Part shown: positions 1 to 64,000 of the stretch, piece after piece
How the letters are laid out: every line of letters starts with the position of its first letter
How positions within the stretch are numbered: position 1 is the first letter of the stretch
Assembly: GCA_036261135.1 (NCBI GenBank)
Contig: DATALJ010000205.1
Span: forward strand, 760-64,759
Direction: 5' to 3'
DNA: 64,000 bases
DNA from: Bacteroidales bacterium
GTDB taxonomy: Bacteria > Bacteroidota > Bacteroidia > Bacteroidales > JAAUTT01
Made by a program: the position numbers and the translations under genes
The notes under the pieces: model-generated
Databases searched by the model: none
What the model was told of the DNA's origin: nothing
Seen by the model: the letters and a program-made list of their open reading frames with translations, nothing else

Positions 1-249
1 ACTGGTAACAAGTGGGCCAATAAGGAATATATCCGCCACACTGGATACCCCGGAGGACAACGTATTGTTACTGCTGAACAAATGCTTGCTAAGAAGCCCA
101 TTGCTATTATCGAAAAAGGCATTAAAGGTATGTTACCTAAAAATCGTTTAGCTAGTTCAGTGTATCGTAACCTTCATGTTTATGCAGGTGCACAACACCC
201 ACACGAAGCTCAGGAACCAAAAGAATTTGACATCAATACAATTAAATAA
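1..249 (+). CDS. rplM: 50S ribosomal protein L13, C-terminal part (5' end outside window)
   Basis: Frame 1 from the window edge reads TGNKWANKEYIRHTGYPGGQRIVTAEQMLAKKPIAIIEKGIKGMLPKNRLASSVYRNLHVYAGAQHPHEAQEPKEFDINTIK*. This is the conserved C-terminal half of bacterial L13. TAA lies at 247-249, directly upstream of rpsI as in the conserved rplM-rpsI pair. Confidence 0.9.
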   Translation, partial: TGNKWANKEYIRHTGYPGGQRIVTAEQMLAKKPIAIIEKGIKGMLPKNRLASSVYRNLHVYAGAQHPHEAQEPKEFDINTIK

Positions 250-254
250 TCAGT

Positions 255-641
255 ATGGAATTAATTAACGCAATAGGAAGAAGAAAAGCTGCCGTTGCCC
301 GTGTTTACCTTGGCCAAGGCAAAGGTAACATCACTATCAACGATAGAGATTTCAAAGAATATTTTCCCGATGCAATTCTGCAATATATTGTTGAACAACC
401 TTTAAACCTGCTCAGCGTTGCACAAAACTATGATATCAAAGTTAACCTCGATGGTGGCGGTATCAAAGGTCAGGCTGAAGCTTTACGTTTAGCAATTACA
501 CGTGCGCTTATCAAAATAGATGAAACCTGCAAGCCAAAATTAAAAGAAGCTGGTTTCACTACTCGTGACCCACGTGAAGTTGAACGTAAGAAACCAGGTC
601 GTCCAAAAGCACGCAAACGCTTCCAGTTCAGCAAACGTTAA
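255..641 (+). CDS. rpsI: 30S ribosomal protein S9
   Basis: 128-aa ORF with GRRKAAVARV, GGGIKGQAEALRLAITRAL and the C-terminal basic tail KKPGRPKARKRFQFSKR typical of S9. Confidence 0.97.
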   Translation: MELINAIGRRKAAVARVYLGQGKGNITINDRDFKEYFPDAILQYIVEQPLNLLSVAQNYDIKVNLDGGGIKGQAEALRLAITRALIKIDETCKPKLKEAGFTTRDPREVERKKPGRPKARKRFQFSKR

Positions 642-670
642 CAAGCAACTTAACTGTTGTTTAGTATCTA

Positions 671-717
671 AATTATGCAGACTTCTGGCAAGTTTTGCCC
701 AGGACTACTGCATAATT
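671..717 (+). promoter_or_regulatory. Stem-loop in the rpsI-rpsB spacer (candidate rpsB leader structure or weak terminator)
   Basis: Perfect 10-bp inverted repeat AATTATGCAG (671-680) / CTGCATAATT (708-717). An inner imperfect pairing CTGGCAA / TTGCCCAG is present. The structure ends 38 nt before the rpsB ATG. Confidence 0.35.
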
Positions 718-754
718 GATTTTAAAAGAATGTAAACAATTAAATAAAATTTCA

Positions 755-1627
755 ATGTCTGTAACAGTACAACAATTATTAGATGCAGGTGTGCATTTTG
801 GTCACCTCAAGAGAAAATGGAATCCTGCAATGGCTCCTTATATTTTTATGGAGCGTAATGGTATTCACATCATCGACCTTCACAAAACCCAGGCTAAGCT
901 GGAAGATGCCGCACAAGCATTAAAACAAATCGCAAAATCAGGACGCAAGATACTCTTCGTAGCTACCAAAAAGCAGGCTAAAGATATCGTGTCTGAACGC
1001 ATAAACGCTGTTAACATGCCATACGTTACCGAACGCTGGCCAGGTGGTATGCTTACCAACTTCCCAACCATTCGTAAGGCTGTTAAGAAGATGGGCTCTA
1101 TCGATAAAATGTCTACCGACGGAACTTTCGATAACCTTTCGAAACGCGAAAAATTACAAATCTCACGTCAACGCGCAAAACTGGAAAAGAACTTAGGCAG
1201 TATCGCCGATCTTACCCGTTTGCCCGCTGCATTATTTGTTGTTGATATATTAAAAGAAAACATTGCTGTTCGCGAAGCAAAACGTTTGAACATCCCTGTT
1301 TTTGGAATGGTTGATACCAACTCTGATCCAAACACAGTTGATTTCCCAATCCCAGCTAACGACGATGCTTCAAACTCAATAGCTATTGTTATTGAAACCA
1401 TAGCAGCTGCTATTCAGGAAGGCTTAGGCGAACGCAAAGCTGAACGCGAAAAAGAAGGCGACAAAGCCGAAGGCAATGGTAAAGCTAAAGCTAAAAAAGG
1501 CACATCGAAATCGAAATTCGATAACATGATCGATGAAGAAGAAGTTGTTGCTGTAGCTCCAAAAGCTAAAATTGCTGACAAAGCTCCTGCACGTAAAGTG
1601 AAGAAAGTTAAAACCAAAGAAGATTAA
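755..1627 (+). CDS. rpsB: 30S ribosomal protein S2
   Basis: The ORF 716-1627 contains MSVTVQQLLDAGVHFGHLKRKWNPAMAPYIF, the canonical S2 N-terminus. I place the start at the ATG at 755. The lysine/alanine-rich C-terminal tail is common in Bacteroidota S2. Confidence 0.95.
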   Translation: MSVTVQQLLDAGVHFGHLKRKWNPAMAPYIFMERNGIHIIDLHKTQAKLEDAAQALKQIAKSGRKILFVATKKQAKDIVSERINAVNMPYVTERWPGGMLTNFPTIRKAVKKMGSIDKMSTDGTFDNLSKREKLQISRQRAKLEKNLGSIADLTRLPAALFVVDILKENIAVREAKRLNIPVFGMVDTNSDPNTVDFPIPANDDASNSIAIVIETIAAAIQEGLGERKAEREKEGDKAEGNGKAKAKKGTSKSKFDNMIDEEEVVAVAPKAKIADKAPARKVKKVKTKED

Positions 1628-1647
1628 TCTAAAAATATTAAAATAAA

Positions 1648-2490
1648 ATGGCACAAGTTACTGCTGCTGAGATTAACAAACTCAGACAAATGACAGGCGC
1701 AGGGATGATGGATTGCAAAAAAGCCCTCGAAGAAGCCAACGGCGATTACGAAAAAGCACAGGAAATTATCCGCAAAAAGGGACAATTGGTTGCTGCTAAA
1801 CGTGCCGACCGCGAAGCTACCGAAGGTGTTGTTCTTGCAAAAACCAATGCTGATGCCTCTTTTGGCGCTCTTACTGTTGTATGTAGCGAAACCGACTTCG
1901 TTGCTAAAAACGAATCATTCATCAAGTTTGCTTCTGATATCAACGACGTTGCTGTAGCAAGCAAACCTGCTGACATCGATGCTTTAAAAGCACTTAAGGT
2001 TGGCAACTTAACTGTTGCTGATGCTGTAATGGAAAAAGTTGGTGTGATCGGCGAAAAAATCGACCTCATCATTTATTCAAAAGTTGAAGCTGCTCAGGTT
2101 GTTGCTTACATCCACCCAGGTAACAAATTAGCTACTTTGGTTGGGTTCAACAAAAAGCTTACTGACGTTCAGGTTGGTAAAGACGTAGCTATGCAGATTG
2201 CTGCAATGAACCCAGTTGCTGTTGATAAAGCTTCAGTTCCCGAAGCAATTGTTGCTAAAGAACGCGAAATTGCTAAAGAACAAACAGCACTCGACAAAAA
2301 GAACGAAGGCAAACCAGCTAATATCATCGAAAAGATTGCTGAGGGTAAACTCGAAAAATTCTTTAAAGAAAACACATTGATGAGCCAGGAATTCGTTAAG
2401 GATTCAAAACATACTGTTGGCGAATATTTAATGAGTGTTGACAAGGATTTAAAAGTTACAACCTTTGTTCGCTACACACTGAATGCATAA
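1648..2490 (+). CDS. tsf: Translation elongation factor Ts
   Basis: N-terminal UBA-like motif ITAAEINKLRQMTGAGMMDCKKALEEANGDYEKA and an EF-Ts core. It lies directly after rpsB (conserved rpsB-tsf pair). Confidence 0.97.
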   Translation: MAQVTAAEINKLRQMTGAGMMDCKKALEEANGDYEKAQEIIRKKGQLVAAKRADREATEGVVLAKTNADASFGALTVVCSETDFVAKNESFIKFASDINDVAVASKPADIDALKALKVGNLTVADAVMEKVGVIGEKIDLIIYSKVEAAQVVAYIHPGNKLATLVGFNKKLTDVQVGKDVAMQIAAMNPVAVDKASVPEAIVAKEREIAKEQTALDKKNEGKPANIIEKIAEGKLEKFFKENTLMSQEFVKDSKHTVGEYLMSVDKDLKVTTFVRYTLNA

Positions 2491-2512
2491 TTCATAAAGC
2501 ATATAGAAAAAG

Positions 2513-2541
2513 AGAGAGCTCCATAGGCTCTCTTTTTTTTT
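2513..2541 (+). terminator. Rho-independent terminator after tsf
   Basis: Stem AGAGAGC (2513-2519) / GCTCTCT (2527-2533), loop TCCATAG, followed by a run of about 9 T. Confidence 0.8.
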
Positions 2542-2627
2542 GTTATTAATGGCGAGGTTTTTATTTTTACACTTATAAGGAGTGCGTAATACATCCGGCA
2601 CTTCGACAAGGCCGTGTAGTCATACGT

Positions 2628-2730
2628 GTCATTCCGGCGTAGGCCGGAATCCGTCGCCTACGAAGCAATGCGGATTGTTTACTGCAAACAGGCTCCGTAG
2701 TTTAGGGATTCCGGCCTGCGCCGGAATGAC
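2628..2730. repeat. REP/MITE-like palindromic element, copy A (103 bp)
   Basis: Left end GTCATTCCGGCGTAGGCCGGAATC (2628-2651). The right end GATTCCGGCCTGCGCCGGAATGAC (2707-2730) is its reverse complement at 23 of 24 positions. Each end is itself an 8-bp hairpin (ATTCCGGC/GCCGGAAT). A homologous copy lies at 48007-48113. Confidence 0.8.
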
Positions 2731-2811
2731 ACGTAAGGCTGAGACAGCTTGTGCCACCGCTTGCGCGCGTTTGTAACGCGTGCACAAAACAAGAAACAAA
2801 ACAAAAATTAT

Positions 2812-3522
2812 ATGGCAACCTACAAACGTATTTTACTAAAACTTAGCGGCGAAGCCTTAATGGCAGATAAACCCACAGGTATCGATACCGGCCGCCTTAT
2901 GGAATATGCTGAACAGATAAAAGAAGCATCGGCACTTGGCGTAAAAATTGGCATTGTAATAGGTGGTGGCAATATTTTCCGCGGCCTTTCGGGTGTTAAC
3001 AAAGGATTCGACCGTATTAAAGGCGATTACATGGGTATGCTGGCAACCGTAATCAACGGGTTAGCTATTCAATCAGCATTAGAAAGCATTGGCGTAAAAG
3101 CGCGTATGTTAACCGCAGTTGCTATGGAACCTGTAGGCGAACGCTACAGCAAATGGCGCATCGAAGAAGCTTTTGCTAACAACGAAGTAGTAATCTTCAC
3201 ATTTGGCACGGGAAACCCATTCTTTACAACCGATACTGCTTCATCGTTGCGTGCTGTGGAAATGCAGGCCGATGTACTGCTTAAAGGAACCCGCGTGGAT
3301 GGCGTGTATACCGCCGATCCCGAAAAGGACCCGAAAGCCACAAAGTTCGACGAAATTACTTTCGACGAAGCCTATTCGCGCGGTTTGAATGTAATGGACC
3401 TTACCTCTTTCACCATGTGCAAAGAAAACAAGCTGCCAATCATTGTTTTCGATATGAATACCAAAGGAAACCTGAAACGGTTGCTTTCGGGCGAAAAGAT
3501 CGGCACGCTGGTAAAATTATAA
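2812..3522 (+). CDS. pyrH: UMP kinase
   Basis: MATYKRILLKLSGEAL..., GIVIGGGNIFRG and TADPEKDPKATKF are UMP kinase (amino-acid kinase fold) signatures. The upstream 21 codons of ORF 2749-3522 run into the repeat region, so I use the ATG at 2812. Confidence 0.95.
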   Translation: MATYKRILLKLSGEALMADKPTGIDTGRLMEYAEQIKEASALGVKIGIVIGGGNIFRGLSGVNKGFDRIKGDYMGMLATVINGLAIQSALESIGVKARMLTAVAMEPVGERYSKWRIEEAFANNEVVIFTFGTGNPFFTTDTASSLRAVEMQADVLLKGTRVDGVYTADPEKDPKATKFDEITFDEAYSRGLNVMDLTSFTMCKENKLPIIVFDMNTKGNLKRLLSGEKIGTLVKL

Positions 3523-3538
3523 TTCAAGCTAAAACTCG

Positions 3539-3838
3539 TTGCAATTTTGCCGCCCTGGTTTCCAGGCAACAAATTGTAACCCTACAAAACCTCCCCCAGG
3601 TTTCCAGGGAACATATTTGCAGCCTGCAAAACCGTCCCCGGAATTCCGGGCGACACTTTGCAGGGTTACAATTTGATGCCCGGAGTTTCAGTCGGCATTT
3701 TGCAGGGTTGCAAAGTGTCGCCTGAAATGTCAGGCATCGTTTTGCAGGGTTACAAAGTGTCGCCCGGAATGTCAGACACCGTTTTGCAACCTTACAAAGT
3801 GCTGCCTGGAATTTTTGACAGGTAATTGCAGTTTAAAG
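3539..3838. repeat. Tandem array of 7 full plus 1 truncated ~42-bp units, most able to form two short stem-loops
   Basis: Unit starts are at 3539, 3574, 3617, 3658, 3700, 3742, 3784 and 3826. Full-unit lengths are 35, 43, 41, 42, 42, 42 and 42. Units begin TTGCA/TTGTA...CAA and are followed by a GC-rich segment that is palindromic in most units, e.g. CCCGGAATTCCGGG and GCCTGAAATGTCAGGC. Confidence 0.85.
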
Positions 3839-3922
3839 ATCATATTACCCGGAACCATTTTATTATATTTCCGAACCATTATATTGCCTTTATAAACGTT
3901 TGCCTGAACTTGCGACTTACGC

Positions 3923-3954
3923 TTTGGACGAAACACTAAAATATAATATATTTG
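3923..3954 (+). promoter_or_regulatory. Candidate Bacteroidetes-type promoter for frr
   Basis: TTTG at 3923-3926 and TATATTTG (TAnnTTTG) at 3947-3954, 20 nt apart. The -7 box ends 30 nt upstream of the frr ATG. This matches the -33 TTTG / -7 TAnnTTTG consensus known for Bacteroides primary-sigma promoters. Confidence 0.45.
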
Positions 3955-3984
3955 CTCCTCGATAAACAGTAAACCTAATAACCA

Positions 3985-4548
3985 ATGGAAGAAGAAGTTC
4001 AATTATATCTCGACGATGCGAAGGATCAAATGGAAAAAGCCCTTACGCACTTAAACAACGAAATGATTAAGCTGAGGGCCGGAAAAGCAAACCCCAATAT
4101 GCTCGATGGCATCATGGTTGATTATTATGGCGCAAGCACACCACTCAGCCAGGTGGCTAACATCAATACGCCCGATGCCAAATCCATTGTTATTCAACCT
4201 TGGGAAAAGAAGATCATTGGCGAGATTGAAAAGGCTATTCTTGCAGCAAATATTGGTATTACCCCCATGAATAATGGCGATATAGTTCGCTTAAACTTAC
4301 CTCCGCTTACCGAGGAACGTCGTAAACAACTGGTGAAATCGGTAAATCACGAAGGCGAAAATGCAAAAGTAAGTGTCCGCACTGCCCGCCGCGAATGCAT
4401 CGAAGAGCTCAAAAAAATGCAGAAGAACGGGTTACCCGAAGATGCACAAAAAACAGCCGAAGAAAAGGTTGAAAAGCTTACCGAATCGTTCTACAAAAAG
4501 ATAGAAGAAATATTGGCCAAGAAAGAACAGGAAATAATGACTGTTTAA
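3985..4548 (+). CDS. frr: Ribosome recycling factor
   Basis: 187 aa with KLRAGKANPNMLDGIMVDYYGASTPLSQVANI, LPPLTEERRKQLVK and VRTARRE, all classic RRF motifs. Confidence 0.97.
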   Translation: MEEEVQLYLDDAKDQMEKALTHLNNEMIKLRAGKANPNMLDGIMVDYYGASTPLSQVANINTPDAKSIVIQPWEKKIIGEIEKAILAANIGITPMNNGDIVRLNLPPLTEERRKQLVKSVNHEGENAKVSVRTARRECIEELKKMQKNGLPEDAQKTAEEKVEKLTESFYKKIEEILAKKEQEIMTV

Positions 4549-4567
4549 TTGGAGCTGACAATAAATT

Positions 4568-4595
4568 AAAAACCCCGTTTACACGGGGTTTTTTG
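4568..4595. terminator. Bidirectional rho-independent terminator between frr and higA
   Basis: AAAAA-CCCCGT (4573-4578) TTAC ACGGGG (4583-4588)-TTTTTT. The A-run and T-run flanks allow it to act on both strands between the convergent genes. Confidence 0.8.
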
Positions 4596-4600
4596 TTCTA

Positions 4601-4906
4601 TCAGGCAGCGTAATTCTCCGCCTTCTTAATCTTGCTCAATTCAGCTTGCTTATTTCTCAAAGCCTCCTCCAAATCAAAATCGTCCTGCAGACCTAACCAA
4701 AACTTGGGAGAATTCCCAAAATACAAACTTAATCTCAGAGCTGTATCGGCTGTAATACTGCGGTCTCCTTTAAGAATAGACGAAGTCCTTGTTTGAGGAA
4801 TCCCAATATCTTTCGATAATTTATAGGCTGAAATATTCATTGGCTTAAGAAATTCTTCTAAAAGAATCTCTCCCGGATGCACATTTGCTAAAGTTTCCAT
4901 AGTCAT
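4601..4906 (-). CDS. higA: HigA/VapI-type XRE-family HTH antitoxin-like protein
   Basis: 101 aa: HPGEILLEEFLKPMNISAYKLSKDIGIPQTRTSSILKGDRSITADTALRLSLYFGNSPKFWLGLQDDFDLE is the HigA (addiction-module antidote) signature. Confidence 0.85.
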   Translation of the reverse strand: MTMETLANVHPGEILLEEFLKPMNISAYKLSKDIGIPQTRTSSILKGDRSITADTALRLSLYFGNSPKFWLGLQDDFDLEEALRNKQAELSKIKKAENYAA

Positions 4907-4961
4907 ACCTATTAATGATAATCAACAATTTTATAAGTAGCCCTTTTGCAATCTCAACAAC

Positions 4962-5672
4962 CTATAACCGTATCCTTTGTATCAATTCATTAAAACCTTG
5001 CCTGTATTGATTCCCGATAGGGATTTGCTTTTCTCCCAAGGTTACGCAATTGTACTCGATGGCGCGGATCTTGGGAACGGATACTATGTATGATTTGTGA
5101 ATGCGTATAAACTTGTCGCGTGGTAGCTTTTCCTCTATATGCTTCATTGTGCTCTTTGTCATGATGAACTTTGCACCGGTGTATATCTTCACATAATCCT
5201 TCAATCCTTCTATATAAAGAATGTCGTCCGCATTGATCTTAACCGTAGTATATTCTACTTTAACCAGGAGGTACTTATCCGGCTGCTCTTCAGCTACCGG
5301 TTGGGTAGCCTTTTGCATTAAATTATAAAGATTATAGGCTTTACCTGTAGCCTTAAGAAACCGATCGAAGGCAATGGGCTTTAAGAGATAATCCACGGCA
5401 TCCACATTAAAGCCTTCAAGCGCATAGTCGGAATAAGCCGTGGTAAAAATAACCATTGGCGGGGAACTCACGGTTCGCAGAAATTGAAGGCCTGTAAGAT
5501 GAGGCATTTGAATATCCAGAAAAACCAGATCGGTCTTATTTTTGGAGATATAGTCTATAGCCTGTATGGCGCTGGTAAACTTGGCTTCGAGATGAATAAA
5601 GTCTATTTTCCTGCAGAATTCTTCAATTATATTCAGCGCCAATGGCTCATCGTCAATAGCTATACAATTCAT
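4962..5672 (-). CDS. LytTR-family response regulator
   Basis: N-terminal receiver (IAIDDEPLAL, DLVFLDIQMP, KPI) plus a C-terminal LytTR DNA-binding domain (ILYIEGLKDYVKIYT, IRIHKSYIV). It overlaps the upstream kinase gene by 4 nt. Confidence 0.9.
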   Translation of the reverse strand: MNCIAIDDEPLALNIIEEFCRKIDFIHLEAKFTSAIQAIDYISKNKTDLVFLDIQMPHLTGLQFLRTVSSPPMVIFTTAYSDYALEGFNVDAVDYLLKPIAFDRFLKATGKAYNLYNLMQKATQPVAEEQPDKYLLVKVEYTTVKINADDILYIEGLKDYVKIYTGAKFIMTKSTMKHIEEKLPRDKFIRIHKSYIVSVPKIRAIEYNCVTLGEKQIPIGNQYRQGFNELIQRIRL

Positions 5673-6853
5673 CGATGGAGGTTGATTATCAGATTAACCG
5701 TAAAGATATCGTCTTTTTCGTGAATACGGAACTTGTATTGCTGTGGATATACCAGTTCGAGACGGCGGGCAATGTTTTTAATTCCAATACCTGAATCCTG
5801 ATCGGATGTTGGCCTGAGAACAATTTTATTGCGAACAGTAAAATCCAGTTTTTCATCGCGTATAACAATGCCAATATCAATAAAAGACTCGGTTATATTA
5901 TCAGCGCCATACTTAAAAGCATTTTCAAGCAGGGGAATTAGAATATGCGGTTCTATTTCGAAGTGCTCGTCGCTGACTTCCATCGAAAAATTAACTGTTA
6001 CTTTATTGGTAAGGCGAAGTTTCTGTAATTCGAGATAGTTTTCCACAACTTCCAGTTCGTTGCGTAACGAAACCTTCTCGTTATCGGCAGCATACAGCAT
6101 ATACCGAAGTATCGAAGACAACTTGAGTATAGCATCCGATGCAGGCGAAGGGTGGCTTATGGTCATAGAATAAATGCTGTTGAGCGAATTGAATAGAAAA
6201 TGAGGGTTTATCTGCTGTTTCAGATACTTCAGTTCAGCCGTTGTGCGTTCTTTCTCGCGCTCCGATTTGGCTTTCTCATCTTTGCGCCACCTTTCGATAG
6301 AAGAAATACTTAATGCAGCTAAAAAAACAACAAGAATTCCGGTAAAAGCGCTCAAATCCCGAGCTGTAAAGAAGCTATTCCATTGCCCCGGAGCACGCAT
6401 TCCGGTAGCAGGCGGTCGCCCGGGAATCCGGTATTCGCGCCCTCCCGCGCCAGCTTCAGGAGCCCGATGCATTTCTTCTTTTACAATTTTCTGAAAGTGC
6501 CACCGCCGAAACTCTTTCTTCATATAAAAAGCGCCAAAAAAAAGCGGAAGTAAGCATAGAATAAACAGAAGGGTTTTCCTGCGAAAAAGAAGTAAAGGAA
6601 TTAATACCAAATAACTAACATAAAATATGATCATGTAAATAACCATATCGCCCAGTAAGAAATCCGGTTTAATATTTACCCAATAACTTTTCAGGAAAAT
6701 ATAACTCAATAAAAAATAGATAGCCCACAGGGAAATATGCAAACCAATTTTGACCCACAGGCTGTCTAATATTCTTTTACCATCACCATTTTTTTCTTTT
6801 GACATAATTGATTGTGCTATATGATATAAAACCTCCATAAAGATAACATTCAA
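5669..6853 (-). CDS. Membrane sensor histidine kinase (LytS/His_kinase PF06580-type)
   Basis: Several N-terminal TM helices, then LKQQINPHFLFNSLNSIYS (His_kinase H-box) and a C-terminal HATPase region (ENAFKYG, GIGIKN). The start codon is uncertain (several in-frame ATGs in the first 17 codons). Confidence 0.85.
   Translation of the reverse strand: MNVIFMEVLYHIAQSIMSKEKNGDGKRILDSLWVKIGLHISLWAIYFLLSYIFLKSYWVNIKPDFLLGDMVIYMIIFYVSYLVLIPLLLFRRKTLLFILCLLPLFFGAFYMKKEFRRWHFQKIVKEEMHRAPEAGAGGREYRIPGRPPATGMRAPGQWNSFFTARDLSAFTGILVVFLAALSISSIERWRKDEKAKSEREKERTTAELKYLKQQINPHFLFNSLNSIYSMTISHPSPASDAILKLSSILRYMLYAADNEKVSLRNELEVVENYLELQKLRLTNKVTVNFSMEVSDEHFEIEPHILIPLLENAFKYGADNITESFIDIGIVIRDEKLDFTVRNKIVLRPTSDQDSGIGIKNIARRLELVYPQQYKFRIHEKDDIFTVNLIINLHR
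6386..6466. repeat. GC-rich REP-like island embedded in frame in the kinase CDS
   Basis: 81 nt with 59 G+C by hand count. It contains CATTCCGG...CCGGGAATCCGG, the same palindromic core as the REP-like element ends. It encodes RAPEAGAGGREYRIPGRPPATGMRAPG in a loop between TM helices. Confidence 0.35.
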
Positions 6854-7025
6854 AATGTTTGCTATAGATGGAGGTCCTATAAATTAAAAGCAAGATATAA
6901 ATTTCAATTATGCAAAGATCAAAATGAGGGAAATGTTTTAGCCTGAATAATTCCTAACCCATTTAGAGACTTCAGAAGGGATGAAGTTGTTAAGGCTATC
7001 GGAATTATTCAGGCTAGGTTTTCTG

Positions 7026-7559
7026 TCATTTAATAGGAAAGTAAATCAGGGTTTGGTTATCTTCCGGCTTCTTTACCTGCGCGGGGTCGGTTAAGTATAT
7101 TTCCCAGACCGCCATTGTAGATTGAAGTCCCTTGTCTTTCATATATTTTTCCATTGACTCGTAAACTTTCGTCATTTCGGTGTATGCTCCTTTGTATAGC
7201 GTACTGAGTACTTTCATGGCAGGGTATTCTTTGTAAACGACGTCTCCAATGCCTTCCATCTTAGAGGAAACAGGAACACCTGCTTCAAAGGTGGTATTGG
7301 CGTTTGGATCGAATTGCGTGTAAACTGCAAACGGAGCGCCTGAGGGTTGAACGCCCTTCTGCCCCAGATAACCGAAAAGTTTACCGTAGGCCTCTCCCAT
7401 TTTGGCTGAGATTTGAGACGAAGGTGCAGTCATGGTTATGATAACTGTTTTCTGAGCACCTATTTCTTTGATTTCAAATTTTTCCTGCGAAAAAGCAACA
7501 CCTTGGAATGCAGCAAAAACTGCAATGGCAACAATTGATTTACATGTGAATGTTTTCAT
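7026..7559 (-). CDS. GyrI-like (AraC effector-binding fold) small-molecule-binding protein with signal peptide
   Basis: N-terminal signal peptide MKTFTCKSIVAIAVFAAFQGVAFSQ, then the duplicated GyrI-like pattern: IKEIGAQKTVII...GEAYGKLFGYL...GAPFAVY and YKEYPAMKVLSTLYKGAYTEMTKVYESMEKYMKDKGL...WEIYLTDP. Confidence 0.8.
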   Translation of the reverse strand: MKTFTCKSIVAIAVFAAFQGVAFSQEKFEIKEIGAQKTVIITMTAPSSQISAKMGEAYGKLFGYLGQKGVQPSGAPFAVYTQFDPNANTTFEAGVPVSSKMEGIGDVVYKEYPAMKVLSTLYKGAYTEMTKVYESMEKYMKDKGLQSTMAVWEIYLTDPAQVKKPEDNQTLIYFPIK

Positions 7560-7737
7560 GGTTAAATGATTTTAAGGTTAAACGTTAATTTAAAATTACA
7601 GCACAAAGAAAACGGGAGGCGATGACAACCGTATGTCAACAGAATTTGAAGTGAATTAAAATTATGGATTTATTTTATAAAACTCAAGCGGATAATTTGG
7701 ATATTTGTTCACCAGGAATAGCAAAGAGAATAAACGG

Positions 7738-8646
7738 ATGGGAAAAAGTAAAAAAACAAGGTTCGAGATTTGTCCGAATTGCAGTCAGGCACTCGACAGT
7801 AGTTGGGAGTATTGCCCAGTTTGCGGGCAAAGTGTGTACCAGGTTCAGGGATCGTTTAGATACCTTATTTCGGAGATTTCTGGTAATCTGTACAGCTTCG
7901 ATTCGAAGTTATTCAGAACAATCAGGTGGCTTTTTACCAAACCCGGCTTAGTAGCATCCGAATATGTATCGGGGAAAATGGCCAGCTATGTGCCTCCTGT
8001 AAGACTTTATATATTTGTGTCGCTGCTACTTCTTTTTTCAACTTCGCTTAGCACCTGTACCAAAGAAAACAAAGGACACGAGAATGTTGAAATAAATGTC
8101 AATCCTGCATACCAAGGTCAGGTATTTACTAAAGAACTAAGCAACAAAATACTAAGCTACAATGATAATCAGTTAGATTCGTTTATCCGTAAAACGAAGA
8201 TTGAACCGGGCTATTTTAATAAACAAATGGTCATCCGCATGGCTAAGATTAGTATGTACGGTCTGAGTCCTTTTATCGACAAAATTAAAGCAAATGCTAC
8301 ATTGGGAATGTTCCTGCTTATGCCTTTATCCGCATTGATACTAAGGATCTTTTACCGTAAAAAGCGCAAGCTCTATTTTGATCATTTAATTGCAGCACTG
8401 TACATGCACACAGCCATATTTATATTGTTTATTCTGAATGAACTTACCGGATTACTGTTTAATTTCGATTGGTTTTTGTGGGTACTGGTCATTTTCTATG
8501 TATACTTTATCTGGTCGCTCCGGAATTTCTACAATACAAAATGGAAACCGGCAATATGGCGCTCTATTCCCATTGTATTTACCTATTTTGTGATTCTTTT
8601 ACTCTATATGGTTGGGGTTACTTTTACCAGTTTCCTTACTTTTTAG
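7738..8646 (+). CDS. DUF3667-like membrane protein with N-terminal zinc ribbon
   Basis: CPNCSQAL...CPVCGQ zinc ribbon followed by several TM helices. I prefer the ATG at 7738 (MGKSKKTRFEICPNC) over 7705. Confidence 0.7.
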   Translation: MGKSKKTRFEICPNCSQALDSSWEYCPVCGQSVYQVQGSFRYLISEISGNLYSFDSKLFRTIRWLFTKPGLVASEYVSGKMASYVPPVRLYIFVSLLLLFSTSLSTCTKENKGHENVEINVNPAYQGQVFTKELSNKILSYNDNQLDSFIRKTKIEPGYFNKQMVIRMAKISMYGLSPFIDKIKANATLGMFLLMPLSALILRIFYRKKRKLYFDHLIAALYMHTAIFILFILNELTGLLFNFDWFLWVLVIFYVYFIWSLRNFYNTKWKPAIWRSIPIVFTYFVILLLYMVGVTFTSFLTF

Positions 8647-8661
8647 AACCGGGAAATTGCC

Positions 8662-9522
8662 ATGATCAAGCATTACGAATTCTTCAGGCGTAAGTATGGC
8701 GATGAATTGCTGATCGATCTCATCCATCTCGAAACCCTGGAGAAATACATTATCGATGGCGCTGCCCACACCTTGTCGTATTACGACATCACTTTAATTG
8801 AAGAAGGTTCCGGCAATTTGTACCTCGATCAGGAGGAATTTCCCGTTGTCCGAAACAATATCTACTTTTCTCTGCCGGGTCAAATAAGGCGCTGGGAAAT
8901 CAATAAAGTGCCAACAGGCCTGGTTCTCATATTTGAAGAAGCTTTCCTGTGCGAGTTCTTCAACGATACACGGTTTGTGCAGAACCTCGCCTATTTCAAT
9001 CCGGCCCGCAAAAGCCCGACCCTTACAATAAACGATGAAGAATATAAAGTACTAGAAGGCTTAATGCTTCAAATTGAAGGAGAAATCAAGTGCATTAAAG
9101 AAAATGACAACCATATATTACGTGCAATCCTTTACCAGGTATTAATCTGGTTGAACCGACACTTTAAGAATACTTATGATCCGGCAGAAAGCCATGTTCC
9201 AAACCGCCACATTGCGTCGTTTGCTGATTTGCTCGAAAAAGAATTCTTGAACAACCGATCGGTAAGCTATTATGCGAATAAATTGAACATAACCCCCAAT
9301 CATTTAAACGGTCTAGCGAACCAACACCTGGGCAAATCAGCCAAACAATACATAACCGACAGAATCATACTGGAAGCAAAACGACTATTGGGATCTTCCG
9401 AACTTAGTGTTTCGGAAATAGCGACAAGACTTAGCTTTGAGGACAACTCCTATTTTACCCGTTTATTCCGAAAAGCTACAGGTGATACTCCCCTTGCATT
9501 CCGCAAGAAACAAAATCCCTGA
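8662..9522 (+). CDS. AraC-family transcriptional regulator
   Basis: N-terminal cupin-like region and a C-terminal double HTH (SVSYYANKLNITPNHLNGLANQHLGKSAKQYI...ELSVSEIATRLSFEDNSYFTRLFRKATGDTP). Confidence 0.9.
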   Translation: MIKHYEFFRRKYGDELLIDLIHLETLEKYIIDGAAHTLSYYDITLIEEGSGNLYLDQEEFPVVRNNIYFSLPGQIRRWEINKVPTGLVLIFEEAFLCEFFNDTRFVQNLAYFNPARKSPTLTINDEEYKVLEGLMLQIEGEIKCIKENDNHILRAILYQVLIWLNRHFKNTYDPAESHVPNRHIASFADLLEKEFLNNRSVSYYANKLNITPNHLNGLANQHLGKSAKQYITDRIILEAKRLLGSSELSVSEIATRLSFEDNSYFTRLFRKATGDTPLAFRKKQNP

Positions 9523-9606
9523 AAAGTGCCATTCTCTCCCCGTTTCGTTCTTTAAACGAGCCATGCAACGGTATAATTTTGCTGAACAATCAACAATAAC
9601 CGCAAA

Positions 9607-10053
9607 ATGAAATCAATATTAATCCTTGTATTTATGACGACAACAGGAATTATCCATGCCCAAACCGACATGCAATTGGCTGACAAACTTATTGCGCAGG
9701 AAAAAGCAGCACTCGAACGCTGGAACAATGGCGATCCTTCGGGATACCTCGAAATTTATGCTGATGATATCACGTACTTCGACCCTTTCCTTAAAATACG
9801 TATCGATGGAAAAGAAGAACTGACCAAACTGTACAACACCCTTAAAGGACAGGTGCATGTAGAAAAGTACGAAATGCTTAACCCACTGGTTCAGGCAAAA
9901 GGCAAGATGGCCATACTTTCATTTAACCTGGTTTCGTACGAAAAAGAGAAGCAGCACAAATGGAACAGCTCTGAGGTATACAGGCAAGAAGCCGACGGGT
10001 CCTGGAAGATCGTCCATTCGCATTGGTCGTTAACCACACCCGAGCTGAAGTAA
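9607..10053 (+). CDS. SnoaL-like / DUF4440 (NTF2-fold) protein with signal peptide
   Basis: 148 aa. Signal peptide, then EKAALERWNNGDPSGYLEIYADDITYFDP and a C-terminal WKIVHSHWS, typical of NTF2-like DUF4440 proteins. Confidence 0.75.
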   Translation: MKSILILVFMTTTGIIHAQTDMQLADKLIAQEKAALERWNNGDPSGYLEIYADDITYFDPFLKIRIDGKEELTKLYNTLKGQVHVEKYEMLNPLVQAKGKMAILSFNLVSYEKEKQHKWNSSEVYRQEADGSWKIVHSHWSLTTPELK

Positions 10054-10056
10054 AAG

Positions 10057-10734
10057 CTACTTATTGGCAGCGGCCAAAATTTCACCCAGGCTCGAGAATT
10101 TATCCTGATAATCTTGTATTGAACATTTGATAACCTCGTGCGCCTCGTCAATACCGTAAATATGCGTTATTTCGGTATTGGCTTTGCTTCCTGGAAGATC
10201 CTTGTAGGTAAGAAAATAATGTTTCAACCGATCAATTACTAACTCAGGCACATCGTGTATGTCCTGGTAATTCCCATACACGGCATCGCCAAAGAGCACG
10301 GCAATAATTTTGTCGTCAGCTTCGTTACCGTCGATCATGCGAAAACCTCCAATTGGGCGGCAACGAACAAGGATGTCGCCATGCGTAATATCCTTTTCAG
10401 TGAGAATACAGATATCCAGCGGGTCGCCATCGCCGTCGATTCCTGTTTTTCCGGTTTTACTCATTGCAAATTCAGCCACATGCGGGCCACAAAACGTTTG
10501 AGGAATAAAGCCATACAGCGCGGGCACAACGTTGGAATACTTCTGCGGACGATCGATCCTTAAATAACCCGAAACTTTATCCACTTCGTATTTTACGGTA
10601 TCGGTTGGGACCACCTCAATAAAACAGGTTACCAGCTTCGGAGCATCAGGTCCATTATCGACACCATGCCAGGGATGCGATTTGTAGCGAAGACCCATAA
10701 GTCTGCCTATAGGATCGACAAAATGATTTACCAT
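10057..10734 (-). CDS. ppa: Inorganic pyrophosphatase (family I)
   Basis: HPWHGV, FIEVVPTDTVKYEVDKVSGYLRIDR, YGFIPQT, DGDPLDICIL and DDKIIAV match family I PPase active-site segments. Confidence 0.9.
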   Translation of the reverse strand: MVNHFVDPIGRLMGLRYKSHPWHGVDNGPDAPKLVTCFIEVVPTDTVKYEVDKVSGYLRIDRPQKYSNVVPALYGFIPQTFCGPHVAEFAMSKTGKTGIDGDGDPLDICILTEKDITHGDILVRCRPIGGFRMIDGNEADDKIIAVLFGDAVYGNYQDIHDVPELVIDRLKHYFLTYKDLPGSKANTEITHIYGIDEAHEVIKCSIQDYQDKFSSLGEILAAANK

Positions 10735-10848
10735 ATTGTTTAATTAACATTTACCATAAACTAACAACAGGGTATTCAAAATGTTTATTCCAGGTAACAA
10801 CCTTTGTTTTTTGTCAAGTTATTCTTAGGGAGTAATCAACAAAGAGAA

Positions 10849-13269
10849 TTATTTCTTTCCCAGAAACTGGGCTATTTTTTCGATCAGCACCTGCGGCCGA
10901 ATGGGTTTTGTAATAAAATCGTCGAATTCGGAATCCTTTATCATTTTAATGTCCGATACCATGGCGTAGGCCGTTTGAGCAATTATGGGGACATAGGGAT
11001 ATTTTTCCTTTATCAGCTTAGCCGCGGTAAAGCCGTCCATTTTCGGCATTTTTATATCCATCAGCACCACATCAATTTTTTGAGGCGGCTTATTGGCAAA
11101 GAAATCGACAATATCTGTTCCGTCTCCAAAGCTATAAATCCGTATTCCGGACTTCCGCAGCGATTCCTTCAGATATTGAAGGTTCGATTCTTCATCTTCG
11201 GCTATAGCTATGGTATAGTTCTCCCAGTTTTGCTCGGGGGATTCAGTAACTGAAGGTAAACTCTCCGGTTCGGGATGCCGGATATAAAATATGTTCGACA
11301 GGGTGAAATAAAACGTTGTTCCGCTATTCAGAACGGATTCGACCCAAATACTACCGCCGAGTAATTCACAGAATTTCTTGCAAATGGCAAGTCCCAAGCC
11401 AGTTCCTGAAAACAGCCTTTCGTCATTCCCTTCAGTTTTCCAGAACCTTTCGAAAATATTGGAGAGGTTTTCAGGCCTGATCCCCATCCCCGTATCCTTC
11501 ACATAGAAGATTAGCTGTTGATTCTCAATCGAAAACCCAAGTTCAATAAACCCTTCTTCGGTAAACTTAATGGCATTGGCCAGCAGGTTGGAAACAATTT
11601 GCTTAAACCGGATAGGGTCCGATTTCATCATCAGTTGGTTGTTCTGGGCATAGGGTGAAATCCGGAGATCTACATTGGTATTCGTTAAACTATGCTTTGC
11701 CGATGTATACAACTCCAAAAGAATGTCGTTTACTGAAAAAATTTCGTTTACAACTTGTATCTGTCCCGATTCAATTTTCGACAAATCGAGAATATCATCA
11801 ATGAGTCGCAGAAGTTGGTCGCTGTTCGATTTCGCCACCTGGATGAAGTAATTGCGCTTACTTTCGGAAAACGAAGTATCGGCCGATAATGTGGAAAATC
11901 CAATGATGGCATTTAGCGGGGTACGGATTTCGTGCGACATGTTAGCCAGAAATGAAGATTTCAGTTTATCAGCATCTTCAGCCCGCTGTTTGGCAACCAC
12001 GAGCGCCTGGTTGGATTCCGAAAGGTTTTCATTCAATTCCTCCAATCGGGCATTCATATTATTTACCATGTCGTTGGCATCCTCAAGCTGCTTGTTCTGC
12101 TTTTGTATTTCTTCGTACTTTGTCAGCACATTCTGTTCAGCCCTTCTTCTGCGCCCAATATTAATAATTAAGTAAAATATAATTAAAGCCTGAAAACTTG
12201 CAAATACAACCAACGCTATGATATACTTCAGGTAATCTTTCAACGAAAGGGGTTTGTTTATAATTACCGATCCGTTGGGCAGCAACGACTCATCAATATT
12301 GAATTTTTTCAATACATTATAGTCGAAATAATAGTGGAGATCTGGCATATAAATCCGCTGGGCCGGTTTGTAACCAGGATGATCAATGAACTTAAGTGCC
12401 AGCGTGGCCATAGACCTTCCGTGCGTAGACCCTTTATTAATTACTCCCCCTATAACTCCTTTACCTAAAAGTGCTTCAGTTCCTGTAAAAACAGGCACTT
12501 TAGACAGGGCCAGTACTTTTTGAAAAAGAACGTCCTGATTAACGGGCTTCCCTTCCGAATCGCGTACGAAATTTACCATAGCTATGGCGCTGTGCGCATT
12601 TAAACTGGATATTCGTTGCAGAAGAGAATCCATGTTGGCGCTGTAAATGTACACGAATTCAACCCTGCTCGAAAACCTCGGTTCTATTTCTTCCTTGATA
12701 TACCTGTTCAGAACGAGGTTTGTTGTAGTGGAATCGTTGATAAAATAAAGTGTTTTTACGGAAGGAATAATGTCGAGAATAACTTTTAAAACCAGGCTTT
12801 GGTCCACTTCTTCCTTAATCCCATAAAACCATGGCTTTTCCTTCAAAGGATAATCCTGAATGTTATTAACACCGCAAAAGATAACAGGAACATGAGGTGC
12901 AAGCTGTTCGCCGTACTTATTAATAAAGTCGAGGGCATCGTTATCGCTCACCAATATAACGTCAAAAGAGACGTTGCTGTATTTTTCTTTATATAACTTG
13001 TATAGATTCTCGAAATTGGAAGTGCCAAACCGGTTCGCATCAAGGTATTCAATATAAAGAAGGACATCGGGCCTGGCAGCCATTGTTTTTACAACGCCAC
13101 TGGTAATACTATCACTCCAGGAATAGGTAACATTATATGAATTAAGATATAAAACCTTCTTTAGATCCGAATTCTGGGAAAATACAGGATGTAAACAAAA
13201 AGTTAAACTGATAAATAGGCTGAAGACAATGAAAATAGGTAATCTTATATACGACTGATTATCTTTCAT
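10849..13269 (-). CDS. Hybrid sensor histidine kinase/response regulator with periplasmic ABC-substrate-binding-like domain
   Basis: Signal/TM segment, a periplasmic domain (VLYLNSYNVTYSWSD...), a TM helix and a coiled coil. Then the H-box SFLANMSHEIRTPLNAI, an HATPase (GTGLGLAI) and a C-terminal receiver (IAEDEESN...VLMDIKMPKMDG...KPI). Confidence 0.9.
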   Translation of the reverse strand: MKDNQSYIRLPIFIVFSLFISLTFCLHPVFSQNSDLKKVLYLNSYNVTYSWSDSITSGVVKTMAARPDVLLYIEYLDANRFGTSNFENLYKLYKEKYSNVSFDVILVSDNDALDFINKYGEQLAPHVPVIFCGVNNIQDYPLKEKPWFYGIKEEVDQSLVLKVILDIIPSVKTLYFINDSTTTNLVLNRYIKEEIEPRFSSRVEFVYIYSANMDSLLQRISSLNAHSAIAMVNFVRDSEGKPVNQDVLFQKVLALSKVPVFTGTEALLGKGVIGGVINKGSTHGRSMATLALKFIDHPGYKPAQRIYMPDLHYYFDYNVLKKFNIDESLLPNGSVIINKPLSLKDYLKYIIALVVFASFQALIIFYLIINIGRRRRAEQNVLTKYEEIQKQNKQLEDANDMVNNMNARLEELNENLSESNQALVVAKQRAEDADKLKSSFLANMSHEIRTPLNAIIGFSTLSADTSFSESKRNYFIQVAKSNSDQLLRLIDDILDLSKIESGQIQVVNEIFSVNDILLELYTSAKHSLTNTNVDLRISPYAQNNQLMMKSDPIRFKQIVSNLLANAIKFTEEGFIELGFSIENQQLIFYVKDTGMGIRPENLSNIFERFWKTEGNDERLFSGTGLGLAICKKFCELLGGSIWVESVLNSGTTFYFTLSNIFYIRHPEPESLPSVTESPEQNWENYTIAIAEDEESNLQYLKESLRKSGIRIYSFGDGTDIVDFFANKPPQKIDVVLMDIKMPKMDGFTAAKLIKEKYPYVPIIAQTAYAMVSDIKMIKDSEFDDFITKPIRPQVLIEKIAQFLGKK

Positions 13270-13323
13270 AAAGAGTCTATAACCCCGGAAAATTAATGAA
13301 AGTTTTTGAAAAATAAGACATTA

Positions 13324-15456
13324 TTACCTTTTTATTTTACATTGTCCGCTTAAAAGAATATCCCTGGAAGATGAACCCACCGAAATGGTAAAATTGCCGG
13401 GTTCCACAATCCACTGATGCGACTTCACATCCCAAAATGCGAAATCGTTCTTATAAAGTGTAAGCTGTACTTTGGTCGATTTCCCCGCTTCCAGTGTCAA
13501 CTTTTTAAAGGCTTTCAGCTCCTTCTCAGGGCGAAGAACCGAAGATTCTTCATCGCGAACATAAACCTGCGCAACCGTTGAACCCGAAACCTTTCCGGTA
13601 TTTTTTATTTCAAACTCAACAGTAACCGAAAGATCGGATGAAGGTTTAGAAACCTGTAAATTTTTGTATTCAAACCCGGTGTACGAAAGCCCAAATCCGA
13701 ACGGGAACAAAGGTTCAATCTTTTTTGCTTCGTACCAACGATAGCCAACAAATACACCTTCCTTATATTCGCAATTAATAAAGGGATTGGCCATATTACC
13801 ATCCTCGTTCCAGCCTTTATAGAGCTTTCGGCCTTCGGGTATGTATCCAAAACCCGGTGAATCTTCAAATTTCTTTTCTATAGAAATGGGCAGTTTACCC
13901 GACGGATTAGTTTTCCCTGATAATATTTCTGCAAGTGCTACATTTCCATTCTGGCCTACATACCAGGAATAAATGATTCCGGGAACCTTTGATGCCCAAC
14001 CGGACATTTGTATTCCGCCGCCAGCATTAACTATAACAATGGTACGGGGATTTTTGGAAACGATGTTATTTACTGTCTTGTCAATTTCGGGTTGTTCAAA
14101 CGGCTTGTCCCAGCCCTCGCTATCCAGCGTTCCAACACTTAAAAGTACTACTGCGGCTTCTGCAATCTGCTTATCGGTAGGTTCGCTCACGTATTCAATG
14201 CGGTCTCCAAACTCGTCCTTAAATGCATCAAGCATGGTTACATTATTATAACCCAAAACCTCAGCAGAACCAAGGCCACGGGCAAGTTCTTTAACGAAAT
14301 CGCCGGTCAACAGGATTTTACCGGTTTGTTTTGAAAGCGGAAGAATGTTTCCTTCGTTCTTTAATAAAACAATGGCTTCGCGGGCGGTTTGCAGGGCTAC
14401 CTTTTCGTGTTCGGGCAAATTGGCCAGTAACGATAAATCCTTTACCGGCCGGTCGTATAATCCCATAGCAATGGATGCGCGCAGAATGCTTTTTGCCATG
14501 CGATTGATATCTTCTTCGGAAACTTTGCTTTCCTGAACAAGCTTCATTGCGTTCTTCTTGATATTGGCATCTTTAATAGGTTCATCTGGCTTCGCCCAGC
14601 TCCGGGGGTCTCCTGGCATTTCGAGGTCCTGACCCGATTTGATAACTTTCTGCGCATCCCAAACCGACCACCAATCAGTCATTACCAGCCATTTAAAACC
14701 TAATTGTTTCCGCAGCAGATTGTTTATCACATAATCGCTTTGTCCGGTCCATTCGCCGTTCACCTGGTTGTAGGATGTCATTACAGCCATAGCACCAGCG
14801 TCAATCCCTGCCTTAAAAGCAGGAAGGTATATTTCGTGTAAGGTACGCTCATCCACAATAACATTAGTGGTACGGCGGTAATAATCTGTATTGTTGCACA
14901 AAAAATGTTTCAGTGTAGCCATGGTTCCTGTGCTTTGCAAGCCCACCACATAGTTCTCAATCATCCGTGCAGCCAGGTAAGGGTCTTCGCCGAAGTATTC
15001 AAAATTACGACCATTCTGAGAGATCCGGTATATATTCATTCCCGGGCCGAGAAGCACTGCTACATCGCTTGCACGGCATTCTTCGCCGATGCATCTGGCA
15101 TATTCCTTTGCCAAATCGGGGTTCCATGTTGCAGTTAAGGCTATGGGGCAAGGAAAAGCAGTAGATTTCTCCATAAGATTACTCAGTTCTTTGCGAATAT
15201 GAACACCTTGTGTGGCATCGGAGAGATAAAGCTGAGGTATATTGTACTTTTCAAAACCTTTTATGAAGAACATATTGTGTCCACCAATGAGCAGGATTTT
15301 ATCCTCAAGCGACATCTGCTGAAGTATGGCTGCAGCTCTTTCGTCGGCCTTTTCAAAACTTACAGGGGGCACAAATGGCTTAATATGCTGACTTTTCATA
15401 ACCGGACAGTTTACAAAACAAGATATAAGAATAAGGGCAAAGCAAATTCGTTTCAT
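13324..15456 (-). CDS. Glycoside hydrolase family 3 (beta-glucosidase-like), secreted
   Basis: 710 aa with signal peptide. GH3 motifs are present: SDATQGV, KHFLCNN, GFKWLVMTDWW (nucleophile Asp region), plus a C-terminal fibronectin-like domain (AQVYVRDE...LKAFKK). Confidence 0.92.
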   Translation of the reverse strand: MKRICFALILISCFVNCPVMKSQHIKPFVPPVSFEKADERAAAILQQMSLEDKILLIGGHNMFFIKGFEKYNIPQLYLSDATQGVHIRKELSNLMEKSTAFPCPIALTATWNPDLAKEYARCIGEECRASDVAVLLGPGMNIYRISQNGRNFEYFGEDPYLAARMIENYVVGLQSTGTMATLKHFLCNNTDYYRRTTNVIVDERTLHEIYLPAFKAGIDAGAMAVMTSYNQVNGEWTGQSDYVINNLLRKQLGFKWLVMTDWWSVWDAQKVIKSGQDLEMPGDPRSWAKPDEPIKDANIKKNAMKLVQESKVSEEDINRMAKSILRASIAMGLYDRPVKDLSLLANLPEHEKVALQTAREAIVLLKNEGNILPLSKQTGKILLTGDFVKELARGLGSAEVLGYNNVTMLDAFKDEFGDRIEYVSEPTDKQIAEAAVVLLSVGTLDSEGWDKPFEQPEIDKTVNNIVSKNPRTIVIVNAGGGIQMSGWASKVPGIIYSWYVGQNGNVALAEILSGKTNPSGKLPISIEKKFEDSPGFGYIPEGRKLYKGWNEDGNMANPFINCEYKEGVFVGYRWYEAKKIEPLFPFGFGLSYTGFEYKNLQVSKPSSDLSVTVEFEIKNTGKVSGSTVAQVYVRDEESSVLRPEKELKAFKKLTLEAGKSTKVQLTLYKNDFAFWDVKSHQWIVEPGNFTISVGSSSRDILLSGQCKIKR

Positions 15457-15793
15457 GGGTAAACAATTTTAATGATATCAGATGATGACTATTGTAGCAT
15501 TTACAAAGTTCAGATTGCCTAAATTAAATTAAAAATTGCAAAACACATGGGGTCAACCGTGCTTTTTTATCAAAGCATCTGTATTTACAAAGGATTGGCA
15601 CAGATATATTTAATTTTCAGCCTTGTATCGTAAATTAATATTTTTGGTTAATTTTGGAAGCTATTTATTAAACCGCTACAGTTCCGAAAATTATATTGTT
15701 GGTTTAATTGTATTTTGATTGGGTATTTATGTGTATTTACTGCGTTTGCATGTAAATATTTTATGATTTTGAAACTATCATATCGCTATAATA

Positions 15794-18700
15794 ATGCCCA
15801 TATTTACCAAACTATCCATTGTATCGCTGTTTGTATTTGTAAGTATCACTTACCCACTTCACGCGCAACCCAAGTGTATCGACCTGGGTGTCGGTATCAA
15901 CATCTCGAATGATGAATTGGCCCTTATCGATTTCTTTAAAAACGGAGGAAAATGGGAGCCCGTAGGAAACAACGGCCACCCGTGGTATAAAGTATACAGC
16001 CTCGACACGTTCAAAGTGGTTAATGGAGCCTATTACAACTGGGACATTGACTGGAGCGGCACAATAAACAACGAAGCCTGGGGTAACAACTGGGCCGACT
16101 GCTTCATTTCCTTCTGGGATATGATGGTAGACCAGCGAAAAATAAGACCCGACGGCTATCCCGTGCAATTCCCTGTAACCGTTTACAAATACAAACCCAA
16201 AACAGCAGACCCCAACCAGGGATTGGATTTAACGAAACCCGTTACGATCAACCGTATTTCCCGCCGCATTTACTTCCCCAAGGGATTAACAGCCGATGGA
16301 TGGGTACTGCGCTGGAAAGGGAAAGGAAAAATCAGTTTCGAAGGAATGGAGGTTACCGACAGCAATGTACCTTACACGAATATTGGTAATAGTTGGACAC
16401 CCACAGGAAGCTATGCTGGTAGAAACTACGAATTTACCTCAACCAATGGAGGCCGGGTTGTTAACAAGCATTTCTGGATGATTCATGGCTGGGTTCTTAA
16501 TATTCTTGAATCGGATCCTGCAGACCCCATCCGCGACATCGAATATCTGTACCCTGGGCAGGAAGCCAATTACGATGCAGGCCAGCGTTTCACGCCATTA
16601 TTCCTTGAGCGTATGCGGCAGTTTAAGAGCCTCCGGTTTATGGGCTATCTCAACAGTAATAATATCGAAGGAAGAAGGGTAATGGCCGAGGGGCATCCAT
16701 TTCATGATATATATATGCTTGATTGGCTTCGATGGAACGAACGCACACCTGAAAATTACTACACCATAAACAATGGCAATGGCGGAAACTACGAATACAT
16801 CATCGACCTGGCCAATCAAACCCAAATTGATCCCTGGATAAACATACCCTACTGTGCCGGCACCAGCTACGCCGACAGCATTGTGCGTTTATTCATGGAA
16901 AAGCTTAATCCGGACCGAACGCTTTACATTGAAGTGGGAAATGAATTATGGAATTTTGCGAACGAATTCAACGGATTTTTCTGGCAGGCACGAAAAAGGG
17001 TAAGAGAATACCCGGGATTGGGCGATGTTGAAGCACGCGGCGCTTACCTGAACACCATATTCGAACAGGTAACAGAAACGGCAGGGCCACGTAACCTGGC
17101 CAGGATACAAAGAGTTGTAGGTGCTTTCCCGCGCTATTACGATGTAAACAACCGCACCGTGCAGATGATCAATCCACAATATTGGGATGCATTGGCTACA
17201 ACCTGGTACTTCTCGCTTAGCGCCGATAACAGCAGCAACAATGCATGCCGCGACCCACAGAGCGGAACCAATTGGCGAAGTGTGCTGTATAACTGGCATC
17301 TTGCTCACCCTAATGATCAGGCAGGGTTTAATCAAACATACAGAAATTGCCTGCTAAGTGAATTCCGTTGCCAGGGCGGTTATCGCAATAATGTGGATGC
17401 AGTACTGGCCAGGTATCATAACAAAAAATTAATTTGCTACGAAGGCGGCAATCACACATTCTACGGATGTTCCAATGGGCCAACGGGAGCAAAGCTAGAC
17501 GGAGAAGGCCCCAATTTCGAAACCCCAAAATACCCAAACTATATTACGGATAACAGCTTTATCAATGCGGTATGCGTAGCCGATGAATCGCCTGAAATGG
17601 ATGAAGTTTTCAATGAGGTTATCGATAGCTTGCAGGCTGCCGGATGCTCATTAGCCAATCATTTGGCTTTTTCGGGAACTTCGAGTTGTTATGGTGTCTG
17701 GGACCTCATCCAATCAAGAGATATTGAGGCACCGCTATCAACCTTATTGAACAGATACAATAAATTCCGGGTATTTTCGGAACGCATACGAACGAACAAC
17801 TGCACCCAGGTAAACATTACACTCGACGCAGATACCGTAGGCCCGGGATTATCTGTTATGCTCGATGGTGTTGACGATTTCATCGAAGGATCCACCGCTT
17901 TTACACCCAACGAAACATCCAATTACACCATGGAAACCTGGTTTAAACCGGCGTTTTTTGATTGGGAACAGGTAGTCCTGTCGCTGTCGGCAGCAGGAGC
18001 AAATGATAGTTTCAACATATTGAAAATACGAACAGATAAAAAGATCGTATGGGAAACAGGTAACAACAGTGCTACTTTTTCGAAACTCGTGGGCCCGGAG
18101 CTAATAGCAGGAAACTGGTATCACATTGCTGCGGTTAAAAATGGCAACAGATACACCCTTTACGTGAATGGAGTAAACGTTGCAAACAACAATTATACAC
18201 TATCGAGAAGTACACGTAACCGCTTCACCCTGGGAGCCTTTTACAAAGTCAATGCGGCTCAAAAATTCTTCAATGGAGAAATAGACGAAGTGCGCCTATG
18301 GAATACAGCCCGCACTGTGGAAGAGATCCGAAGTTACATGTGTAAAAAGGTACCATCTACTTACGATCAGTTCGGAAACCTCCGTGCATACTACCGTTTC
18401 GATCGTCCTGATTATGGAAGCATGCAGTTATTGGATTATAAAACAAACTCACCTACCGGAATACTAAGAAACATAACCTATACCGAACGTTCACGATTCG
18501 CTGTTTCGGGTGCTCCTATAGGCGATTATAGCAATTATATTTACCCTTCTTCTTGGGCTGGGGTTTCCATTAGCCTCACCCACCCGCGTGGCGACAGAGC
18601 TGCCGTATACAATGTTACCAATGCGAACCCCGCAGGCATCCACGTTTACATGTTCAATGGCAAATCGCACTTCAACGATAAGCCACTCTCCTATATCGAT

Positions 18701-21700
18701 ATATCGGAAAGTAGCTGCGTAGGCGTATTTTCAGCCAACGACCCCAATACAAGATATGATATATCGTACATATACTCAGGCAACCCTGACGCAAACAGCG
18801 GTGGCGGAGAGAATGACCTTCGACTGCTACATAGAGACGATTATAGCACGAACGAATGGCTACATGCCGGAGCAAAACTCGATGCAACGGCCAATTCATT
18901 AACCGTTTCCTGTAAGGATAAGTACAGAGCCGAATATACCATTGGGCATAGGCACTCAATCAACCAAATACGACCCGGATCGGGAACGGCATTGCTCGAT
19001 AACCAAACCCCTACAGGCAATGTAATGGGCAAAGTTCAATATCTGCATTTGAATGATTTCACGGTAACATTCTGGGCCAAAGGTTACGGCGAAGTATTTA
19101 ACCTAACCAGTAAAATGGCCGCCAATGCGTGCCGGTTTACGCTGGACAATACATGGGAAGGACATACTGGTGCCAGCCTCCGGTATGGCATCCATTGGAA
19201 CTACGATATTACCATAGCACCGAACACTGCCATAGCTGAGCATACCGAATGGCACCACTACGCAGTAACCAAGAATAATTCGAAGATAAGGATTTACCAG
19301 GATGGTATGGAAGTGGTCTCGGGCGATGTTACCCGGAACTTCCTCATCGAAGAAATGTATTTGTTTAATGCGCCGGCATGGCAGGCAGGAAATTTCCCTA
19401 ACCGGCGCGCAAACCTGGCGCTGGATGAGCTGACCCTGTGGGACATTCCGCTTGACCAAAACACCATTCGCGAGTGGATGTGTAAAAAGATCAACCAGAA
19501 TCATCCCTTCGAATGCGAACATCTGAAACTCTATTTCAATTTCGACGAGAACAGCGAAAGTATTCTCGAAGACAAACGCGGGCCATCTGATATAGTTTTA
19601 AGTACCGATTCGCAAGGCTTTCAGTGGGTCACTTCAGGCGCTGCCATTGGAGATGTGAGTGTAGCCGACTATACTACCCCAGAAAATATCTCCTTTACTC
19701 ATCCCGATGGCGATTACCTTGAAGCAATAAGAACTTCCGGGAACACCTATGGCGCGCATCTATACAGGATTAACAACAGGGCACCTGTTCCTTTAACTTA
19801 CAGTAGCACGGGAATTAACTCCATCGATTCCTCAAGATATTGGGGGCTATACCTTGCACGACCCTATGGAACAAAGCCGCTTTATTCCATCATTAACCAT
19901 TATGAAAAAAATTCGCAGGTCAATCTTTTAAGGGAAAATGGACTGCGAATGTTGAACAGAACTGACAATTCCACTTCTCCGTGGAATATCAATATTTCAT
20001 CATCCCCCGTCATTACTACCCACACAATAACGCTAACCGGACAAACACGCGGAGAATACATTCTTGGAGGAACATCACCCAATTCTTTCAATGATTACGA
20101 GACTCCCGTTCAACCGGTATTTGTAACTGAAAGCGCAACGGTTAACCGATCTGTAATATGCGGAAACAGTACGAATTTAATATACAGGGTTCAACGTAAT
20201 CCGCTGGCTACATCATATATATGGACATTACCTGCGGGTTTGGAAGGTTTTTCAGCAGGTGACAGTATAATTGTCAATTCATCCTACACAGGAACAACGC
20301 CGCTCAATGCATCCATTACAGTAAAGGCTGTAAACGCTTATGGCGAAAGTCCTGAAGCAAGCTATGCAATTACAATTAATCCACCTACTACGGTTGCCGA
20401 TGCAGGCCCCGACCAAATCATTCTGCCACCCTCTAATTCAACAACATTGGACGGTAATACACCCTCTACCTTTGAAACAGGTGCATGGACTATAACCCGC
20501 GGATCAGGTATTATTGCAGATTATAGATTACCCAATACGCAGGTTTCCGGCCTTGCAACAGGTACAAACGTTTTTGCATGGCAGATTGAGAATACCTCAT
20601 GCCCTCCTTCGATAGATACCATGAGGGTTCTGGTAGCACCATCGCCTGTAAATATAGTAACCACCAACAATAAGCCCTTGCCTCAAATTCTCTGCGCAGA
20701 TACCGAAATAAAGATCATGGCCATAGCACCTGAGGACATCACCCCCGACGATTACCGGTGGCAGCTGCCCGATGGATTAACCTTAATTACTCAGAACGGA
20801 AACCAGGCTACTGTAAGAATAAGTAACGGATTCGGTGGAACAATCAATGTTTCGGCAGTATACGGAACGAGCACCTCCCTCCCATTCCGTTCGCAGCCGG
20901 TTAGTATAAATGCTCAACCTTCCAAACCTGTATTTACGAGCAAACCGGCAGTTCTTTGCCGCAATGTAAATGCAGTTGCCAGTATACAGTACAATGTAAA
21001 TACCGATTCGGTGGTATGGACACTGCCCTATGGCATTTACCCAGTACAATTCCCGAAGTCAACAAAAGAAACCATCGAAATTGAAGCACTGGATCTTACT
21101 TCAGGATACATAAAAGCACAAACCTATAACAATGGATGCACAAACATAGCCGCCATTGACAGTTTCCTTGTGGATGTAAACCAGGCACCAGCTAAACCTG
21201 AGCTTTACCTAGGTACCGATGGCGGAACTGCCGATGCTGTTTGTGTAAACAGCGATGTTCTTTTATGGGTAAGAAACCCCGACCCACTGGTGACTTACGA
21301 ATGGCGTTGGAATACCTCGGTTTCTTTCATTCAATATTTTAACGAAAATCGCTCGGGCGCTTTGTTCCATGTTCCCGACGAGAATCAAGACATTTGGGTA
21401 AGAGCAGTTCAGGGAACAGGAACTTGCAATGCCAGCGAATGGTATAATTTCAACGGTTGGGTACAGAACCAAACGCCTGCAAGAGTTACCAATGTTACAA
21501 TTACTAAGCCGGCAGGTCAAAACCCGCAAAACTTGCAGGTAGGCACTACATACACCTTTACGGTAACCGGTAATGCTACAAACTATTACTGGTATGTTCC
21601 CGAAGGCTTTGAACTCGTAAACGATAGCGATTTGGCTGACAATACAAACCAGATCCGTGTGGTATCTCCTTCAGCCGGATTCCTGGAAGTATACCCGGTA

Positions 21701-24700
21701 ACAATGAGAGGCTGCACAGGGAAAGCATTCCAACGAAGCATCGGCACAACAGGTGCTCTATATCCACCGGTTTACCTGTCCGGATTAACAGAAATCTGCC
21801 AGGGCCTGAATTTAAACATCAACCTGACAAATATTTCAGGTGCTACCGAATATGTATGGACCTTACCCGACAATAGCACCTATACAACCCGCAATGCCAC
21901 TTTCAACCAAACAATAACCACGCCTATGAAAGGCATATTGCAGGTTGTTGCGCGAAATACAAGAACACAGAGCCTGCCTTTACAGATTCCGATTAAAGTA
22001 AATCCTGCATCCGTACCTCCGATTGTGTTTGTGGATGCGGCAAATAACCCAATAGATGAACTGGAAATATGCAGCAGCGATAGCCACCGACCTGTTTACA
22101 TTCGCGATGGCCTTGCGAGCGAATATATATGGGATATCGAAGGAACAGCCCTTCAATTTGAACCGAGAAATCAACCAGGCCATGAGAATGACATTCATTA
22201 CGAACTTACCAACCGTATTTCGCCCGTAGACACCATGATGCCAGTGAGCTGGGTAAACTGGCGATGCTTAAACGATGGCAAAGACGGTGGCTACATAAAA
22301 GTTCGTGGCATGAGCCAATGTGGTGGAACCAACCGCGTAGACTCAATCCATTACTACTGGGCACAGCCACTCAATGTTTTCGTACCTGAATTCACCCGGT
22401 CTCCGGAAAAATTATGCGTTGGCTCAACAGCTAACTTCGCGGTTAAACCCATTCAGGGCGCAGAACAATATGTATGGCGATTACCCAATGGATTGAATGC
22501 TGCCGATATTATCACTTCCCAGCCGTCCATAACAGCTGATGTTACAAACGGAACCGGTGGTTCGGTTCTCGTTTTTGCAACCAGTTCGCTATGTGGAGGA
22601 ACGCAAACAATAGAAAACGCAAGCTTGCCGGTAACTATATCAGGCACGCCTGTCGATTTTCATTTTATCGACCAGCCCACAGCAGCCTGTCCCGGCACGC
22701 CGCTAACATTCAGCGTTAACGATATTGGTGCAGGTAGCTATTTGTGGCAATTACCCCAGGCTATGAACGCGATTATTATTGACGATTCGGATGTTGCCCC
22801 TACGGATATTGTGGGTTCCTGGACTGTAGAAACCCGTAACAATCTTGTAAACGGTCAGTATCGTCGCACCAACAACAATTCAGCAACCAAACACATTACC
22901 TACCGGCCAAACCTTCCTGTTACCGGGAAATACAGGGTATCCATTTCATATTACCAGGAATACCTTGCCAAACCGGACATGCCGGTTATAGTAACTTCGG
23001 CCGATGGAGTTTCTGCACATTATGTGAACCTGAGTATCCGGCCAAATGATGGTATATGGCAGACCTTAGGTGATTTTAGCTTTAACCAGGGTATCTCTGG
23101 CACAGTAACCATCGGTACCGATGTTTCGAACAATGGAAGTTCAATTGCAGATGCAGTCCGGTTTGAAATGCTTGGAGTACCAGATGATACAACTATTCAG
23201 GTAACAGCAAATGCAGGGATTGGAGGAGCTATATGCGTTTCGGCTACAGTTCCTGAGTGTACTTCGGAATATACCATCTGCACCCAACCCGTAAACATAA
23301 GCGGAACATTGGGAACACCAGTATTTTCAACCCAAGAAAACTCGGTTTGCGTGGGACAATCCTATACATTCAGAATTAATGATATCAATGCAGAATCATA
23401 CACCTGGCATCTTCCCTCAGGTATGAGCATTGGTGGCCGCACAGGAATTGTAAACGGTCAGCGACGGGAAGTTGTTATTACCATGAATGACAATAGCGGA
23501 GCATCAGGCAGTATTGGAGTAAATGGCGACCTGCCATCCTGTGGCTTAAGCAGTAGCATTGTTTATACAAACCCTATACAATTCAATGGATCAGGTTGTG
23601 CGGCACCAAATCCCGTATTTACAGCCCAACCCACAAGAATATGCGCTACAAGCAACCAAACTTACTCGGTTATGGCAGTTCCATCGGCCGATTATTACGA
23701 ATGGACTATTCCAAGTGGATTACGACAGGTAAACACGCTGGCAACAGGCACTATCCAAACCATCGATCCCTTTATCACAGTAGAACCTGTGCCTGCCAGA
23801 ACGGGAGCTGTAGGTATACTAAGCGTAAGAATACATACAGCCTCAGGCTACAGTGAAGTGGTTTCTACCATTAATCCAATAACCATTATCACCAATCCGG
23901 CTACATTTAGCATATCGTTTCAAGATATCAGTACCTGCAATTCAAGAGATGGGGCCATTATTATAGAAACCCTCTCACCCAATACTTCATACAACATCAC
24001 TTACAATAATAGCTCTCTTGTAATCGGTCCAAGCAGGTATATGACGAACCCCGATGGAACTATAACCATACCTATATTGCAGCCGGGCACATACGGTAAT
24101 TTAACAATAGACCTTGACGGGTGCTCTTCTACCGACGCAACAATGGCTTCTATCCGCAATTCCTCTGGCGTACAGATTACCAGTACCCAATCGTTCGATG
24201 CGCCTGTATGCAATAGCTATGGAAGATTACGCATGGCTATTTTTGGTGCAAGCGCCGGCAGCTCTTACCAAATAGACTATACAGGTGATGGAACAATTGA
24301 TAACATTGCCACTGTGATAAGAGACACCATTACATTTGCGAATTTACCGGTAGGTTTGCGGATAAACAATCCCGAAATCATCCAGTCGGTTTCCAATTGT
24401 CGCACAACCGTTGCTTTTGCCGATACCATACAAGCGCCAAATTCACCTACCATAACGAAAGTAAACTTTATAAACGCTGATACCTGCGGAAACAACGGCA
24501 GAATGCAAATTATGCTTTCAGGCGGTAGCAATGGAGACAATTACGCCATTGACTTTAACAATGACGGAACCGCCGAAGGATCGGCAAATGTTGACAATGG
24601 AAGTATTTCACTCAGCGATATCCCTATAAATACTACTTTAACCGGCATTTACTTAACCAATACACGAAATGCATGTAAAGCCGAATACGCTACCTCAAAC

Positions 24701-26041
24701 GAATTCAAACCACAGCCAAACCTACAGATTACAGGCGTACAATTTATTAATCCCAACGGATGCAGCGAATTGGGCCGGATAGAAATCCAATTATCAGGCA
24801 CCAATGCAGCCGACGAGTTTGAGGTTGATCTTAACAACGATGGTGCAATTGATGGAACAGGGATAACCGGTTCAGGACTTGTAACCTTATCGCCTGTATT
24901 GGCAGGTACATCGGTAAATGGAATTACCTTAAGGCATACACAGAGTGGTTGTGTAAAATTCACTGCAACCACAGGCGTTATACCTCTCCCTATAAAACCA
25001 GACGTGTCTATTCCGGATATACAACCGTTGTGCTCGAATTCGCTTCCGTATACCTTAGAAGGAGCAGCACCTGCGGGAGGCAACTATTATGTAAATGGCG
25101 TTCTTTCTAAAACTATAGACCCACAAAAAATTAATCAGGGCAATGCAGAAGTAGTTTATGAATATACCGACGCCAACAACTGCACCAATACGGATACTAC
25201 ACACGTGGTTATTAAGGAACTTCCTGAGACAGGGCTTACAGGAGAGCAGACCACCTGCCCCGAAGCTACAGGAGTTATCTACTCAGTTAATTACAACTCC
25301 CAAAACCTTTATGAATGGTCGATTACAAACGGTTCTTATACTCCGGGAATCAATACCGGAACCATTTACGTCGACTGGACAGACACGTACCAGGGAGAAG
25401 TCAAGGTAAAAGTTACGGACCCAACTACGCAATGCACCGATTCATCCACTATGGAAGTGCAACTGGTGGACAACAATCCTCCGGTTTTATACGATTGCGA
25501 TGCTGTCTTACATTTCCCGGCAGTAAGTAGCCCGTCGATGCAGCGAACGTATGTATTTACAGAGGCTGACACCATTTATTTACCCAAAGCCATGGACTTG
25601 TGTTCTCCTGCAGGAATTACCATTGAGTTTTCGATGGATGATGGGAGTATGCAGCCCATCAGCGAATTTGTGGGCTCACGATTAACGGGACAGGCGCCTC
25701 ACCAAATTTACTGGCAGTCAGTTGATCGTGCCGGCAATATAGGCACATGCATTACCAACGTAATACTCGATTTCGACTTGGTTGCGCCAGGGGCATTCTC
25801 ACCAAACGGCGATGAAATCAACGACACATGGGAATTGAGTTTCCTGGTTGAGTACCCCGAATGCATTGTTCAGGTCTATAACCGCTGGGGAATGCTTGTG
25901 TACGAAAGCGAGAAAGGATATCCGCGAAGTTGGGACGGCCGAAGTAAAGGTAACCTCGTTCCGCTAGACACTTACTATTATGTAATTTCCCTGGGCAAAG
26001 GAGAGAAACCGCTCAAAGGAATTGTAACTGTAATTTATTAA
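15794..26041 (+). CDS. Giant (3415 aa) multidomain cell-surface protein with T9SS type-B C-terminal sorting domain
   Basis: Signal peptide MPIFTKLSIVSLFVFVSITYPLHAQ. A TIM-barrel-like head carries EVGNELWN (about nt 16931) and ICYEGGNH (about nt 17436). Two LamG/ConA-like domains (about 17840-18345 and 19000-19490) end in EIDEVRLWNTARTVEEIRSYMC and LDELTLWDIPLDQNTIREWMC. About 11 Ig-like modules carry a C...Y.W.LP.G signature (about 20150-23900). A golvesin-C-like domain lies at about 22810-23175. SprB-type repeats and an HYR-like domain follow. The C-terminus AFSPNGDEINDTWEL...VQVYNRWGMLVYE...WDGR...PLDTYYYVI...KGIVTVIY is the gliding-motility type-B CTD. Confidence 0.9.
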   Translation: MPIFTKLSIVSLFVFVSITYPLHAQPKCIDLGVGINISNDELALIDFFKNGGKWEPVGNNGHPWYKVYSLDTFKVVNGAYYNWDIDWSGTINNEAWGNNWADCFISFWDMMVDQRKIRPDGYPVQFPVTVYKYKPKTADPNQGLDLTKPVTINRISRRIYFPKGLTADGWVLRWKGKGKISFEGMEVTDSNVPYTNIGNSWTPTGSYAGRNYEFTSTNGGRVVNKHFWMIHGWVLNILESDPADPIRDIEYLYPGQEANYDAGQRFTPLFLERMRQFKSLRFMGYLNSNNIEGRRVMAEGHPFHDIYMLDWLRWNERTPENYYTINNGNGGNYEYIIDLANQTQIDPWINIPYCAGTSYADSIVRLFMEKLNPDRTLYIEVGNELWNFANEFNGFFWQARKRVREYPGLGDVEARGAYLNTIFEQVTETAGPRNLARIQRVVGAFPRYYDVNNRTVQMINPQYWDALATTWYFSLSADNSSNNACRDPQSGTNWRSVLYNWHLAHPNDQAGFNQTYRNCLLSEFRCQGGYRNNVDAVLARYHNKKLICYEGGNHTFYGCSNGPTGAKLDGEGPNFETPKYPNYITDNSFINAVCVADESPEMDEVFNEVIDSLQAAGCSLANHLAFSGTSSCYGVWDLIQSRDIEAPLSTLLNRYNKFRVFSERIRTNNCTQVNITLDADTVGPGLSVMLDGVDDFIEGSTAFTPNETSNYTMETWFKPAFFDWEQVVLSLSAAGANDSFNILKIRTDKKIVWETGNNSATFSKLVGPELIAGNWYHIAAVKNGNRYTLYVNGVNVANNNYTLSRSTRNRFTLGAFYKVNAAQKFFNGEIDEVRLWNTARTVEEIRSYMCKKVPSTYDQFGNLRAYYRFDRPDYGSMQLLDYKTNSPTGILRNITYTERSRFAVSGAPIGDYSNYIYPSSWAGVSISLTHPRGDRAAVYNVTNANPAGIHVYMFNGKSHFNDKPLSYIDISESSCVGVFSANDPNTRYDISYIYSGNPDANSGGGENDLRLLHRDDYSTNEWLHAGAKLDATANSLTVSCKDKYRAEYTIGHRHSINQIRPGSGTALLDNQTPTGNVMGKVQYLHLNDFTVTFWAKGYGEVFNLTSKMAANACRFTLDNTWEGHTGASLRYGIHWNYDITIAPNTAIAEHTEWHHYAVTKNNSKIRIYQDGMEVVSGDVTRNFLIEEMYLFNAPAWQAGNFPNRRANLALDELTLWDIPLDQNTIREWMCKKINQNHPFECEHLKLYFNFDENSESILEDKRGPSDIVLSTDSQGFQWVTSGAAIGDVSVADYTTPENISFTHPDGDYLEAIRTSGNTYGAHLYRINNRAPVPLTYSSTGINSIDSSRYWGLYLARPYGTKPLYSIINHYEKNSQVNLLRENGLRMLNRTDNSTSPWNINISSSPVITTHTITLTGQTRGEYILGGTSPNSFNDYETPVQPVFVTESATVNRSVICGNSTNLIYRVQRNPLATSYIWTLPAGLEGFSAGDSIIVNSSYTGTTPLNASITVKAVNAYGESPEASYAITINPPTTVADAGPDQIILPPSNSTTLDGNTPSTFETGAWTITRGSGIIADYRLPNTQVSGLATGTNVFAWQIENTSCPPSIDTMRVLVAPSPVNIVTTNNKPLPQILCADTEIKIMAIAPEDITPDDYRWQLPDGLTLITQNGNQATVRISNGFGGTINVSAVYGTSTSLPFRSQPVSINAQPSKPVFTSKPAVLCRNVNAVASIQYNVNTDSVVWTLPYGIYPVQFPKSTKETIEIEALDLTSGYIKAQTYNNGCTNIAAIDSFLVDVNQAPAKPELYLGTDGGTADAVCVNSDVLLWVRNPDPLVTYEWRWNTSVSFIQYFNENRSGALFHVPDENQDIWVRAVQGTGTCNASEWYNFNGWVQNQTPARVTNVTITKPAGQNPQNLQVGTTYTFTVTGNATNYYWYVPEGFELVNDSDLADNTNQIRVVSPSAGFLEVYPVTMRGCTGKAFQRSIGTTGALYPPVYLSGLTEICQGLNLNINLTNISGATEYVWTLPDNSTYTTRNATFNQTITTPMKGILQVVARNTRTQSLPLQIPIKVNPASVPPIVFVDAANNPIDELEICSSDSHRPVYIRDGLASEYIWDIEGTALQFEPRNQPGHENDIHYELTNRISPVDTMMPVSWVNWRCLNDGKDGGYIKVRGMSQCGGTNRVDSIHYYWAQPLNVFVPEFTRSPEKLCVGSTANFAVKPIQGAEQYVWRLPNGLNAADIITSQPSITADVTNGTGGSVLVFATSSLCGGTQTIENASLPVTISGTPVDFHFIDQPTAACPGTPLTFSVNDIGAGSYLWQLPQAMNAIIIDDSDVAPTDIVGSWTVETRNNLVNGQYRRTNNNSATKHITYRPNLPVTGKYRVSISYYQEYLAKPDMPVIVTSADGVSAHYVNLSIRPNDGIWQTLGDFSFNQGISGTVTIGTDVSNNGSSIADAVRFEMLGVPDDTTIQVTANAGIGGAICVSATVPECTSEYTICTQPVNISGTLGTPVFSTQENSVCVGQSYTFRINDINAESYTWHLPSGMSIGGRTGIVNGQRREVVITMNDNSGASGSIGVNGDLPSCGLSSSIVYTNPIQFNGSGCAAPNPVFTAQPTRICATSNQTYSVMAVPSADYYEWTIPSGLRQVNTLATGTIQTIDPFITVEPVPARTGAVGILSVRIHTASGYSEVVSTINPITIITNPATFSISFQDISTCNSRDGAIIIETLSPNTSYNITYNNSSLVIGPSRYMTNPDGTITIPILQPGTYGNLTIDLDGCSSTDATMASIRNSSGVQITSTQSFDAPVCNSYGRLRMAIFGASAGSSYQIDYTGDGTIDNIATVIRDTITFANLPVGLRINNPEIIQSVSNCRTTVAFADTIQAPNSPTITKVNFINADTCGNNGRMQIMLSGGSNGDNYAIDFNNDGTAEGSANVDNGSISLSDIPINTTLTGIYLTNTRNACKAEYATSNEFKPQPNLQITGVQFINPNGCSELGRIEIQLSGTNAADEFEVDLNNDGAIDGTGITGSGLVTLSPVLAGTSVNGITLRHTQSGCVKFTATTGVIPLPIKPDVSIPDIQPLCSNSLPYTLEGAAPAGGNYYVNGVLSKTIDPQKINQGNAEVVYEYTDANNCTNTDTTHVVIKELPETGLTGEQTTCPEATGVIYSVNYNSQNLYEWSITNGSYTPGINTGTIYVDWTDTYQGEVKVKVTDPTTQCTDSSTMEVQLVDNNPPVLYDCDAVLHFPAVSSPSMQRTYVFTEADTIYLPKAMDLCSPAGITIEFSMDDGSMQPISEFVGSRLTGQAPHQIYWQSVDRAGNIGTCITNVILDFDLVAPGAFSPNGDEINDTWELSFLVEYPECIVQVYNRWGMLVYESEKGYPRSWDGRSKGNLVPLDTYYYVISLGKGEKPLKGIVTVIY

Positions 26042-26045
26042 ACCA

Positions 26046-27092
26046 ATGCAAGTAATGAAACTAAGTACACATATTTTCCTGATCATATCTATTCTGTTGG
26101 TTATTAGCTTAGAAGAAGCTAAATCCCAGCAAGTGCCCCGCTTTAGTCAATTTATCCTGAACGAATTTATTATAAACCCGGCAGCAGCAGGATCCGACGG
26201 ACGTACAACGGCAACACTGGTTGGCCGAAAAGAATGGCTTGGCTTCGAAAATGGCGTACCCACGCCCGAATCATATTGCTTGAGTTTTCAAACCCGCTTT
26301 TTAAAAAGGCGTCTGTCGGTAAAGTCGAACAATTCGGGTAACAAATTGATGAAAAGAAGCAATGGCCGTGTGGGGCTAGGAGCAAATATAATTAACGACT
26401 ACAACGGGGCTATGCAGCGCCTGGGCATTGGTGCAACCTACGCATACCATCTGCGCCTTAACGAATCGCAACTGTCGTTTGGATTAACTGCCTCCATTAC
26501 GCAGTTGCAGGTTCGCAGCAAATACCTCAGCTTTAAAGACAATAGTAACGAAACGATGCTTGCACTGGCCAATGCATCGATATGGATTCCCGACGTTGCC
26601 GTAGGTATCAATTATATGTACAGGAGGTTTCGTGCCGGATTCGCTGCTGCACAGCTCCTTGAATCGTCAGTCATCTGGGGCAATTCATCGCTCAACCTGA
26701 GCAATGCCAATATTCATTTCAGAAGGAACTATTTTTTGCATGCCGCCTACTGCAACCGGTTCAATAATACTCAATGGGAGTATGAGCCATCGGCACTTCT
26801 CAAGTTTAACGACCCGGTGAATCTCAATGCAAACTACAATGGTGCAAAAATACAGGCCGACATGTTACTCCGCCTTATCTACGATCAGAGCTACTGGTTT
26901 GGCGGCGGCTACCGCACAAGCAATGAATTCATATTAATGGGCGGACTGAAATTCAAGAACATCTATTTTACGTATTCCTTCGATTATGGGAGTAACGGAA
27001 TAACCCGCTATTCCTATGGCTCGCATGAAATATCTATATCGGCTAAATTCGGAGATAGCGCACGGCGGTATTTATGGGAAGACAGGTATTAA
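26046..27092 (+). CDS. PorP/SprF-family T9SS outer-membrane protein
   Basis: Signal peptide then QQVPRFSQFILNEFIINPAAAG, the hallmark N-terminus of PorP/SprF, and the C-terminal YSYGSHEISI motif. It starts 4 nt after the type-B cargo gene. Confidence 0.85.
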   Translation: MQVMKLSTHIFLIISILLVISLEEAKSQQVPRFSQFILNEFIINPAAAGSDGRTTATLVGRKEWLGFENGVPTPESYCLSFQTRFLKRRLSVKSNNSGNKLMKRSNGRVGLGANIINDYNGAMQRLGIGATYAYHLRLNESQLSFGLTASITQLQVRSKYLSFKDNSNETMLALANASIWIPDVAVGINYMYRRFRAGFAAAQLLESSVIWGNSSLNLSNANIHFRRNYFLHAAYCNRFNNTQWEYEPSALLKFNDPVNLNANYNGAKIQADMLLRLIYDQSYWFGGGYRTSNEFILMGGLKFKNIYFTYSFDYGSNGITRYSYGSHEISISAKFGDSARRYLWEDRY

Positions 27093-27148
27093 GGTAACGT
27101 GGACAATGAAGAAGTTGTATATTCGCTTCACCTAAATTCAAATAACCA

Positions 27149-28684
27149 GTGAAATCATTTCTTAAGAATTACGGCATACTATGTTTTCTTGTACTTGTAA
27201 AATTTGGATTACAATACATCGTTGTAAATCCAGCATACGAGTTACACCGCGACGAATTTCTACATCTTGATCAGGCTCAGCATTTGGCAGCCGGGTTTCA
27301 GTCAGTTCCTCCACTTAGCTCGTGGATTTCAGTAATAATAAACCTTCTGGGAGGAGACATTTTTTGGGTACGTTTCTTCCCAGCTTTATTCGGAGCTTTA
27401 ACCATTGTTTTGGCATGGTTAATAGTAGAAAAAGCAGGCGGCGGAATACATGCAAAGATATTAACAGCCACTAGCCTTATATTCTCTACATTAGTTCGCA
27501 TAAATATCCTGTATCAGCCCAATTCATTGGACATACTGGCATGGACCATTATTTACTATTGTTTTATAGGATATGTACAATCGGGCAAAGGTAAATGGCT
27601 CATTACAGCAGGCTTAATAGCCGGAATAGGCATGCTCAACAAATACAATATTGTGTTTTTATTTGCAGGGTTAATTCCTGCACTGCTATTAACAAAGCAT
27701 AGGGTTGTATTCTCGAAAAGATCTCTATATCTGGCTCTCGCAATATTTATTGCCATTATAACACCAAATCTTGTATGGCAAATTGCGAACAACTATCCGG
27801 TGCTGCATCATATGAAAAAATTAGAGGAATCGCAACTCATTCATATAAACCGTGTCGATTTCATATTGGATCAGCTCAAATTTTTTGCCGGTTCGTTAGT
27901 GGTTATACTCTTTGCCTTGGTTGCCTTTGTGCGCTATAAACCTTTTGCTGAGCTTAGATTCATAGGAATTGCATACGTATTTACATTGACGATATTCTGT
28001 TTGCTTCGGGCAAAAAGCTACTATGCCTTTGGGCTTTATCCTGTACTTATAGCGCTGGGTAGTGTTTACCTCGAATCGTTACTATTTAAGGGATGGAAAC
28101 GATACATTATTTACGCACTTGTGCTCATCAATATTCTTTCGTTTTATCCCGTATACAATGTAGTAGTTCCAAGAGAAACGCCATACCAAATATCATCTCA
28201 TCCCGATAAATATAAGGCATTGGGCCTTTTGCGCTGGGAAGACGGGAAAGATCATCAGCTTCCGCAGGATTTTGCTGACATGCTTGGATGGCGCGAAATG
28301 GCAGAGAAAGCCCGATTAGCCTACTTGTCGTTACCAGAGAATGAAATGGATCAAACACTTATTTTTACCGATAATTACGGACAAGTGGGGGCTTTGAATT
28401 ATTATAACCGGGGAAAAACACCAGCGGCATACTCTTTCAATACCGATTACATATTCTGGATACCAGAAATGCCCCATATTATGAACATCATTTTGGTAGG
28501 CGACAGACCTGATGACAGAATTATAAAACAATTTGAATCGGTAACCCAGTTCGGTAAGGTCGAAAACCAATTTGCCCGTGAAAAGGGCACGGAGATATGG
28601 ATTTTAAGACATGCGAATAGTTCTGTTACCCGGCACATCTACAAAATGCGGACCGAAAGAATTAAACGATTTGATTTTTACTAA
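27149..28684 (+). CDS. GT-C fold glycosyltransferase (family 39/83, ArnT/PMT-like) membrane protein
   Basis: About 11 TM helices, a first-loop YELHRDEFLHLDQAQHLAAG motif (acidic DE pair as in PMT/ArnT enzymes) and a C-terminal soluble domain. The apparent start is GTG at 27149 (no nearby in-frame ATG). Confidence 0.75.
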   Translation: MKSFLKNYGILCFLVLVKFGLQYIVVNPAYELHRDEFLHLDQAQHLAAGFQSVPPLSSWISVIINLLGGDIFWVRFFPALFGALTIVLAWLIVEKAGGGIHAKILTATSLIFSTLVRINILYQPNSLDILAWTIIYYCFIGYVQSGKGKWLITAGLIAGIGMLNKYNIVFLFAGLIPALLLTKHRVVFSKRSLYLALAIFIAIITPNLVWQIANNYPVLHHMKKLEESQLIHINRVDFILDQLKFFAGSLVVILFALVAFVRYKPFAELRFIGIAYVFTLTIFCLLRAKSYYAFGLYPVLIALGSVYLESLLFKGWKRYIIYALVLINILSFYPVYNVVVPRETPYQISSHPDKYKALGLLRWEDGKDHQLPQDFADMLGWREMAEKARLAYLSLPENEMDQTLIFTDNYGQVGALNYYNRGKTPAAYSFNTDYIFWIPEMPHIMNIILVGDRPDDRIIKQFESVTQFGKVENQFAREKGTEIWILRHANSSVTRHIYKMRTERIKRFDFY

Positions 28685-28719
28685 TAGCGGAAGGTGCAAA
28701 TTGCCTTCCGGAAATGGAC

Positions 28720-28768
28720 TAGTCTCAATTAACAGATTTGACACTGTCAGGTCTGTTAATTGAGACTA
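28720..28768. terminator. Long perfect hairpin between convergent genes (candidate bidirectional terminator)
   Basis: TAGTCTCAATTAACAG (28720-28735) / CTGTTAATTGAGACTA (28753-28768): a 16-bp perfect stem with a 17-nt loop and no clear U-tract. A second hairpin CGGAAGG...CCTTCCG precedes it at about 28688-28710. Confidence 0.4.
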
Positions 28769-28792
28769 TCTTGTAGAGGCACAAATTCCTTT

Positions 28793-30367
28793 TTATTCAC
28801 CTAAACCATTTGCCCAGGCTTCACCCTCCGCACTTCTTCTCCATTTGAAATACGAATCGATTACTTTGAGCGACTCTAAACTAGGAACAGGCCCAACGTA
28901 TGGCTTCTGGTTAAAGTACATTACAGAAGGCTGGTTTTCGTTGAATACGGGCCATTCAACACTACCTTTGCCATTGGGTGTGCCGTACTTGGCAAAATTA
29001 GTCCAGTATGTACCCATAGCGTCCGAAATTTCCAGGTCAGTTTTGGAAGTTTGCGGATTCGAAGGATCCAGATTCATGAACACATAGCCAACATCCTGTC
29101 CATGAGGAGAACCATAACCATATTGTGGCGAACCTTTTGGATAATCGGGATGTTGATCGAAGTAATAATAATAAACCTTGGATTTACCAGTTTTTGCCTG
29201 AAGCTTAGCCCAAGCCCATGTTTGCCAGCCAAAAGCGGCATCACGGGTAAGGTCGCGCGCAGTTTTCGGAACAGTATTTCCTTCGGTAGGATATGCTTTT
29301 ATGAGATCGTCGGCATATTTTCCGTAGCGTTTTTTTACGTTACTAACGTATTCTTCGGGCGTTTTTTCACGCGCAAAGCTTAAGCCTTCGTCGGAATTGT
29401 ACCCGATAAGTACAGCTACATCATTATATTTGCCTGCTTCGTAGAGTTTATATTGATCACCTGGAATAACATAGCCATCTACAATGGGCCAACCACCAGG
29501 CATTCCAAATCCCATGGGAAGTTTATCAGCTTCAATTTTCCGAAGATCAGCTATAGATGTTGCTCCTGCTTTTTTTGCGAACTCCAATCCGTCATTTTCA
29601 GCCATTTTAAGGGTTTTCATGTTCTCGCCAGGATAGGTAAATACGCGTGCAGGGCCAAATGAACCACCACTTTGCGAAATAGCACCTTGGAACAAGCCTT
29701 TTGCCAATGGCGATGCACAAAGCTGGCTAATAGCAATAGCTCCGGCCGATTCGCCGAAAATAGTCACTTTATTCGGATCGCCACCGAAAGCTGCAATATT
29801 CTTCTTAACCCATTGCAAGCCGGCAATCATATCCAACAAACCATAATTCCCTGAAACTTTATTGGGATTTTCGGCGCTCAATTCGGGATGTGCCAGAAAG
29901 CCCAACTGCCCAACCCTATACGCTATGCTCACAAGCACAACGCCTTTCTTCGCGAGGTTTTCGCCACTATATGCGGGGTCGGAAGTAGCACCAAAGCTGA
30001 AACCACCGCCATAAATCCATACCAACACAGGAATTTTGTCGTTGGCAGACTTTGCAGGTGTCCAAACATTCAAGTAAAGGCAATCTTCGCTTTTACCCGA
30101 TGGGGTATTACCGCCTTGGAAAGGAGCGGGTGCGAAAGTTGTAGTTTGTTTTACTCCGTCCCAATTCTTAGCTGGTTGGGGAGCTTTCCAGCGAAGATCG
30201 CCTGTGGGTGGGGCAGCAAATGGGATTCCTTTATACACGGTTAATCCCTCTTCTAAAGTACCCTGAACTAACCCGTTCTGTGTTTTCACAGGCGCAGGCT
30301 GCTGGGCATTGACAGAAACTGCAGCAATGAGCGCAAATACTGCAAGTAATGTTATTGATTTATTCAT
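28793..30367 (-). CDS. Carboxylesterase type B (para-nitrobenzyl-esterase-like), secreted
   Basis: Signal peptide, EDCLYLNVW, VWIYGGGF and the nucleophile elbow FGESAGA: the type-B carboxylesterase/lipase family. Confidence 0.9.
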   Translation of the reverse strand: MNKSITLLAVFALIAAVSVNAQQPAPVKTQNGLVQGTLEEGLTVYKGIPFAAPPTGDLRWKAPQPAKNWDGVKQTTTFAPAPFQGGNTPSGKSEDCLYLNVWTPAKSANDKIPVLVWIYGGGFSFGATSDPAYSGENLAKKGVVLVSIAYRVGQLGFLAHPELSAENPNKVSGNYGLLDMIAGLQWVKKNIAAFGGDPNKVTIFGESAGAIAISQLCASPLAKGLFQGAISQSGGSFGPARVFTYPGENMKTLKMAENDGLEFAKKAGATSIADLRKIEADKLPMGFGMPGGWPIVDGYVIPGDQYKLYEAGKYNDVAVLIGYNSDEGLSFAREKTPEEYVSNVKKRYGKYADDLIKAYPTEGNTVPKTARDLTRDAAFGWQTWAWAKLQAKTGKSKVYYYYFDQHPDYPKGSPQYGYGSPHGQDVGYVFMNLDPSNPQTSKTDLEISDAMGTYWTNFAKYGTPNGKGSVEWPVFNENQPSVMYFNQKPYVGPVPSLESLKVIDSYFKWRRSAEGEAWANGLGE

Positions 30368-30525
30368 CCGTAAATTTTTAAAAGCTGGACAGAACCCGCA
30401 TAATGAATTTCCATCCGTTTGTGTTAACGAATCATGCTCGTTTTAGAGGTTCTAAATTAAACTTTTTTAGAACAACCTAATGCATTGCAAAGTTGTTTAT
30501 AAGATGTTTCAAAATATTCATCAAT

Positions 30526-31482
30526 ATGATACTTTCCATCTTACTGTTTATCGTATCTATAGGCATCTTATATCTGGGAGCAGAGATGCTCGTTAAAGGA
30601 GCGTCGTCGCTGGCTCTTAAACTGGGATTATCGGCCCTGGTAGTTGGCTTAACAGTAGTTGCCTTTGGAACCAGTGCCCCCGAACTTGTGGTTAGTTTGA
30701 ATGCCGCATTTACAGGGAAAGGCAATATCGCGATCGGCAATGCTATTGGTTCGAATATATTTAACACAACTATTATCCTTGGATTAGCTGCATTAGTAAA
30801 GCCTCTGCTTGTTCAAAGGCAATTGCTACGTAAGGATACACCAATTATGATTGGTGTGATGATTGTTTTTGCGGTATTCTTCTTCGATTATAAGATAGGC
30901 CGCCTTGAAGCCGCCACACTTTTCCTTTTACTTATTGGTTATACCACATATCAAATCAAGCAATCAAGAAAGGAATCGAGAAAAGTAGTGCATGATTTCG
31001 GAAGTTCTATAGAACCTGAGCTACCTAAAAGCAAATTGTATTTGGATGTAATTCTAGTAATAGCCGGGTTGGGTGCCTTAGTTGGCGGCTCGGAATTAAT
31101 GGTTCACCATGCAGTTATTATGGCCAAACTACTTGGGATGAGCGATGCACTGATAGGACTTACGATTATTGCTGCAGGCACTAGTATGCCAGAATTGGCA
31201 ACTTCGGTACTGGCATCGTTTAAGGGAAAATCAGATATCGCTATCGGAAACATAATTGGATCGTCTGTATTTAACATACTGGCAATAATTGGCTTAAGCG
31301 GTGTAATTACTCCCATTGAAGCACCCGAAATCCATTTCCGTGACATTTCAATTATGATAGGGATGTCTGTCCTCATGTTCATTTTTCTCATCACCAAGCG
31401 CAGTTTATCCAAGCAGGAAGGTCTTGTTCTTGTGGCGGGCTATGTAGCTTACATTCTGTTCCTGCTATTGAGGATGTACTAA
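30526..31482 (+). CDS. Ca2+/Na+ antiporter (CaCA family, YrbG-like)
   Basis: Two alpha-repeat motifs, GTSAPELVVS and GTSMPELATS, in a 10-TM protein. I prefer the ATG at 30526 (MILSILLFIV). Confidence 0.88.
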   Translation: MILSILLFIVSIGILYLGAEMLVKGASSLALKLGLSALVVGLTVVAFGTSAPELVVSLNAAFTGKGNIAIGNAIGSNIFNTTIILGLAALVKPLLVQRQLLRKDTPIMIGVMIVFAVFFFDYKIGRLEAATLFLLLIGYTTYQIKQSRKESRKVVHDFGSSIEPELPKSKLYLDVILVIAGLGALVGGSELMVHHAVIMAKLLGMSDALIGLTIIAAGTSMPELATSVLASFKGKSDIAIGNIIGSSVFNILAIIGLSGVITPIEAPEIHFRDISIMIGMSVLMFIFLITKRSLSKQEGLVLVAGYVAYILFLLLRMY

Positions 31483-32585
31483 TTACCAGTTTTAATCCGC
31501 TTATCAATTTCAATTATGGCTCTGTTCAATGGATAATCGTTACCAGAAGAAAGTGCTTTTAAGTAATCGGGAGCATAGTAATCGGGCGCCAATCCATATC
31601 CTTCAATATATTTACCGTTCGAACTGCGGTACAGTCTTCCGTCCGGCGTATAGATAACCTGTGCTCCCAGCTGATACACCCAGCCATTGGACAATACCCG
31701 CTGGTGAACTTCCGAGAAAGCCCCACGTGTTGTATCGCCTACAAGAATAACATTGTCCTGCGATTTCATTCCCAGAATAAAATGCTCGGCAGAACTTCCG
31801 GTATAGCTGTTTGCAAGAAGGGCAATAGGCTTATTCCGCACCGATTGGGGATCGGGATGGGTGTAATGCTCAATAAAGCCGGTAAAATCGCTGTGCTTCG
31901 GGCCATTTCTCAGCCGCGACTTAAGGTAAAGCCGCGATTCGGAAGTGAACATGTTCTGAGCAAACTGGAAATTACTGGTAATTCCTCCCGGATTAAACCG
32001 CAAATCGATGATAACAGCATCCACGTTCTGAAATTCAGCAGCAGCCTTGCGTATGAAGTCTTTGGGAAAATCCTGCCCATCGAATGTAGGAATAAACAAA
32101 TATCCAAGCTTATGGGTGTTATAGGAAAAAGTGCCGTAAAAGAAAAGATACCCTGTACTTTCATCGCTTTTATAATTGCTTTTCAAATAGTCGGTCAATA
32201 TGGTACTGAATATCTGATTGGCATGACTGGCGGACGTTGTATTGACATCGGCAAAATACGACTTATTTCTTCTGCTCCATGAGCTAAAATTACCAAACTT
32301 CTCTGCAGACAATACAGCATGCCCATCGTTTAAGGATACAATTAGTTTACATAGCGCATCGTATAATTCGCGATCGGTCGACGAATTGCTAAGGCCCTGC
32401 GCTGACACAATCCGTAACGAATCCCAATTAATGTTTTTTGCTTCAAAAGCCCCGTAAAATCTGTCGAACTCACTCCAAAATGCATTAAAAATGCCCGTTG
32501 GAGTATCGTCAAACTCTTCCTTAAGCAGTTTATCCTCGCACCCAAAAAATGTCAAAGCAATTATGATGAACAAAAAAGAGCGCAT
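31479..32585 (-). CDS. S41-family peptidase-like lipoprotein
   Basis: Lipobox LTFFGC, the N-terminal FNAFWSEFDRFYGAFEAKNINWDSL segment, DLRFNPGG and SYTGSSAEHF (Ser nucleophile region), all typical of S41 (tail-specific protease family). Confidence 0.85.
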   Translation of the reverse strand: MRSFLFIIIALTFFGCEDKLLKEEFDDTPTGIFNAFWSEFDRFYGAFEAKNINWDSLRIVSAQGLSNSSTDRELYDALCKLIVSLNDGHAVLSAEKFGNFSSWSRRNKSYFADVNTTSASHANQIFSTILTDYLKSNYKSDESTGYLFFYGTFSYNTHKLGYLFIPTFDGQDFPKDFIRKAAAEFQNVDAVIIDLRFNPGGITSNFQFAQNMFTSESRLYLKSRLRNGPKHSDFTGFIEHYTHPDPQSVRNKPIALLANSYTGSSAEHFILGMKSQDNVILVGDTTRGAFSEVHQRVLSNGWVYQLGAQVIYTPDGRLYRSSNGKYIEGYGLAPDYYAPDYLKALSSGNDYPLNRAIIEIDKRIKTGN

Positions 32586-32588
32586 TGA

Positions 32589-33380
32589 TCAGAATTTATA
32601 AGTTAAACCAATTGAATAAAGCCCCGAAACCGATTTAAGCGGGCGTGGCTCCGGAGCTGAAATATAGCGGAAGCCATACTGAATTCCTGCATTAAACCGT
32701 TGCGATAGCGCATACGAATAAGCAACCTGGGTATATACAACGAACAACTTATCGGGAAAATAAAACCGCCCATTTTCCTTCACATATTCAAACCCTGAGG
32801 ATTGTTTTTCCTGAGCACTCGATGTATGGTAATTGTTCCGCAGCACAAAAGAAAAAAGAGGAAACGAAGATGTAAACCCGATGGTTTGGCGCTTGTATGC
32901 GTAAGTAATATATAAACCAGCACCAATACTCGAAAAGTATATTTCCGGATTACCATCATTGCTCAAATTAAAATGATTGAGCAAACTGCCTGAAATATAA
33001 ATGCCGGGATTACCCTGACGCACCTTTCGCATAAAACTGTAATTCAGATCATAGTTGGTTGTATAAACACCTTTATAGCGCGATTCGTAAAACCGGATGT
33101 ACGAAGGAATTGCAGCTATTTGAGGCGTACGCCATACCGAGGAAAACGCAGTGTAAACCTGATGTATATATTTACCCGACGAATAAGTATAAGAAATTTC
33201 GCCAAAAGCATTCGCTCCTGAATACTTCTGAAAAGAATACAACTCATCAATCGACGAAAGCGTTAAATAACCAGTATAAATTGCGATTTCGTGCTTTCGC
33301 AACTGGGTAGAATCTTTCACTGCATGAACAGAGCCCCACATGAATGATAATAAGAAAATGAAAAGCAAGAATCGTTGCAT
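32589..33380 (-). CDS. Hypothetical outer-membrane beta-barrel protein
   Basis: Signal peptide, alternating hydrophobic/aromatic strands and a C-terminal ...YSIGLTYKF (terminal Phe, an OMP signature). I recognise no family. Confidence 0.55.
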   Translation of the reverse strand: MQRFLLFIFLLSFMWGSVHAVKDSTQLRKHEIAIYTGYLTLSSIDELYSFQKYSGANAFGEISYTYSSGKYIHQVYTAFSSVWRTPQIAAIPSYIRFYESRYKGVYTTNYDLNYSFMRKVRQGNPGIYISGSLLNHFNLSNDGNPEIYFSSIGAGLYITYAYKRQTIGFTSSFPLFSFVLRNNYHTSSAQEKQSSGFEYVKENGRFYFPDKLFVVYTQVAYSYALSQRFNAGIQYGFRYISAPEPRPLKSVSGLYSIGLTYKF

Positions 33381-33390
33381 CGAAAGTAAA

Positions 33391-34971
33391 TTAATCGTTT
33401 ACGAATTTGTATACCGCCAAATAGTTGTCGCTCGTGTAAAACGTCATGTGGTAATGTTTCTCTAATATGCATTTTAACGATTCCCACTTATTTTCGTTCA
33501 GCTTTGCCAGGTTTCCGTATAGAAAAATATAATCAATCTGCTTTATTGGAGCCGCAGTGTTAGTCAACCATCCTATACCATTGATCTGGTCGGCACCGCC
33601 CGCTTGTAACCGAGGGAAATTGACCCCATCCCATTGCAACGGAAACCAACCTAACGATGCTTCATAATTGTCAAGGATAACCATGGGTTTATCAACACCA
33701 AGATAATTGGAAAAATTAGGTTCCATCCAATTGTCCGACATATTTACCGGCAGAACAATGCTGTTTTTCTGGATATATACCGATGCCCCGTTAATTTGGA
33801 CCGCGTGTTTATTCAATTTTCGTATCCCCGAATTATGATGTTTCAGAAGAAGTCCCATATGCAATAATACAACCACAGCTATAAAAACCCTACCTGCATT
33901 TCGGGGAATCTTCAGCGAAGAAGCCCAAAGAACAAAGAATATATAAACCAGCAGGCAGTAACGGTCGGACATCATTCCGGCGCCAGCACTGTTGGGAACG
34001 CAAAAAAACAATGCCAAAGCCAAGAAAAAAGGAATAAGTATAACATCGGCCGGTTGAAAAAAGCTTCCCGCTTGCCGTTTGAAACGAAGAAAGATAGAAA
34101 TTGCAGCAATTATAAGAAGAAGATAGAAAAAGAATTGCGTAACCCACTGGTCGCCATCGTAATTGTAAACAATGAGACTCCGCACATCCACAAGCCATTT
34201 TAGTAATTCATGGGTTGTAAGCCTATCCGATGCCGGGGAAAACTGCACTGAGGTAACAAAAAGAATGGCCAATACCAAAAGCGGCAGGGATATAAAAAAT
34301 AGATAAAGCAATGATTTCCCTGCTTTTTTGAAGGCTTCACGGCTATGACCGCCATTTGCACTGAGGCTCCCCGCCGAAAGGGCAAGGGTAAGTAAGCCCA
34401 TGCTCAAACCAGCAAAAAAGAAGGTAAGTATAGCCGAGTAATACGTTAACGTAAGGAAAATAAAAACCTTGAAGTAAGCCCCAAATCCACCGCTTACATA
34501 AGCCTTAATCCAGAAATACAGTGTAAAAAACAAAAAAACAAACGACAGCGCAAAATTGTAAAAGCCCAGATAAAAAAGAAAAGAATAGGCAAAAGGGAAT
34601 ATAAGGATACTCAAGCCTTTCCATTCATTATTCAGCGTAGAAACCAACAAACGGAACGAAACTGCAATTCCTGCGATATAAAAGATAAGCAGGACCTTCT
34701 CTGCCAGCCATGCAGGCAAAAACAAATTAAACGCAGCAAGGATGAAATGCCCTGTCCAATTGGGCAGTACAAAGCCATTGATTGAAAAGAAGCGGGTTAG
34801 CGCCGGCTCACCCATAAAAAGTCGCCCCAATAGATTTGAATTGTGCAGGTGCGCAGGGCCATCCATCGATGGATAGAACTTTACAGACAGCAAGAGGATA
34901 ACGTTTATGGCAAGTACCGCATAAAATGTATGCCTTTCGCTCACGTATTGCCATATTTTTTTAATTTCCAT
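33391..34971 (-). CDS. Polytopic membrane protein, GT-C-like architecture (function unknown)
   Basis: 526 aa. About 12 TM helices with a first-loop SMDGPAHLHN motif and a soluble domain of about 150 aa at the C-terminus. The layout resembles GT-C/YfhO-type glycosyltransferases, but I recognise no diagnostic motif. Confidence 0.65.
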   Translation of the reverse strand: MEIKKIWQYVSERHTFYAVLAINVILLLSVKFYPSMDGPAHLHNSNLLGRLFMGEPALTRFFSINGFVLPNWTGHFILAAFNLFLPAWLAEKVLLIFYIAGIAVSFRLLVSTLNNEWKGLSILIFPFAYSFLFYLGFYNFALSFVFLFFTLYFWIKAYVSGGFGAYFKVFIFLTLTYYSAILTFFFAGLSMGLLTLALSAGSLSANGGHSREAFKKAGKSLLYLFFISLPLLVLAILFVTSVQFSPASDRLTTHELLKWLVDVRSLIVYNYDGDQWVTQFFFYLLLIIAAISIFLRFKRQAGSFFQPADVILIPFFLALALFFCVPNSAGAGMMSDRYCLLVYIFFVLWASSLKIPRNAGRVFIAVVVLLHMGLLLKHHNSGIRKLNKHAVQINGASVYIQKNSIVLPVNMSDNWMEPNFSNYLGVDKPMVILDNYEASLGWFPLQWDGVNFPRLQAGGADQINGIGWLTNTAAPIKQIDYIFLYGNLAKLNENKWESLKCILEKHYHMTFYTSDNYLAVYKFVND

Positions 34972-35227
34972 CCGTATTCTCTCCCCTGGCTGAATTTATT
35001 CAAAGTTAGCAATGGAATACAAATAAACAAATGGCTGAAACTTTTAGATAGCTTATTAAAAACGGTGACTCAAGGAAGTTTAGCGAACCTCATACATAAT
35101 GCAAACATACCGGGAAAAAAGCAGCGCAGCTTTTACCAAAAACCTAATGTAGTTTTATCTAAAACCTAACGTGCTTTTCCTAAAAAGCAGCGCAGCTTTC
35201 GTATTCATAAAACCTTATTTGTTGTAA

Positions 35228-35291
35228 TCGGATTTTGCAAATCCGCGCAGCTGGAGGATCGCTTTCAGTGAGGGTTTCGCCGGAATGGCAC
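35228..35291. repeat. Degenerate partial copy of the REP-like element
   Basis: CGGATTTTGCAAATCCG hairpin followed by CTTTCAG...AGGGTTTCGCCGGAATGGCAC. This aligns with the internal and right-end parts of copies A and B (…TTTTCAGCTCCGCAGTTAAGGGATTCCGGCCTTCGCCGGAATGAC). Confidence 0.4.
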
Positions 35292-35303
35292 GCTATAACC
35301 CAT

Positions 35304-35343
35304 AAAAAAAGACCATCCCAGACAATAGCCTTAGAGATGGTCT
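35304..35343 (-). terminator. Rho-independent terminator after maeB
   Basis: AGACCATC (35310-35317) / GATGGTCT (35336-35343). On the minus strand the stem is followed by a 7-T run (A-run 35304-35310 on plus). Confidence 0.75.
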
Positions 35344-35367
35344 TTTCTATATAGATGCTGATTCAGG

Positions 35368-37656
35368 TTATTTCTTCATTCCTTTTTTCTTTTCTTCGAA
35401 AATGGCGTCAATTACAGCAATGGTTACAACATTTACTATGTCGCGAACAGAGCTGTCGTTGTTAAGGATATGAACCGGCTTGTTCAAACCCATTTGAACA
35501 GGACCAATGGTTTCGGCCATACCGATTTCGAGCATCATCTTATACGCAATGTTCGATGAATTCAGGTTAGGGAATATGAGCGTATTCACATCTTTACCAT
35601 CAATCTTCGAGAATGGGAATTTCTCATGACGCAAATCGCGGTCCAATGCAAAGTTCACTTGCATTTCACCATCAATAAGCACGTCAGGATTATTTTTGTG
35701 CAAATGAGCAATGGCTTCATGAACCATAACAGGGCTTCCGCTGGTACGTTCGCCAAAGTTGGAGTACGAAAGCATGGCCATTACTGGTTCTATATTGAAA
35801 AGCTTAACGGTTTCGTTGGTGAGTAAAGCGATATCGATGAGCGTTTCCTTTGTAGGATGGTTGTTAACCATAGTGTCGGCAAAGAAGAATGTGCCAAGCT
35901 TTGAAGTTACAATGTTTAAACCGGCAATGTGACGTAAGCCTTCACGAATACCTACGATATCAATAGCAGGCTTAATGGCATCGCTGTATTTTGTGTATAC
36001 ACCGGTAATACATGCGTCGGCATCGCCCATTTCAACCATCATCATACCAAAGTAGTTGCGGTCGAACATTTTTTCGAATGCATCATCGTACGTAACTCCT
36101 TCGCGCTGACGTTTTTCTGCAAAGTATTTGGCATACTTTTGTCGGCGTGCTTCTTCGCGATCGTGACGCAGGTTAATGATTTCAACACCTTCCAATTCAA
36201 TATTGTTTTCGCAGATCAAGCGACCTATGCGTTCTTCATTGCCTAAAAGAACGGGAACGCAAATACCTTCGGCGCGTGCAACTGATGCTGCCTTTAGCAT
36301 ATTCACATTATTGCCTTCGGCAAATACCACACGTTTGGGATTCGATTTAGCCATTTCAGTCAATCCGCGGAGCAGTTTATTATCCAAGCCCATGCGGTGG
36401 CGAAGTTGATCGGCATAAGCAACCCAATCTGTAATAGTCTTGCGGGCTACACCTGACTCAATAGCAGCTTTTGCAACAGCCGAGGCTACAGTTATCAAAA
36501 GGCGCGGATCGAGTGGTTTTGGAATAATGTATTCGCGACCAAACGAAATGTGCGAAGCATTATAAGCTGAAGCTACCACTTCAGGAACAGGTTCCTTTGC
36601 AAGGCCAGCAATAGCACGTACAGCTGCAACCTTCATTTCTTCATTGATACTGCTTGCGTTAACATCAAGTGCACCGCGGAAAATATAAGGAAAACCTAAT
36701 ACATTGTTTACCTGGTTTGGATGATCGCTACGACCAGTAGCAAAAATAATATCAGGACGGGAAGCTATTGCATCTACATAGGAAATTTCGGGATTAGGAT
36801 TAGCCAATGCAAACACAATCGGATCCTTCGCCATGCTTCTCACCATATCCTGCGAAAGAACGCCTGCTACCGAAAGACCAAGAAATACATCCGCTCCAAC
36901 CATAGCTTCCTGGAGTGTATTAATCTCGAGACTTGTAGCAAATGGTTTCTTGCGTGCGTTAAGATCAGTACGACGTGTGCTAATAACACCTTTGCTATCT
37001 ACCATTACAATATTTTCGAGCTTTGCCCCCAAACGCATGTAAAGTGAAGTACACGACGAGGCAGCTGCCCCTGCACCGTTCACAACGATTTTAATATCTT
37101 CGATTTTCTTACCATTAAGTTCCAAGGCATTAAGTAAGGCTGCACCTGAAATAATAGCAGTACCATGCTGATCGTCGTGCATTAAGGGAATATCCAGCTC
37201 TGCTTTTAAGCGTTCTTCAATATCGAAACACTGAGGAGCCTTAATATCTTCGAGGTTTATACCTCCAAAAGTAGGCGCAATGGCTTTTACAACCTGGATA
37301 AACTTTTCTGTATCCTTCTCGTCCACCTCAATATCAAATACATCTATGTCGGCAAATATCTTAAACAAAAGACCTTTACCTTCCATAACAGGTTTCCCGG
37401 CAAGTGCACCTATGTCACCCAATCCAAGAACTGCTGTACCGTTAGAAATTACTGCTACCAAGTTTCCTTTAGCAGTGTATTCATAAGCATCCTGAGGGTT
37501 CTTTTCAATTTCAAGACAAGGTTCTGCTACACCTGGAGAATATGCAAGCGCCAAATCGCGCTGAGTACTATGTGGTTTTGTTGGTACTACCTGTATTTTA
37601 CCTGGCCTGCCCTCGGCGTGGTAGTTTAGGGCGTCAGAGCGCTTTAAGTTAGCCAT
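35368..37656 (-). CDS. maeB: NADP-dependent malic enzyme (malic enzyme + phosphotransacetylase-like domain)
   Basis: 762 aa. N-terminal LALAYSPGVAEPC, VISNGTAVLGLGDIG, FGGINLEDIKAP and VVNGAGAAA, plus a C-terminal PTA-like domain, i.e. the MaeB architecture. Confidence 0.95.
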   Translation of the reverse strand: MANLKRSDALNYHAEGRPGKIQVVPTKPHSTQRDLALAYSPGVAEPCLEIEKNPQDAYEYTAKGNLVAVISNGTAVLGLGDIGALAGKPVMEGKGLLFKIFADIDVFDIEVDEKDTEKFIQVVKAIAPTFGGINLEDIKAPQCFDIEERLKAELDIPLMHDDQHGTAIISGAALLNALELNGKKIEDIKIVVNGAGAAASSCTSLYMRLGAKLENIVMVDSKGVISTRRTDLNARKKPFATSLEINTLQEAMVGADVFLGLSVAGVLSQDMVRSMAKDPIVFALANPNPEISYVDAIASRPDIIFATGRSDHPNQVNNVLGFPYIFRGALDVNASSINEEMKVAAVRAIAGLAKEPVPEVVASAYNASHISFGREYIIPKPLDPRLLITVASAVAKAAIESGVARKTITDWVAYADQLRHRMGLDNKLLRGLTEMAKSNPKRVVFAEGNNVNMLKAASVARAEGICVPVLLGNEERIGRLICENNIELEGVEIINLRHDREEARRQKYAKYFAEKRQREGVTYDDAFEKMFDRNYFGMMMVEMGDADACITGVYTKYSDAIKPAIDIVGIREGLRHIAGLNIVTSKLGTFFFADTMVNNHPTKETLIDIALLTNETVKLFNIEPVMAMLSYSNFGERTSGSPVMVHEAIAHLHKNNPDVLIDGEMQVNFALDRDLRHEKFPFSKIDGKDVNTLIFPNLNSSNIAYKMMLEIGMAETIGPVQMGLNKPVHILNNDSSVRDIVNVVTIAVIDAIFEEKKKGMKK

Positions 37657-37802
37657 ATATATAATTATTTAATTATTATTAAAAAAATCAAAAAGTCCAA
37701 AAGTAAGAAAAATCAAATATATTATTGATACCTATTATTAAAATGCGTGAAATTCGTAATATTTTTCTTTATCTGCTTATTTTTGCTTTTTAAATTTAAT
37801 CC

Positions 37803-38996
37803 ATGCATACAAAGGTTTCTATCAATGAGCTAAACTCGCGCCTTTACCGCTTTAGAAAGGCAATGGACAAATATAACCCGGGTTGGGAATTTGCGGTAAT
37901 ATTCAGTAAAATAAACCTGTACTATTTCACAGGCACCATGCAGGAAGGCATGCTGATGATACCTCGCGATAATGAGGCTGTTTTATGGGTACGCCGCAGT
38001 TTCGAAAGGGCTATCAACGAATCGCTTTTCCCAACGATTAAACCTATGGAAAGTTATAGGGATGCAGCAGGTTCTTATAAACAGCTTCCCAAAACGGTTT
38101 ATCTCGAAACTGAATTCGTGCCTATGGCCATGTATCAACGTTTCCAGAAATACTTTCAGTTTTCGGATGTAAAGCCGCTCGATTACCAGATTGCCATTAC
38201 AAGGGCAATAAAAAGTCCTTATGAATTGTCGCTTATGGAAGAAGCTGGCAACATACACCGCGAAATACTTGAAGAACACGTGCCCTTTCTTTTGAAAGAA
38301 GGAATGAATGAAGTGACACTTGCCGGCGAACTTTATTCAATTATGTTGAAGAAAGGCCATCACGGGCTGGTTCGCTTCGGCATGTTCGACACAGAAGTTG
38401 TGCTTGGCCATATTGCTTTTGGCGAAAGTTCTATTTATCCCACCAGTTTTAACGGACCCGGAGGTAACTACGGCATGAGCCCTGCAGTGCCACTAATTGG
38501 AAACCGCAAACGCCTGCTAAAGAAAGGTGATCTGGTATTTGTAGATATAGGCCTGGGTGTAAACGGCTATCATACCGACAAAACAATGACTTACATGTTT
38601 GGAAAGATTCTTTCTCAGGAGGCTATAAAAGAACACCTACGTTGTGTAGAAATACAGGACAGGATTGCAGCTATGCTAAAACCCGGTGCCATTCCTTCGA
38701 AGATATACGAAGAAATCATGAGCAGCCTTGAACCATCGTTCCTCGAAAACTTTATGGGATTTGGCCCACGCCAGGTTAAGTTCCTGGGACACGGCATTGG
38801 GCTGACTATTGACGAAGTACCTGTGATCGCTAAAGGCTTTGACGAGCCTTTGGAAGAAAACATGGTGCTTGCCTTGGAACCTAAAAAAGGCATTAAAGAC
38901 ATTGGTATGGTAGGAATCGAAAACACCTTCGTAGTTACATCCCAGGGAGGACGATGCATTACCGGGGAGAACAAGGGTTTGATAAGCGTGTATTGA
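37803..38996 (+). CDS. M24-family metallopeptidase (Xaa-Pro aminopeptidase-like)
   Basis: Creatinase-like N-domain plus a pita-bread C-domain with [34 protein letters not shown] and GIENT metal-ligand segments. Confidence 0.88.
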
Positions 38997-39713
38997 TTAA
39001 TTCCCAAACACCTTCCTCAAAATTTCCGAAGTACGGGCAACAGGGTCTTTCCTGATTTTAAGCTCTTCCTTGGCAATCATCACAAAAAGGCCATCAATGG
39101 CTTTGCCGGTAACATACTCAGTTAAGTTGGGATTGATCTTCGTTACAAAGGGAATTTTATTGTAAATATTGGCCAGGTCGGTCCAGTACTTTGTAGCATC
39201 CACTTTATCGAGCGAAGTTTTTATAATGGGTTGGAATTTCTTATTAAGTTCCGGAGATGTGGACTTTTGAAGATATTGGGTAGCGGCATCATCCTTCCCC
39301 TTAACAATATTCAAGGCATCGGTAATGGTCATATTGGTAATGGCTGCCACAAATATGGGTTTGGCTTCCTTTGCGGCATCTTCGGCGGCACGGTTAAGAG
39401 ACAAAACAGCCTGATCAACCTGTTTGCCCATACCCATGGAACGAAGTCTTTTGGCCATTGCATTTGCTTCGGATGGTAGTGGTATTTTTATTTCGGGATT
39501 GCCAAAATAGCCATCGAGCTTGGAAACCACCTGCACTCCTTCTGAAGTTCCCTTTATCAAAGCTTCCTTAATACCACTGGCTGCATCTTGTTCAGTTAAT
39601 CCGGTACTTTTCGACGAAAAGACCTTCTTAATACCTTTCAGTAGTTGGGCGTTACTATTGAGAGAACTTCCAAATACAATAATTATAAACGATAAAAACA
39701 GAATCTTTCTCAT
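38997..39713 (-). CDS. DUF4197 domain protein, secreted
   Basis: Signal peptide MRKILFLSFIIIVFGSSLNSNAQ, then LTEQDAASGIKEALIKGTSEGVQVVSKLDGYFGNPEIKIPLP, the characteristic DUF4197 opening. The ORF extends to 39743, but the ATG at 39713 gives a proper signal peptide. Confidence 0.8.
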   Translation of the reverse strand: MRKILFLSFIIIVFGSSLNSNAQLLKGIKKVFSSKSTGLTEQDAASGIKEALIKGTSEGVQVVSKLDGYFGNPEIKIPLPSEANAMAKRLRSMGMGKQVDQAVLSLNRAAEDAAKEAKPIFVAAITNMTITDALNIVKGKDDAATQYLQKSTSPELNKKFQPIIKTSLDKVDATKYWTDLANIYNKIPFVTKINPNLTEYVTGKAIDGLFVMIAKEELKIRKDPVARTSEILRKVFGN

Positions 39714-39838
39714 ACTGCCGATATTTTTCCCATCATACTTCAAAAACCATACTAAATTAAAGATAATACATAAGATTCATAAATGTCGCTTTCTGTTTAT
39801 TTTTATACTTTTATAGAGATTAATCCTAAATAGAGGGA

Positions 39839-40891
39839 ATGAAGGCTTTTAGTTTTTACTTTTTTTCGGGAACGGGTAATTCCAGGAAAGTAGCCACATG
39901 GTTTTGCAACGAAATGAGCAACGGAGGCGTAAATACCAGCCTTACAGACATTGCCAAAGAACGCGAAACACCAAATGCACCTGATAAGGATGTTACAATT
40001 GGCTTTATCTCGCCTACCCATGGATTTAATTACCCGCCATTATTCATCTATTATCTTTTGCGCTTCCCGAGAGCAAAATACAGAAACGATGTTCTGCTAA
40101 TGAATACGCGTGCGGGTATGAAGCTGTCGAAGATTTTCCTTCCAGGTTTTTCGGGTATTTCCATGTGGTTTGCGGCCATTGTATTGCTTATAAAGGGATA
40201 CAAAATTATTGGCATGCGATCAATCGATTTACCTTCGAACTGGATATCGCTGCATCCGGGACTGCGCTCCAAAGTAGTAACTTCAATGTTCGAACATTAC
40301 GAAATAGTTACACGCAAACTAGCCCGCAACATAATGCTTGGAAAGAAAGTATTCCGACCGTTGCTATGGATAGGAATGCCACTCGACCTTGCCGTTATGC
40401 CCATTGCAGCCGCCTATTTCTTCGTAGGTCGCTTTATACTTGCCAAAACGTTTGTTGCAACCCATGCTTGCGATAATTGCAATGTATGTATTAGTCAGTG
40501 TCCTATCAAAGCCATTTCAATGGTTTATAACAAGCCATATTGGTCGTTCCGTTGCGAAAGCTGCATGCGGTGTATGAACAATTGTCCAAAACGAGCCATT
40601 GAAACGGCACATGGTGTACTGGCTTTAATTATTCTTGTTCTTTATGCAGGTATATTGGGACTTCTATACAAATATTTTCCAATAAACAGCTGGCCTATAC
40701 TTGGGTCCGATTCCGCTATCGATAGTTTTGGCAGGTTTGTTATCGAATCGGCCCTTATATTTGCTTTGCTTCTACTGGTTTACCGCTTGGTACATTATTT
40801 AAAACGCTACACCTGGCTCGATGCACTGGTGTCTTATACTTCATTAACCAAGTACCCATTCTGGCGCAGGTATAAAGCACCCCGGAATTAA
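39839..40891 (+). CDS. EFR1-family ferredoxin: flavodoxin-like N-domain, two 4Fe-4S motifs, TM helices
   Basis: FYFFSGTGNSRKVATWF N-terminus. There are two CxxCxxCxxxCP motifs (CDNCNVCISQCP and CESCMRCMNNCP) and hydrophobic helices on both sides of them. Confidence 0.75.
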   Translation: MKAFSFYFFSGTGNSRKVATWFCNEMSNGGVNTSLTDIAKERETPNAPDKDVTIGFISPTHGFNYPPLFIYYLLRFPRAKYRNDVLLMNTRAGMKLSKIFLPGFSGISMWFAAIVLLIKGYKIIGMRSIDLPSNWISLHPGLRSKVVTSMFEHYEIVTRKLARNIMLGKKVFRPLLWIGMPLDLAVMPIAAAYFFVGRFILAKTFVATHACDNCNVCISQCPIKAISMVYNKPYWSFRCESCMRCMNNCPKRAIETAHGVLALIILVLYAGILGLLYKYFPINSWPILGSDSAIDSFGRFVIESALIFALLLLVYRLVHYLKRYTWLDALVSYTSLTKYPFWRRYKAPRN

Positions 40892-42774
40892 ATCTTTAAT
40901 CCTACAACCGTAACATCATCTACTTGAAAGTTAGCGCCCTTCCAACCTTCAAATGTAAAGTCGAGTATGCTCTTTTGTTCCTCCAAAGGATAATGAGCAA
41001 TGGAAGTAAGTAATTCCTTGAAATTCTTAGCCAGAAATTTCCTGTCGTTGGGGCCACCAAACTGATCTACATACCCATCGGAGCTCAGGTATATAATATC
41101 ATTTTTATGTAGTTCCAGTATATAGTTGGTAAACTCGGCGCTGGAATATGATTTACCAACGGGTATCGGATCGCCCCTAAATGATGTTAATTTATAGGCT
41201 CCTTCCCGGCCCGGACGAAGGATGTACAAAGGGGCATATGCAGCGGCGTATTCAAGCGTCATTTTATCGAAATCGAAAATGCACAAAGCAATGTCCATTC
41301 CATCGTGAACCTCAACGGTTGTGCCTTGCTGGTGTAGCGACTGAACAGTAAATTCGCGCAATTGCTGAAGAATTTCGGCAGCAGTAAACTCTTCGCTACC
41401 TGGCAGGGTAACAATCTGGTTTAAGAAAGAAACGCCAAGCATACTCATCAATGCACCAGATAGTCCATGGCCGGTACAATCGGCAACTGCCACATAATAC
41501 TTGCCATACAGCTTCTTAAACCAGTAGAAATCGCCACTTATCACGTCGCGCGGTTTAAAAAGAATAAAATGTTCCTGAAAAATACTTCCTATGTCGATAG
41601 AAGGAATAAGGGCCGCTTGCTGAACAATACTTGCATAGTAAATATTATCGGTAACCAGTTTTTTCTGGCTTTGAATGGACTCATTCGCCAACTCAAGGTT
41701 ATTGGCCGATGCCTGCAACTCTTCCTTTTGGGTTTGGAGTTCCTTATTCAGGAATTTAAGATCCTCCTTGGTTTTTAATAGCTCATCAATTTTTCGGGTA
41801 AAACTTTCGCGCTGAATAAAGAAACGGACAATTAACCGTGCTATCTTACCGTACTCATCGTGCTTAAACATGAGCTTCCGGGCTTCTTTTTCCGAATTGG
41901 TATCAAGAGCACGCTTAATGATCAGCAATGGCTTTAAAACGGTCCTGTTATATGCATAAATAATGATAAAAGCAATGAGAATGAAGGTAATAATTACCAA
42001 CCGGTCGATATAGGCATTGAGGGGTCGTACAATATCGTTGTAAGTAGTGAGCTTGGATACATAGATTCCTCCCATCTTACGCTGGTTGAATGAATACAAG
42101 GGTAAAACAATTCCCTTAGCGGTATTGGTTTTAGCTAACTGAACCGAATCAATAATTTGCATCCTGCAGGTAAGCAGTTTTTCAATTTTACTGAGTTGTA
42201 AAGAGTCGATTAATTTGCCAATTACCAGGTAACCAGCCGGAGGAACCCTTTTGTTTATATCAATTGAAGGATGTATTGTGGTTGCTACAACCTGGTAAAG
42301 TTTACCTTCGTGAAGGCTGAAAAACTGTAAACGCCTCGAACCGTAAAGACGGGCAAAAAAGTCGCTATCGTAATTCAGTTCACCCTTTGAACAGGAACAT
42401 TGAAGCGTTGACCGCTCCAGAATATTTTTTTTCTGTAGGTTAAAAACCTGGAAAAAATCCAGATCAAGTATTTCCGGGGGACTAACAAAATTATCAACAG
42501 CAGACGTATCAGGATCTTTAACAAAATGATACATCCAGTCGTAGCAGGAATAATCGGTACTTACCCTGTCTATAAATTCACCCTGCGACTCAAAGATGGC
42601 ATGAACCGATTTATAAAGCTCTTCGTTCTGGATTTTAGTATTTATGCGTGCTTGCTTATTTATTAGGTTATGATATAAAATAAATCCTGTCGAAAACAAA
42701 ACAAGTATAGTTCCTATAACGAAGTATACCTTAAAACGGATACTCAAATTAAGCAATGTATTCCTCAACTTCAT
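40888..42774 (-). CDS. SpoIIE/PP2C-family protein phosphatase with N-terminal membrane sensor region and coiled coil
   Basis: Two TM helices bracket a domain of about 230 aa. Then a HAMP-like/coiled-coil segment and the C-terminal PP2C motifs ISGDFYWF, VAVADCTGHGLSGALMSM, SDGYVDQFG and DDVTVVGLKI. Confidence 0.85.
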   Translation of the reverse strand: MKLRNTLLNLSIRFKVYFVIGTILVLFSTGFILYHNLINKQARINTKIQNEELYKSVHAIFESQGEFIDRVSTDYSCYDWMYHFVKDPDTSAVDNFVSPPEILDLDFFQVFNLQKKNILERSTLQCSCSKGELNYDSDFFARLYGSRRLQFFSLHEGKLYQVVATTIHPSIDINKRVPPAGYLVIGKLIDSLQLSKIEKLLTCRMQIIDSVQLAKTNTAKGIVLPLYSFNQRKMGGIYVSKLTTYNDIVRPLNAYIDRLVIITFILIAFIIIYAYNRTVLKPLLIIKRALDTNSEKEARKLMFKHDEYGKIARLIVRFFIQRESFTRKIDELLKTKEDLKFLNKELQTQKEELQASANNLELANESIQSQKKLVTDNIYYASIVQQAALIPSIDIGSIFQEHFILFKPRDVISGDFYWFKKLYGKYYVAVADCTGHGLSGALMSMLGVSFLNQIVTLPGSEEFTAAEILQQLREFTVQSLHQQGTTVEVHDGMDIALCIFDFDKMTLEYAAAYAPLYILRPGREGAYKLTSFRGDPIPVGKSYSSAEFTNYILELHKNDIIYLSSDGYVDQFGGPNDRKFLAKNFKELLTSIAHYPLEEQKSILDFTFEGWKGANFQVDDVTVVGLKI

Positions 42775-42870
42775 GCAAACAAGCCTCTCTTAAAAACAAC
42801 TTGTTTACGATCCGGAATGGGTAAAGTTATTTTTTATCTAACTAAAATTCGAAAATATCTCAAACCGCTA

Positions 42871-42912
42871 CAAATAAAGAGCCTTCCGGAGCTTCAACAG
42901 CTACGGAAGGCA
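42871..42912 (-). terminator. Rho-independent terminator after the 42959-43456 gene
   Basis: GCCTTCCG (42882-42889) / CGGAAGGC (42905-42912). On the minus strand the stem is followed by TCTTTATTTGT. Confidence 0.6.
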
Positions 42913-42958
42913 TATAAACCTAAATCACAAAATTAAAATCGTTCTGAAAAACTTTGTC

Positions 42959-43456
42959 CTAAGCCTCGTTATATTTTACACCAAAGAAAGTAAACAATGT
43001 AGGGTAGTTCACGTCAGTAACTTCAACCCAAAGCTCATCACCTTTGTAAACTACATAATAGTCCATGGTAAAGCCATTCACATTAAAACCTTTTGAGCCA
43101 TTTGCATGGGCTAAACTACCGGTATACTTAAAAAGCTTTAAACCTCCGCGTGTAGCAACAAATTGCATGAACTCTTCTTTACCAGTTTTTTCGTTATTCT
43201 TATATACAGGAAGCTTTTCGTAATACATATTATTCAGGAGTATTGCTTTCACTTCATTTTTTGGTATAAATACCGCAGTTCCGTTTTCGTATACCACTTT
43301 AATATCGTTGGCCCTGAAAAGAATTTGCTTGCAGTTGGTCAGTTCGCCTGTGTTCTTTACGAAGTAGGTAGATTCGAGATTAGCAGCCATAGTTGCTGTA
43401 GCTATCATTAATGCGCTTATGATCAAAATTAAATTCTTCATGGTTTTGTCCTCCAT
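42959..43456 (-). CDS. Hypothetical secreted protein
   Basis: 165-aa ORF with a signal peptide (MKNLILIISALMIATATMA) and its own terminator. I recognise no family. Confidence 0.6.
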   Translation of the reverse strand: MEDKTMKNLILIISALMIATATMAANLESTYFVKNTGELTNCKQILFRANDIKVVYENGTAVFIPKNEVKAILLNNMYYEKLPVYKNNEKTGKEEFMQFVATRGGLKLFKYTGSLAHANGSKGFNVNGFTMDYYVVYKGDELWVEVTDVNYPTLFTFFGVKYNEA

Positions 43457-43647
43457 TGGTTTGATTTACGATGTAAAAGTACAACCAGCTACAACCCTAA
43501 AACAAAAGAAATCTACCACTTACGAGAACAAAACGGTGAAACCGGTTACCGGACGATTCAGCCATTTCACCGTTTAAACATCGTATCATGGCGATTCGAT
43601 TTCCGTTTTGAATGAAGTTTAATTACCTTTGAATCAAATTTATAAAC

Positions 43648-46600
43648 ATGAAATCCAGAGTTTTAGCGGTAGTTTTATGGATCGGATGTCTTGGACCGGT
43701 TTTCGGACAAATCGGATGGGGATCTTTTACAAACTACAGTATAAAGGATGGATTGTCGCAAAGTACCGTTACCAGCATATTCCAGGATAGTAATGGTTTC
43801 ATATGGCTTGGAACGTCTGACGGATTGAATAAATTCGACGGGCAGAAATTTACCATATACAAGAACAATTACAAAGACCCGAATAGCCTGTCGGACAACT
43901 GGATATTCGCTATTCTTAAGGAAGATTCGAAGAATAACCTGTGGATATTTACTGCCGACTGGAACCTCAATAAATTCAACCTACGAAACCATGAGATTAG
44001 GCGATACTCCCTTAAACTGGAAAGAGTGTTCATACATCAGCCGCTAAAGCAAATTTATTCGTTCGAAGAAGATGCTGAAAAAAATTTGTGGCTTTCTACC
44101 AACCGTGGCGTTTTCAAATACATATCAGCCACCGACAGTTTTAAGACCTATTTCCCGTTCCCGACGCAGGAAGCAGCTACAGATAATATAGTGTGGTCAT
44201 TTACCGATACCCATGGTTCTATCTGGTTTGGATCAAACCTTGGTCTCTGTAAGTACAATTCCCACGAAGACAACTTCACCTATTACGCAGAAAACAAAAG
44301 CAATCCCACCTCACTGCTGTCCAACCATATCTTGCGGATGGTCACTTTCGATAAAAAAACTTGGGTGATTACCAAGGAAGGGATTAGCTTATATAATGAA
44401 AAAAGCAACAATTTCACCTCATTTCCTTACCCACAGGCTATTCTGTCGCAAAAGCCGACCTTCCGCTTCAAAACCATTGTGGCCGATAAGGCAGGAAACA
44501 TTTGGGTGGGAACCAATGTGGGTCTGATTCAATTCAATACATCCAAACAAGTGTACCAGGTTTTCCAGCAAAACAAGACGAAAAAGGGTTCTATTTCGTC
44601 CAATGAAATCTCGGCTATTTTTCAGGATAAATCAGGAAACATTTGGGTGGGAACAATCGATGGCCTTAATAAATACGAGCCCGGAAAAGAGCATTTTATG
44701 CATTATTTTGCCGAGCCTGGCTTCTCGGAAAATAATTTTGTGAGTGACATCCTGGAGCTCAGAAACAACGAGATTTGGATTGTTCGGAAAGAGATAAACG
44801 ACGCCAAAATGTGCCGCTTAAATAAAGTTACAGGTTTTATAGAATCGCTTCCATCTAATACCTGCGACCCAAATTCATTGTCAAACAGCCAGATAAGTTC
44901 CGTTTTCGCAGACAAAAGCGGAAACCTTTGGCTGGGCACATTTGGGAATAGTGCATTTAAATATACCCCGCGGTCGGGCAAGTTCGCGCATTATTTTTCT
45001 GTTCCGGGAAACCAAAACACATTGAAAGAGAATTCGATATGGGGCTTCTCCGAAGATAAAAAAGGGAATATTTGGATTGCCATGCACGATGGGACCATTG
45101 CTAAATTCGATACCGTAAGTAAACATTTTACCAATTATCCATTATTTAAAAATGGAATAAAAAATTTTACAATTACCAACCTTGTAGTCGATGCCAACGG
45201 CGAAATATGGATAGCCTCGGTAATGGGCGGCCTTATCCGCTTCAATCCACAAACCGGTAGGGTTCGTCATTATTTGAATAATCCAAATGATTCTACCAGT
45301 ATTTCGAGCAATCTGCTTTTCATGATAACCATAGATAAATCTGGGAAAATCTGGATTGCACATGCAGTAGCGGGGATCGATATATTTGATCCCCAAACCG
45401 AAACATTCACCCATCTTACACATAACCCAGGTAATACCAATAGCTTGTCAAACAACAGCGTGTGGTCTATTCTACAGGATTATAAAGGAAACATGTGGAT
45501 TGCAACCGATGGGGCCGTTGACTTTTATGAACCTTCGAAAAAACGTTTCACACACTATTATGCGCGAAAAGAAATCTCGGGCGGGTTACTGAACGATAAA
45601 GCACTATGCATATACGACGACCGGAAAGGTAATATCTGGTTCGGTACATCAGGCGGTGGGTTAAGTAAATTCAATACTTCCACAAAGAAATTCATACATT
45701 ATACCGAAAGCGAAGGCCTTGCCAACAATGTTATTTATGGTATTGTAGGCGACAATGAGGGTAACTTGTGGCTGAGTACCAACAGAGGATTGTCGCGGTT
45801 CAACATACAAAACCAGACATTTACCAATTACCGCGAAAACGCTGGCCTACAAAGCGATGAATTTAACCAGAGCTCCTATTTTCGCAGTAGTACGGGGAAG
45901 ATCTATTTCGGAGGAATTAATGGTTTCAACGTATTCACGCCCACGCATATTACCAAAGATTCGATAGCTCCCGAAACCTTAATCACCGGATTATTGGTAT
46001 CGGACAAGCAGGTTCGTGTAAAGGCTCGCCATAAAATGAAACAGAACGACACAATATGCGACTGCAAGCTCATGCGCGATAGCTCAGGTTACTATTTACC
46101 TATGGATATAGTCTTTTCGCAGCACATTACAATCCCTTACAGCGCCAAAGTGCTCACATTGCAGTTTGCTGCTATAGCCTACAATAATCCTGAAGGAACT
46201 GCCTTTCGTTACAAAATGGAAAATTTTGACGACGACTGGCATTACACAAGCGATATAAACGCAGCCACCTACACCAACCTGGCACCAGGTAATTATGTAT
46301 TCAAGGTATCGGCCGCAAACAGCGATGGCGTATTCAATACACGAACCCGCGATATTGTAATAACCATCACACCTCCATTTTGGAAAACATGGTGGTTCTT
46401 AATCCTCGAAATTGCTGCTATTATTGCCGCAATCTGGCTTTTTATCCGCTTGCGCGAGCGCAACTTAAAACATTCCAAAGTGAAGCTGGAAGCCAAGGTT
46501 AAGGAGCGTACACGCCGAATAGAAGAAATTAACGAAGAACTCCGGCTTCGCAATGCCGAGATAAACAGGCAGAAAGAAGAAATTGCACTTCAAGCTGGCC

Positions 46601-47205
46601 AGTTAAAGAAAGAACTAACCAACCAGAATGCCGTAAGCGAAATGGGACTGCTCAAATCGCAGATAAACCCTCATTTTCTCTTCAATACGCTGAATAACAT
46701 CTATTCGCTCGTATACCAAAAATCGGAAGACGCACCCTCTGCCGTAATGAGGCTTTCGGAACTGATGCGCTACATGGTGTACGAAACCAATTCGGTTAAA
46801 GTCGCACTCGAAAAGGAAATTAATTACCTGAAAAGCTTCATTGAACTGCAATTGCTGCGACTTAGGAATAAAGATTATGCCGAATTCAACATCGAAGGCA
46901 ATATTTACGGGAAAACCATAGCGCCCATGCTCCTCATCCCCTTTGTAGAGAATGCGTTCAAGCATGGCAACAAAAAAGCCCCAAATCCGGGAATTATTAT
47001 AAATTTGGCTATTGAAGACAAAGGCATCCGTTTTGATGTTACCAACTATTATCAGAACGGAGCGGTGAACAAGGATGAAATTGGCGGCATAGGCATCGAA
47101 AACGTGAAACGACGCCTGGAGCTTATTCATCCAAACAGTCATGTGCTGAATATCTCGCAAACAGAAAGCCAGTATAAGACACATCTGGAAATAACACTTC
47201 AATAG
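43648..47205 (+). CDS. Sensor histidine kinase with periplasmic two-component-regulator propeller/Y_Y_Y domains and a LytS-type His_kinase core
   Basis: 1185 aa. It has many repeats of the (D/N)xxGxIW(I/L/F)GTxxGL(N/S)K(F/Y) beta-propeller blade motif, a Y_Y_Y-like Ig domain (FRYKMENFDDDWHYT...YTNLAPGNYVFKV) and a TM helix. These are followed by a coiled coil, LKSQINPHFLFNTLNNIYS and an HATPase domain. Confidence 0.9.
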   Translation: MKSRVLAVVLWIGCLGPVFGQIGWGSFTNYSIKDGLSQSTVTSIFQDSNGFIWLGTSDGLNKFDGQKFTIYKNNYKDPNSLSDNWIFAILKEDSKNNLWIFTADWNLNKFNLRNHEIRRYSLKLERVFIHQPLKQIYSFEEDAEKNLWLSTNRGVFKYISATDSFKTYFPFPTQEAATDNIVWSFTDTHGSIWFGSNLGLCKYNSHEDNFTYYAENKSNPTSLLSNHILRMVTFDKKTWVITKEGISLYNEKSNNFTSFPYPQAILSQKPTFRFKTIVADKAGNIWVGTNVGLIQFNTSKQVYQVFQQNKTKKGSISSNEISAIFQDKSGNIWVGTIDGLNKYEPGKEHFMHYFAEPGFSENNFVSDILELRNNEIWIVRKEINDAKMCRLNKVTGFIESLPSNTCDPNSLSNSQISSVFADKSGNLWLGTFGNSAFKYTPRSGKFAHYFSVPGNQNTLKENSIWGFSEDKKGNIWIAMHDGTIAKFDTVSKHFTNYPLFKNGIKNFTITNLVVDANGEIWIASVMGGLIRFNPQTGRVRHYLNNPNDSTSISSNLLFMITIDKSGKIWIAHAVAGIDIFDPQTETFTHLTHNPGNTNSLSNNSVWSILQDYKGNMWIATDGAVDFYEPSKKRFTHYYARKEISGGLLNDKALCIYDDRKGNIWFGTSGGGLSKFNTSTKKFIHYTESEGLANNVIYGIVGDNEGNLWLSTNRGLSRFNIQNQTFTNYRENAGLQSDEFNQSSYFRSSTGKIYFGGINGFNVFTPTHITKDSIAPETLITGLLVSDKQVRVKARHKMKQNDTICDCKLMRDSSGYYLPMDIVFSQHITIPYSAKVLTLQFAAIAYNNPEGTAFRYKMENFDDDWHYTSDINAATYTNLAPGNYVFKVSAANSDGVFNTRTRDIVITITPPFWKTWWFLILEIAAIIAAIWLFIRLRERNLKHSKVKLEAKVKERTRRIEEINEELRLRNAEINRQKEEIALQAGQLKKELTNQNAVSEMGLLKSQINPHFLFNTLNNIYSLVYQKSEDAPSAVMRLSELMRYMVYETNSVKVALEKEINYLKSFIELQLLRLRNKDYAEFNIEGNIYGKTIAPMLLIPFVENAFKHGNKKAPNPGIIINLAIEDKGIRFDVTNYYQNGAVNKDEIGGIGIENVKRRLELIHPNSHVLNISQTESQYKTHLEITLQ

Positions 47206-47213
47206 TGCATTGT

Positions 47214-47945
47214 ATGAATACCATTAACTGTATAGCCATTGACGACGAGCCGCTGGCACTTGATATTATAAAGGATTATGCCAAACGCGTGCCATTTCTT
47301 AACCTCATGGCAACCTTCGACAATGCTGTAGATTGCATGAGCTATCTCAAAAGCAATCCTGTGGACCTTATGTTTCTTGATATTCAGATGGAAGAGCTCA
47401 CGGGAATCCAGCTCTTGTCTGCCTTAAAAGAAAAGCCCCAGGTGATATTCACGACAGCGTACGACCAGTTTGCACTAAAAGGCTACGAACTGGATGTGCT
47501 GGACTATTTGCTTAAACCCATTTCGTTCGAGCGGTTCCTGAAGGCAGCCGATAAGGCGTACGACAAACTCATGGCAAAGCCCGAAGCCAAAGCGGCAGTT
47601 ACAGAAATAATCCCGCAAAAAACAATAGACTACTGCTTTGTAAAATCCGAGTTTCACCTCGAAAAAGTTAACTTTGCGGAGGTCCTATACATCGAAGGAA
47701 TGGGCGACTACCTGATGATACACACCCCAACCCGAAAAATAATGACCTTACAAAGCTTCAAAAAGGTGGAAGAAACCTTTCCTGCGGAGAATTTTTGCAG
47801 GGTGCATAAATCCTATATTGTAGCCATCGATAAAATTGAAAGTATCGAGCGAAACCGCATTAAAATAGGCAATATACTCATCCCTGTGAGCGATAGTTAT
47901 AAGAAAGACTTCTTTGCAATGATAGAAAAAAGGGGAATGTTGTAA
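47214..47945 (+). CDS. LytTR-family response regulator
   Basis: Receiver (IAIDDEPLALD, DLMFLDIQM, KPI) plus a LytTR domain (VLYIEGMGDYLMIHT, CRVHKSYIV). The ATG at 47214 lies just after the kinase stop. Confidence 0.9.
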   Translation: MNTINCIAIDDEPLALDIIKDYAKRVPFLNLMATFDNAVDCMSYLKSNPVDLMFLDIQMEELTGIQLLSALKEKPQVIFTTAYDQFALKGYELDVLDYLLKPISFERFLKAADKAYDKLMAKPEAKAAVTEIIPQKTIDYCFVKSEFHLEKVNFAEVLYIEGMGDYLMIHTPTRKIMTLQSFKKVEETFPAENFCRVHKSYIVAIDKIESIERNRIKIGNILIPVSDSYKKDFFAMIEKRGML

Positions 47946-48006
47946 ATCTAAGATCATAGTCAGCAGACTACGATCAGCAGAGGGGTACCTATTGCAGTTC
48001 CACATT

Positions 48007-48113
48007 GCCATTCCGGCGAAGGCCGGAACGGTAAAACCCTCGCTGAAAGCAATCCTTGCAAAAGCATCTTTTCAGCTCCGCAGTTAAGGGATTCCGGCCT
48101 TCGCCGGAATGAC
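48007..48113. repeat. REP/MITE-like palindromic element, copy B (107 bp)
   Basis: GCCATTCCGGCGAAGGCCGGAA...GGGATTCCGGCCTTCGCCGGAATGAC. It has the same terminal hairpins and shares internal blocks (GAAAGCAAT, TGCAAA, GCTCCG.AGTT.AGGGATTCCGGCC) with copy A at 2628-2730. Confidence 0.8.
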
Positions 48114-48314
48114 AATTAATTACAAATCAGTATAATATGTGAATCTCTGACTAACCACTACAAAGCACCTGTTACATTAGTTAAATTCAACATTGCCAAT
48201 TTTAAACAGATTCCAACAAACGCTGTTTATAATACCGAACCTGCCAAATTAATTACAATAGTTCGCTGCGAATCATTTTTAATTATAAATTTATATGAAT
48301 TAATATACTACAGC

Positions 48315-51300
48315 ATGAAGAAACTGGCCGATTTACTGTTTTCCTACTATTTAATGGGTTTTGTATTACTTGCCTTTGCCGTATCTATTGCAGCAGCTAC
48401 ATTTATAGAAAACGATTATGGAACAGAAACCGCCAGAGCTGCAGTATACAACGCACGATGGTTCGAAGTTCTTCTATTTATTGGTATTATTAATTTATCG
48501 GGAGTCATCATTACCCGAAAACTTTATCGGAAGGAAAAGTTCACCATTTTTATTTTTCATTTCTCTTTCCTGGTCATTCTTGTGGGGGCTGCAATAACCC
48601 GGTTCTTCGGATCGGAAGGCACAATGCACATTCGCGAAGGCGAATCATCCAACCAAATTGTGAGCGAAGGAACTTACATTTATGGGACTGCCATAACCAG
48701 CAGCGATACGGCTTATGCCGAAAAGAAAATCATTGTATCCCAATATAATACTAACAAGTACGAACTTAAGTTCCGACATGCCTCTAAAAACATAACAGTA
48801 GAATGCAACGATATTATTCCGAACGCGATGTCTGTTAGCAAAGAAAGCACAGATGGAACGCCATTACTTGAAATTGTTGTGGCCGCCATGTCTGGCAGGG
48901 AAACAATACCTTTCCTTTCAGGCGATTCAAAGCAAATAGGAAATTTTACACTTTCATTCGACGATACGTTGAAAAGAAACACAATGATGGTGTGGCATAC
49001 AGACAACGGCTTGTTTTTCAAAGCTCCGTTTGTAGTTATCTCGTCAAGCATGATGAGCCAAACAAGCGATACTTTACAAGCCAATGCTATTCATCCTTTT
49101 CATATAAAGAACTTGTACCTGGTTGGCAATTCGCAGCTTGTAGCAAAAAGCTTTTCCCCTTCGGCCGAAATCGATTATGTTCCAGCATCTCTCAAAGACC
49201 AAAGCGGCCTACCTACGGCATTCAAGCTAAAAATTAATGTGGATAACGAATCTAAAACCTTAACCTATCTTGCTGCCGACCAGATGGAGAATTCGCCCGC
49301 TCAGGTCAGCTGCAACAATGTATTTTTTAGCCTTTCGGTAGGGCACAAACCTGTACAGGTTCCATTTTCACTTAAGTTGAACAAGTTCATTGTGGAACAT
49401 TATCCCGGATCGAACAGTCCATCGTGGTTCGAGAGCAAGATAACCATTATCGACCCCGAAAAACCTGAGCCCAAGGATACCCGAATATACATGAATAATG
49501 TGCTACAATACCATGGGTACCGCTTCTACCAATCATCGTACGATAAGGATGAGAAAGGAACAATCCTATCCGTAAATCGCGATTTCTGGGGGACACTGGT
49601 TACCTACCTTGGATATATACTTATGGCTGCAGGAATGTTGATGGCTCTCTTCAGCAAAAACAGCCGCTTTATGAGGCTTACCAAGGAATTAAATATGCTA
49701 AACGAAAGGAAGAAGGAGCTATCCGCAATCCTCATCCTGTTAATGCTAGTTGTGTTTGGCAAACCCAGCAACCTTTCGGCTCAGGAAGTTCCCGATTCTG
49801 TGAAAATGAATAAGGAGCAGGTTGAAAAATTTAGCCAGCTCCTGGTGCAGGATGTAGGTGGACGAATAAAACCTGTCAATTCGCTCAGTTCGGAGCTTGT
49901 TCGTAAAATAAGCCGCAAGACAACCTTTCTGGGTCTCAATTCCGATGAAGTGCTGCTGAGTATGATTACGCATCCTGCTTATTGGCAAACGGTACCCATG
50001 ATTAAGTTTTCGCATGCAGGAATTGCTGAAATGCTAAATATAAAAGGCTCCTATGTCTCGTTCCAGGGACTTTTTGATCCGCAAAATCCCAGCCATTATA
50101 TATTAGGCGATGTTGTAGGTGAAGCATACCGCAAAAAGCCCGCTTACCGCAGCAAAATGGAAAATGAGCTGATACGGTTGGATGAACGGGCCAACCTGTG
50201 CTATCTGATATACACCGGCGATTTCTTCAGAATCTTCCCTAAGCCAGAAGACGAAAATAATACATGGTACAGTCCCGAAAATGCAGCAACAGCCTTCCGG
50301 GGCGACGACTCTCTTTTTGTAGTAAATGCATTTAACCTGTACCTGGATGTGTTGCGTATGAAACCTACACACGACAACCTAGCCCAGGCAAACGAAATAA
50401 TAAATGCACTGCAAAACTTCCAGTTCAAATATGGGAAGGAAGTTATTCCCTCAGATTTCAAAAGAAAGCTGGAGACCATCTATAATAAAGTGAATATTTT
50501 TGATCGGTTGAGTTCGCTTTATGGCCTGGTAGGTTTTGTATTGCTTATCCTCCAGTTCATTGCCCTCTTTAAACCGCGAATGAACCTCAAAACAGCGATA
50601 GATGTTTCCAGAATCCTTATTGTAGCTGGCTTTATCCTGCATTTCTTCGGATTAGCAGCACGCTGGTACATTTCGGGCCACGCACCCTGGAGTAATGGGT
50701 ACGAGTCGCTTATATACATTGCTTTTGCAACCATCCTGGCCGGTATTATATTCTCGAGGAAAACGGGAATAGCGCTTTCATCTACGGCACTTCTGGCTTG
50801 GATTATACTGTATGTTGCTCACCTAAGCTGGATGGATCCTGAAATTACGAACCTTGTCCCAGTGCTTAAATCGTACTGGCTAATGATACACGTTGCCATA
50901 ATCACTGCAAGTTATGGTTTTATGGCACTTGGCGCGTTACTTGCCTTCCTTAACCTAATTATCATGTTCGCTCAATCGGCAAAAAACTACGAACGCATAG
51001 GAATAACCATTAGTGAGCTATCTGCCGTAATCGAAATGACCTTAATTGTTGGTCTGTACTTGTTAACCATAGGTACATTCCTTGGCGGAGTTTGGGCCAA
51101 CGAATCGTGGGGGCGCTATTGGGGCTGGGATCCCAAGGAAACATGGGCTTTGGTTACCGTACTGGTTTATGCATTTGTTGCACACATGCGAATGATTCCG
51201 GGATTACGGGGTCCCTACCTCTTCAACCTGCTAGCAGTTGTCACGTTTGGATGCGTAATCATGACCTATTTTGGAGTAAACTATTATCTTTCGGGGTTAC

Positions 51301-51425
51301 ATTCGTACGCCAAAGGCGATCCGCTGCCGGTTCCATCATTCGTGTATTATACCATAACAGTAATCGCCATTGTAGCGTTGGCAGCATTCATTAACCAGCG
51401 CATGGTAAGGAAAAGCATTAGCTAA
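48315..51425 (+). CDS. ccsA: Fused cytochrome c biogenesis protein CcsB(ResB)-CcsA (system II synthase)
   Basis: 1036 aa. A ResB-like N-terminal half with a large periplasmic loop, and a C-terminal CcsA half with the tryptophan-rich WWD motif WANESWGRYWGWDPKETWA and flanking His residues. Confidence 0.88.
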   Translation: MKKLADLLFSYYLMGFVLLAFAVSIAAATFIENDYGTETARAAVYNARWFEVLLFIGIINLSGVIITRKLYRKEKFTIFIFHFSFLVILVGAAITRFFGSEGTMHIREGESSNQIVSEGTYIYGTAITSSDTAYAEKKIIVSQYNTNKYELKFRHASKNITVECNDIIPNAMSVSKESTDGTPLLEIVVAAMSGRETIPFLSGDSKQIGNFTLSFDDTLKRNTMMVWHTDNGLFFKAPFVVISSSMMSQTSDTLQANAIHPFHIKNLYLVGNSQLVAKSFSPSAEIDYVPASLKDQSGLPTAFKLKINVDNESKTLTYLAADQMENSPAQVSCNNVFFSLSVGHKPVQVPFSLKLNKFIVEHYPGSNSPSWFESKITIIDPEKPEPKDTRIYMNNVLQYHGYRFYQSSYDKDEKGTILSVNRDFWGTLVTYLGYILMAAGMLMALFSKNSRFMRLTKELNMLNERKKELSAILILLMLVVFGKPSNLSAQEVPDSVKMNKEQVEKFSQLLVQDVGGRIKPVNSLSSELVRKISRKTTFLGLNSDEVLLSMITHPAYWQTVPMIKFSHAGIAEMLNIKGSYVSFQGLFDPQNPSHYILGDVVGEAYRKKPAYRSKMENELIRLDERANLCYLIYTGDFFRIFPKPEDENNTWYSPENAATAFRGDDSLFVVNAFNLYLDVLRMKPTHDNLAQANEIINALQNFQFKYGKEVIPSDFKRKLETIYNKVNIFDRLSSLYGLVGFVLLILQFIALFKPRMNLKTAIDVSRILIVAGFILHFFGLAARWYISGHAPWSNGYESLIYIAFATILAGIIFSRKTGIALSSTALLAWIILYVAHLSWMDPEITNLVPVLKSYWLMIHVAIITASYGFMALGALLAFLNLIIMFAQSAKNYERIGITISELSAVIEMTLIVGLYLLTIGTFLGGVWANESWGRYWGWDPKETWALVTVLVYAFVAHMRMIPGLRGPYLFNLLAVVTFGCVIMTYFGVNYYLSGLHSYAKGDPLPVPSFVYYTITVIAIVALAAFINQRMVRKSIS

Positions 51426-51651
51426 TAATTTTAAAGGCTGAGCTAATAGTCTCATAGAGACTACGCTACTTCGAAGCATTTTTGCACAAACTCTCAGGAT
51501 CTCATGTTTGGTTAAGGTAGGAATCGTTTGAGACCTAAGCCAAACAGATCTTTGTAGGTATCAACACGCACTTAGTCAATATTCTGTTATGATACCGGGC
51601 CTTCGACAAGCTCAGGAACCTGTATCATGGTTCCATATTCAATTTCAACAA

Positions 51652-54057
51652 CTAACTTCTGAACAGGAACCGGATAACCTTATCCATATACGATAAATTC
51701 TTTGGGGATTCGTTGTAATAATCCTGCCCATAAGCATAATTATAGCCGTAACCATAGCCATAGCCGTAGTTATATCTGCGACCATAACCATAATAGCTGC
51801 TTGCTTTAATATCGTTTATCAGGATACCAATATTCTTAATGTCTTTCTTTGTATGCAAATCATCCACCAAATGAATTACATCCTTGGTTGAGTAATTCTG
51901 ACGCACTACAAATATAACAGCATCGGAGAAACGGCTCAGCAGAACAGCATCTGTTACAATAGCAATGGGTGGTGTATCCATCACAATGATGTCAAAATCC
52001 TTGCGAACCTTCTGGATAAAAGTCTCCATCTCCTTAGTTTCAATCAACTCTGCCGGATTGGGAGGTATAGGACCAGCAGGTGTAATATACAAGTTGTGAA
52101 TGTTGGTTTTGATTATCACATCATTGTAATCGGTCTTACCAATAAGATAAGTACTGAGACCGCGCTCATTTTCCATATTGAAAACCTTGTGAACTTTAGG
52201 CTTCCGAAGATCGAGACTAATTAATAAAGTCTTTTTATTCGATTGCGCAATGATAGAAGCCAGGTTGACCGCACAGAAGGTCTTTCCCTCGCCGCTAATT
52301 GTGGAAGTTACGCAAATAACCTTTTTATCCGGGTCGCGCATTACATATTGAAGATTCGTTCGCAATGCTCTGAAAGACTCGGCCAATGACGATTTGGGAT
52401 TTTCGGCCACAGGCATTTCCGACTGTTTCTCATTATGACCTACCGATCCAAAAACAGGAACCTTAGTAATCTTATCAATATCTTTAGGATCTACAATCTT
52501 CTCATTAAAAAACTCGATGAGAATGAGTATAGAAAGGGGAATCAGTATCCCTATAATTATGGCAATTATCTTATTTCTTCCAGGTTTTGGTGAAACCTTA
52601 ACAGGATTTTCGGCCGATGCCACGTCCAAAATTTTATTGTCCGCAACGTTTGAAGCACGTGCAATATCGGCCTCGGCACGTCGTTGCAGCAGGAAGTTGT
52701 AAATCTGGTCATTCAGTTTATAATCACGCTGAATATTCAGGTATCGGCGTTCGGTAATAGGCAATTGCATTACTTCTTTCTCAATATCAGCCTGCCTGCG
52801 CGAAACTTCATTCTGCGCTATCTCTGTAGACTTGATTATTTCTTTAATATTTTCATCCAGTGCATCCAGCGAACTTTGTATTTTGGCATTAACCAACACA
52901 AGCGCCGGATTGTTATTCTGCGCGCTTAGCATAAGTACATTTCTTTCGGCATATAACTCAGACAGATCAGATACAGTCTTATTAAGAATAGGATCGCTGA
53001 TCCCCATAACCGACGGAGCCATAACCTGTCGGAAATCCTTTCGCTGATCGATGTATGTTTTTATGTATTTGTAGTACCGTAATTGCAGATCGTAATTTAC
53101 TTTATCGGTCTGTACTTTAGCCATCCGGGCCATAATGGCCTGCCCTTCCGAAGAAATATCGATGATTTTGCTATTCAAGCGGAATGATTGCATTTTATCT
53201 TCCACTTTACTCAACGAATCGACCACAGTGGAAAGCTGTTCGTTAATAAAGTTTATGGTATTGATAGCTGTTTGGTTTTTCTCATCAAGTCCATTTTGAA
53301 TATAAACCTCCATGAGTTTATTCAGATAATCGGCCTCCATTTGAGGAACATAACCTGTACTGCTCAGAATAAGGACTGTACCTTTCTTATCATTGGTAGT
53401 TAACGATAGTTTGGAACGATACGCATTTGTAAGTTCGTTCAAATCGTTGATAACGAAAAAATACTTATTCGAAATGGGCGATTTTTCATCCTTCTGAAAC
53501 TTCCTGAATAGAGTAAAGTTGAAGCTTGGATTACTAAAGCGCTCACCAAATAATAATTTCTTTTTCACACTCCCTTCAATTTCCAATAAGAATTCTTTAT
53601 CGGAAAGAATAGTTATGTGAACCGGCACACCATAAAGGTTTTTCGAAGATGTATCTACCACCACCTTAAACGGAGCCGTTTTGTACATTAAAGGCTTTCT
53701 TACCCTGCCAATACTGTAGTAACTGATTTCAAAATCGGGAAGTTCGCTTAATGCCTTACGGGCGACTTTATACGATTTCAGGATTGCGATCTCATTCTCA
53801 ACATTTCGGCGGGCATTGAACCGGTCCAACGCATTGATAAGAATCTCAGCAGTTGATTTCTTTTCATCATTTACAATTAGAGTTGCGGTGAGGTTATATC
53901 GTGGTTCGGAATATCTATTAACCAAAAAAGCAATGGAGTAAGTAATGAAAATGGATATCGCAAACCAATACCAGTTGCGGAGTACCGTTATTAAAAACTT
54001 ACGTACATCAATGGTTTCCTCTTGCGGGACATTATAATTTGCTGGCGAATTTTCCAT
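51652..54057 (-). CDS. Polysaccharide co-polymerase / BY-type tyrosine autokinase (Wzc/GumC-like)
   Basis: Wzz-like N-terminal TM and periplasmic coiled-coil domain, a second TM, Walker A SGEGKT, Walker A'/B segments (VIMDTPP) and the C-terminal Tyr cluster YYGYGRRYNYGYGYGYGYNYAYGQDYY. Confidence 0.9.
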   Translation of the reverse strand: MENSPANYNVPQEETIDVRKFLITVLRNWYWFAISIFITYSIAFLVNRYSEPRYNLTATLIVNDEKKSTAEILINALDRFNARRNVENEIAILKSYKVARKALSELPDFEISYYSIGRVRKPLMYKTAPFKVVVDTSSKNLYGVPVHITILSDKEFLLEIEGSVKKKLLFGERFSNPSFNFTLFRKFQKDEKSPISNKYFFVINDLNELTNAYRSKLSLTTNDKKGTVLILSSTGYVPQMEADYLNKLMEVYIQNGLDEKNQTAINTINFINEQLSTVVDSLSKVEDKMQSFRLNSKIIDISSEGQAIMARMAKVQTDKVNYDLQLRYYKYIKTYIDQRKDFRQVMAPSVMGISDPILNKTVSDLSELYAERNVLMLSAQNNNPALVLVNAKIQSSLDALDENIKEIIKSTEIAQNEVSRRQADIEKEVMQLPITERRYLNIQRDYKLNDQIYNFLLQRRAEADIARASNVADNKILDVASAENPVKVSPKPGRNKIIAIIIGILIPLSILILIEFFNEKIVDPKDIDKITKVPVFGSVGHNEKQSEMPVAENPKSSLAESFRALRTNLQYVMRDPDKKVICVTSTISGEGKTFCAVNLASIIAQSNKKTLLISLDLRKPKVHKVFNMENERGLSTYLIGKTDYNDVIIKTNIHNLYITPAGPIPPNPAELIETKEMETFIQKVRKDFDIIVMDTPPIAIVTDAVLLSRFSDAVIFVVRQNYSTKDVIHLVDDLHTKKDIKNIGILINDIKASSYYGYGRRYNYGYGYGYGYNYAYGQDYYNESPKNLSYMDKVIRFLFRS

Positions 54058-54059
54058 TC

Positions 54060-54836
54060 CTATTTAAAAGCATTATTTATTAATAAAACGGCTGTAATGG
54101 TAGACGTTATCAAGGTCATAAAAACAGCATAGTCGGATATCTTTGCACGAAAAGCGGCAGTTTTAAAGGGCGCTACGTAAATAATATCATTGGGTTGTAA
54201 AAAATATTTTTCGGAGCTCAACAAATCGCGTGAAGTTAGATCAACTTTAATCGTTCTTGTACCATCTTTAAACGAACGAAGTATTAAAATATTTTTACGC
54301 TGTCCGTTGTAAGTTAAATCGCCAGCCATAGACAAACCTTCAAGTAAGGTTGCCCGGGTACCGTAGATGGTATAATAACCCGGTGCTTTAACTTCACCTA
54401 CAATGCTCACCCTGAAGCTTAGAAGCTTTACATCCACACGGGCATCGGTGCTATATGTAATTGCTGTTTGATAAATCTTCTCACGTGCTTCTTCCAGAGT
54501 CATTCCTCCTACCATAATTTTTCCTACCACGGGAAGAGAGATATACCCCTCGCTGTCGATGGTATTCCCCATTAAATACAAACCTGCCGTACCCGAAGAC
54601 ATACCGGTAGGCATATTGGTAATGTCTGAACTAAATAATTCCCTGGACGCTTTATCCAGCACACTCGATACTTTCACCTGAAGAATATCCGAAGGTTGTA
54701 ATAAATAAGGAGTAAGCTTCTTAGCATACAAGGTATCTTTCTCGGGGTATTTTGTCTGCAGATAGGTATACCGCTTGTACTGCCCACACGAAGCAAGCAA
54801 CAACGCGAAAAAGAGAAAACAGATAATTAATCTCAT
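54060..54836 (-). CDS. Polysaccharide export outer-membrane protein (Wza-like)
   Basis: Lipoprotein signal (LLLASCG), the Poly_export motif YLLQPSDILQVKV...GYISLPVVGKIMVGGMTLEEA and a SLBB domain. It lies 2 nt upstream of the kinase gene. Confidence 0.88.
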   Translation of the reverse strand: MRLIICFLFFALLLASCGQYKRYTYLQTKYPEKDTLYAKKLTPYLLQPSDILQVKVSSVLDKASRELFSSDITNMPTGMSSGTAGLYLMGNTIDSEGYISLPVVGKIMVGGMTLEEAREKIYQTAITYSTDARVDVKLLSFRVSIVGEVKAPGYYTIYGTRATLLEGLSMAGDLTYNGQRKNILILRSFKDGTRTIKVDLTSRDLLSSEKYFLQPNDIIYVAPFKTAAFRAKISDYAVFMTLITSTITAVLLINNAFK

Positions 54837-54914
54837 TACGGTTAGGTTAATTCGAATTTACATAAAACCAAGAGTGCAAATATATGTAAGTTTTTTACAT
54901 TATGTTCGATAGCC

Positions 54915-55931
54915 CTATTGTTGTGCACAATTTTGTTCATAAATTGCTGCAACATTGCGGATTGTTTGCTCTATAGGCGTAAAAGAATACCCTATGGTTT
55001 TCGTTAATTTAGTGCTGTCATAAAAGGATTTTGCATAGGCAATATGCGTGGTTTCCTTTGTAATACGGGGGGATTTGCCTGTTAACATACCCAGCGCAGC
55101 TTCCAACCGCCTCAATAGTTCGGCTTTCCACCGTGCCAATTGCTTTTGAGGAATGGGCTTGTTCAGTGCAGCTGCTACATAATCGAAAAACTGCTTATAG
55201 GTAAGATTTTCAGCCGAAACAGTAAAACGTTCGTTTACGATGTCGCTCTCCATCAGTTGCACCATTACATTTACGAGATCACGTACATCGACATAACCTG
55301 TAACTCCGGTTGTATAATAATCAAACCCTTTGTCTATAAGACTGAATAACAATGGGCTGCCATTGGTCCAATCACCCGGACCCAGGATTACCGAAGGATT
55401 AACAATTACCGCATTCATTCCCTCGGTTATTCCCCTCCAAACCTCCATCTCTGAATGATATTTACTCAGTGAATAGGCAGAAACATTTTTGGATGGTTTC
55501 CATAGCAGATCCTCAGTAATAGCCATTCCTGGCTCGCTTTGACCAAGTGCTCCTATAGAGCTCACATGGCAGAACTTCTCTATACCTCTCTCCAAACAAA
55601 GATTAACAAGATTAGCTGTTCCCCCGATATTTGTCTGCAAAACCTTCGCTTTATCTTTCTTTTTAAAAGAAACAAATGCAGCAGTATGATAAACCCTGGT
55701 AACACCATCAAGCGCAGCTTCGAGCGACTGTAAATCCAACAGATTGCCCTCCGCCCAAGTGATATTTTTCAGTAATTCCGATGGATTCTGGGTGTAGAAT
55801 GAAAAAGTTCTTGATATATTTTCTTTATTAGAAGTAGGCCGCAGTAATACTTTCACTTTGTATCCCCTGTTCAATAAATTAAACAACAGATGCGAACCAA
55901 CAAGACCTGTGCCTCCCGTAACTAAAATCAT
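54915..55931 (-). CDS. NAD-dependent epimerase/dehydratase (extended SDR)
   Basis: MILVTGGTGLVGSHL Rossmann motif at the ATG at 55931, and the catalytic YSLSK (YxxxK). The 33 codons upstream in ORF 54915-56030 are not SDR-like. Confidence 0.85.
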   Translation of the reverse strand: MILVTGGTGLVGSHLLFNLLNRGYKVKVLLRPTSNKENISRTFSFYTQNPSELLKNITWAEGNLLDLQSLEAALDGVTRVYHTAAFVSFKKKDKAKVLQTNIGGTANLVNLCLERGIEKFCHVSSIGALGQSEPGMAITEDLLWKPSKNVSAYSLSKYHSEMEVWRGITEGMNAVIVNPSVILGPGDWTNGSPLLFSLIDKGFDYYTTGVTGYVDVRDLVNVMVQLMESDIVNERFTVSAENLTYKQFFDYVAAALNKPIPQKQLARWKAELLRRLEAALGMLTGKSPRITKETTHIAYAKSFYDSTKLTKTIGYSFTPIEQTIRNVAAIYEQNCAQQ

Positions 55932-56078
55932 TCGGTATATTTTTTTGCAGATAGCTACAAATGTAGAAAAATAAAACTTAACAAAAACTTCATCTGCAAA
56001 ACGGGAATAATTACAATAAATAATTTTCATTTGCAGTGCAGAAAGGATTGTTATAATTTAGCAACAAAAAGAAAAGCT

Positions 56079-56669
56079 ATGTTTTCAGGAATTGTAGAAG
56101 AAGCCGCTACCGTGGTGAAATTGGTGAAAGAACAGGACAACCTTCACATAACCATGCAATGCTCATTTGTTGATGAATTAAAGATCGATCAGAGTATCGC
56201 ACACAATGGGGTTTGCCTCACTGTGGTAAACAAAGAAAATGACACATACACGGTAACCGCTATCAAAGAGACGTTATTAAAGTCAAATCTGGGATATTTA
56301 AAGATTGGCGACAAGGTGAATCTCGAAAGAAGTATGAAACTCAACGAACGGCTCGACGGGCATATTGTACAAGGCCATGTAGACCAGACAGGCAAATGTA
56401 CCAGTGTTGTGGAAGCAAACGGTTCGTGGTATTTCACATTCGAGTACGACAAAACAATGAATAATATTACCGTTGAAAAGGGATCCATTACTGTAAATGG
56501 CGTAAGTCTTACGGTTGTAAACTCACAACAGTCTTCTTTCCAGGTTGCCATTATACCGTATACATACGAACATACCAATTTCCATCAAATAAAGGAAGGA
56601 ACTGTTGTAAATCTCGAATTTGATATCATAGGCAAGTATGTAGCTAAATTACTCGCTCAACATCAATAA
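56079..56669 (+). CDS. ribE: Riboflavin synthase
   Basis: MFSGIVEE N-terminus and the duplicated lumazine-binding repeat (SIAHNGVCLTV / SITVNGVSLTV; NLE...DGHIVQGHVD). Confidence 0.93.
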   Translation: MFSGIVEEAATVVKLVKEQDNLHITMQCSFVDELKIDQSIAHNGVCLTVVNKENDTYTVTAIKETLLKSNLGYLKIGDKVNLERSMKLNERLDGHIVQGHVDQTGKCTSVVEANGSWYFTFEYDKTMNNITVEKGSITVNGVSLTVVNSQQSSFQVAIIPYTYEHTNFHQIKEGTVVNLEFDIIGKYVAKLLAQHQ

Positions 56670-56675
56670 AATTAT

Positions 56676-57719
56676 ATGACAGGAGGTTCCCCAAAGAAAG
56701 TAGCCCTCCGGATTACCCTGATTGCTACTTTAATTTTTAGCGTATCCATCATACTTGTATTAAAATACAGTAATACAACCTTATGGGTATTGCTCTGGGG
56801 CGCTGCGCTGTTTATTTCAATATTTCTGGTAAGCCTTTATTTTCTGAATGGGTTTATTGCTGAAAAAATCAATCCGCTGTACAAAACCATCTACAACGCA
56901 AATCTGCAAAAGCAGAAACTGGGCGACATGAATAAGGACGTTCTGTCCGAAGTAAAGGAAAACGTTGAAAACTGGGCAAACGACAAAACCAAGGAAATCG
57001 TCCAGCTCAAACAACTCGAAAAGTACCGTCGCGAATTCCTCGGCAACGTTTCGCATGAGCTCAAAACGCCTATTTTCAACATACAGGGATATATTCTTAC
57101 ATTGCTTGATGGTGGGCTCGAGGATCCTACCATTAACAAAGCCTACCTTGAACGTACGGAAAAAAGTATCAACCGGATGATCAACATTGTAGAAGATCTG
57201 GAATCCATATCGCGCCTTGAATCCGGCGAATTGAAACTTGAATTCGAGGACTTCGACATCATTGCCTTAATCGAGGATGTATTCGAAATGCAGGAAATGC
57301 TGGCCAATAAGTACTATATAGCACTCGAATTTGCCACCAATTCCCCACGTTCGATCAAAGTGAATGCCGATAAGAAAAGAATAACCGAGGTACTGAACAA
57401 TCTGGTTGTTAACTCAATAAAATACGGACGACAGGGTGGTAAAACAACTGTTTCGTTTTACGATATCGGCGACCAGGTTATGATTGAAGTTGCTGACACA
57501 GGAATTGGAATCAACGATAAAGACATTACCCGCATTTTCGAAAGGTTCTACAGAACGGACAAAAGCAGATCGCGCGACCAGGGCGGAACAGGGCTTGGAC
57601 TCTCTATCGTAAAGCACATCATTGAAGCGCATGAGCAAACGATTAACGTAAGATCCAGGATGGGAGAAGGCTCTTCTTTTACTTTTACATTGAATAAAGC
57701 AAAAAAAAGCGGGTCCTAA
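56676..57719 (+). CDS. Sensor histidine kinase (PhoR/BaeS-like HisKA + HATPase_c), no adjacent response regulator
   Basis: Two TM helices, the H-box FLGNVSHELKTPIFNIQGY, an N-box LNNLVVNSIKYG, and G-boxes DTGIGI and GGTGLGLSIVK. Confidence 0.88.
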   Translation: MTGGSPKKVALRITLIATLIFSVSIILVLKYSNTTLWVLLWGAALFISIFLVSLYFLNGFIAEKINPLYKTIYNANLQKQKLGDMNKDVLSEVKENVENWANDKTKEIVQLKQLEKYRREFLGNVSHELKTPIFNIQGYILTLLDGGLEDPTINKAYLERTEKSINRMINIVEDLESISRLESGELKLEFEDFDIIALIEDVFEMQEMLANKYYIALEFATNSPRSIKVNADKKRITEVLNNLVVNSIKYGRQGGKTTVSFYDIGDQVMIEVADTGIGINDKDITRIFERFYRTDKSRSRDQGGTGLGLSIVKHIIEAHEQTINVRSRMGEGSSFTFTLNKAKKSGS

Positions 57720-58495
57720 CCATTTACTTGTGTGTTTATGCCTATAGCATTTACAAGCTTCGCAATCGCTTTTAACTCATCAACAGGAACTTTCCGAAGG
57801 CCTTCGTAAGGAGTATCTCTCTCAATAGTATATATCATCACCATCTCGGGCCGAATTTGCTTTAAGCTCTCAATCCAGGCAGTAATATCTGCCTCTGTAG
57901 TATTGTCAATTTTATTGTTTCCAATAGTTCCACGGGTAAATAGCGACTGTATGATCAGTTTGCCTTTAAATTGCTGAAATTGATCAATCAATTTACTAAC
58001 AGATAACGATTTAGCAGGTTGATTAATGTGATTTATAGATGATTCGAGCCCCGAATCAAGCTTCAATATGCTCTGATCGGCTTTTAACAAGGCCTTTACA
58101 ATATCTTGCTTATGAAGCATTGTAGCATTCGATAATACCGATATTTTAGCCTTGGGGAAATACATATCTCTCACGGCAATTGTATCGTCAATTATTCCAG
58201 CAAATTGCGGATGTATAGTAGGTTCTCCGTTGCCTGCAAATGTAATTACGTCGGGAGCCTGGGCGTTGACTTTCATCTCATCGAGTTTTTGGCGCAAAGC
58301 AGAAGAAACCATTTCACGTGTAGGCAGTTTCTCATCAACACTGGTACCAGGCGTATTAAGCCCGCACTCACAATATACACAATCGAAATTGCATATTTTA
58401 CGGTGTAACGGAAGCAGGTTGATCCCCAGAGAAACCCCAAGCCGCCTGCTTTTTACAGGACCAAAAACAATTTTATCGAACAAAAAAGTAGCCAA
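57716..58495 (-). CDS. Radical SAM protein
   Basis: FGPVKSRRLGVSLGINLLP...CNFDCVYCECG gives the CxxxCxxC radical SAM cluster motif near the N-terminus. The subfamily is not identifiable by eye. Confidence 0.85.
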   Translation of the reverse strand: MATFLFDKIVFGPVKSRRLGVSLGINLLPLHRKICNFDCVYCECGLNTPGTSVDEKLPTREMVSSALRQKLDEMKVNAQAPDVITFAGNGEPTIHPQFAGIIDDTIAVRDMYFPKAKISVLSNATMLHKQDIVKALLKADQSILKLDSGLESSINHINQPAKSLSVSKLIDQFQQFKGKLIIQSLFTRGTIGNNKIDNTTEADITAWIESLKQIRPEMVMIYTIERDTPYEGLRKVPVDELKAIAKLVNAIGINTQVNG

Positions 58496-58533
58496 TGGTA
58501 AAAAGAATTAATTTCAGGCAAAAATAACTGTTT

Positions 58534-59148
58534 CTAAACGATTACCCTAATAGAACTTGTTTCTGATAAACTCATGGAAGCATAGTCAACTCCTGAAATC
58601 ACATTTAATCCGGGTTGCTTATTAGGGGCAATAGTTCCATATATGGCATCAATACCCATACATAGCGCAGGGTTAATTGTGGACCATTTCAGGAGATAAG
58701 CAAAATCAATTGCTCCAGTTAAAGCCAACTTACGAATACTCCTGAAAATAGATGATTGAAAATTTGCCGGATCAGCATCAAATGTAAGAATGATATGTGC
58801 TCCTTGATGCTCCAGCGTCAACAAACGAGCAACCTCGTCGTTATCAAAAAAAACGGGATTCTCTATAATCAGGAATTGAAAGGATCCGAATAATTCCCCG
58901 TGCAGCCCATCTTTTAAACCATCTGAAAATATCCGTACTGCATTGGTCTTAACTTGCAGCAAGTCCACATCGACAAAACCAGGAATTATAATCCCATTAA
59001 AGAATTCGAGACTTTCAGATTCCTCCGGAATTCCTTTATTATCCTTAACACTAGTAATAACCCCATTTTGGGAGAAAGTAACAACGCCAAATTTCAGAAA
59101 GGTTTCCCTATTGAGGTAAATATAGTGTGCTGATATTTTGCGGGTCAT
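58534..59148 (-). CDS. Short amidohydrolase-like protein lacking the catalytic barrel core (hypothetical)
   Basis: 204 aa. The N-terminus resembles the amidohydrolase beta-sandwich lead-in (GVITSV...FFNGIIIPGFVDVDL), and the C-terminus resembles the closing segment (WSTINPALCMGIDAIYGTIAPNKQPGLNVISG). The HxH metal motif is replaced by DVD, and the middle (about 200 aa) is missing. Confidence 0.5.
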   Translation of the reverse strand: MTRKISAHYIYLNRETFLKFGVVTFSQNGVITSVKDNKGIPEESESLEFFNGIIIPGFVDVDLLQVKTNAVRIFSDGLKDGLHGELFGSFQFLIIENPVFFDNDEVARLLTLEHQGAHIILTFDADPANFQSSIFRSIRKLALTGAIDFAYLLKWSTINPALCMGIDAIYGTIAPNKQPGLNVISGVDYASMSLSETSSIRVIV

Positions 59149-59906
59149 TGGGCTCTTTCCCTCAAATTCCTGCGGATAGCAATCATTTTCACTTCAATAT
59201 CGCGGTGGATCGATCCGGCAGATTGGTCATAATCCAGAATCCATCCTCTTAGGCGTTTTACTTTTTTATCAGAAAGAAATTTAGACGTAGAGTATATTGC
59301 AAATCGCTTCCCTGGCTCATAGGTAGCTTCAGGAAAGTAGTCCGTATGTTCTTTATTGGAAGCGCTATCTTTGTAATAGTAAAAGGCTGTAATCCGGAGA
59401 TCCTTTGACTTGTCATCCAAACCCTTCTTAGCAAAAACAAGAATGGTGTATTCTCCCGAATCCTGAACAGCTATATCGAATGGAACCCTTTTGGTAGGGC
59501 CATCTTTAGGTAAGATCCACCGTTTTTTGCCAGTATACAAGTTCGAAATGGAATCATCCATCAAACCCAACTGTGAATTCATGTGCTCCAGCTTATTAAA
59601 CTCGGTAACAATGTCGCCGTAAATTCTATCCAGCTTTTCAGGATTGTCGGTATAAAACTTCAAGGTACTGTCAAATTGGGCAAAAGTATAACCATGTTCC
59701 TTAAGGATGTCGTTATAAAAGTTAAAACTATCGTTATGGAACGTTATATATCGGCTATTAACCATGTACAGCCCATCCGCTAAATGGAAATCGCAGATTA
59801 TTTCTTTAAAATCTTCGGCAGGAATAAAATAACTATTTTCTTTCTTTCTGCACCCAAACAATAAAACACTGGCGGCGCTAACCAACAACAAAAATCTAAA
59901 CATCAA
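59145..59906 (-). CDS. Lipoprotein with N-terminal DUF4296 domain
   Basis: Lipobox LLFGC. IPAEDFKEIICDFHLADG...HGYTFAQFDSTLKFYTDNPEKLDRIYGDIVTEFNKL matches the DUF4296 pattern as I remember it (D.hl.e...F.sSl.YY..npe.l..IY..V). An extra unassigned C-terminal region is present. Confidence 0.7.
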   Translation of the reverse strand: MMFRFLLLVSAASVLLFGCRKKENSYFIPAEDFKEIICDFHLADGLYMVNSRYITFHNDSFNFYNDILKEHGYTFAQFDSTLKFYTDNPEKLDRIYGDIVTEFNKLEHMNSQLGLMDDSISNLYTGKKRWILPKDGPTKRVPFDIAVQDSGEYTILVFAKKGLDDKSKDLRITAFYYYKDSASNKEHTDYFPEATYEPGKRFAIYSTSKFLSDKKVKRLRGWILDYDQSAGSIHRDIEVKMIAIRRNLRERAQ

Positions 59907-59911
59907 TCTTT

Positions 59912-60832
59912 TTATTTTCTCGATAATTTCTTCCTATTATCAAAATTAAAGCCAAAAAAAACCTCGTGCGAACCGGCATTGTATCTTCTTATGTCAGTTA
60001 CTGCCAAATCAAAGGAATAGCCAACAAATATTTTTTTGTCATGTACATAACCAATGGCAATAGAAATGGCGTCCTGAGATCTGAACGACAGTCCACCCCA
60101 AAAAGTTTTCTGGTAAATCGCTTTTGTATAAAGCTCCACCTGAAATGGTGCCGGAACAACTTTTTTAACCACCATTCCCGGCTCAATCTGCCATTTTTTG
60201 TCAATCTTGAAAATATATCCTCCCATCAGGTAAAAATGGCTTGTTAATTTATTAACCCCCACTTCGCTTTCCGTAAGGTTAATTTTGTTATTTAAAAGCT
60301 GATTAGCCGAAAACCCAACATAATATTGATTACACCATAAGTATACCCCAACCGATGCATCAGGAAGGAATTTGGTATATACCGACTTACCCAGTGCATT
60401 ATCCGTAACTCCCGACCAGTCGTCGTGCAGATCAATTTTAGTTCCATCAATTTTGTACTGCATCAATCCTAAGGACAATCCCATAGACAAGGTAAGATCT
60501 GCATTAACAGAAATCTGGTAAGCATACACCCCATTAACCCCTGTTCTGCTCTCTGGGCCAGCAACGTCGTTATAAATTGTACCCCCATAACCCATTGGTT
60601 TCTTTTTATGGGGACCATATGCACTAATTGAGTTTGTTATAGGTGCATCTTTAAACCCAACCCACTGGAACCGATGATTCGATCGAATCTGAAAATAGGG
60701 GGCCGTACCAGCCAATGCAGGGTTATAAATAAATGGGTTCATCATGAATAGTGTGTAATTGGGACTTTGCTGCCCATAACCAGACCAGCATAATGCCATG
60801 ATGAAAAACGAAATGAGGAGGTATTTTTTCAT
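59912..60832 (-). CDS. PorP/SprF-family T9SS outer-membrane protein
   Basis: MKKYLLISFFIMALCWSGYGQQSPNYTLFMMNPFIYNPALAG (PorP/SprF N-terminus) and the C-terminal YNAGSHEVFFGF motif. The ORF is open up to 60925 (4 nt after the upstream stop). The ATG at 60832 gives a canonical signal peptide, so the start is uncertain. Confidence 0.85.
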   Translation of the reverse strand: MKKYLLISFFIMALCWSGYGQQSPNYTLFMMNPFIYNPALAGTAPYFQIRSNHRFQWVGFKDAPITNSISAYGPHKKKPMGYGGTIYNDVAGPESRTGVNGVYAYQISVNADLTLSMGLSLGLMQYKIDGTKIDLHDDWSGVTDNALGKSVYTKFLPDASVGVYLWCNQYYVGFSANQLLNNKINLTESEVGVNKLTSHFYLMGGYIFKIDKKWQIEPGMVVKKVVPAPFQVELYTKAIYQKTFWGGLSFRSQDAISIAIGYVHDKKIFVGYSFDLAVTDIRRYNAGSHEVFFGFNFDNRKKLSRK

Positions 60833-60929
60833 TCGTATGGTTTTATTTTCTAAGGGTCTAACAGAGCCTGTATGCCCCTTTGGAGCATACAGGTTTTTAT
60901 TTGGGTTTATATTTATTCGGTTCATAGCG

Positions 60930-63900
60930 CTATCTCACAATCGTTACAGTTCCTGTCATTTTGGAATCCTTCGTCGGGAAGATTACATAATAGTAGGTAC
61001 CCATAGGCAGAGGTCTTCCATTGCGAGTTCCATCCCAGGCAGTTGACAATGAATAGCCACCTTGTTCAAATACTTTTTGTCCCCACCGATTAAATACCTG
61101 TACCAACATATCCGGGTACTGATCGGCATAATCGATTTCCCAAACATCGTTTACACCATCGCCATTAGGAGTAAAGCCTGAAGGAACTTTAAGGTAATCC
61201 GAAACAATGTATACCGTATCAGTTACATAGCACAGTTCTGCTGTAATACCTGTAACATGATATATGATACTGCTCTCAGGCCGTACAATCGGAGCAAATG
61301 TATTAGCATTATTTAAATATGTTGCAGGATTCCAGATACAACCAACAAAACTAGTATCATTGGCAAATAGTTGCATTTCTCCTCCCGGAACAATTACAAA
61401 TGTATCAGGACTAATAATCTGTGGCACTTTAACAACATCTATTTTAGTTGTAGTACTGTCATAGCATCCATAGTAATTATCCTCTGCTATCAATAAATAC
61501 TCCATTGGTTTAGAAATATTTACAATTGGAGATTCAGAAGTAGGATCGTTCAATCCGATCGATGGAACCCATCTATACTTGTCTGCTCGAGCATTATTCT
61601 GAAGCGAAAGCCGATAATCTGTATTTGGGCAAATCTTTCCAAGGGGTACAATATTCAAATACATATCTCTGACATACCAAACTGTGTCTTCTATGATTCT
61701 TTGACACTGATTATCCTTCCCATAGGTTACAGTTACCGAATATGGCCCTGAACTAAGATTATGGATAGAACTTGTTGTTTTACCATTTGACCAGTTGAAG
61801 GTATAATTGGTATAATCCGGTGAAGTAACCAGTTCTAATGATCCATAGTGGCCCCGTCGGCTAAACCGTGCGCATGTATCCTTTGTTGATATGGAATAAG
61901 TGTATCCTGAAGGAAGCCCTGGAATAATAGTATCCTTCGCAAAGATTCTTCCATTATTATCTTCAACATAAATTGAATAATGTCCCTGAGTTAAGTCAAT
62001 ATAACTTTGTGTGGTTGATTTTAGCCAGCTAGTATCTTTGGATGTTATAAAATACCTGGCAGAATCAACACCAGCATCAAGAATTATCAACGACATACCT
62101 GCTTTATTGTCATAGTCGCATTCAACCAGTGTGGTATCAATAATTACCTTCACATTCAATTTTGGCGCAATTGGAACCGTTACACTAATGGTATCCCTAC
62201 ATCCTATGGTGTTTTGTGCGTAGAAGGTATAAGTACCCTGATTAAGATTACCAAAAGTATGGGTACTATCCGTGGTACCAAACCAATCTGCTCCATTCTG
62301 CGAGAATGTAATTGGTTTATCAGGGCCTGTGGCTTTCAAGCTCACACTTCCTGGTTTCGATCCTTTTACCGGAACAATCCTATCTACTATGATATTTACA
62401 GGATCGGGAGCGCCAACATCTATCGGAGATGACTGAACCACGCAGGCATTGGTATCCCTAACGAATACAATATGAGATCCTTTTCCGAATAATACCAGAT
62501 CGGGTTCGCTGAAGTACTGAATACCATCTTTAGAATATTGGTAAGGCGCAACACCTCCAACAACAGCTACCATCATACGTGCAGAAACATTCTGATCGTA
62601 TGCGCACTTGTTCAAATCGGGTGGGAATAAAAGCTTAACAACTTCAAGTGCAGTAGCAGGTTGATTCAATATAGTTGAATCGTTAAATACTACTGTTCCG
62701 AATTCGTTATAAACCTTTATGTAATGCTTTCCTGCACTGAGGTTAACAAATACGCCACTATCATTTTGTACGGCGCCTTTATCCAAGTCGTAAAGGTAGG
62801 TTCCTGGTATACCAGCCGTAACCTTAATTCTACCCGAATTATCGTTATAACACTTCAGGTGAGTTACCGTTATAGTAAAATCAGCAAGATTAACAGGCAA
62901 TTCAATAAAGCAACGTTCTGCGTCCCTTACAAGAGCATAATATGTTCCATTGGTTAAACCAGTAAATGAATTATTAGCGCCAAAGCCCTGGATGCTATCT
63001 CTGTTGCTATCGAGGAAGGCATATTCCAAAGTTCCTGTACCGCCTGATGCAACAACATCCACTGTGTAGTTATTAGTAGCAACAAAGGTTATCACCGTGC
63101 TCCCCGAAATGGGCAGAGGTGCTGAAACAAAAGCGCTGTCTTTAAAGATACAGGTTCCGGGATTGCTTACATCCTTTGCATAAATAACATGCCATCCGGG
63201 AGTCAGATTCGTAAACTGATAGCTATATGAAGGAGCCTCAAGCGGATTATATGTTCCGGCCAAATTATCGATAGTTACTTCTATATTATCCTTATTACCA
63301 TCATCGTGCGTTGCAGATACGGTTATGGTACCGTCATTATTGGTATAACACTTGGTTACAGGTGTTACCGCAAATGGTTTATTGAAAATAATAGCAGGAT
63401 CAGCAATGATGTCTACAGGAGTTCCATAAGTTGCTGTACATCCATTACCATCAGTTATCATGGCTGTATAGGTTCCTCGAACTATTCCGCTTAATGAATC
63501 CTGAGCAGACTCGAAAGTGTCTGTAGTATTATAAATGGTATAAGTAAATGGAGCAGAACCTCCGCTTGTTTCGAATGTAACCCATCCATCAGCGTTGGAA
63601 GCGCAGGTTGTGAGCTTGCCACTTTTTACAAGATCGATTGTTAATGGCGTTGCTGGTTGTGTAATTACAACATCCAGATCAGGTAAAATACTGCACATAT
63701 TGGTATCACGAACAGCTACAGTATAGGTACCTGCTGCTAAACCGGTAAAGGTAGCTGTATCTTCCATGGTATATATGGTTTCTACATCAACCCCGGCTTG
63801 CTTCAGTGTAAATACATATTTTTTATTACCGCCTTCTGCTTTAATAACCACTGAGCCGGTGTTTCCACCATAACATACATTATGTGTAATGGCTTTTACT

Positions 63901-63998
63901 TCAGCCTTCAGAGTATCAGGAGCAACAATGTTGATTGTTGTATCCTTCGTACATCCATTTACATCGAAAATATGGAAGTTATACGTTCCGGCTCCCAA
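60930..63998 (-). CDS. Large SprB-repeat cell-surface protein with T9SS type-B CTD (N-terminus outside window)
   Basis: At least 1022 aa are open to the window edge. It contains repeated SprB-type modules (CYGGNTGSVVIKAEGGNKKYVFTL, CASNADGWVTFETSGGSAPFTYTIY, CYNDNSGRIKVTAG...). The C-terminus FTPNGDGVNDVWEI...VQVFNRWGQKVFE...WDGT...PMGTYYYVI...GTVTIVR is the type-B CTD. Confidence 0.9.
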   Translation of the reverse strand: MGAGTYNFHIFDVNGCTKDTTINIVAPDTLKAEVKAITHNVCYGGNTGSVVIKAEGGNKKYVFTLKQAGVDVETIYTMEDTATFTGLAAGTYTVAVRDTNMCSILPDLDVVITQPATPLTIDLVKSGKLTTCASNADGWVTFETSGGSAPFTYTIYNTTDTFESAQDSLSGIVRGTYTAMITDGNGCTATYGTPVDIIADPAIIFNKPFAVTPVTKCYTNNDGTITVSATHDDGNKDNIEVTIDNLAGTYNPLEAPSYSYQFTNLTPGWHVIYAKDVSNPGTCIFKDSAFVSAPLPISGSTVITFVATNNYTVDVVASGGTGTLEYAFLDSNRDSIQGFGANNSFTGLTNGTYYALVRDAERCFIELPVNLADFTITVTHLKCYNDNSGRIKVTAGIPGTYLYDLDKGAVQNDSGVFVNLSAGKHYIKVYNEFGTVVFNDSTILNQPATALEVVKLLFPPDLNKCAYDQNVSARMMVAVVGGVAPYQYSKDGIQYFSEPDLVLFGKGSHIVFVRDTNACVVQSSPIDVGAPDPVNIIVDRIVPVKGSKPGSVSLKATGPDKPITFSQNGADWFGTTDSTHTFGNLNQGTYTFYAQNTIGCRDTISVTVPIAPKLNVKVIIDTTLVECDYDNKAGMSLIILDAGVDSARYFITSKDTSWLKSTTQSYIDLTQGHYSIYVEDNNGRIFAKDTIIPGLPSGYTYSISTKDTCARFSRRGHYGSLELVTSPDYTNYTFNWSNGKTTSSIHNLSSGPYSVTVTYGKDNQCQRIIEDTVWYVRDMYLNIVPLGKICPNTDYRLSLQNNARADKYRWVPSIGLNDPTSESPIVNISKPMEYLLIAEDNYYGCYDSTTTKIDVVKVPQIISPDTFVIVPGGEMQLFANDTSFVGCIWNPATYLNNANTFAPIVRPESSIIYHVTGITAELCYVTDTVYIVSDYLKVPSGFTPNGDGVNDVWEIDYADQYPDMLVQVFNRWGQKVFEQGGYSLSTAWDGTRNGRPLPMGTYYYVIFPTKDSKMTGTVTIVR

Positions 63999-64000
63999 AT

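Follow-up and report, generated by a model that had tools for sequence, protein, structure and literature searches.

What is the block of short tandem repeats that lies between pyrH and frr in an uncultured Bacteroidales bacterium, and does it have a function there? We addressed this question in a window of 64 kb, i.e., the whole stretch of DNA that was analysed, to which all positions below refer. A preliminary description of this window had proposed that ~42-bp units, most of them folding as two hairpins, act between the two genes as a terminator, insulator or RNA-stability element, in the manner of enterobacterial REP/BIME clusters. To our knowledge, repeats of this type are well studied in Proteobacteria but barely described in Bacteroidota.

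Organisation of the array

The array (3539-3838) consists of seven units and a 13-nt stub, arranged in tandem with a period of 42 bp, and we consider it real. It begins 17 nt past the stop codon of pyrH (UMP kinase, 2812-3522, + strand, Pfam AA_kinase) and is followed by frr (ribosome recycling factor, 3985-4548, + strand, Pfam RRF). It does not fill the spacer between these genes, as had been stated, since it takes up only 300 of 462 nt. Downstream of the array, on the + strand, lies a putative Bacteroidetes-type frr promoter (3923-3954), with TTTG at 3923-3926 and the -7 box TATATTTG at 3947-3954. The promoter-like motifs noted earlier were present, and the same -7 box was found upstream of frr in the relatives L009, L013 and L014.

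Tandem Repeats Finder returned a period of 42 for 3553-3639 (2.0 copies, 80% matches) and for 3657-3812 (3.5 copies, 79% matches; here a period of 84 was given as well). A repeat finder gave a 42-nt spacing across the whole array, with direct families D1 and D2 and inverted pairs I1-I6. Both programs confirmed the tandem array of the preliminary description, in which the unit starts (3539, 3574, 3617, 3658, 3700, 3742, 3784 and 3826) and lengths (35, 43, 41, 42, 42, 42 and 42) were exact. Every unit is composed of a 13-14-bp palindrome, TTGCA-N3/4-TRCAA (the core), and a GC-rich quasi-palindrome (hairpin B), and the orientation switches once, units 1-3 running opposite to units 4-7. Within each unit it is the core that is kept best, with conserved stems and a varying loop; a C·A mismatch is present in four of the seven cores. 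The stems of hairpin B are 5-6 bp long and begin with G/C, and the loop has 4 nt in units 3, 5 and 6. In units 5 and 6 hairpin B directly follows a GTGTC tag, which unit 3 has on the opposite strand.

Unit 1 (3539-3573, 35 nt) is in the inverted orientation and has a degenerate core and a CCTGG/CCAGG hairpin; its left terminus, TGCAATT, mirrors AATTGCA at 3826-3832. The core of unit 2 (3574-3616), TTGTAACCCTACAA, is the reverse complement of the GGG-type core, and the second segment of this unit is a direct repeat (CCAGG...CCAGG, as originally quoted) that forms no hairpin. Unit 3 (3617-3657) combines a perfect core, TTGCAGCCTGCAA, with the palindrome CCCGGAATTCCGGG, and its last part (3643-3657) is an exact inverted copy of the 15-mer at 3755-3769 (AGTGTCGCCCGGAAT). 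The core TTGCAGGGTTACAA occurs both in unit 4 (3658-3699), in which the second hairpin is weak and a window-specific T at 3692 breaks a pair kept in the relatives X2, X3 and X4, and in unit 6 (3742-3783), in which it is accompanied by GTGTC...GACAC. Unit 5 (3700-3741) has a perfect core, TTGCAGGGTTGCAA, and a GCCTGA/TCAGGC hairpin followed by ATCGTTTTG. Unit 7 (3784-3825) has the core TTGCAACCTTACAA with an inverted-type loop; its orthologs carry a perfect TTGCAACCCTGCAA and the consensus flank AGTGTCGCC, and only they have the GTGTC tag (3802/3803). The truncated unit 8 (3826-3838) reads TTGCAGTTTAAAG. All palindromes and stems quoted in the preliminary description (TTGCAGcCTGCAA, CCTGG/CCAGG, CCCGG/CCGGG, GCCTGA/TCAGGC and GTGTC/GACAC) were found.

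The array termini, TGCAATT (3540) and AATTGCA (3832), form a 7-bp inverted pair that belongs to the units themselves. Neither a leader or tail segment distinct from the units nor a target-site duplication was seen at the array, and the relatives without it were too distant to serve as an empty site. The core expression TTG[CT]A.{3,4}T[GA]CAA matched six times in the 64-kb window, always within the array, as against ~0.6 in shuffles. A second array in the window was found neither with this expression nor with a covariance model built from the units, for which the array was the only credible location. The next match of the model (13618-13659), inside a 710-aa ORF, was rejected as chance.

Several other identities were rejected. 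The array is not a CRISPR array, because its units abut with no spacers between them (Tandem Repeats Finder, repeat finder). A coding repeat (42 nt correspond to 14 codons, and several frames are open) was dismissed, since the frame is broken by indels in units 1-3 and the substitutions between orthologs show no preference among its three positions (3, 6 and 6). The - strand translation of the array, which is open, was also used as the query of a protein search for mis-called ORFs in paralogous arrays, and returned nothing. By inspection, GGCAT-N4-TTGCA has the wrong spacing for a sigma-54 promoter. Rfam gave no match at gathering scores in the whole window, and at permissive E-values it produced only chance hairpins of the miRNA type.

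Neighbouring REP dimers

REPs tagged with CGTC are characterised by an unpaired CGTC, TGTC or CCTC at one end of the palindrome, a stem of 8-9 bp that opens with two A-T pairs, and a loop of 4-5 nt (PMC3733652). They are present in tens to thousands of dispersed copies per genome, mostly as head-to-head dimers, the head-to-tail arrangement being negligible, and they have been reported in Bacteroidetes (Di Nocera et al. 2013, PMC3733652). The same source describes REP clusters in which units and flanking DNA are reiterated in tandem. Judged by their sequence, two elements of the window are REPs in this sense, in agreement with the preliminary description: a CGTC/TGTC-tagged head-to-head dimer in the tsf-pyrH spacer (2626-2732), organised as GTGTC-ATTCCGGC-GTAG-GCCGGAAT ... 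ATTCCGGC-CTGC-GCCGGAAT-GACAC, and a second copy of the same family at 48005-48115. Both have the TGTC tag, an 8-bp stem (ATTCCGGC) starting with AT, loops of 4 nt (GTAG, CTGC or CTTC), a spacer of ~57 bp and the head-to-head orientation.

The array shares the tag with these elements (GTGTC at hairpin B) and departs from them in its stems of 5-6 bp with a G/C start. A core, CGCC(C)GGAATG, had been reported as common to both; the literal match exists, but it is not above chance, as in local alignments of the array with the REP dimers 53 of 300 shuffles scored as high. The proposal that the array is an amplified derivative of such REPs is plausible, but statistically unproven. From BIMEs the array differs by the lack of alternating orientation; it has a regular 42-bp spacing with a conserved TTGCA-N4-TRCAA linker, an extragenic location near a gene 3ʹ end and a variable copy number, and its original likening to REP/BIME clusters was apt.

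Distribution and divergence

In ~50 Bacteroidales relatives (PyrH 66-87% identical), the pyrH-frr spacers were mostly 32-144 nt long (53-144 nt in the four closest) and none contained the array, which therefore represents a lineage-specific insertion or expansion. With these short spacers, the role at a conserved housekeeping junction that had been proposed found no support. Near relatives in five other metagenomes keep the array with ~3, 6 or 7 units (~3 in X5, 6 in L001 and 7 in the window, X3 and X4). The absence of the array from relatives, named beforehand as a result that would count against the proposal, was thus observed at the genus or family distance but not among near relatives. Exactly unit 5 is missing from the strain contig L001; this is not an assembly collapse, because the sequence across the resulting junction is absent from the window. 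About four units are missing from X5, with the join at the shared CCCGGAAT. X3 and X4 retain every unit in the same order and without gaps, at 94% identity.

In the nearest relative, X2, the divergence of the array (5-7.5%) compared with that at pyrH/frr third codon positions (~5-9%) suggests that the array evolves about neutrally. In the orthologs X3 and X4, which are more distant, the array is 6.3% divergent, as against ~37% at pyrH third positions and ~8% at frr third positions. The former comparison could reflect constraint rather than neutrality, whereas the frr value suggests a recombination boundary instead. In X4 the array also seemed strongly conserved by comparison with 3838-3909, but this was an artefact, as the alignment ran without gaps over a probable 21-nt indel in a direct repeat (3852-3885).

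Comparisons between the orthologous arrays gave no compensatory pattern. Changes found in the window but not in its orthologs (3692, 3792/3794 and 3802/3803) disrupt pairing or move a unit away from the consensus, and the seven paralogous units covary modestly, with some double changes. Together with the near-synonymous divergence, these results do not bear out the idea of selection on structure rather than on sequence. The cores received 3 of the ~17 ortholog substitutions (~6 expected), which is not significantly fewer.

On balance, and with moderate confidence, we interpret the array as a decaying REP-cluster/BIME-like minisatellite, a tolerated insert in the pyrH-frr spacer. A 42-bp module, made of a TGTC-tagged GC-rich quasi-palindrome and a 14-bp AT-flanked palindromic linker, would have been amplified in tandem, having arisen between pyrH and frr in a single lineage of uncultured Bacteroidales. 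It probably grew and shrank through slippage or unequal recombination between units, and some palindromes may have been flipped or corrected through intrastrand template switching. At present it would be a slowly decaying, nearly neutral insert, presumably tolerated since frr would be transcribed from a promoter of its own, which lies downstream of the array. If the array has an activity, this would then be a by-product of its place in the 3ʹ untranslated region of pyrH: in transcripts coming from pyrH, the stable hairpins would hinder 3ʹ exonucleases and reduce, in part, the read-through into frr, by analogy with REP325. Counting against this interpretation are the mostly head-to-tail arrangement, as classical BIMEs alternate in orientation and CGTC REPs stand head-to-head; the stems of 5-6 bp (not 8-9) and the non-significant similarity to the REP dimers; and the low divergence of the array in X3/X4 relative to pyrH third positions.

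Transcription signals and folding

The array could alternatively be a selected cis-acting RNA element of the pyrH 3ʹ untranslated region, namely a series of weak terminators, an insulator separating frr transcription from that of pyrH, or an RNase barrier that stabilises the pyrH mRNA, as the preliminary description proposed. This explanation, which we regard as rather unlikely, is consistent with the position of the array right after pyrH, which has no strong intrinsic terminator according to our scan (as had been stated), and upstream of the conserved putative frr promoter. On the + strand, units 4-7 contain a GC hairpin followed by (N2-4)TTTTG, and unit 5, the one missing from L001, passed a lenient terminator scan (3720-3735, tail ATCGTTTTGC). 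However, it was the only one of the seven units to do so, which is not above shuffle expectation (6 terminator sites in the array region, compared to 3.2 ± 2.0 in shuffles), and the U-tracts are not only short but also displaced from the stems. The genuine terminators of the window, those of frr (4568-4593, strong) and tsf (2513-2533), carry 6-9 T. Thus the terminator function proposed earlier was not substantiated. Metatranscriptomes X23-X26 contained exact rpsB and tsf contigs of the organism, with no coverage over the pyrH 3ʹ end, the array and frr.

Under the two-hairpin model, 77.6% of cells pair on the + strand and 84.2% on the - strand, compared to 29-50% with slid partners. When units were folded in isolation on the + strand, both hairpins appeared in the minimum-energy fold of only two of the seven (units 3 and 5). 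The claim that most units fold as two hairpins therefore stands for the hairpin potential of each unit, which is real on both strands, but is overstated for the minimum-energy fold. The whole array prefers long-range hairpins joining inverted units, a consequence of the opposite orientations of units 1-3 and units 4-7, and these folds are far more stable than those of shuffles (-126.5 kcal/mol, z = -6.9 on the + strand; -148.8 kcal/mol, z = -9.5 on the - strand).

The stability of the + strand fold, the hairpin potential of most units with some double changes, and the retention of all units in X3 and X4 at 94% identity agree with a selected RNA element, for which REP325 offers a precedent by analogy; this E. 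coli cluster, located between yjdM and yjdN, is a partial terminator and stabilises the upstream mRNA (bioRxiv 10.64898/2026.03.23.713779). On the other hand, pairing is better on the - strand both in the fraction of paired cells and in energy, the relatives manage with spacers of 32-144 nt and no such element, the copy number ranges from ~3 to 7 among near relatives, and compensatory changes between orthologs were not found.

Related units and similar arrays elsewhere

In the same five metagenomes, units related to those of the array were also present on further contigs, in unrelated flanks. The depth of these contigs was 0.6-1.9x that of the pyrH-frr contig (absolute depths ranged from 3 to 12), and this match suggests paralogous arrays within the same genome; dispersal within the genome is deduced from metagenome contigs only, because the 64 kb of the genome holds no second array. 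The cores on these contigs keep the TTGCA/TGCAA stems and vary in their loops.

A core-pair pattern retrieved from metagenome contigs four distinct tandem arrays in unrelated contexts (L083/L089, L085/L087, L084/L088 and L086), although this pattern would match any minisatellite with a 40-44-bp period (or half-period) that holds one core-like 15-mer. We rejected them as relatives, as they agree in nothing but the core, which the pattern had required, and are missed by the model of the whole unit; the covariance model of the unit found nothing in 87 loci. BLASTN of the array against phage and plasmid collections gave no match, and the strict core pattern was absent from viral contigs. A loose palindrome pattern returned from viral contigs many operator- or iteron-like arrays of GTTGCA-N4-TGCAAC with 21-22- or 41-43-bp spacing; L091, L131, L106 and L098 illustrate this layout and are no evidence of kinship. 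The kinship of the phage and metagenome arrays to ours is unproven, because the search pattern demanded the core and the whole-unit model misses them.

Our array could also be one locus of an undescribed, selectively maintained Bacteroidales family, in which TTGCA-N4-TGCAA recurs every 21 or 42 bp in alternation with a variable GC hairpin, serving as a binding platform for a protein or as a structured RNA insulator. This would explain both the ~94% identity of units, idiosyncrasies included, in orthologs that differ by ~37% at pyrH third positions, and the similar core-bearing arrays at unrelated intergenic sites (L083-L089, other metagenomes), but we find it distinctly improbable.

The BIME-1 linker binds IHF, and in a similar way the cores may be candidate DNA sites for a dimeric protein recognising TTGCA-N4-TGCAA every 42 bp (four helical turns), in an iteron-, operator-, centromere- or BIME-1 linker-like arrangement. 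The 42-bp period, the 5-4-5 palindromic core as the best-kept element, with conserved stems and a varying loop here and on the related contigs, and the phage arrays, in which phased palindromes represent a common layout of protein sites, would fit this possibility. Its chances nonetheless appear slim: the locus has no candidate binding protein associated with it, the 64 kb contain no core outside the array, four of seven cores are mismatched and substitutions do not significantly avoid them, and the phage and metagenome arrays came from a core-demanding pattern and are missed by the whole-unit model. Finally, transcription of the - strand into a structured antisense or small RNA, or a long hairpin RNA, would accord with the more stable - strand fold, with + strand C·A mismatches that become G·U pairs and with a terminator-like unit 2 on that strand, but it is very improbable given that no Bacteroidetes-type promoter on the - strand faces the array, Rfam gave no match, the ortholog change 3820 A>G is wobble-compatible on the + strand only and a G-to-A mutation bias can explain the strand asymmetry.

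Significance and comparison with known systems

Read as a decaying REP-cluster/BIME-like minisatellite, the locus reveals no new conserved regulatory element of the pyrH-frr junction. It provides a concrete Bacteroidota example of a head-to-tail, two-palindrome 42-bp array beside canonical CGTC-type REP dimers, in a lineage of uncultured soil and wastewater Bacteroidales with natural alleles of ~3, 6 and 7 units. The array could serve as a strain-typing marker and as a natural test of whether REP clusters modulate adjacent housekeeping genes outside enterobacteria.

The centromere-like sopC of F is built of 43-bp units, each with a short inverted repeat. Iteron- and centromere-like arrays of this kind resemble ours in the ~42-43-bp tandem units, the short palindrome and the helical phasing; in contrast, our array is chromosomal, lies between housekeeping genes with no partner protein gene, has degenerate palindromes and is absent from relatives. 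BOX elements of Streptococcus pneumoniae are also intergenic with an internal minisatellite, the 45-bp boxB being repeated in tandem. Within Bacteroidales, BrickBuilt of Porphyromonas gingivalis (PMC4596501) is likewise an intergenic repeat with an internal minisatellite, located near housekeeping genes, in which whole units are gained or lost between strains. However, its unit is 23 nt long and non-palindromic (AGAYCATARTATCCTCTCRTRTG), as opposed to 42 bp and palindromic here, and it has a leader and tail with terminal inverted repeats and 19 dispersed copies, whereas our array has no separate leader or tail and just a 7-bp inverted terminus.

With the CGTC REP superfamily the array shares the (G)TGTC tag of hairpin B and the 4-nt loop in units 3, 5 and 6; it differs in the stems (5-6 bp with a G/C start instead of 8-9 bp with an A-T start) and in the mostly head-to-tail order of units. 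E. coli REP clusters and BIMEs, in the features outlined in PMC2817692, form extragenic clusters of short GC-rich imperfect palindromes with a conserved linker, occupy 3ʹ regions between genes of the same orientation, contain units in both orientations and vary between strains in presence and copy number, as the array does. BIMEs and REPs are further typified by a cognate RAYT (REP-associated tyrosine transposase) in the genome and by the binding of IHF, gyrase or Pol I. Unlike BIMEs, the array is oriented by blocks (three inverted, then 4-5 direct units) without strict alternation, its linker is itself palindromic, its stems are shorter (5-6 bp) and its host belongs to Bacteroidales. By analogy with the E. 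coli clusters, the effect to be expected of the array would be partial termination together with protection of the upstream mRNA.

Organization of the repeat array

The genes of the locus were assigned by Pfam in the order rpsI-rpsB-tsf-pyrH-frr on the + strand, with pyrH at 2812-3522 and frr at 3985-4548, leaving a spacer of 462 nt that contains the array (3539-3838). Tandem Repeats Finder reported period-42 arrays at 3553-3639 and 3657-3812, and a repeat finder indicated 42-nt spacing across the whole array. Cutting it into units reproduced the coordinates of the preliminary description, giving seven units of 35, 43, 41, 42, 42, 42 and 42 nt and a 13-nt stub. A 13-14-nt palindrome termed core A (TTGCA-N3/4-TRCAA) opens every unit and is followed by a GC-rich quasi-palindrome (hairpin B), and all stems quoted in that description were found in the sequence. 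A relaxed core pattern had six matches in 64 kb, every one of them inside the array (about 0.6 expected), and a covariance model of the seven units had the array as its sole match in the window; the next one, at 13618-13659 (18.9 bits), sits within a 710-aa ORF and was rejected as chance. Since the matches of both were confined to the array, a tandem array of palindrome-bearing units is confirmed far beyond chance.

Units 1-3 are inverted with respect to units 4-7. The segments 3560-3590 and 3739-3769 were 84% complementary according to the repeat finder, AGTGTCGCCCGGAAT at 3755-3769 has an exact inverted copy at 3643-3657, and sliding 36-mers of units 1-3 matched units 4-7 at 23-26 of 36 positions when inverted versus 19-24 of 36 directly. 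The core loops flip too (GGG in units 4-6; CCC/GCC/ACC in units 2, 3 and 7), and the termini of the array are TGCAATT (3540) and AATTGCA (3832). Because of this inversion, the whole array folds into long-range hairpins between inverted units instead of fourteen small hairpins, with -126.5 kcal/mol on the + strand (z = -6.9) and -148.8 kcal/mol on the - strand (z = -9.5). The proposal that units fold as two hairpins held in part. In this model, paired cells amounted to 77.6% (+ strand) and 84.2% (- strand), in comparison to 29-50% for slid partners and 69.8% and 78.0%, respectively, for shuffles; thus the hairpin potential is real and is a property of DNA palindromes, present on both strands. 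However, only units 3 and 5 formed two hairpins when folded in isolation on the + strand.

Terminator and promoter features

A role as terminator did not find support: only unit 5 was terminator-like on the + strand (3720-3735, tail ATCGTTTTGC) and only unit 2 on the - strand, which is no more than in shuffles. Genuine terminators of the window carry 6-9 T, e.g. at 4568-4593 after frr. The promoter-like motif predicted for frr is present at 3923-3954 (TTTG at 3923-3926 and TATATTTG at 3947-3954), and the same -7 box was found upstream of frr in three relatives (L009, L013 and L014).

Distribution in near and distant relatives

The 80 pyrH loci obtained by scanning one genome per GTDB species belonged without exception to Bacteroidales or Bacteroidota, with PyrH identity of 66-87%. 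Where frr follows pyrH, the spacer was mostly 32-144 nt long (53-144 nt in the four closest relatives). The array was missing from all these pyrH-frr spacers and the unit covariance model had no match in the pyrH loci. It is thus a lineage-specific insertion or expansion, contrary to the earlier idea of an element of the conserved pyrH-frr junction. A few relatives (L013, L018, L080) carry MITE-like inserts unrelated to the array.

Among near relatives, contig L002 was identical to the window, and L001, encoding an identical Frr, lacked exactly unit 5; its junction sequence is absent from the window, so this loss is not an assembly collapse. Orthologous pyrH-frr arrays also occurred in metagenomes, among them those of wastewater and digesters. 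The contigs from runs X3 (3583-3837, 16 differences) and X4 (3601-3837, 15 differences) aligned without gaps, X2 covered 3500-3722 and 3767-3900, and X5 joined 3575 to 3763 via 19 nt, with about four units missing. Judged from these orthologs, the array predates the near-relative lineages and its units retain their individuality, with no sign of homogenisation. The number of units varies between alleles (about 3, 6 and 7).

The stretch that separates the array from the frr promoter contains a 21-nt direct repeat at 3852-3885 (CCGGAACCATTTTATTATATTT / CCGAACCATTATATTGCC). Immediately past 3837 the X3 and X4 orthologs become very different from the window, probably because one repeat copy is missing from them. 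Downstream of frr, an HTH_3 (HigA-like antitoxin) gene is located at 4601-4906 on the - strand. In L001 (compared segment 1400-1992) a HigB-like toxin gene adjoins it; collinearity with the window stops at about 4920, where genes for a LytTR response regulator and histidine kinase follow in the window, so the antitoxin of the window looks orphaned.

Divergence and covariation of the units

Between X2 and the window, 3.2% of pyrH positions differ, nearly all at third codon positions (about 9% of these), in comparison to 1.7% in frr (about 5% of third positions) and 5-7.5% in the array. Being comparable to third positions, the array divergence in this nearest relative is about neutral, with no detectable constraint. 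For X3 and X4, array divergence (6.3%) is far below that of pyrH third positions (about 37%) and close to that of frr third positions (about 8%), a pattern for which constraint and a recombination boundary near the pyrH end would be equally good explanations. In X4 the two third-position values belong to the pyrH 3' end (3307-3522) and the frr 5' end (3985-4199), a step suggestive of a recombination boundary within or close to the spacer.

At several sites the window has a state of its own that deviates from the unit consensus or disrupts a pair: 3692 (T in the window, G in X2, X3 and X4), 3792/3794 (perfect TTGCAACCCTGCAA in the orthologs) and 3802/3803 (consensus AGTGTCGCC in the orthologs). 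Deviations peculiar to the orthologs occur at 3811, 3815 and 3818. We saw no compensatory double change between orthologs, and their substitutions (3, 6 and 6 over the three frame positions) had no codon periodicity. Covariation among the seven paralogous units was modest, with 6 pairs changed on both sides (reached by 3 of 500 shuffles). Palindrome-correcting template switching is a mutational process, and it explains this covariation as well as selection does; thus the selection on structure proposed earlier was not accepted as demonstrated. We consider it unlikely that the array is a selected terminator, insulator or RNA stabiliser.

Searches for similar arrays

The Rfam search, BLAST of the array against phage and plasmid collections, and the protein search with its open frame returned nothing. 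Soil metatranscriptomes yielded contigs that match rpsB and tsf of this organism exactly, but none that covers the pyrH 3' end, the array or frr.

Searching JGI metagenomes with the core-pair pattern yielded four distinct tandem arrays in unrelated intergenic contexts: L083/L089 (L083 4030-4290), L085/L087 (similar to L083), L084/L088 (L084 about 1250-1560) and L086 (2030-2300). In them, a TTGYA-N4-TRCAA palindrome recurs at intervals of 21, 41 or 42 bp and a second small hairpin alternates with it; neighbouring genes are a DUF6261 gene or a TonB/BlaR1-like gene adjoining an acyltransferase gene. Having in common only the features demanded by the pattern and being unrecognised by the unit model, these arrays were classed as look-alikes and not counted as relatives.

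A looser palindrome pattern detected many phage GTTGCA-N4-TGCAAC arrays with 21-22 or 41-43-bp spacing in viral contigs. This layout of phased palindromes is common for protein-binding sites and keeps alive the reading of our array as a protein-binding one, which we nevertheless regard as improbable. Iteron- or operator-like examples (L091 7039-7140, L131 1227-1310, L106 744-840 and L098 about 14000-14600) consist of GTTGCA-N4-TGCAAC or CTTGCA-N4-TGCAAG at 21-22-bp or about 41-bp spacing, and up to 12 cores occur in L098, L118, L130 and L136.

REP-like elements and their relation to the array

The elements at 2626-2732 (tsf-pyrH spacer) and 48005-48115 read GTGTC-ATTCCGGC-(GTAG)-GCCGGAAT ... 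ATTCCGGC-(CTGC/CTTC)-GCCGGAAT-GACAC/A. REPs of the CGTC-1 family carry the tag CGTC, frequently altered to TGTC, have an 8-bp stem that opens with A-T and a loop of 4 nt, and form head-to-head dimers 20-100 bp apart; their superfamily is present in Bacteroidetes (Di Nocera et al., PMC3733652). Both elements show every one of these features, so that by sequence they are REPs, as had been supposed. With the TGTC tag, stem ATTCCGGC, 4-nt loop and head-to-head arrangement, the dimers are also REPIN-like. Besides the two full copies, a partial one is present at 35278-35291, about 80 nt downstream of an intergenic 22-bp-period tandem repeat (35116-35199, about 3.8 copies, AAAAACCAACGCAGCTTTTACT-like unit); a terminator-like hairpin follows this intergenic stretch. 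No member of the dimer family occurred at the pyrH loci of about 80 relatives, which makes this family, like the array, lineage-specific.

The suggested derivation of the array from this family is plausible but not statistically supported. The GTGTC tag is common to both, occurring at hairpin B of units 5 and 6, and of unit 3 when read inverted, but local alignment of the array with the dimers was not significant (scores 17-18 versus 15.4 ± 2.3, reached by 53 of 300 shuffles). Hairpin B stems in the array are of 5-6 bp and start with G/C. On other contigs of the same metagenomes, array-type units have a hairpin B that includes CATTCCGGCGAAGGC or GGAATTCCGGGGAAGG, i.e. REP-stem sequence, which lends some support to the link. 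These contigs continue into unrelated sequence, and in five metagenomes their depth amounts to 0.6-1.9x the depth of the pyrH-frr contig (absolute depth 3-12); together this suggests paralogous arrays in the same genome.

Proposed explanation and comparison with known systems

An RNA read from the - strand, on which the palindromes pair as well, is highly improbable. The array is most likely a REP-cluster or BIME-like minisatellite in the pyrH 3' region, demonstrably structured, restricted to one lineage and found in copy-number alleles. A TGTC-tagged quasi-palindrome, perhaps from the REP family, may have been amplified jointly with a palindromic linker, and whole units would then be gained and lost. 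Since frr is served by a predicted promoter of its own, such an array could be tolerated at this site. By analogy to the E. coli REP cluster REP325 between yjdM and yjdN (bioRxiv 10.64898/2026.03.23.713779), its hairpins may at the RNA level delay 3' exonucleases and cause partial attenuation of read-through.

The array is neither a CRISPR nor a terminator array, and it belongs to no Rfam family. It differs from CGTC-REPs in its stems, from BIMEs in lacking alternating orientation, and from BrickBuilt (PMC4596501), whose 23-nt unit is not palindromic and comes with a leader and a tail. Thus, although no canonical member of any described family, the array would, by analogy, work like a REP cluster.
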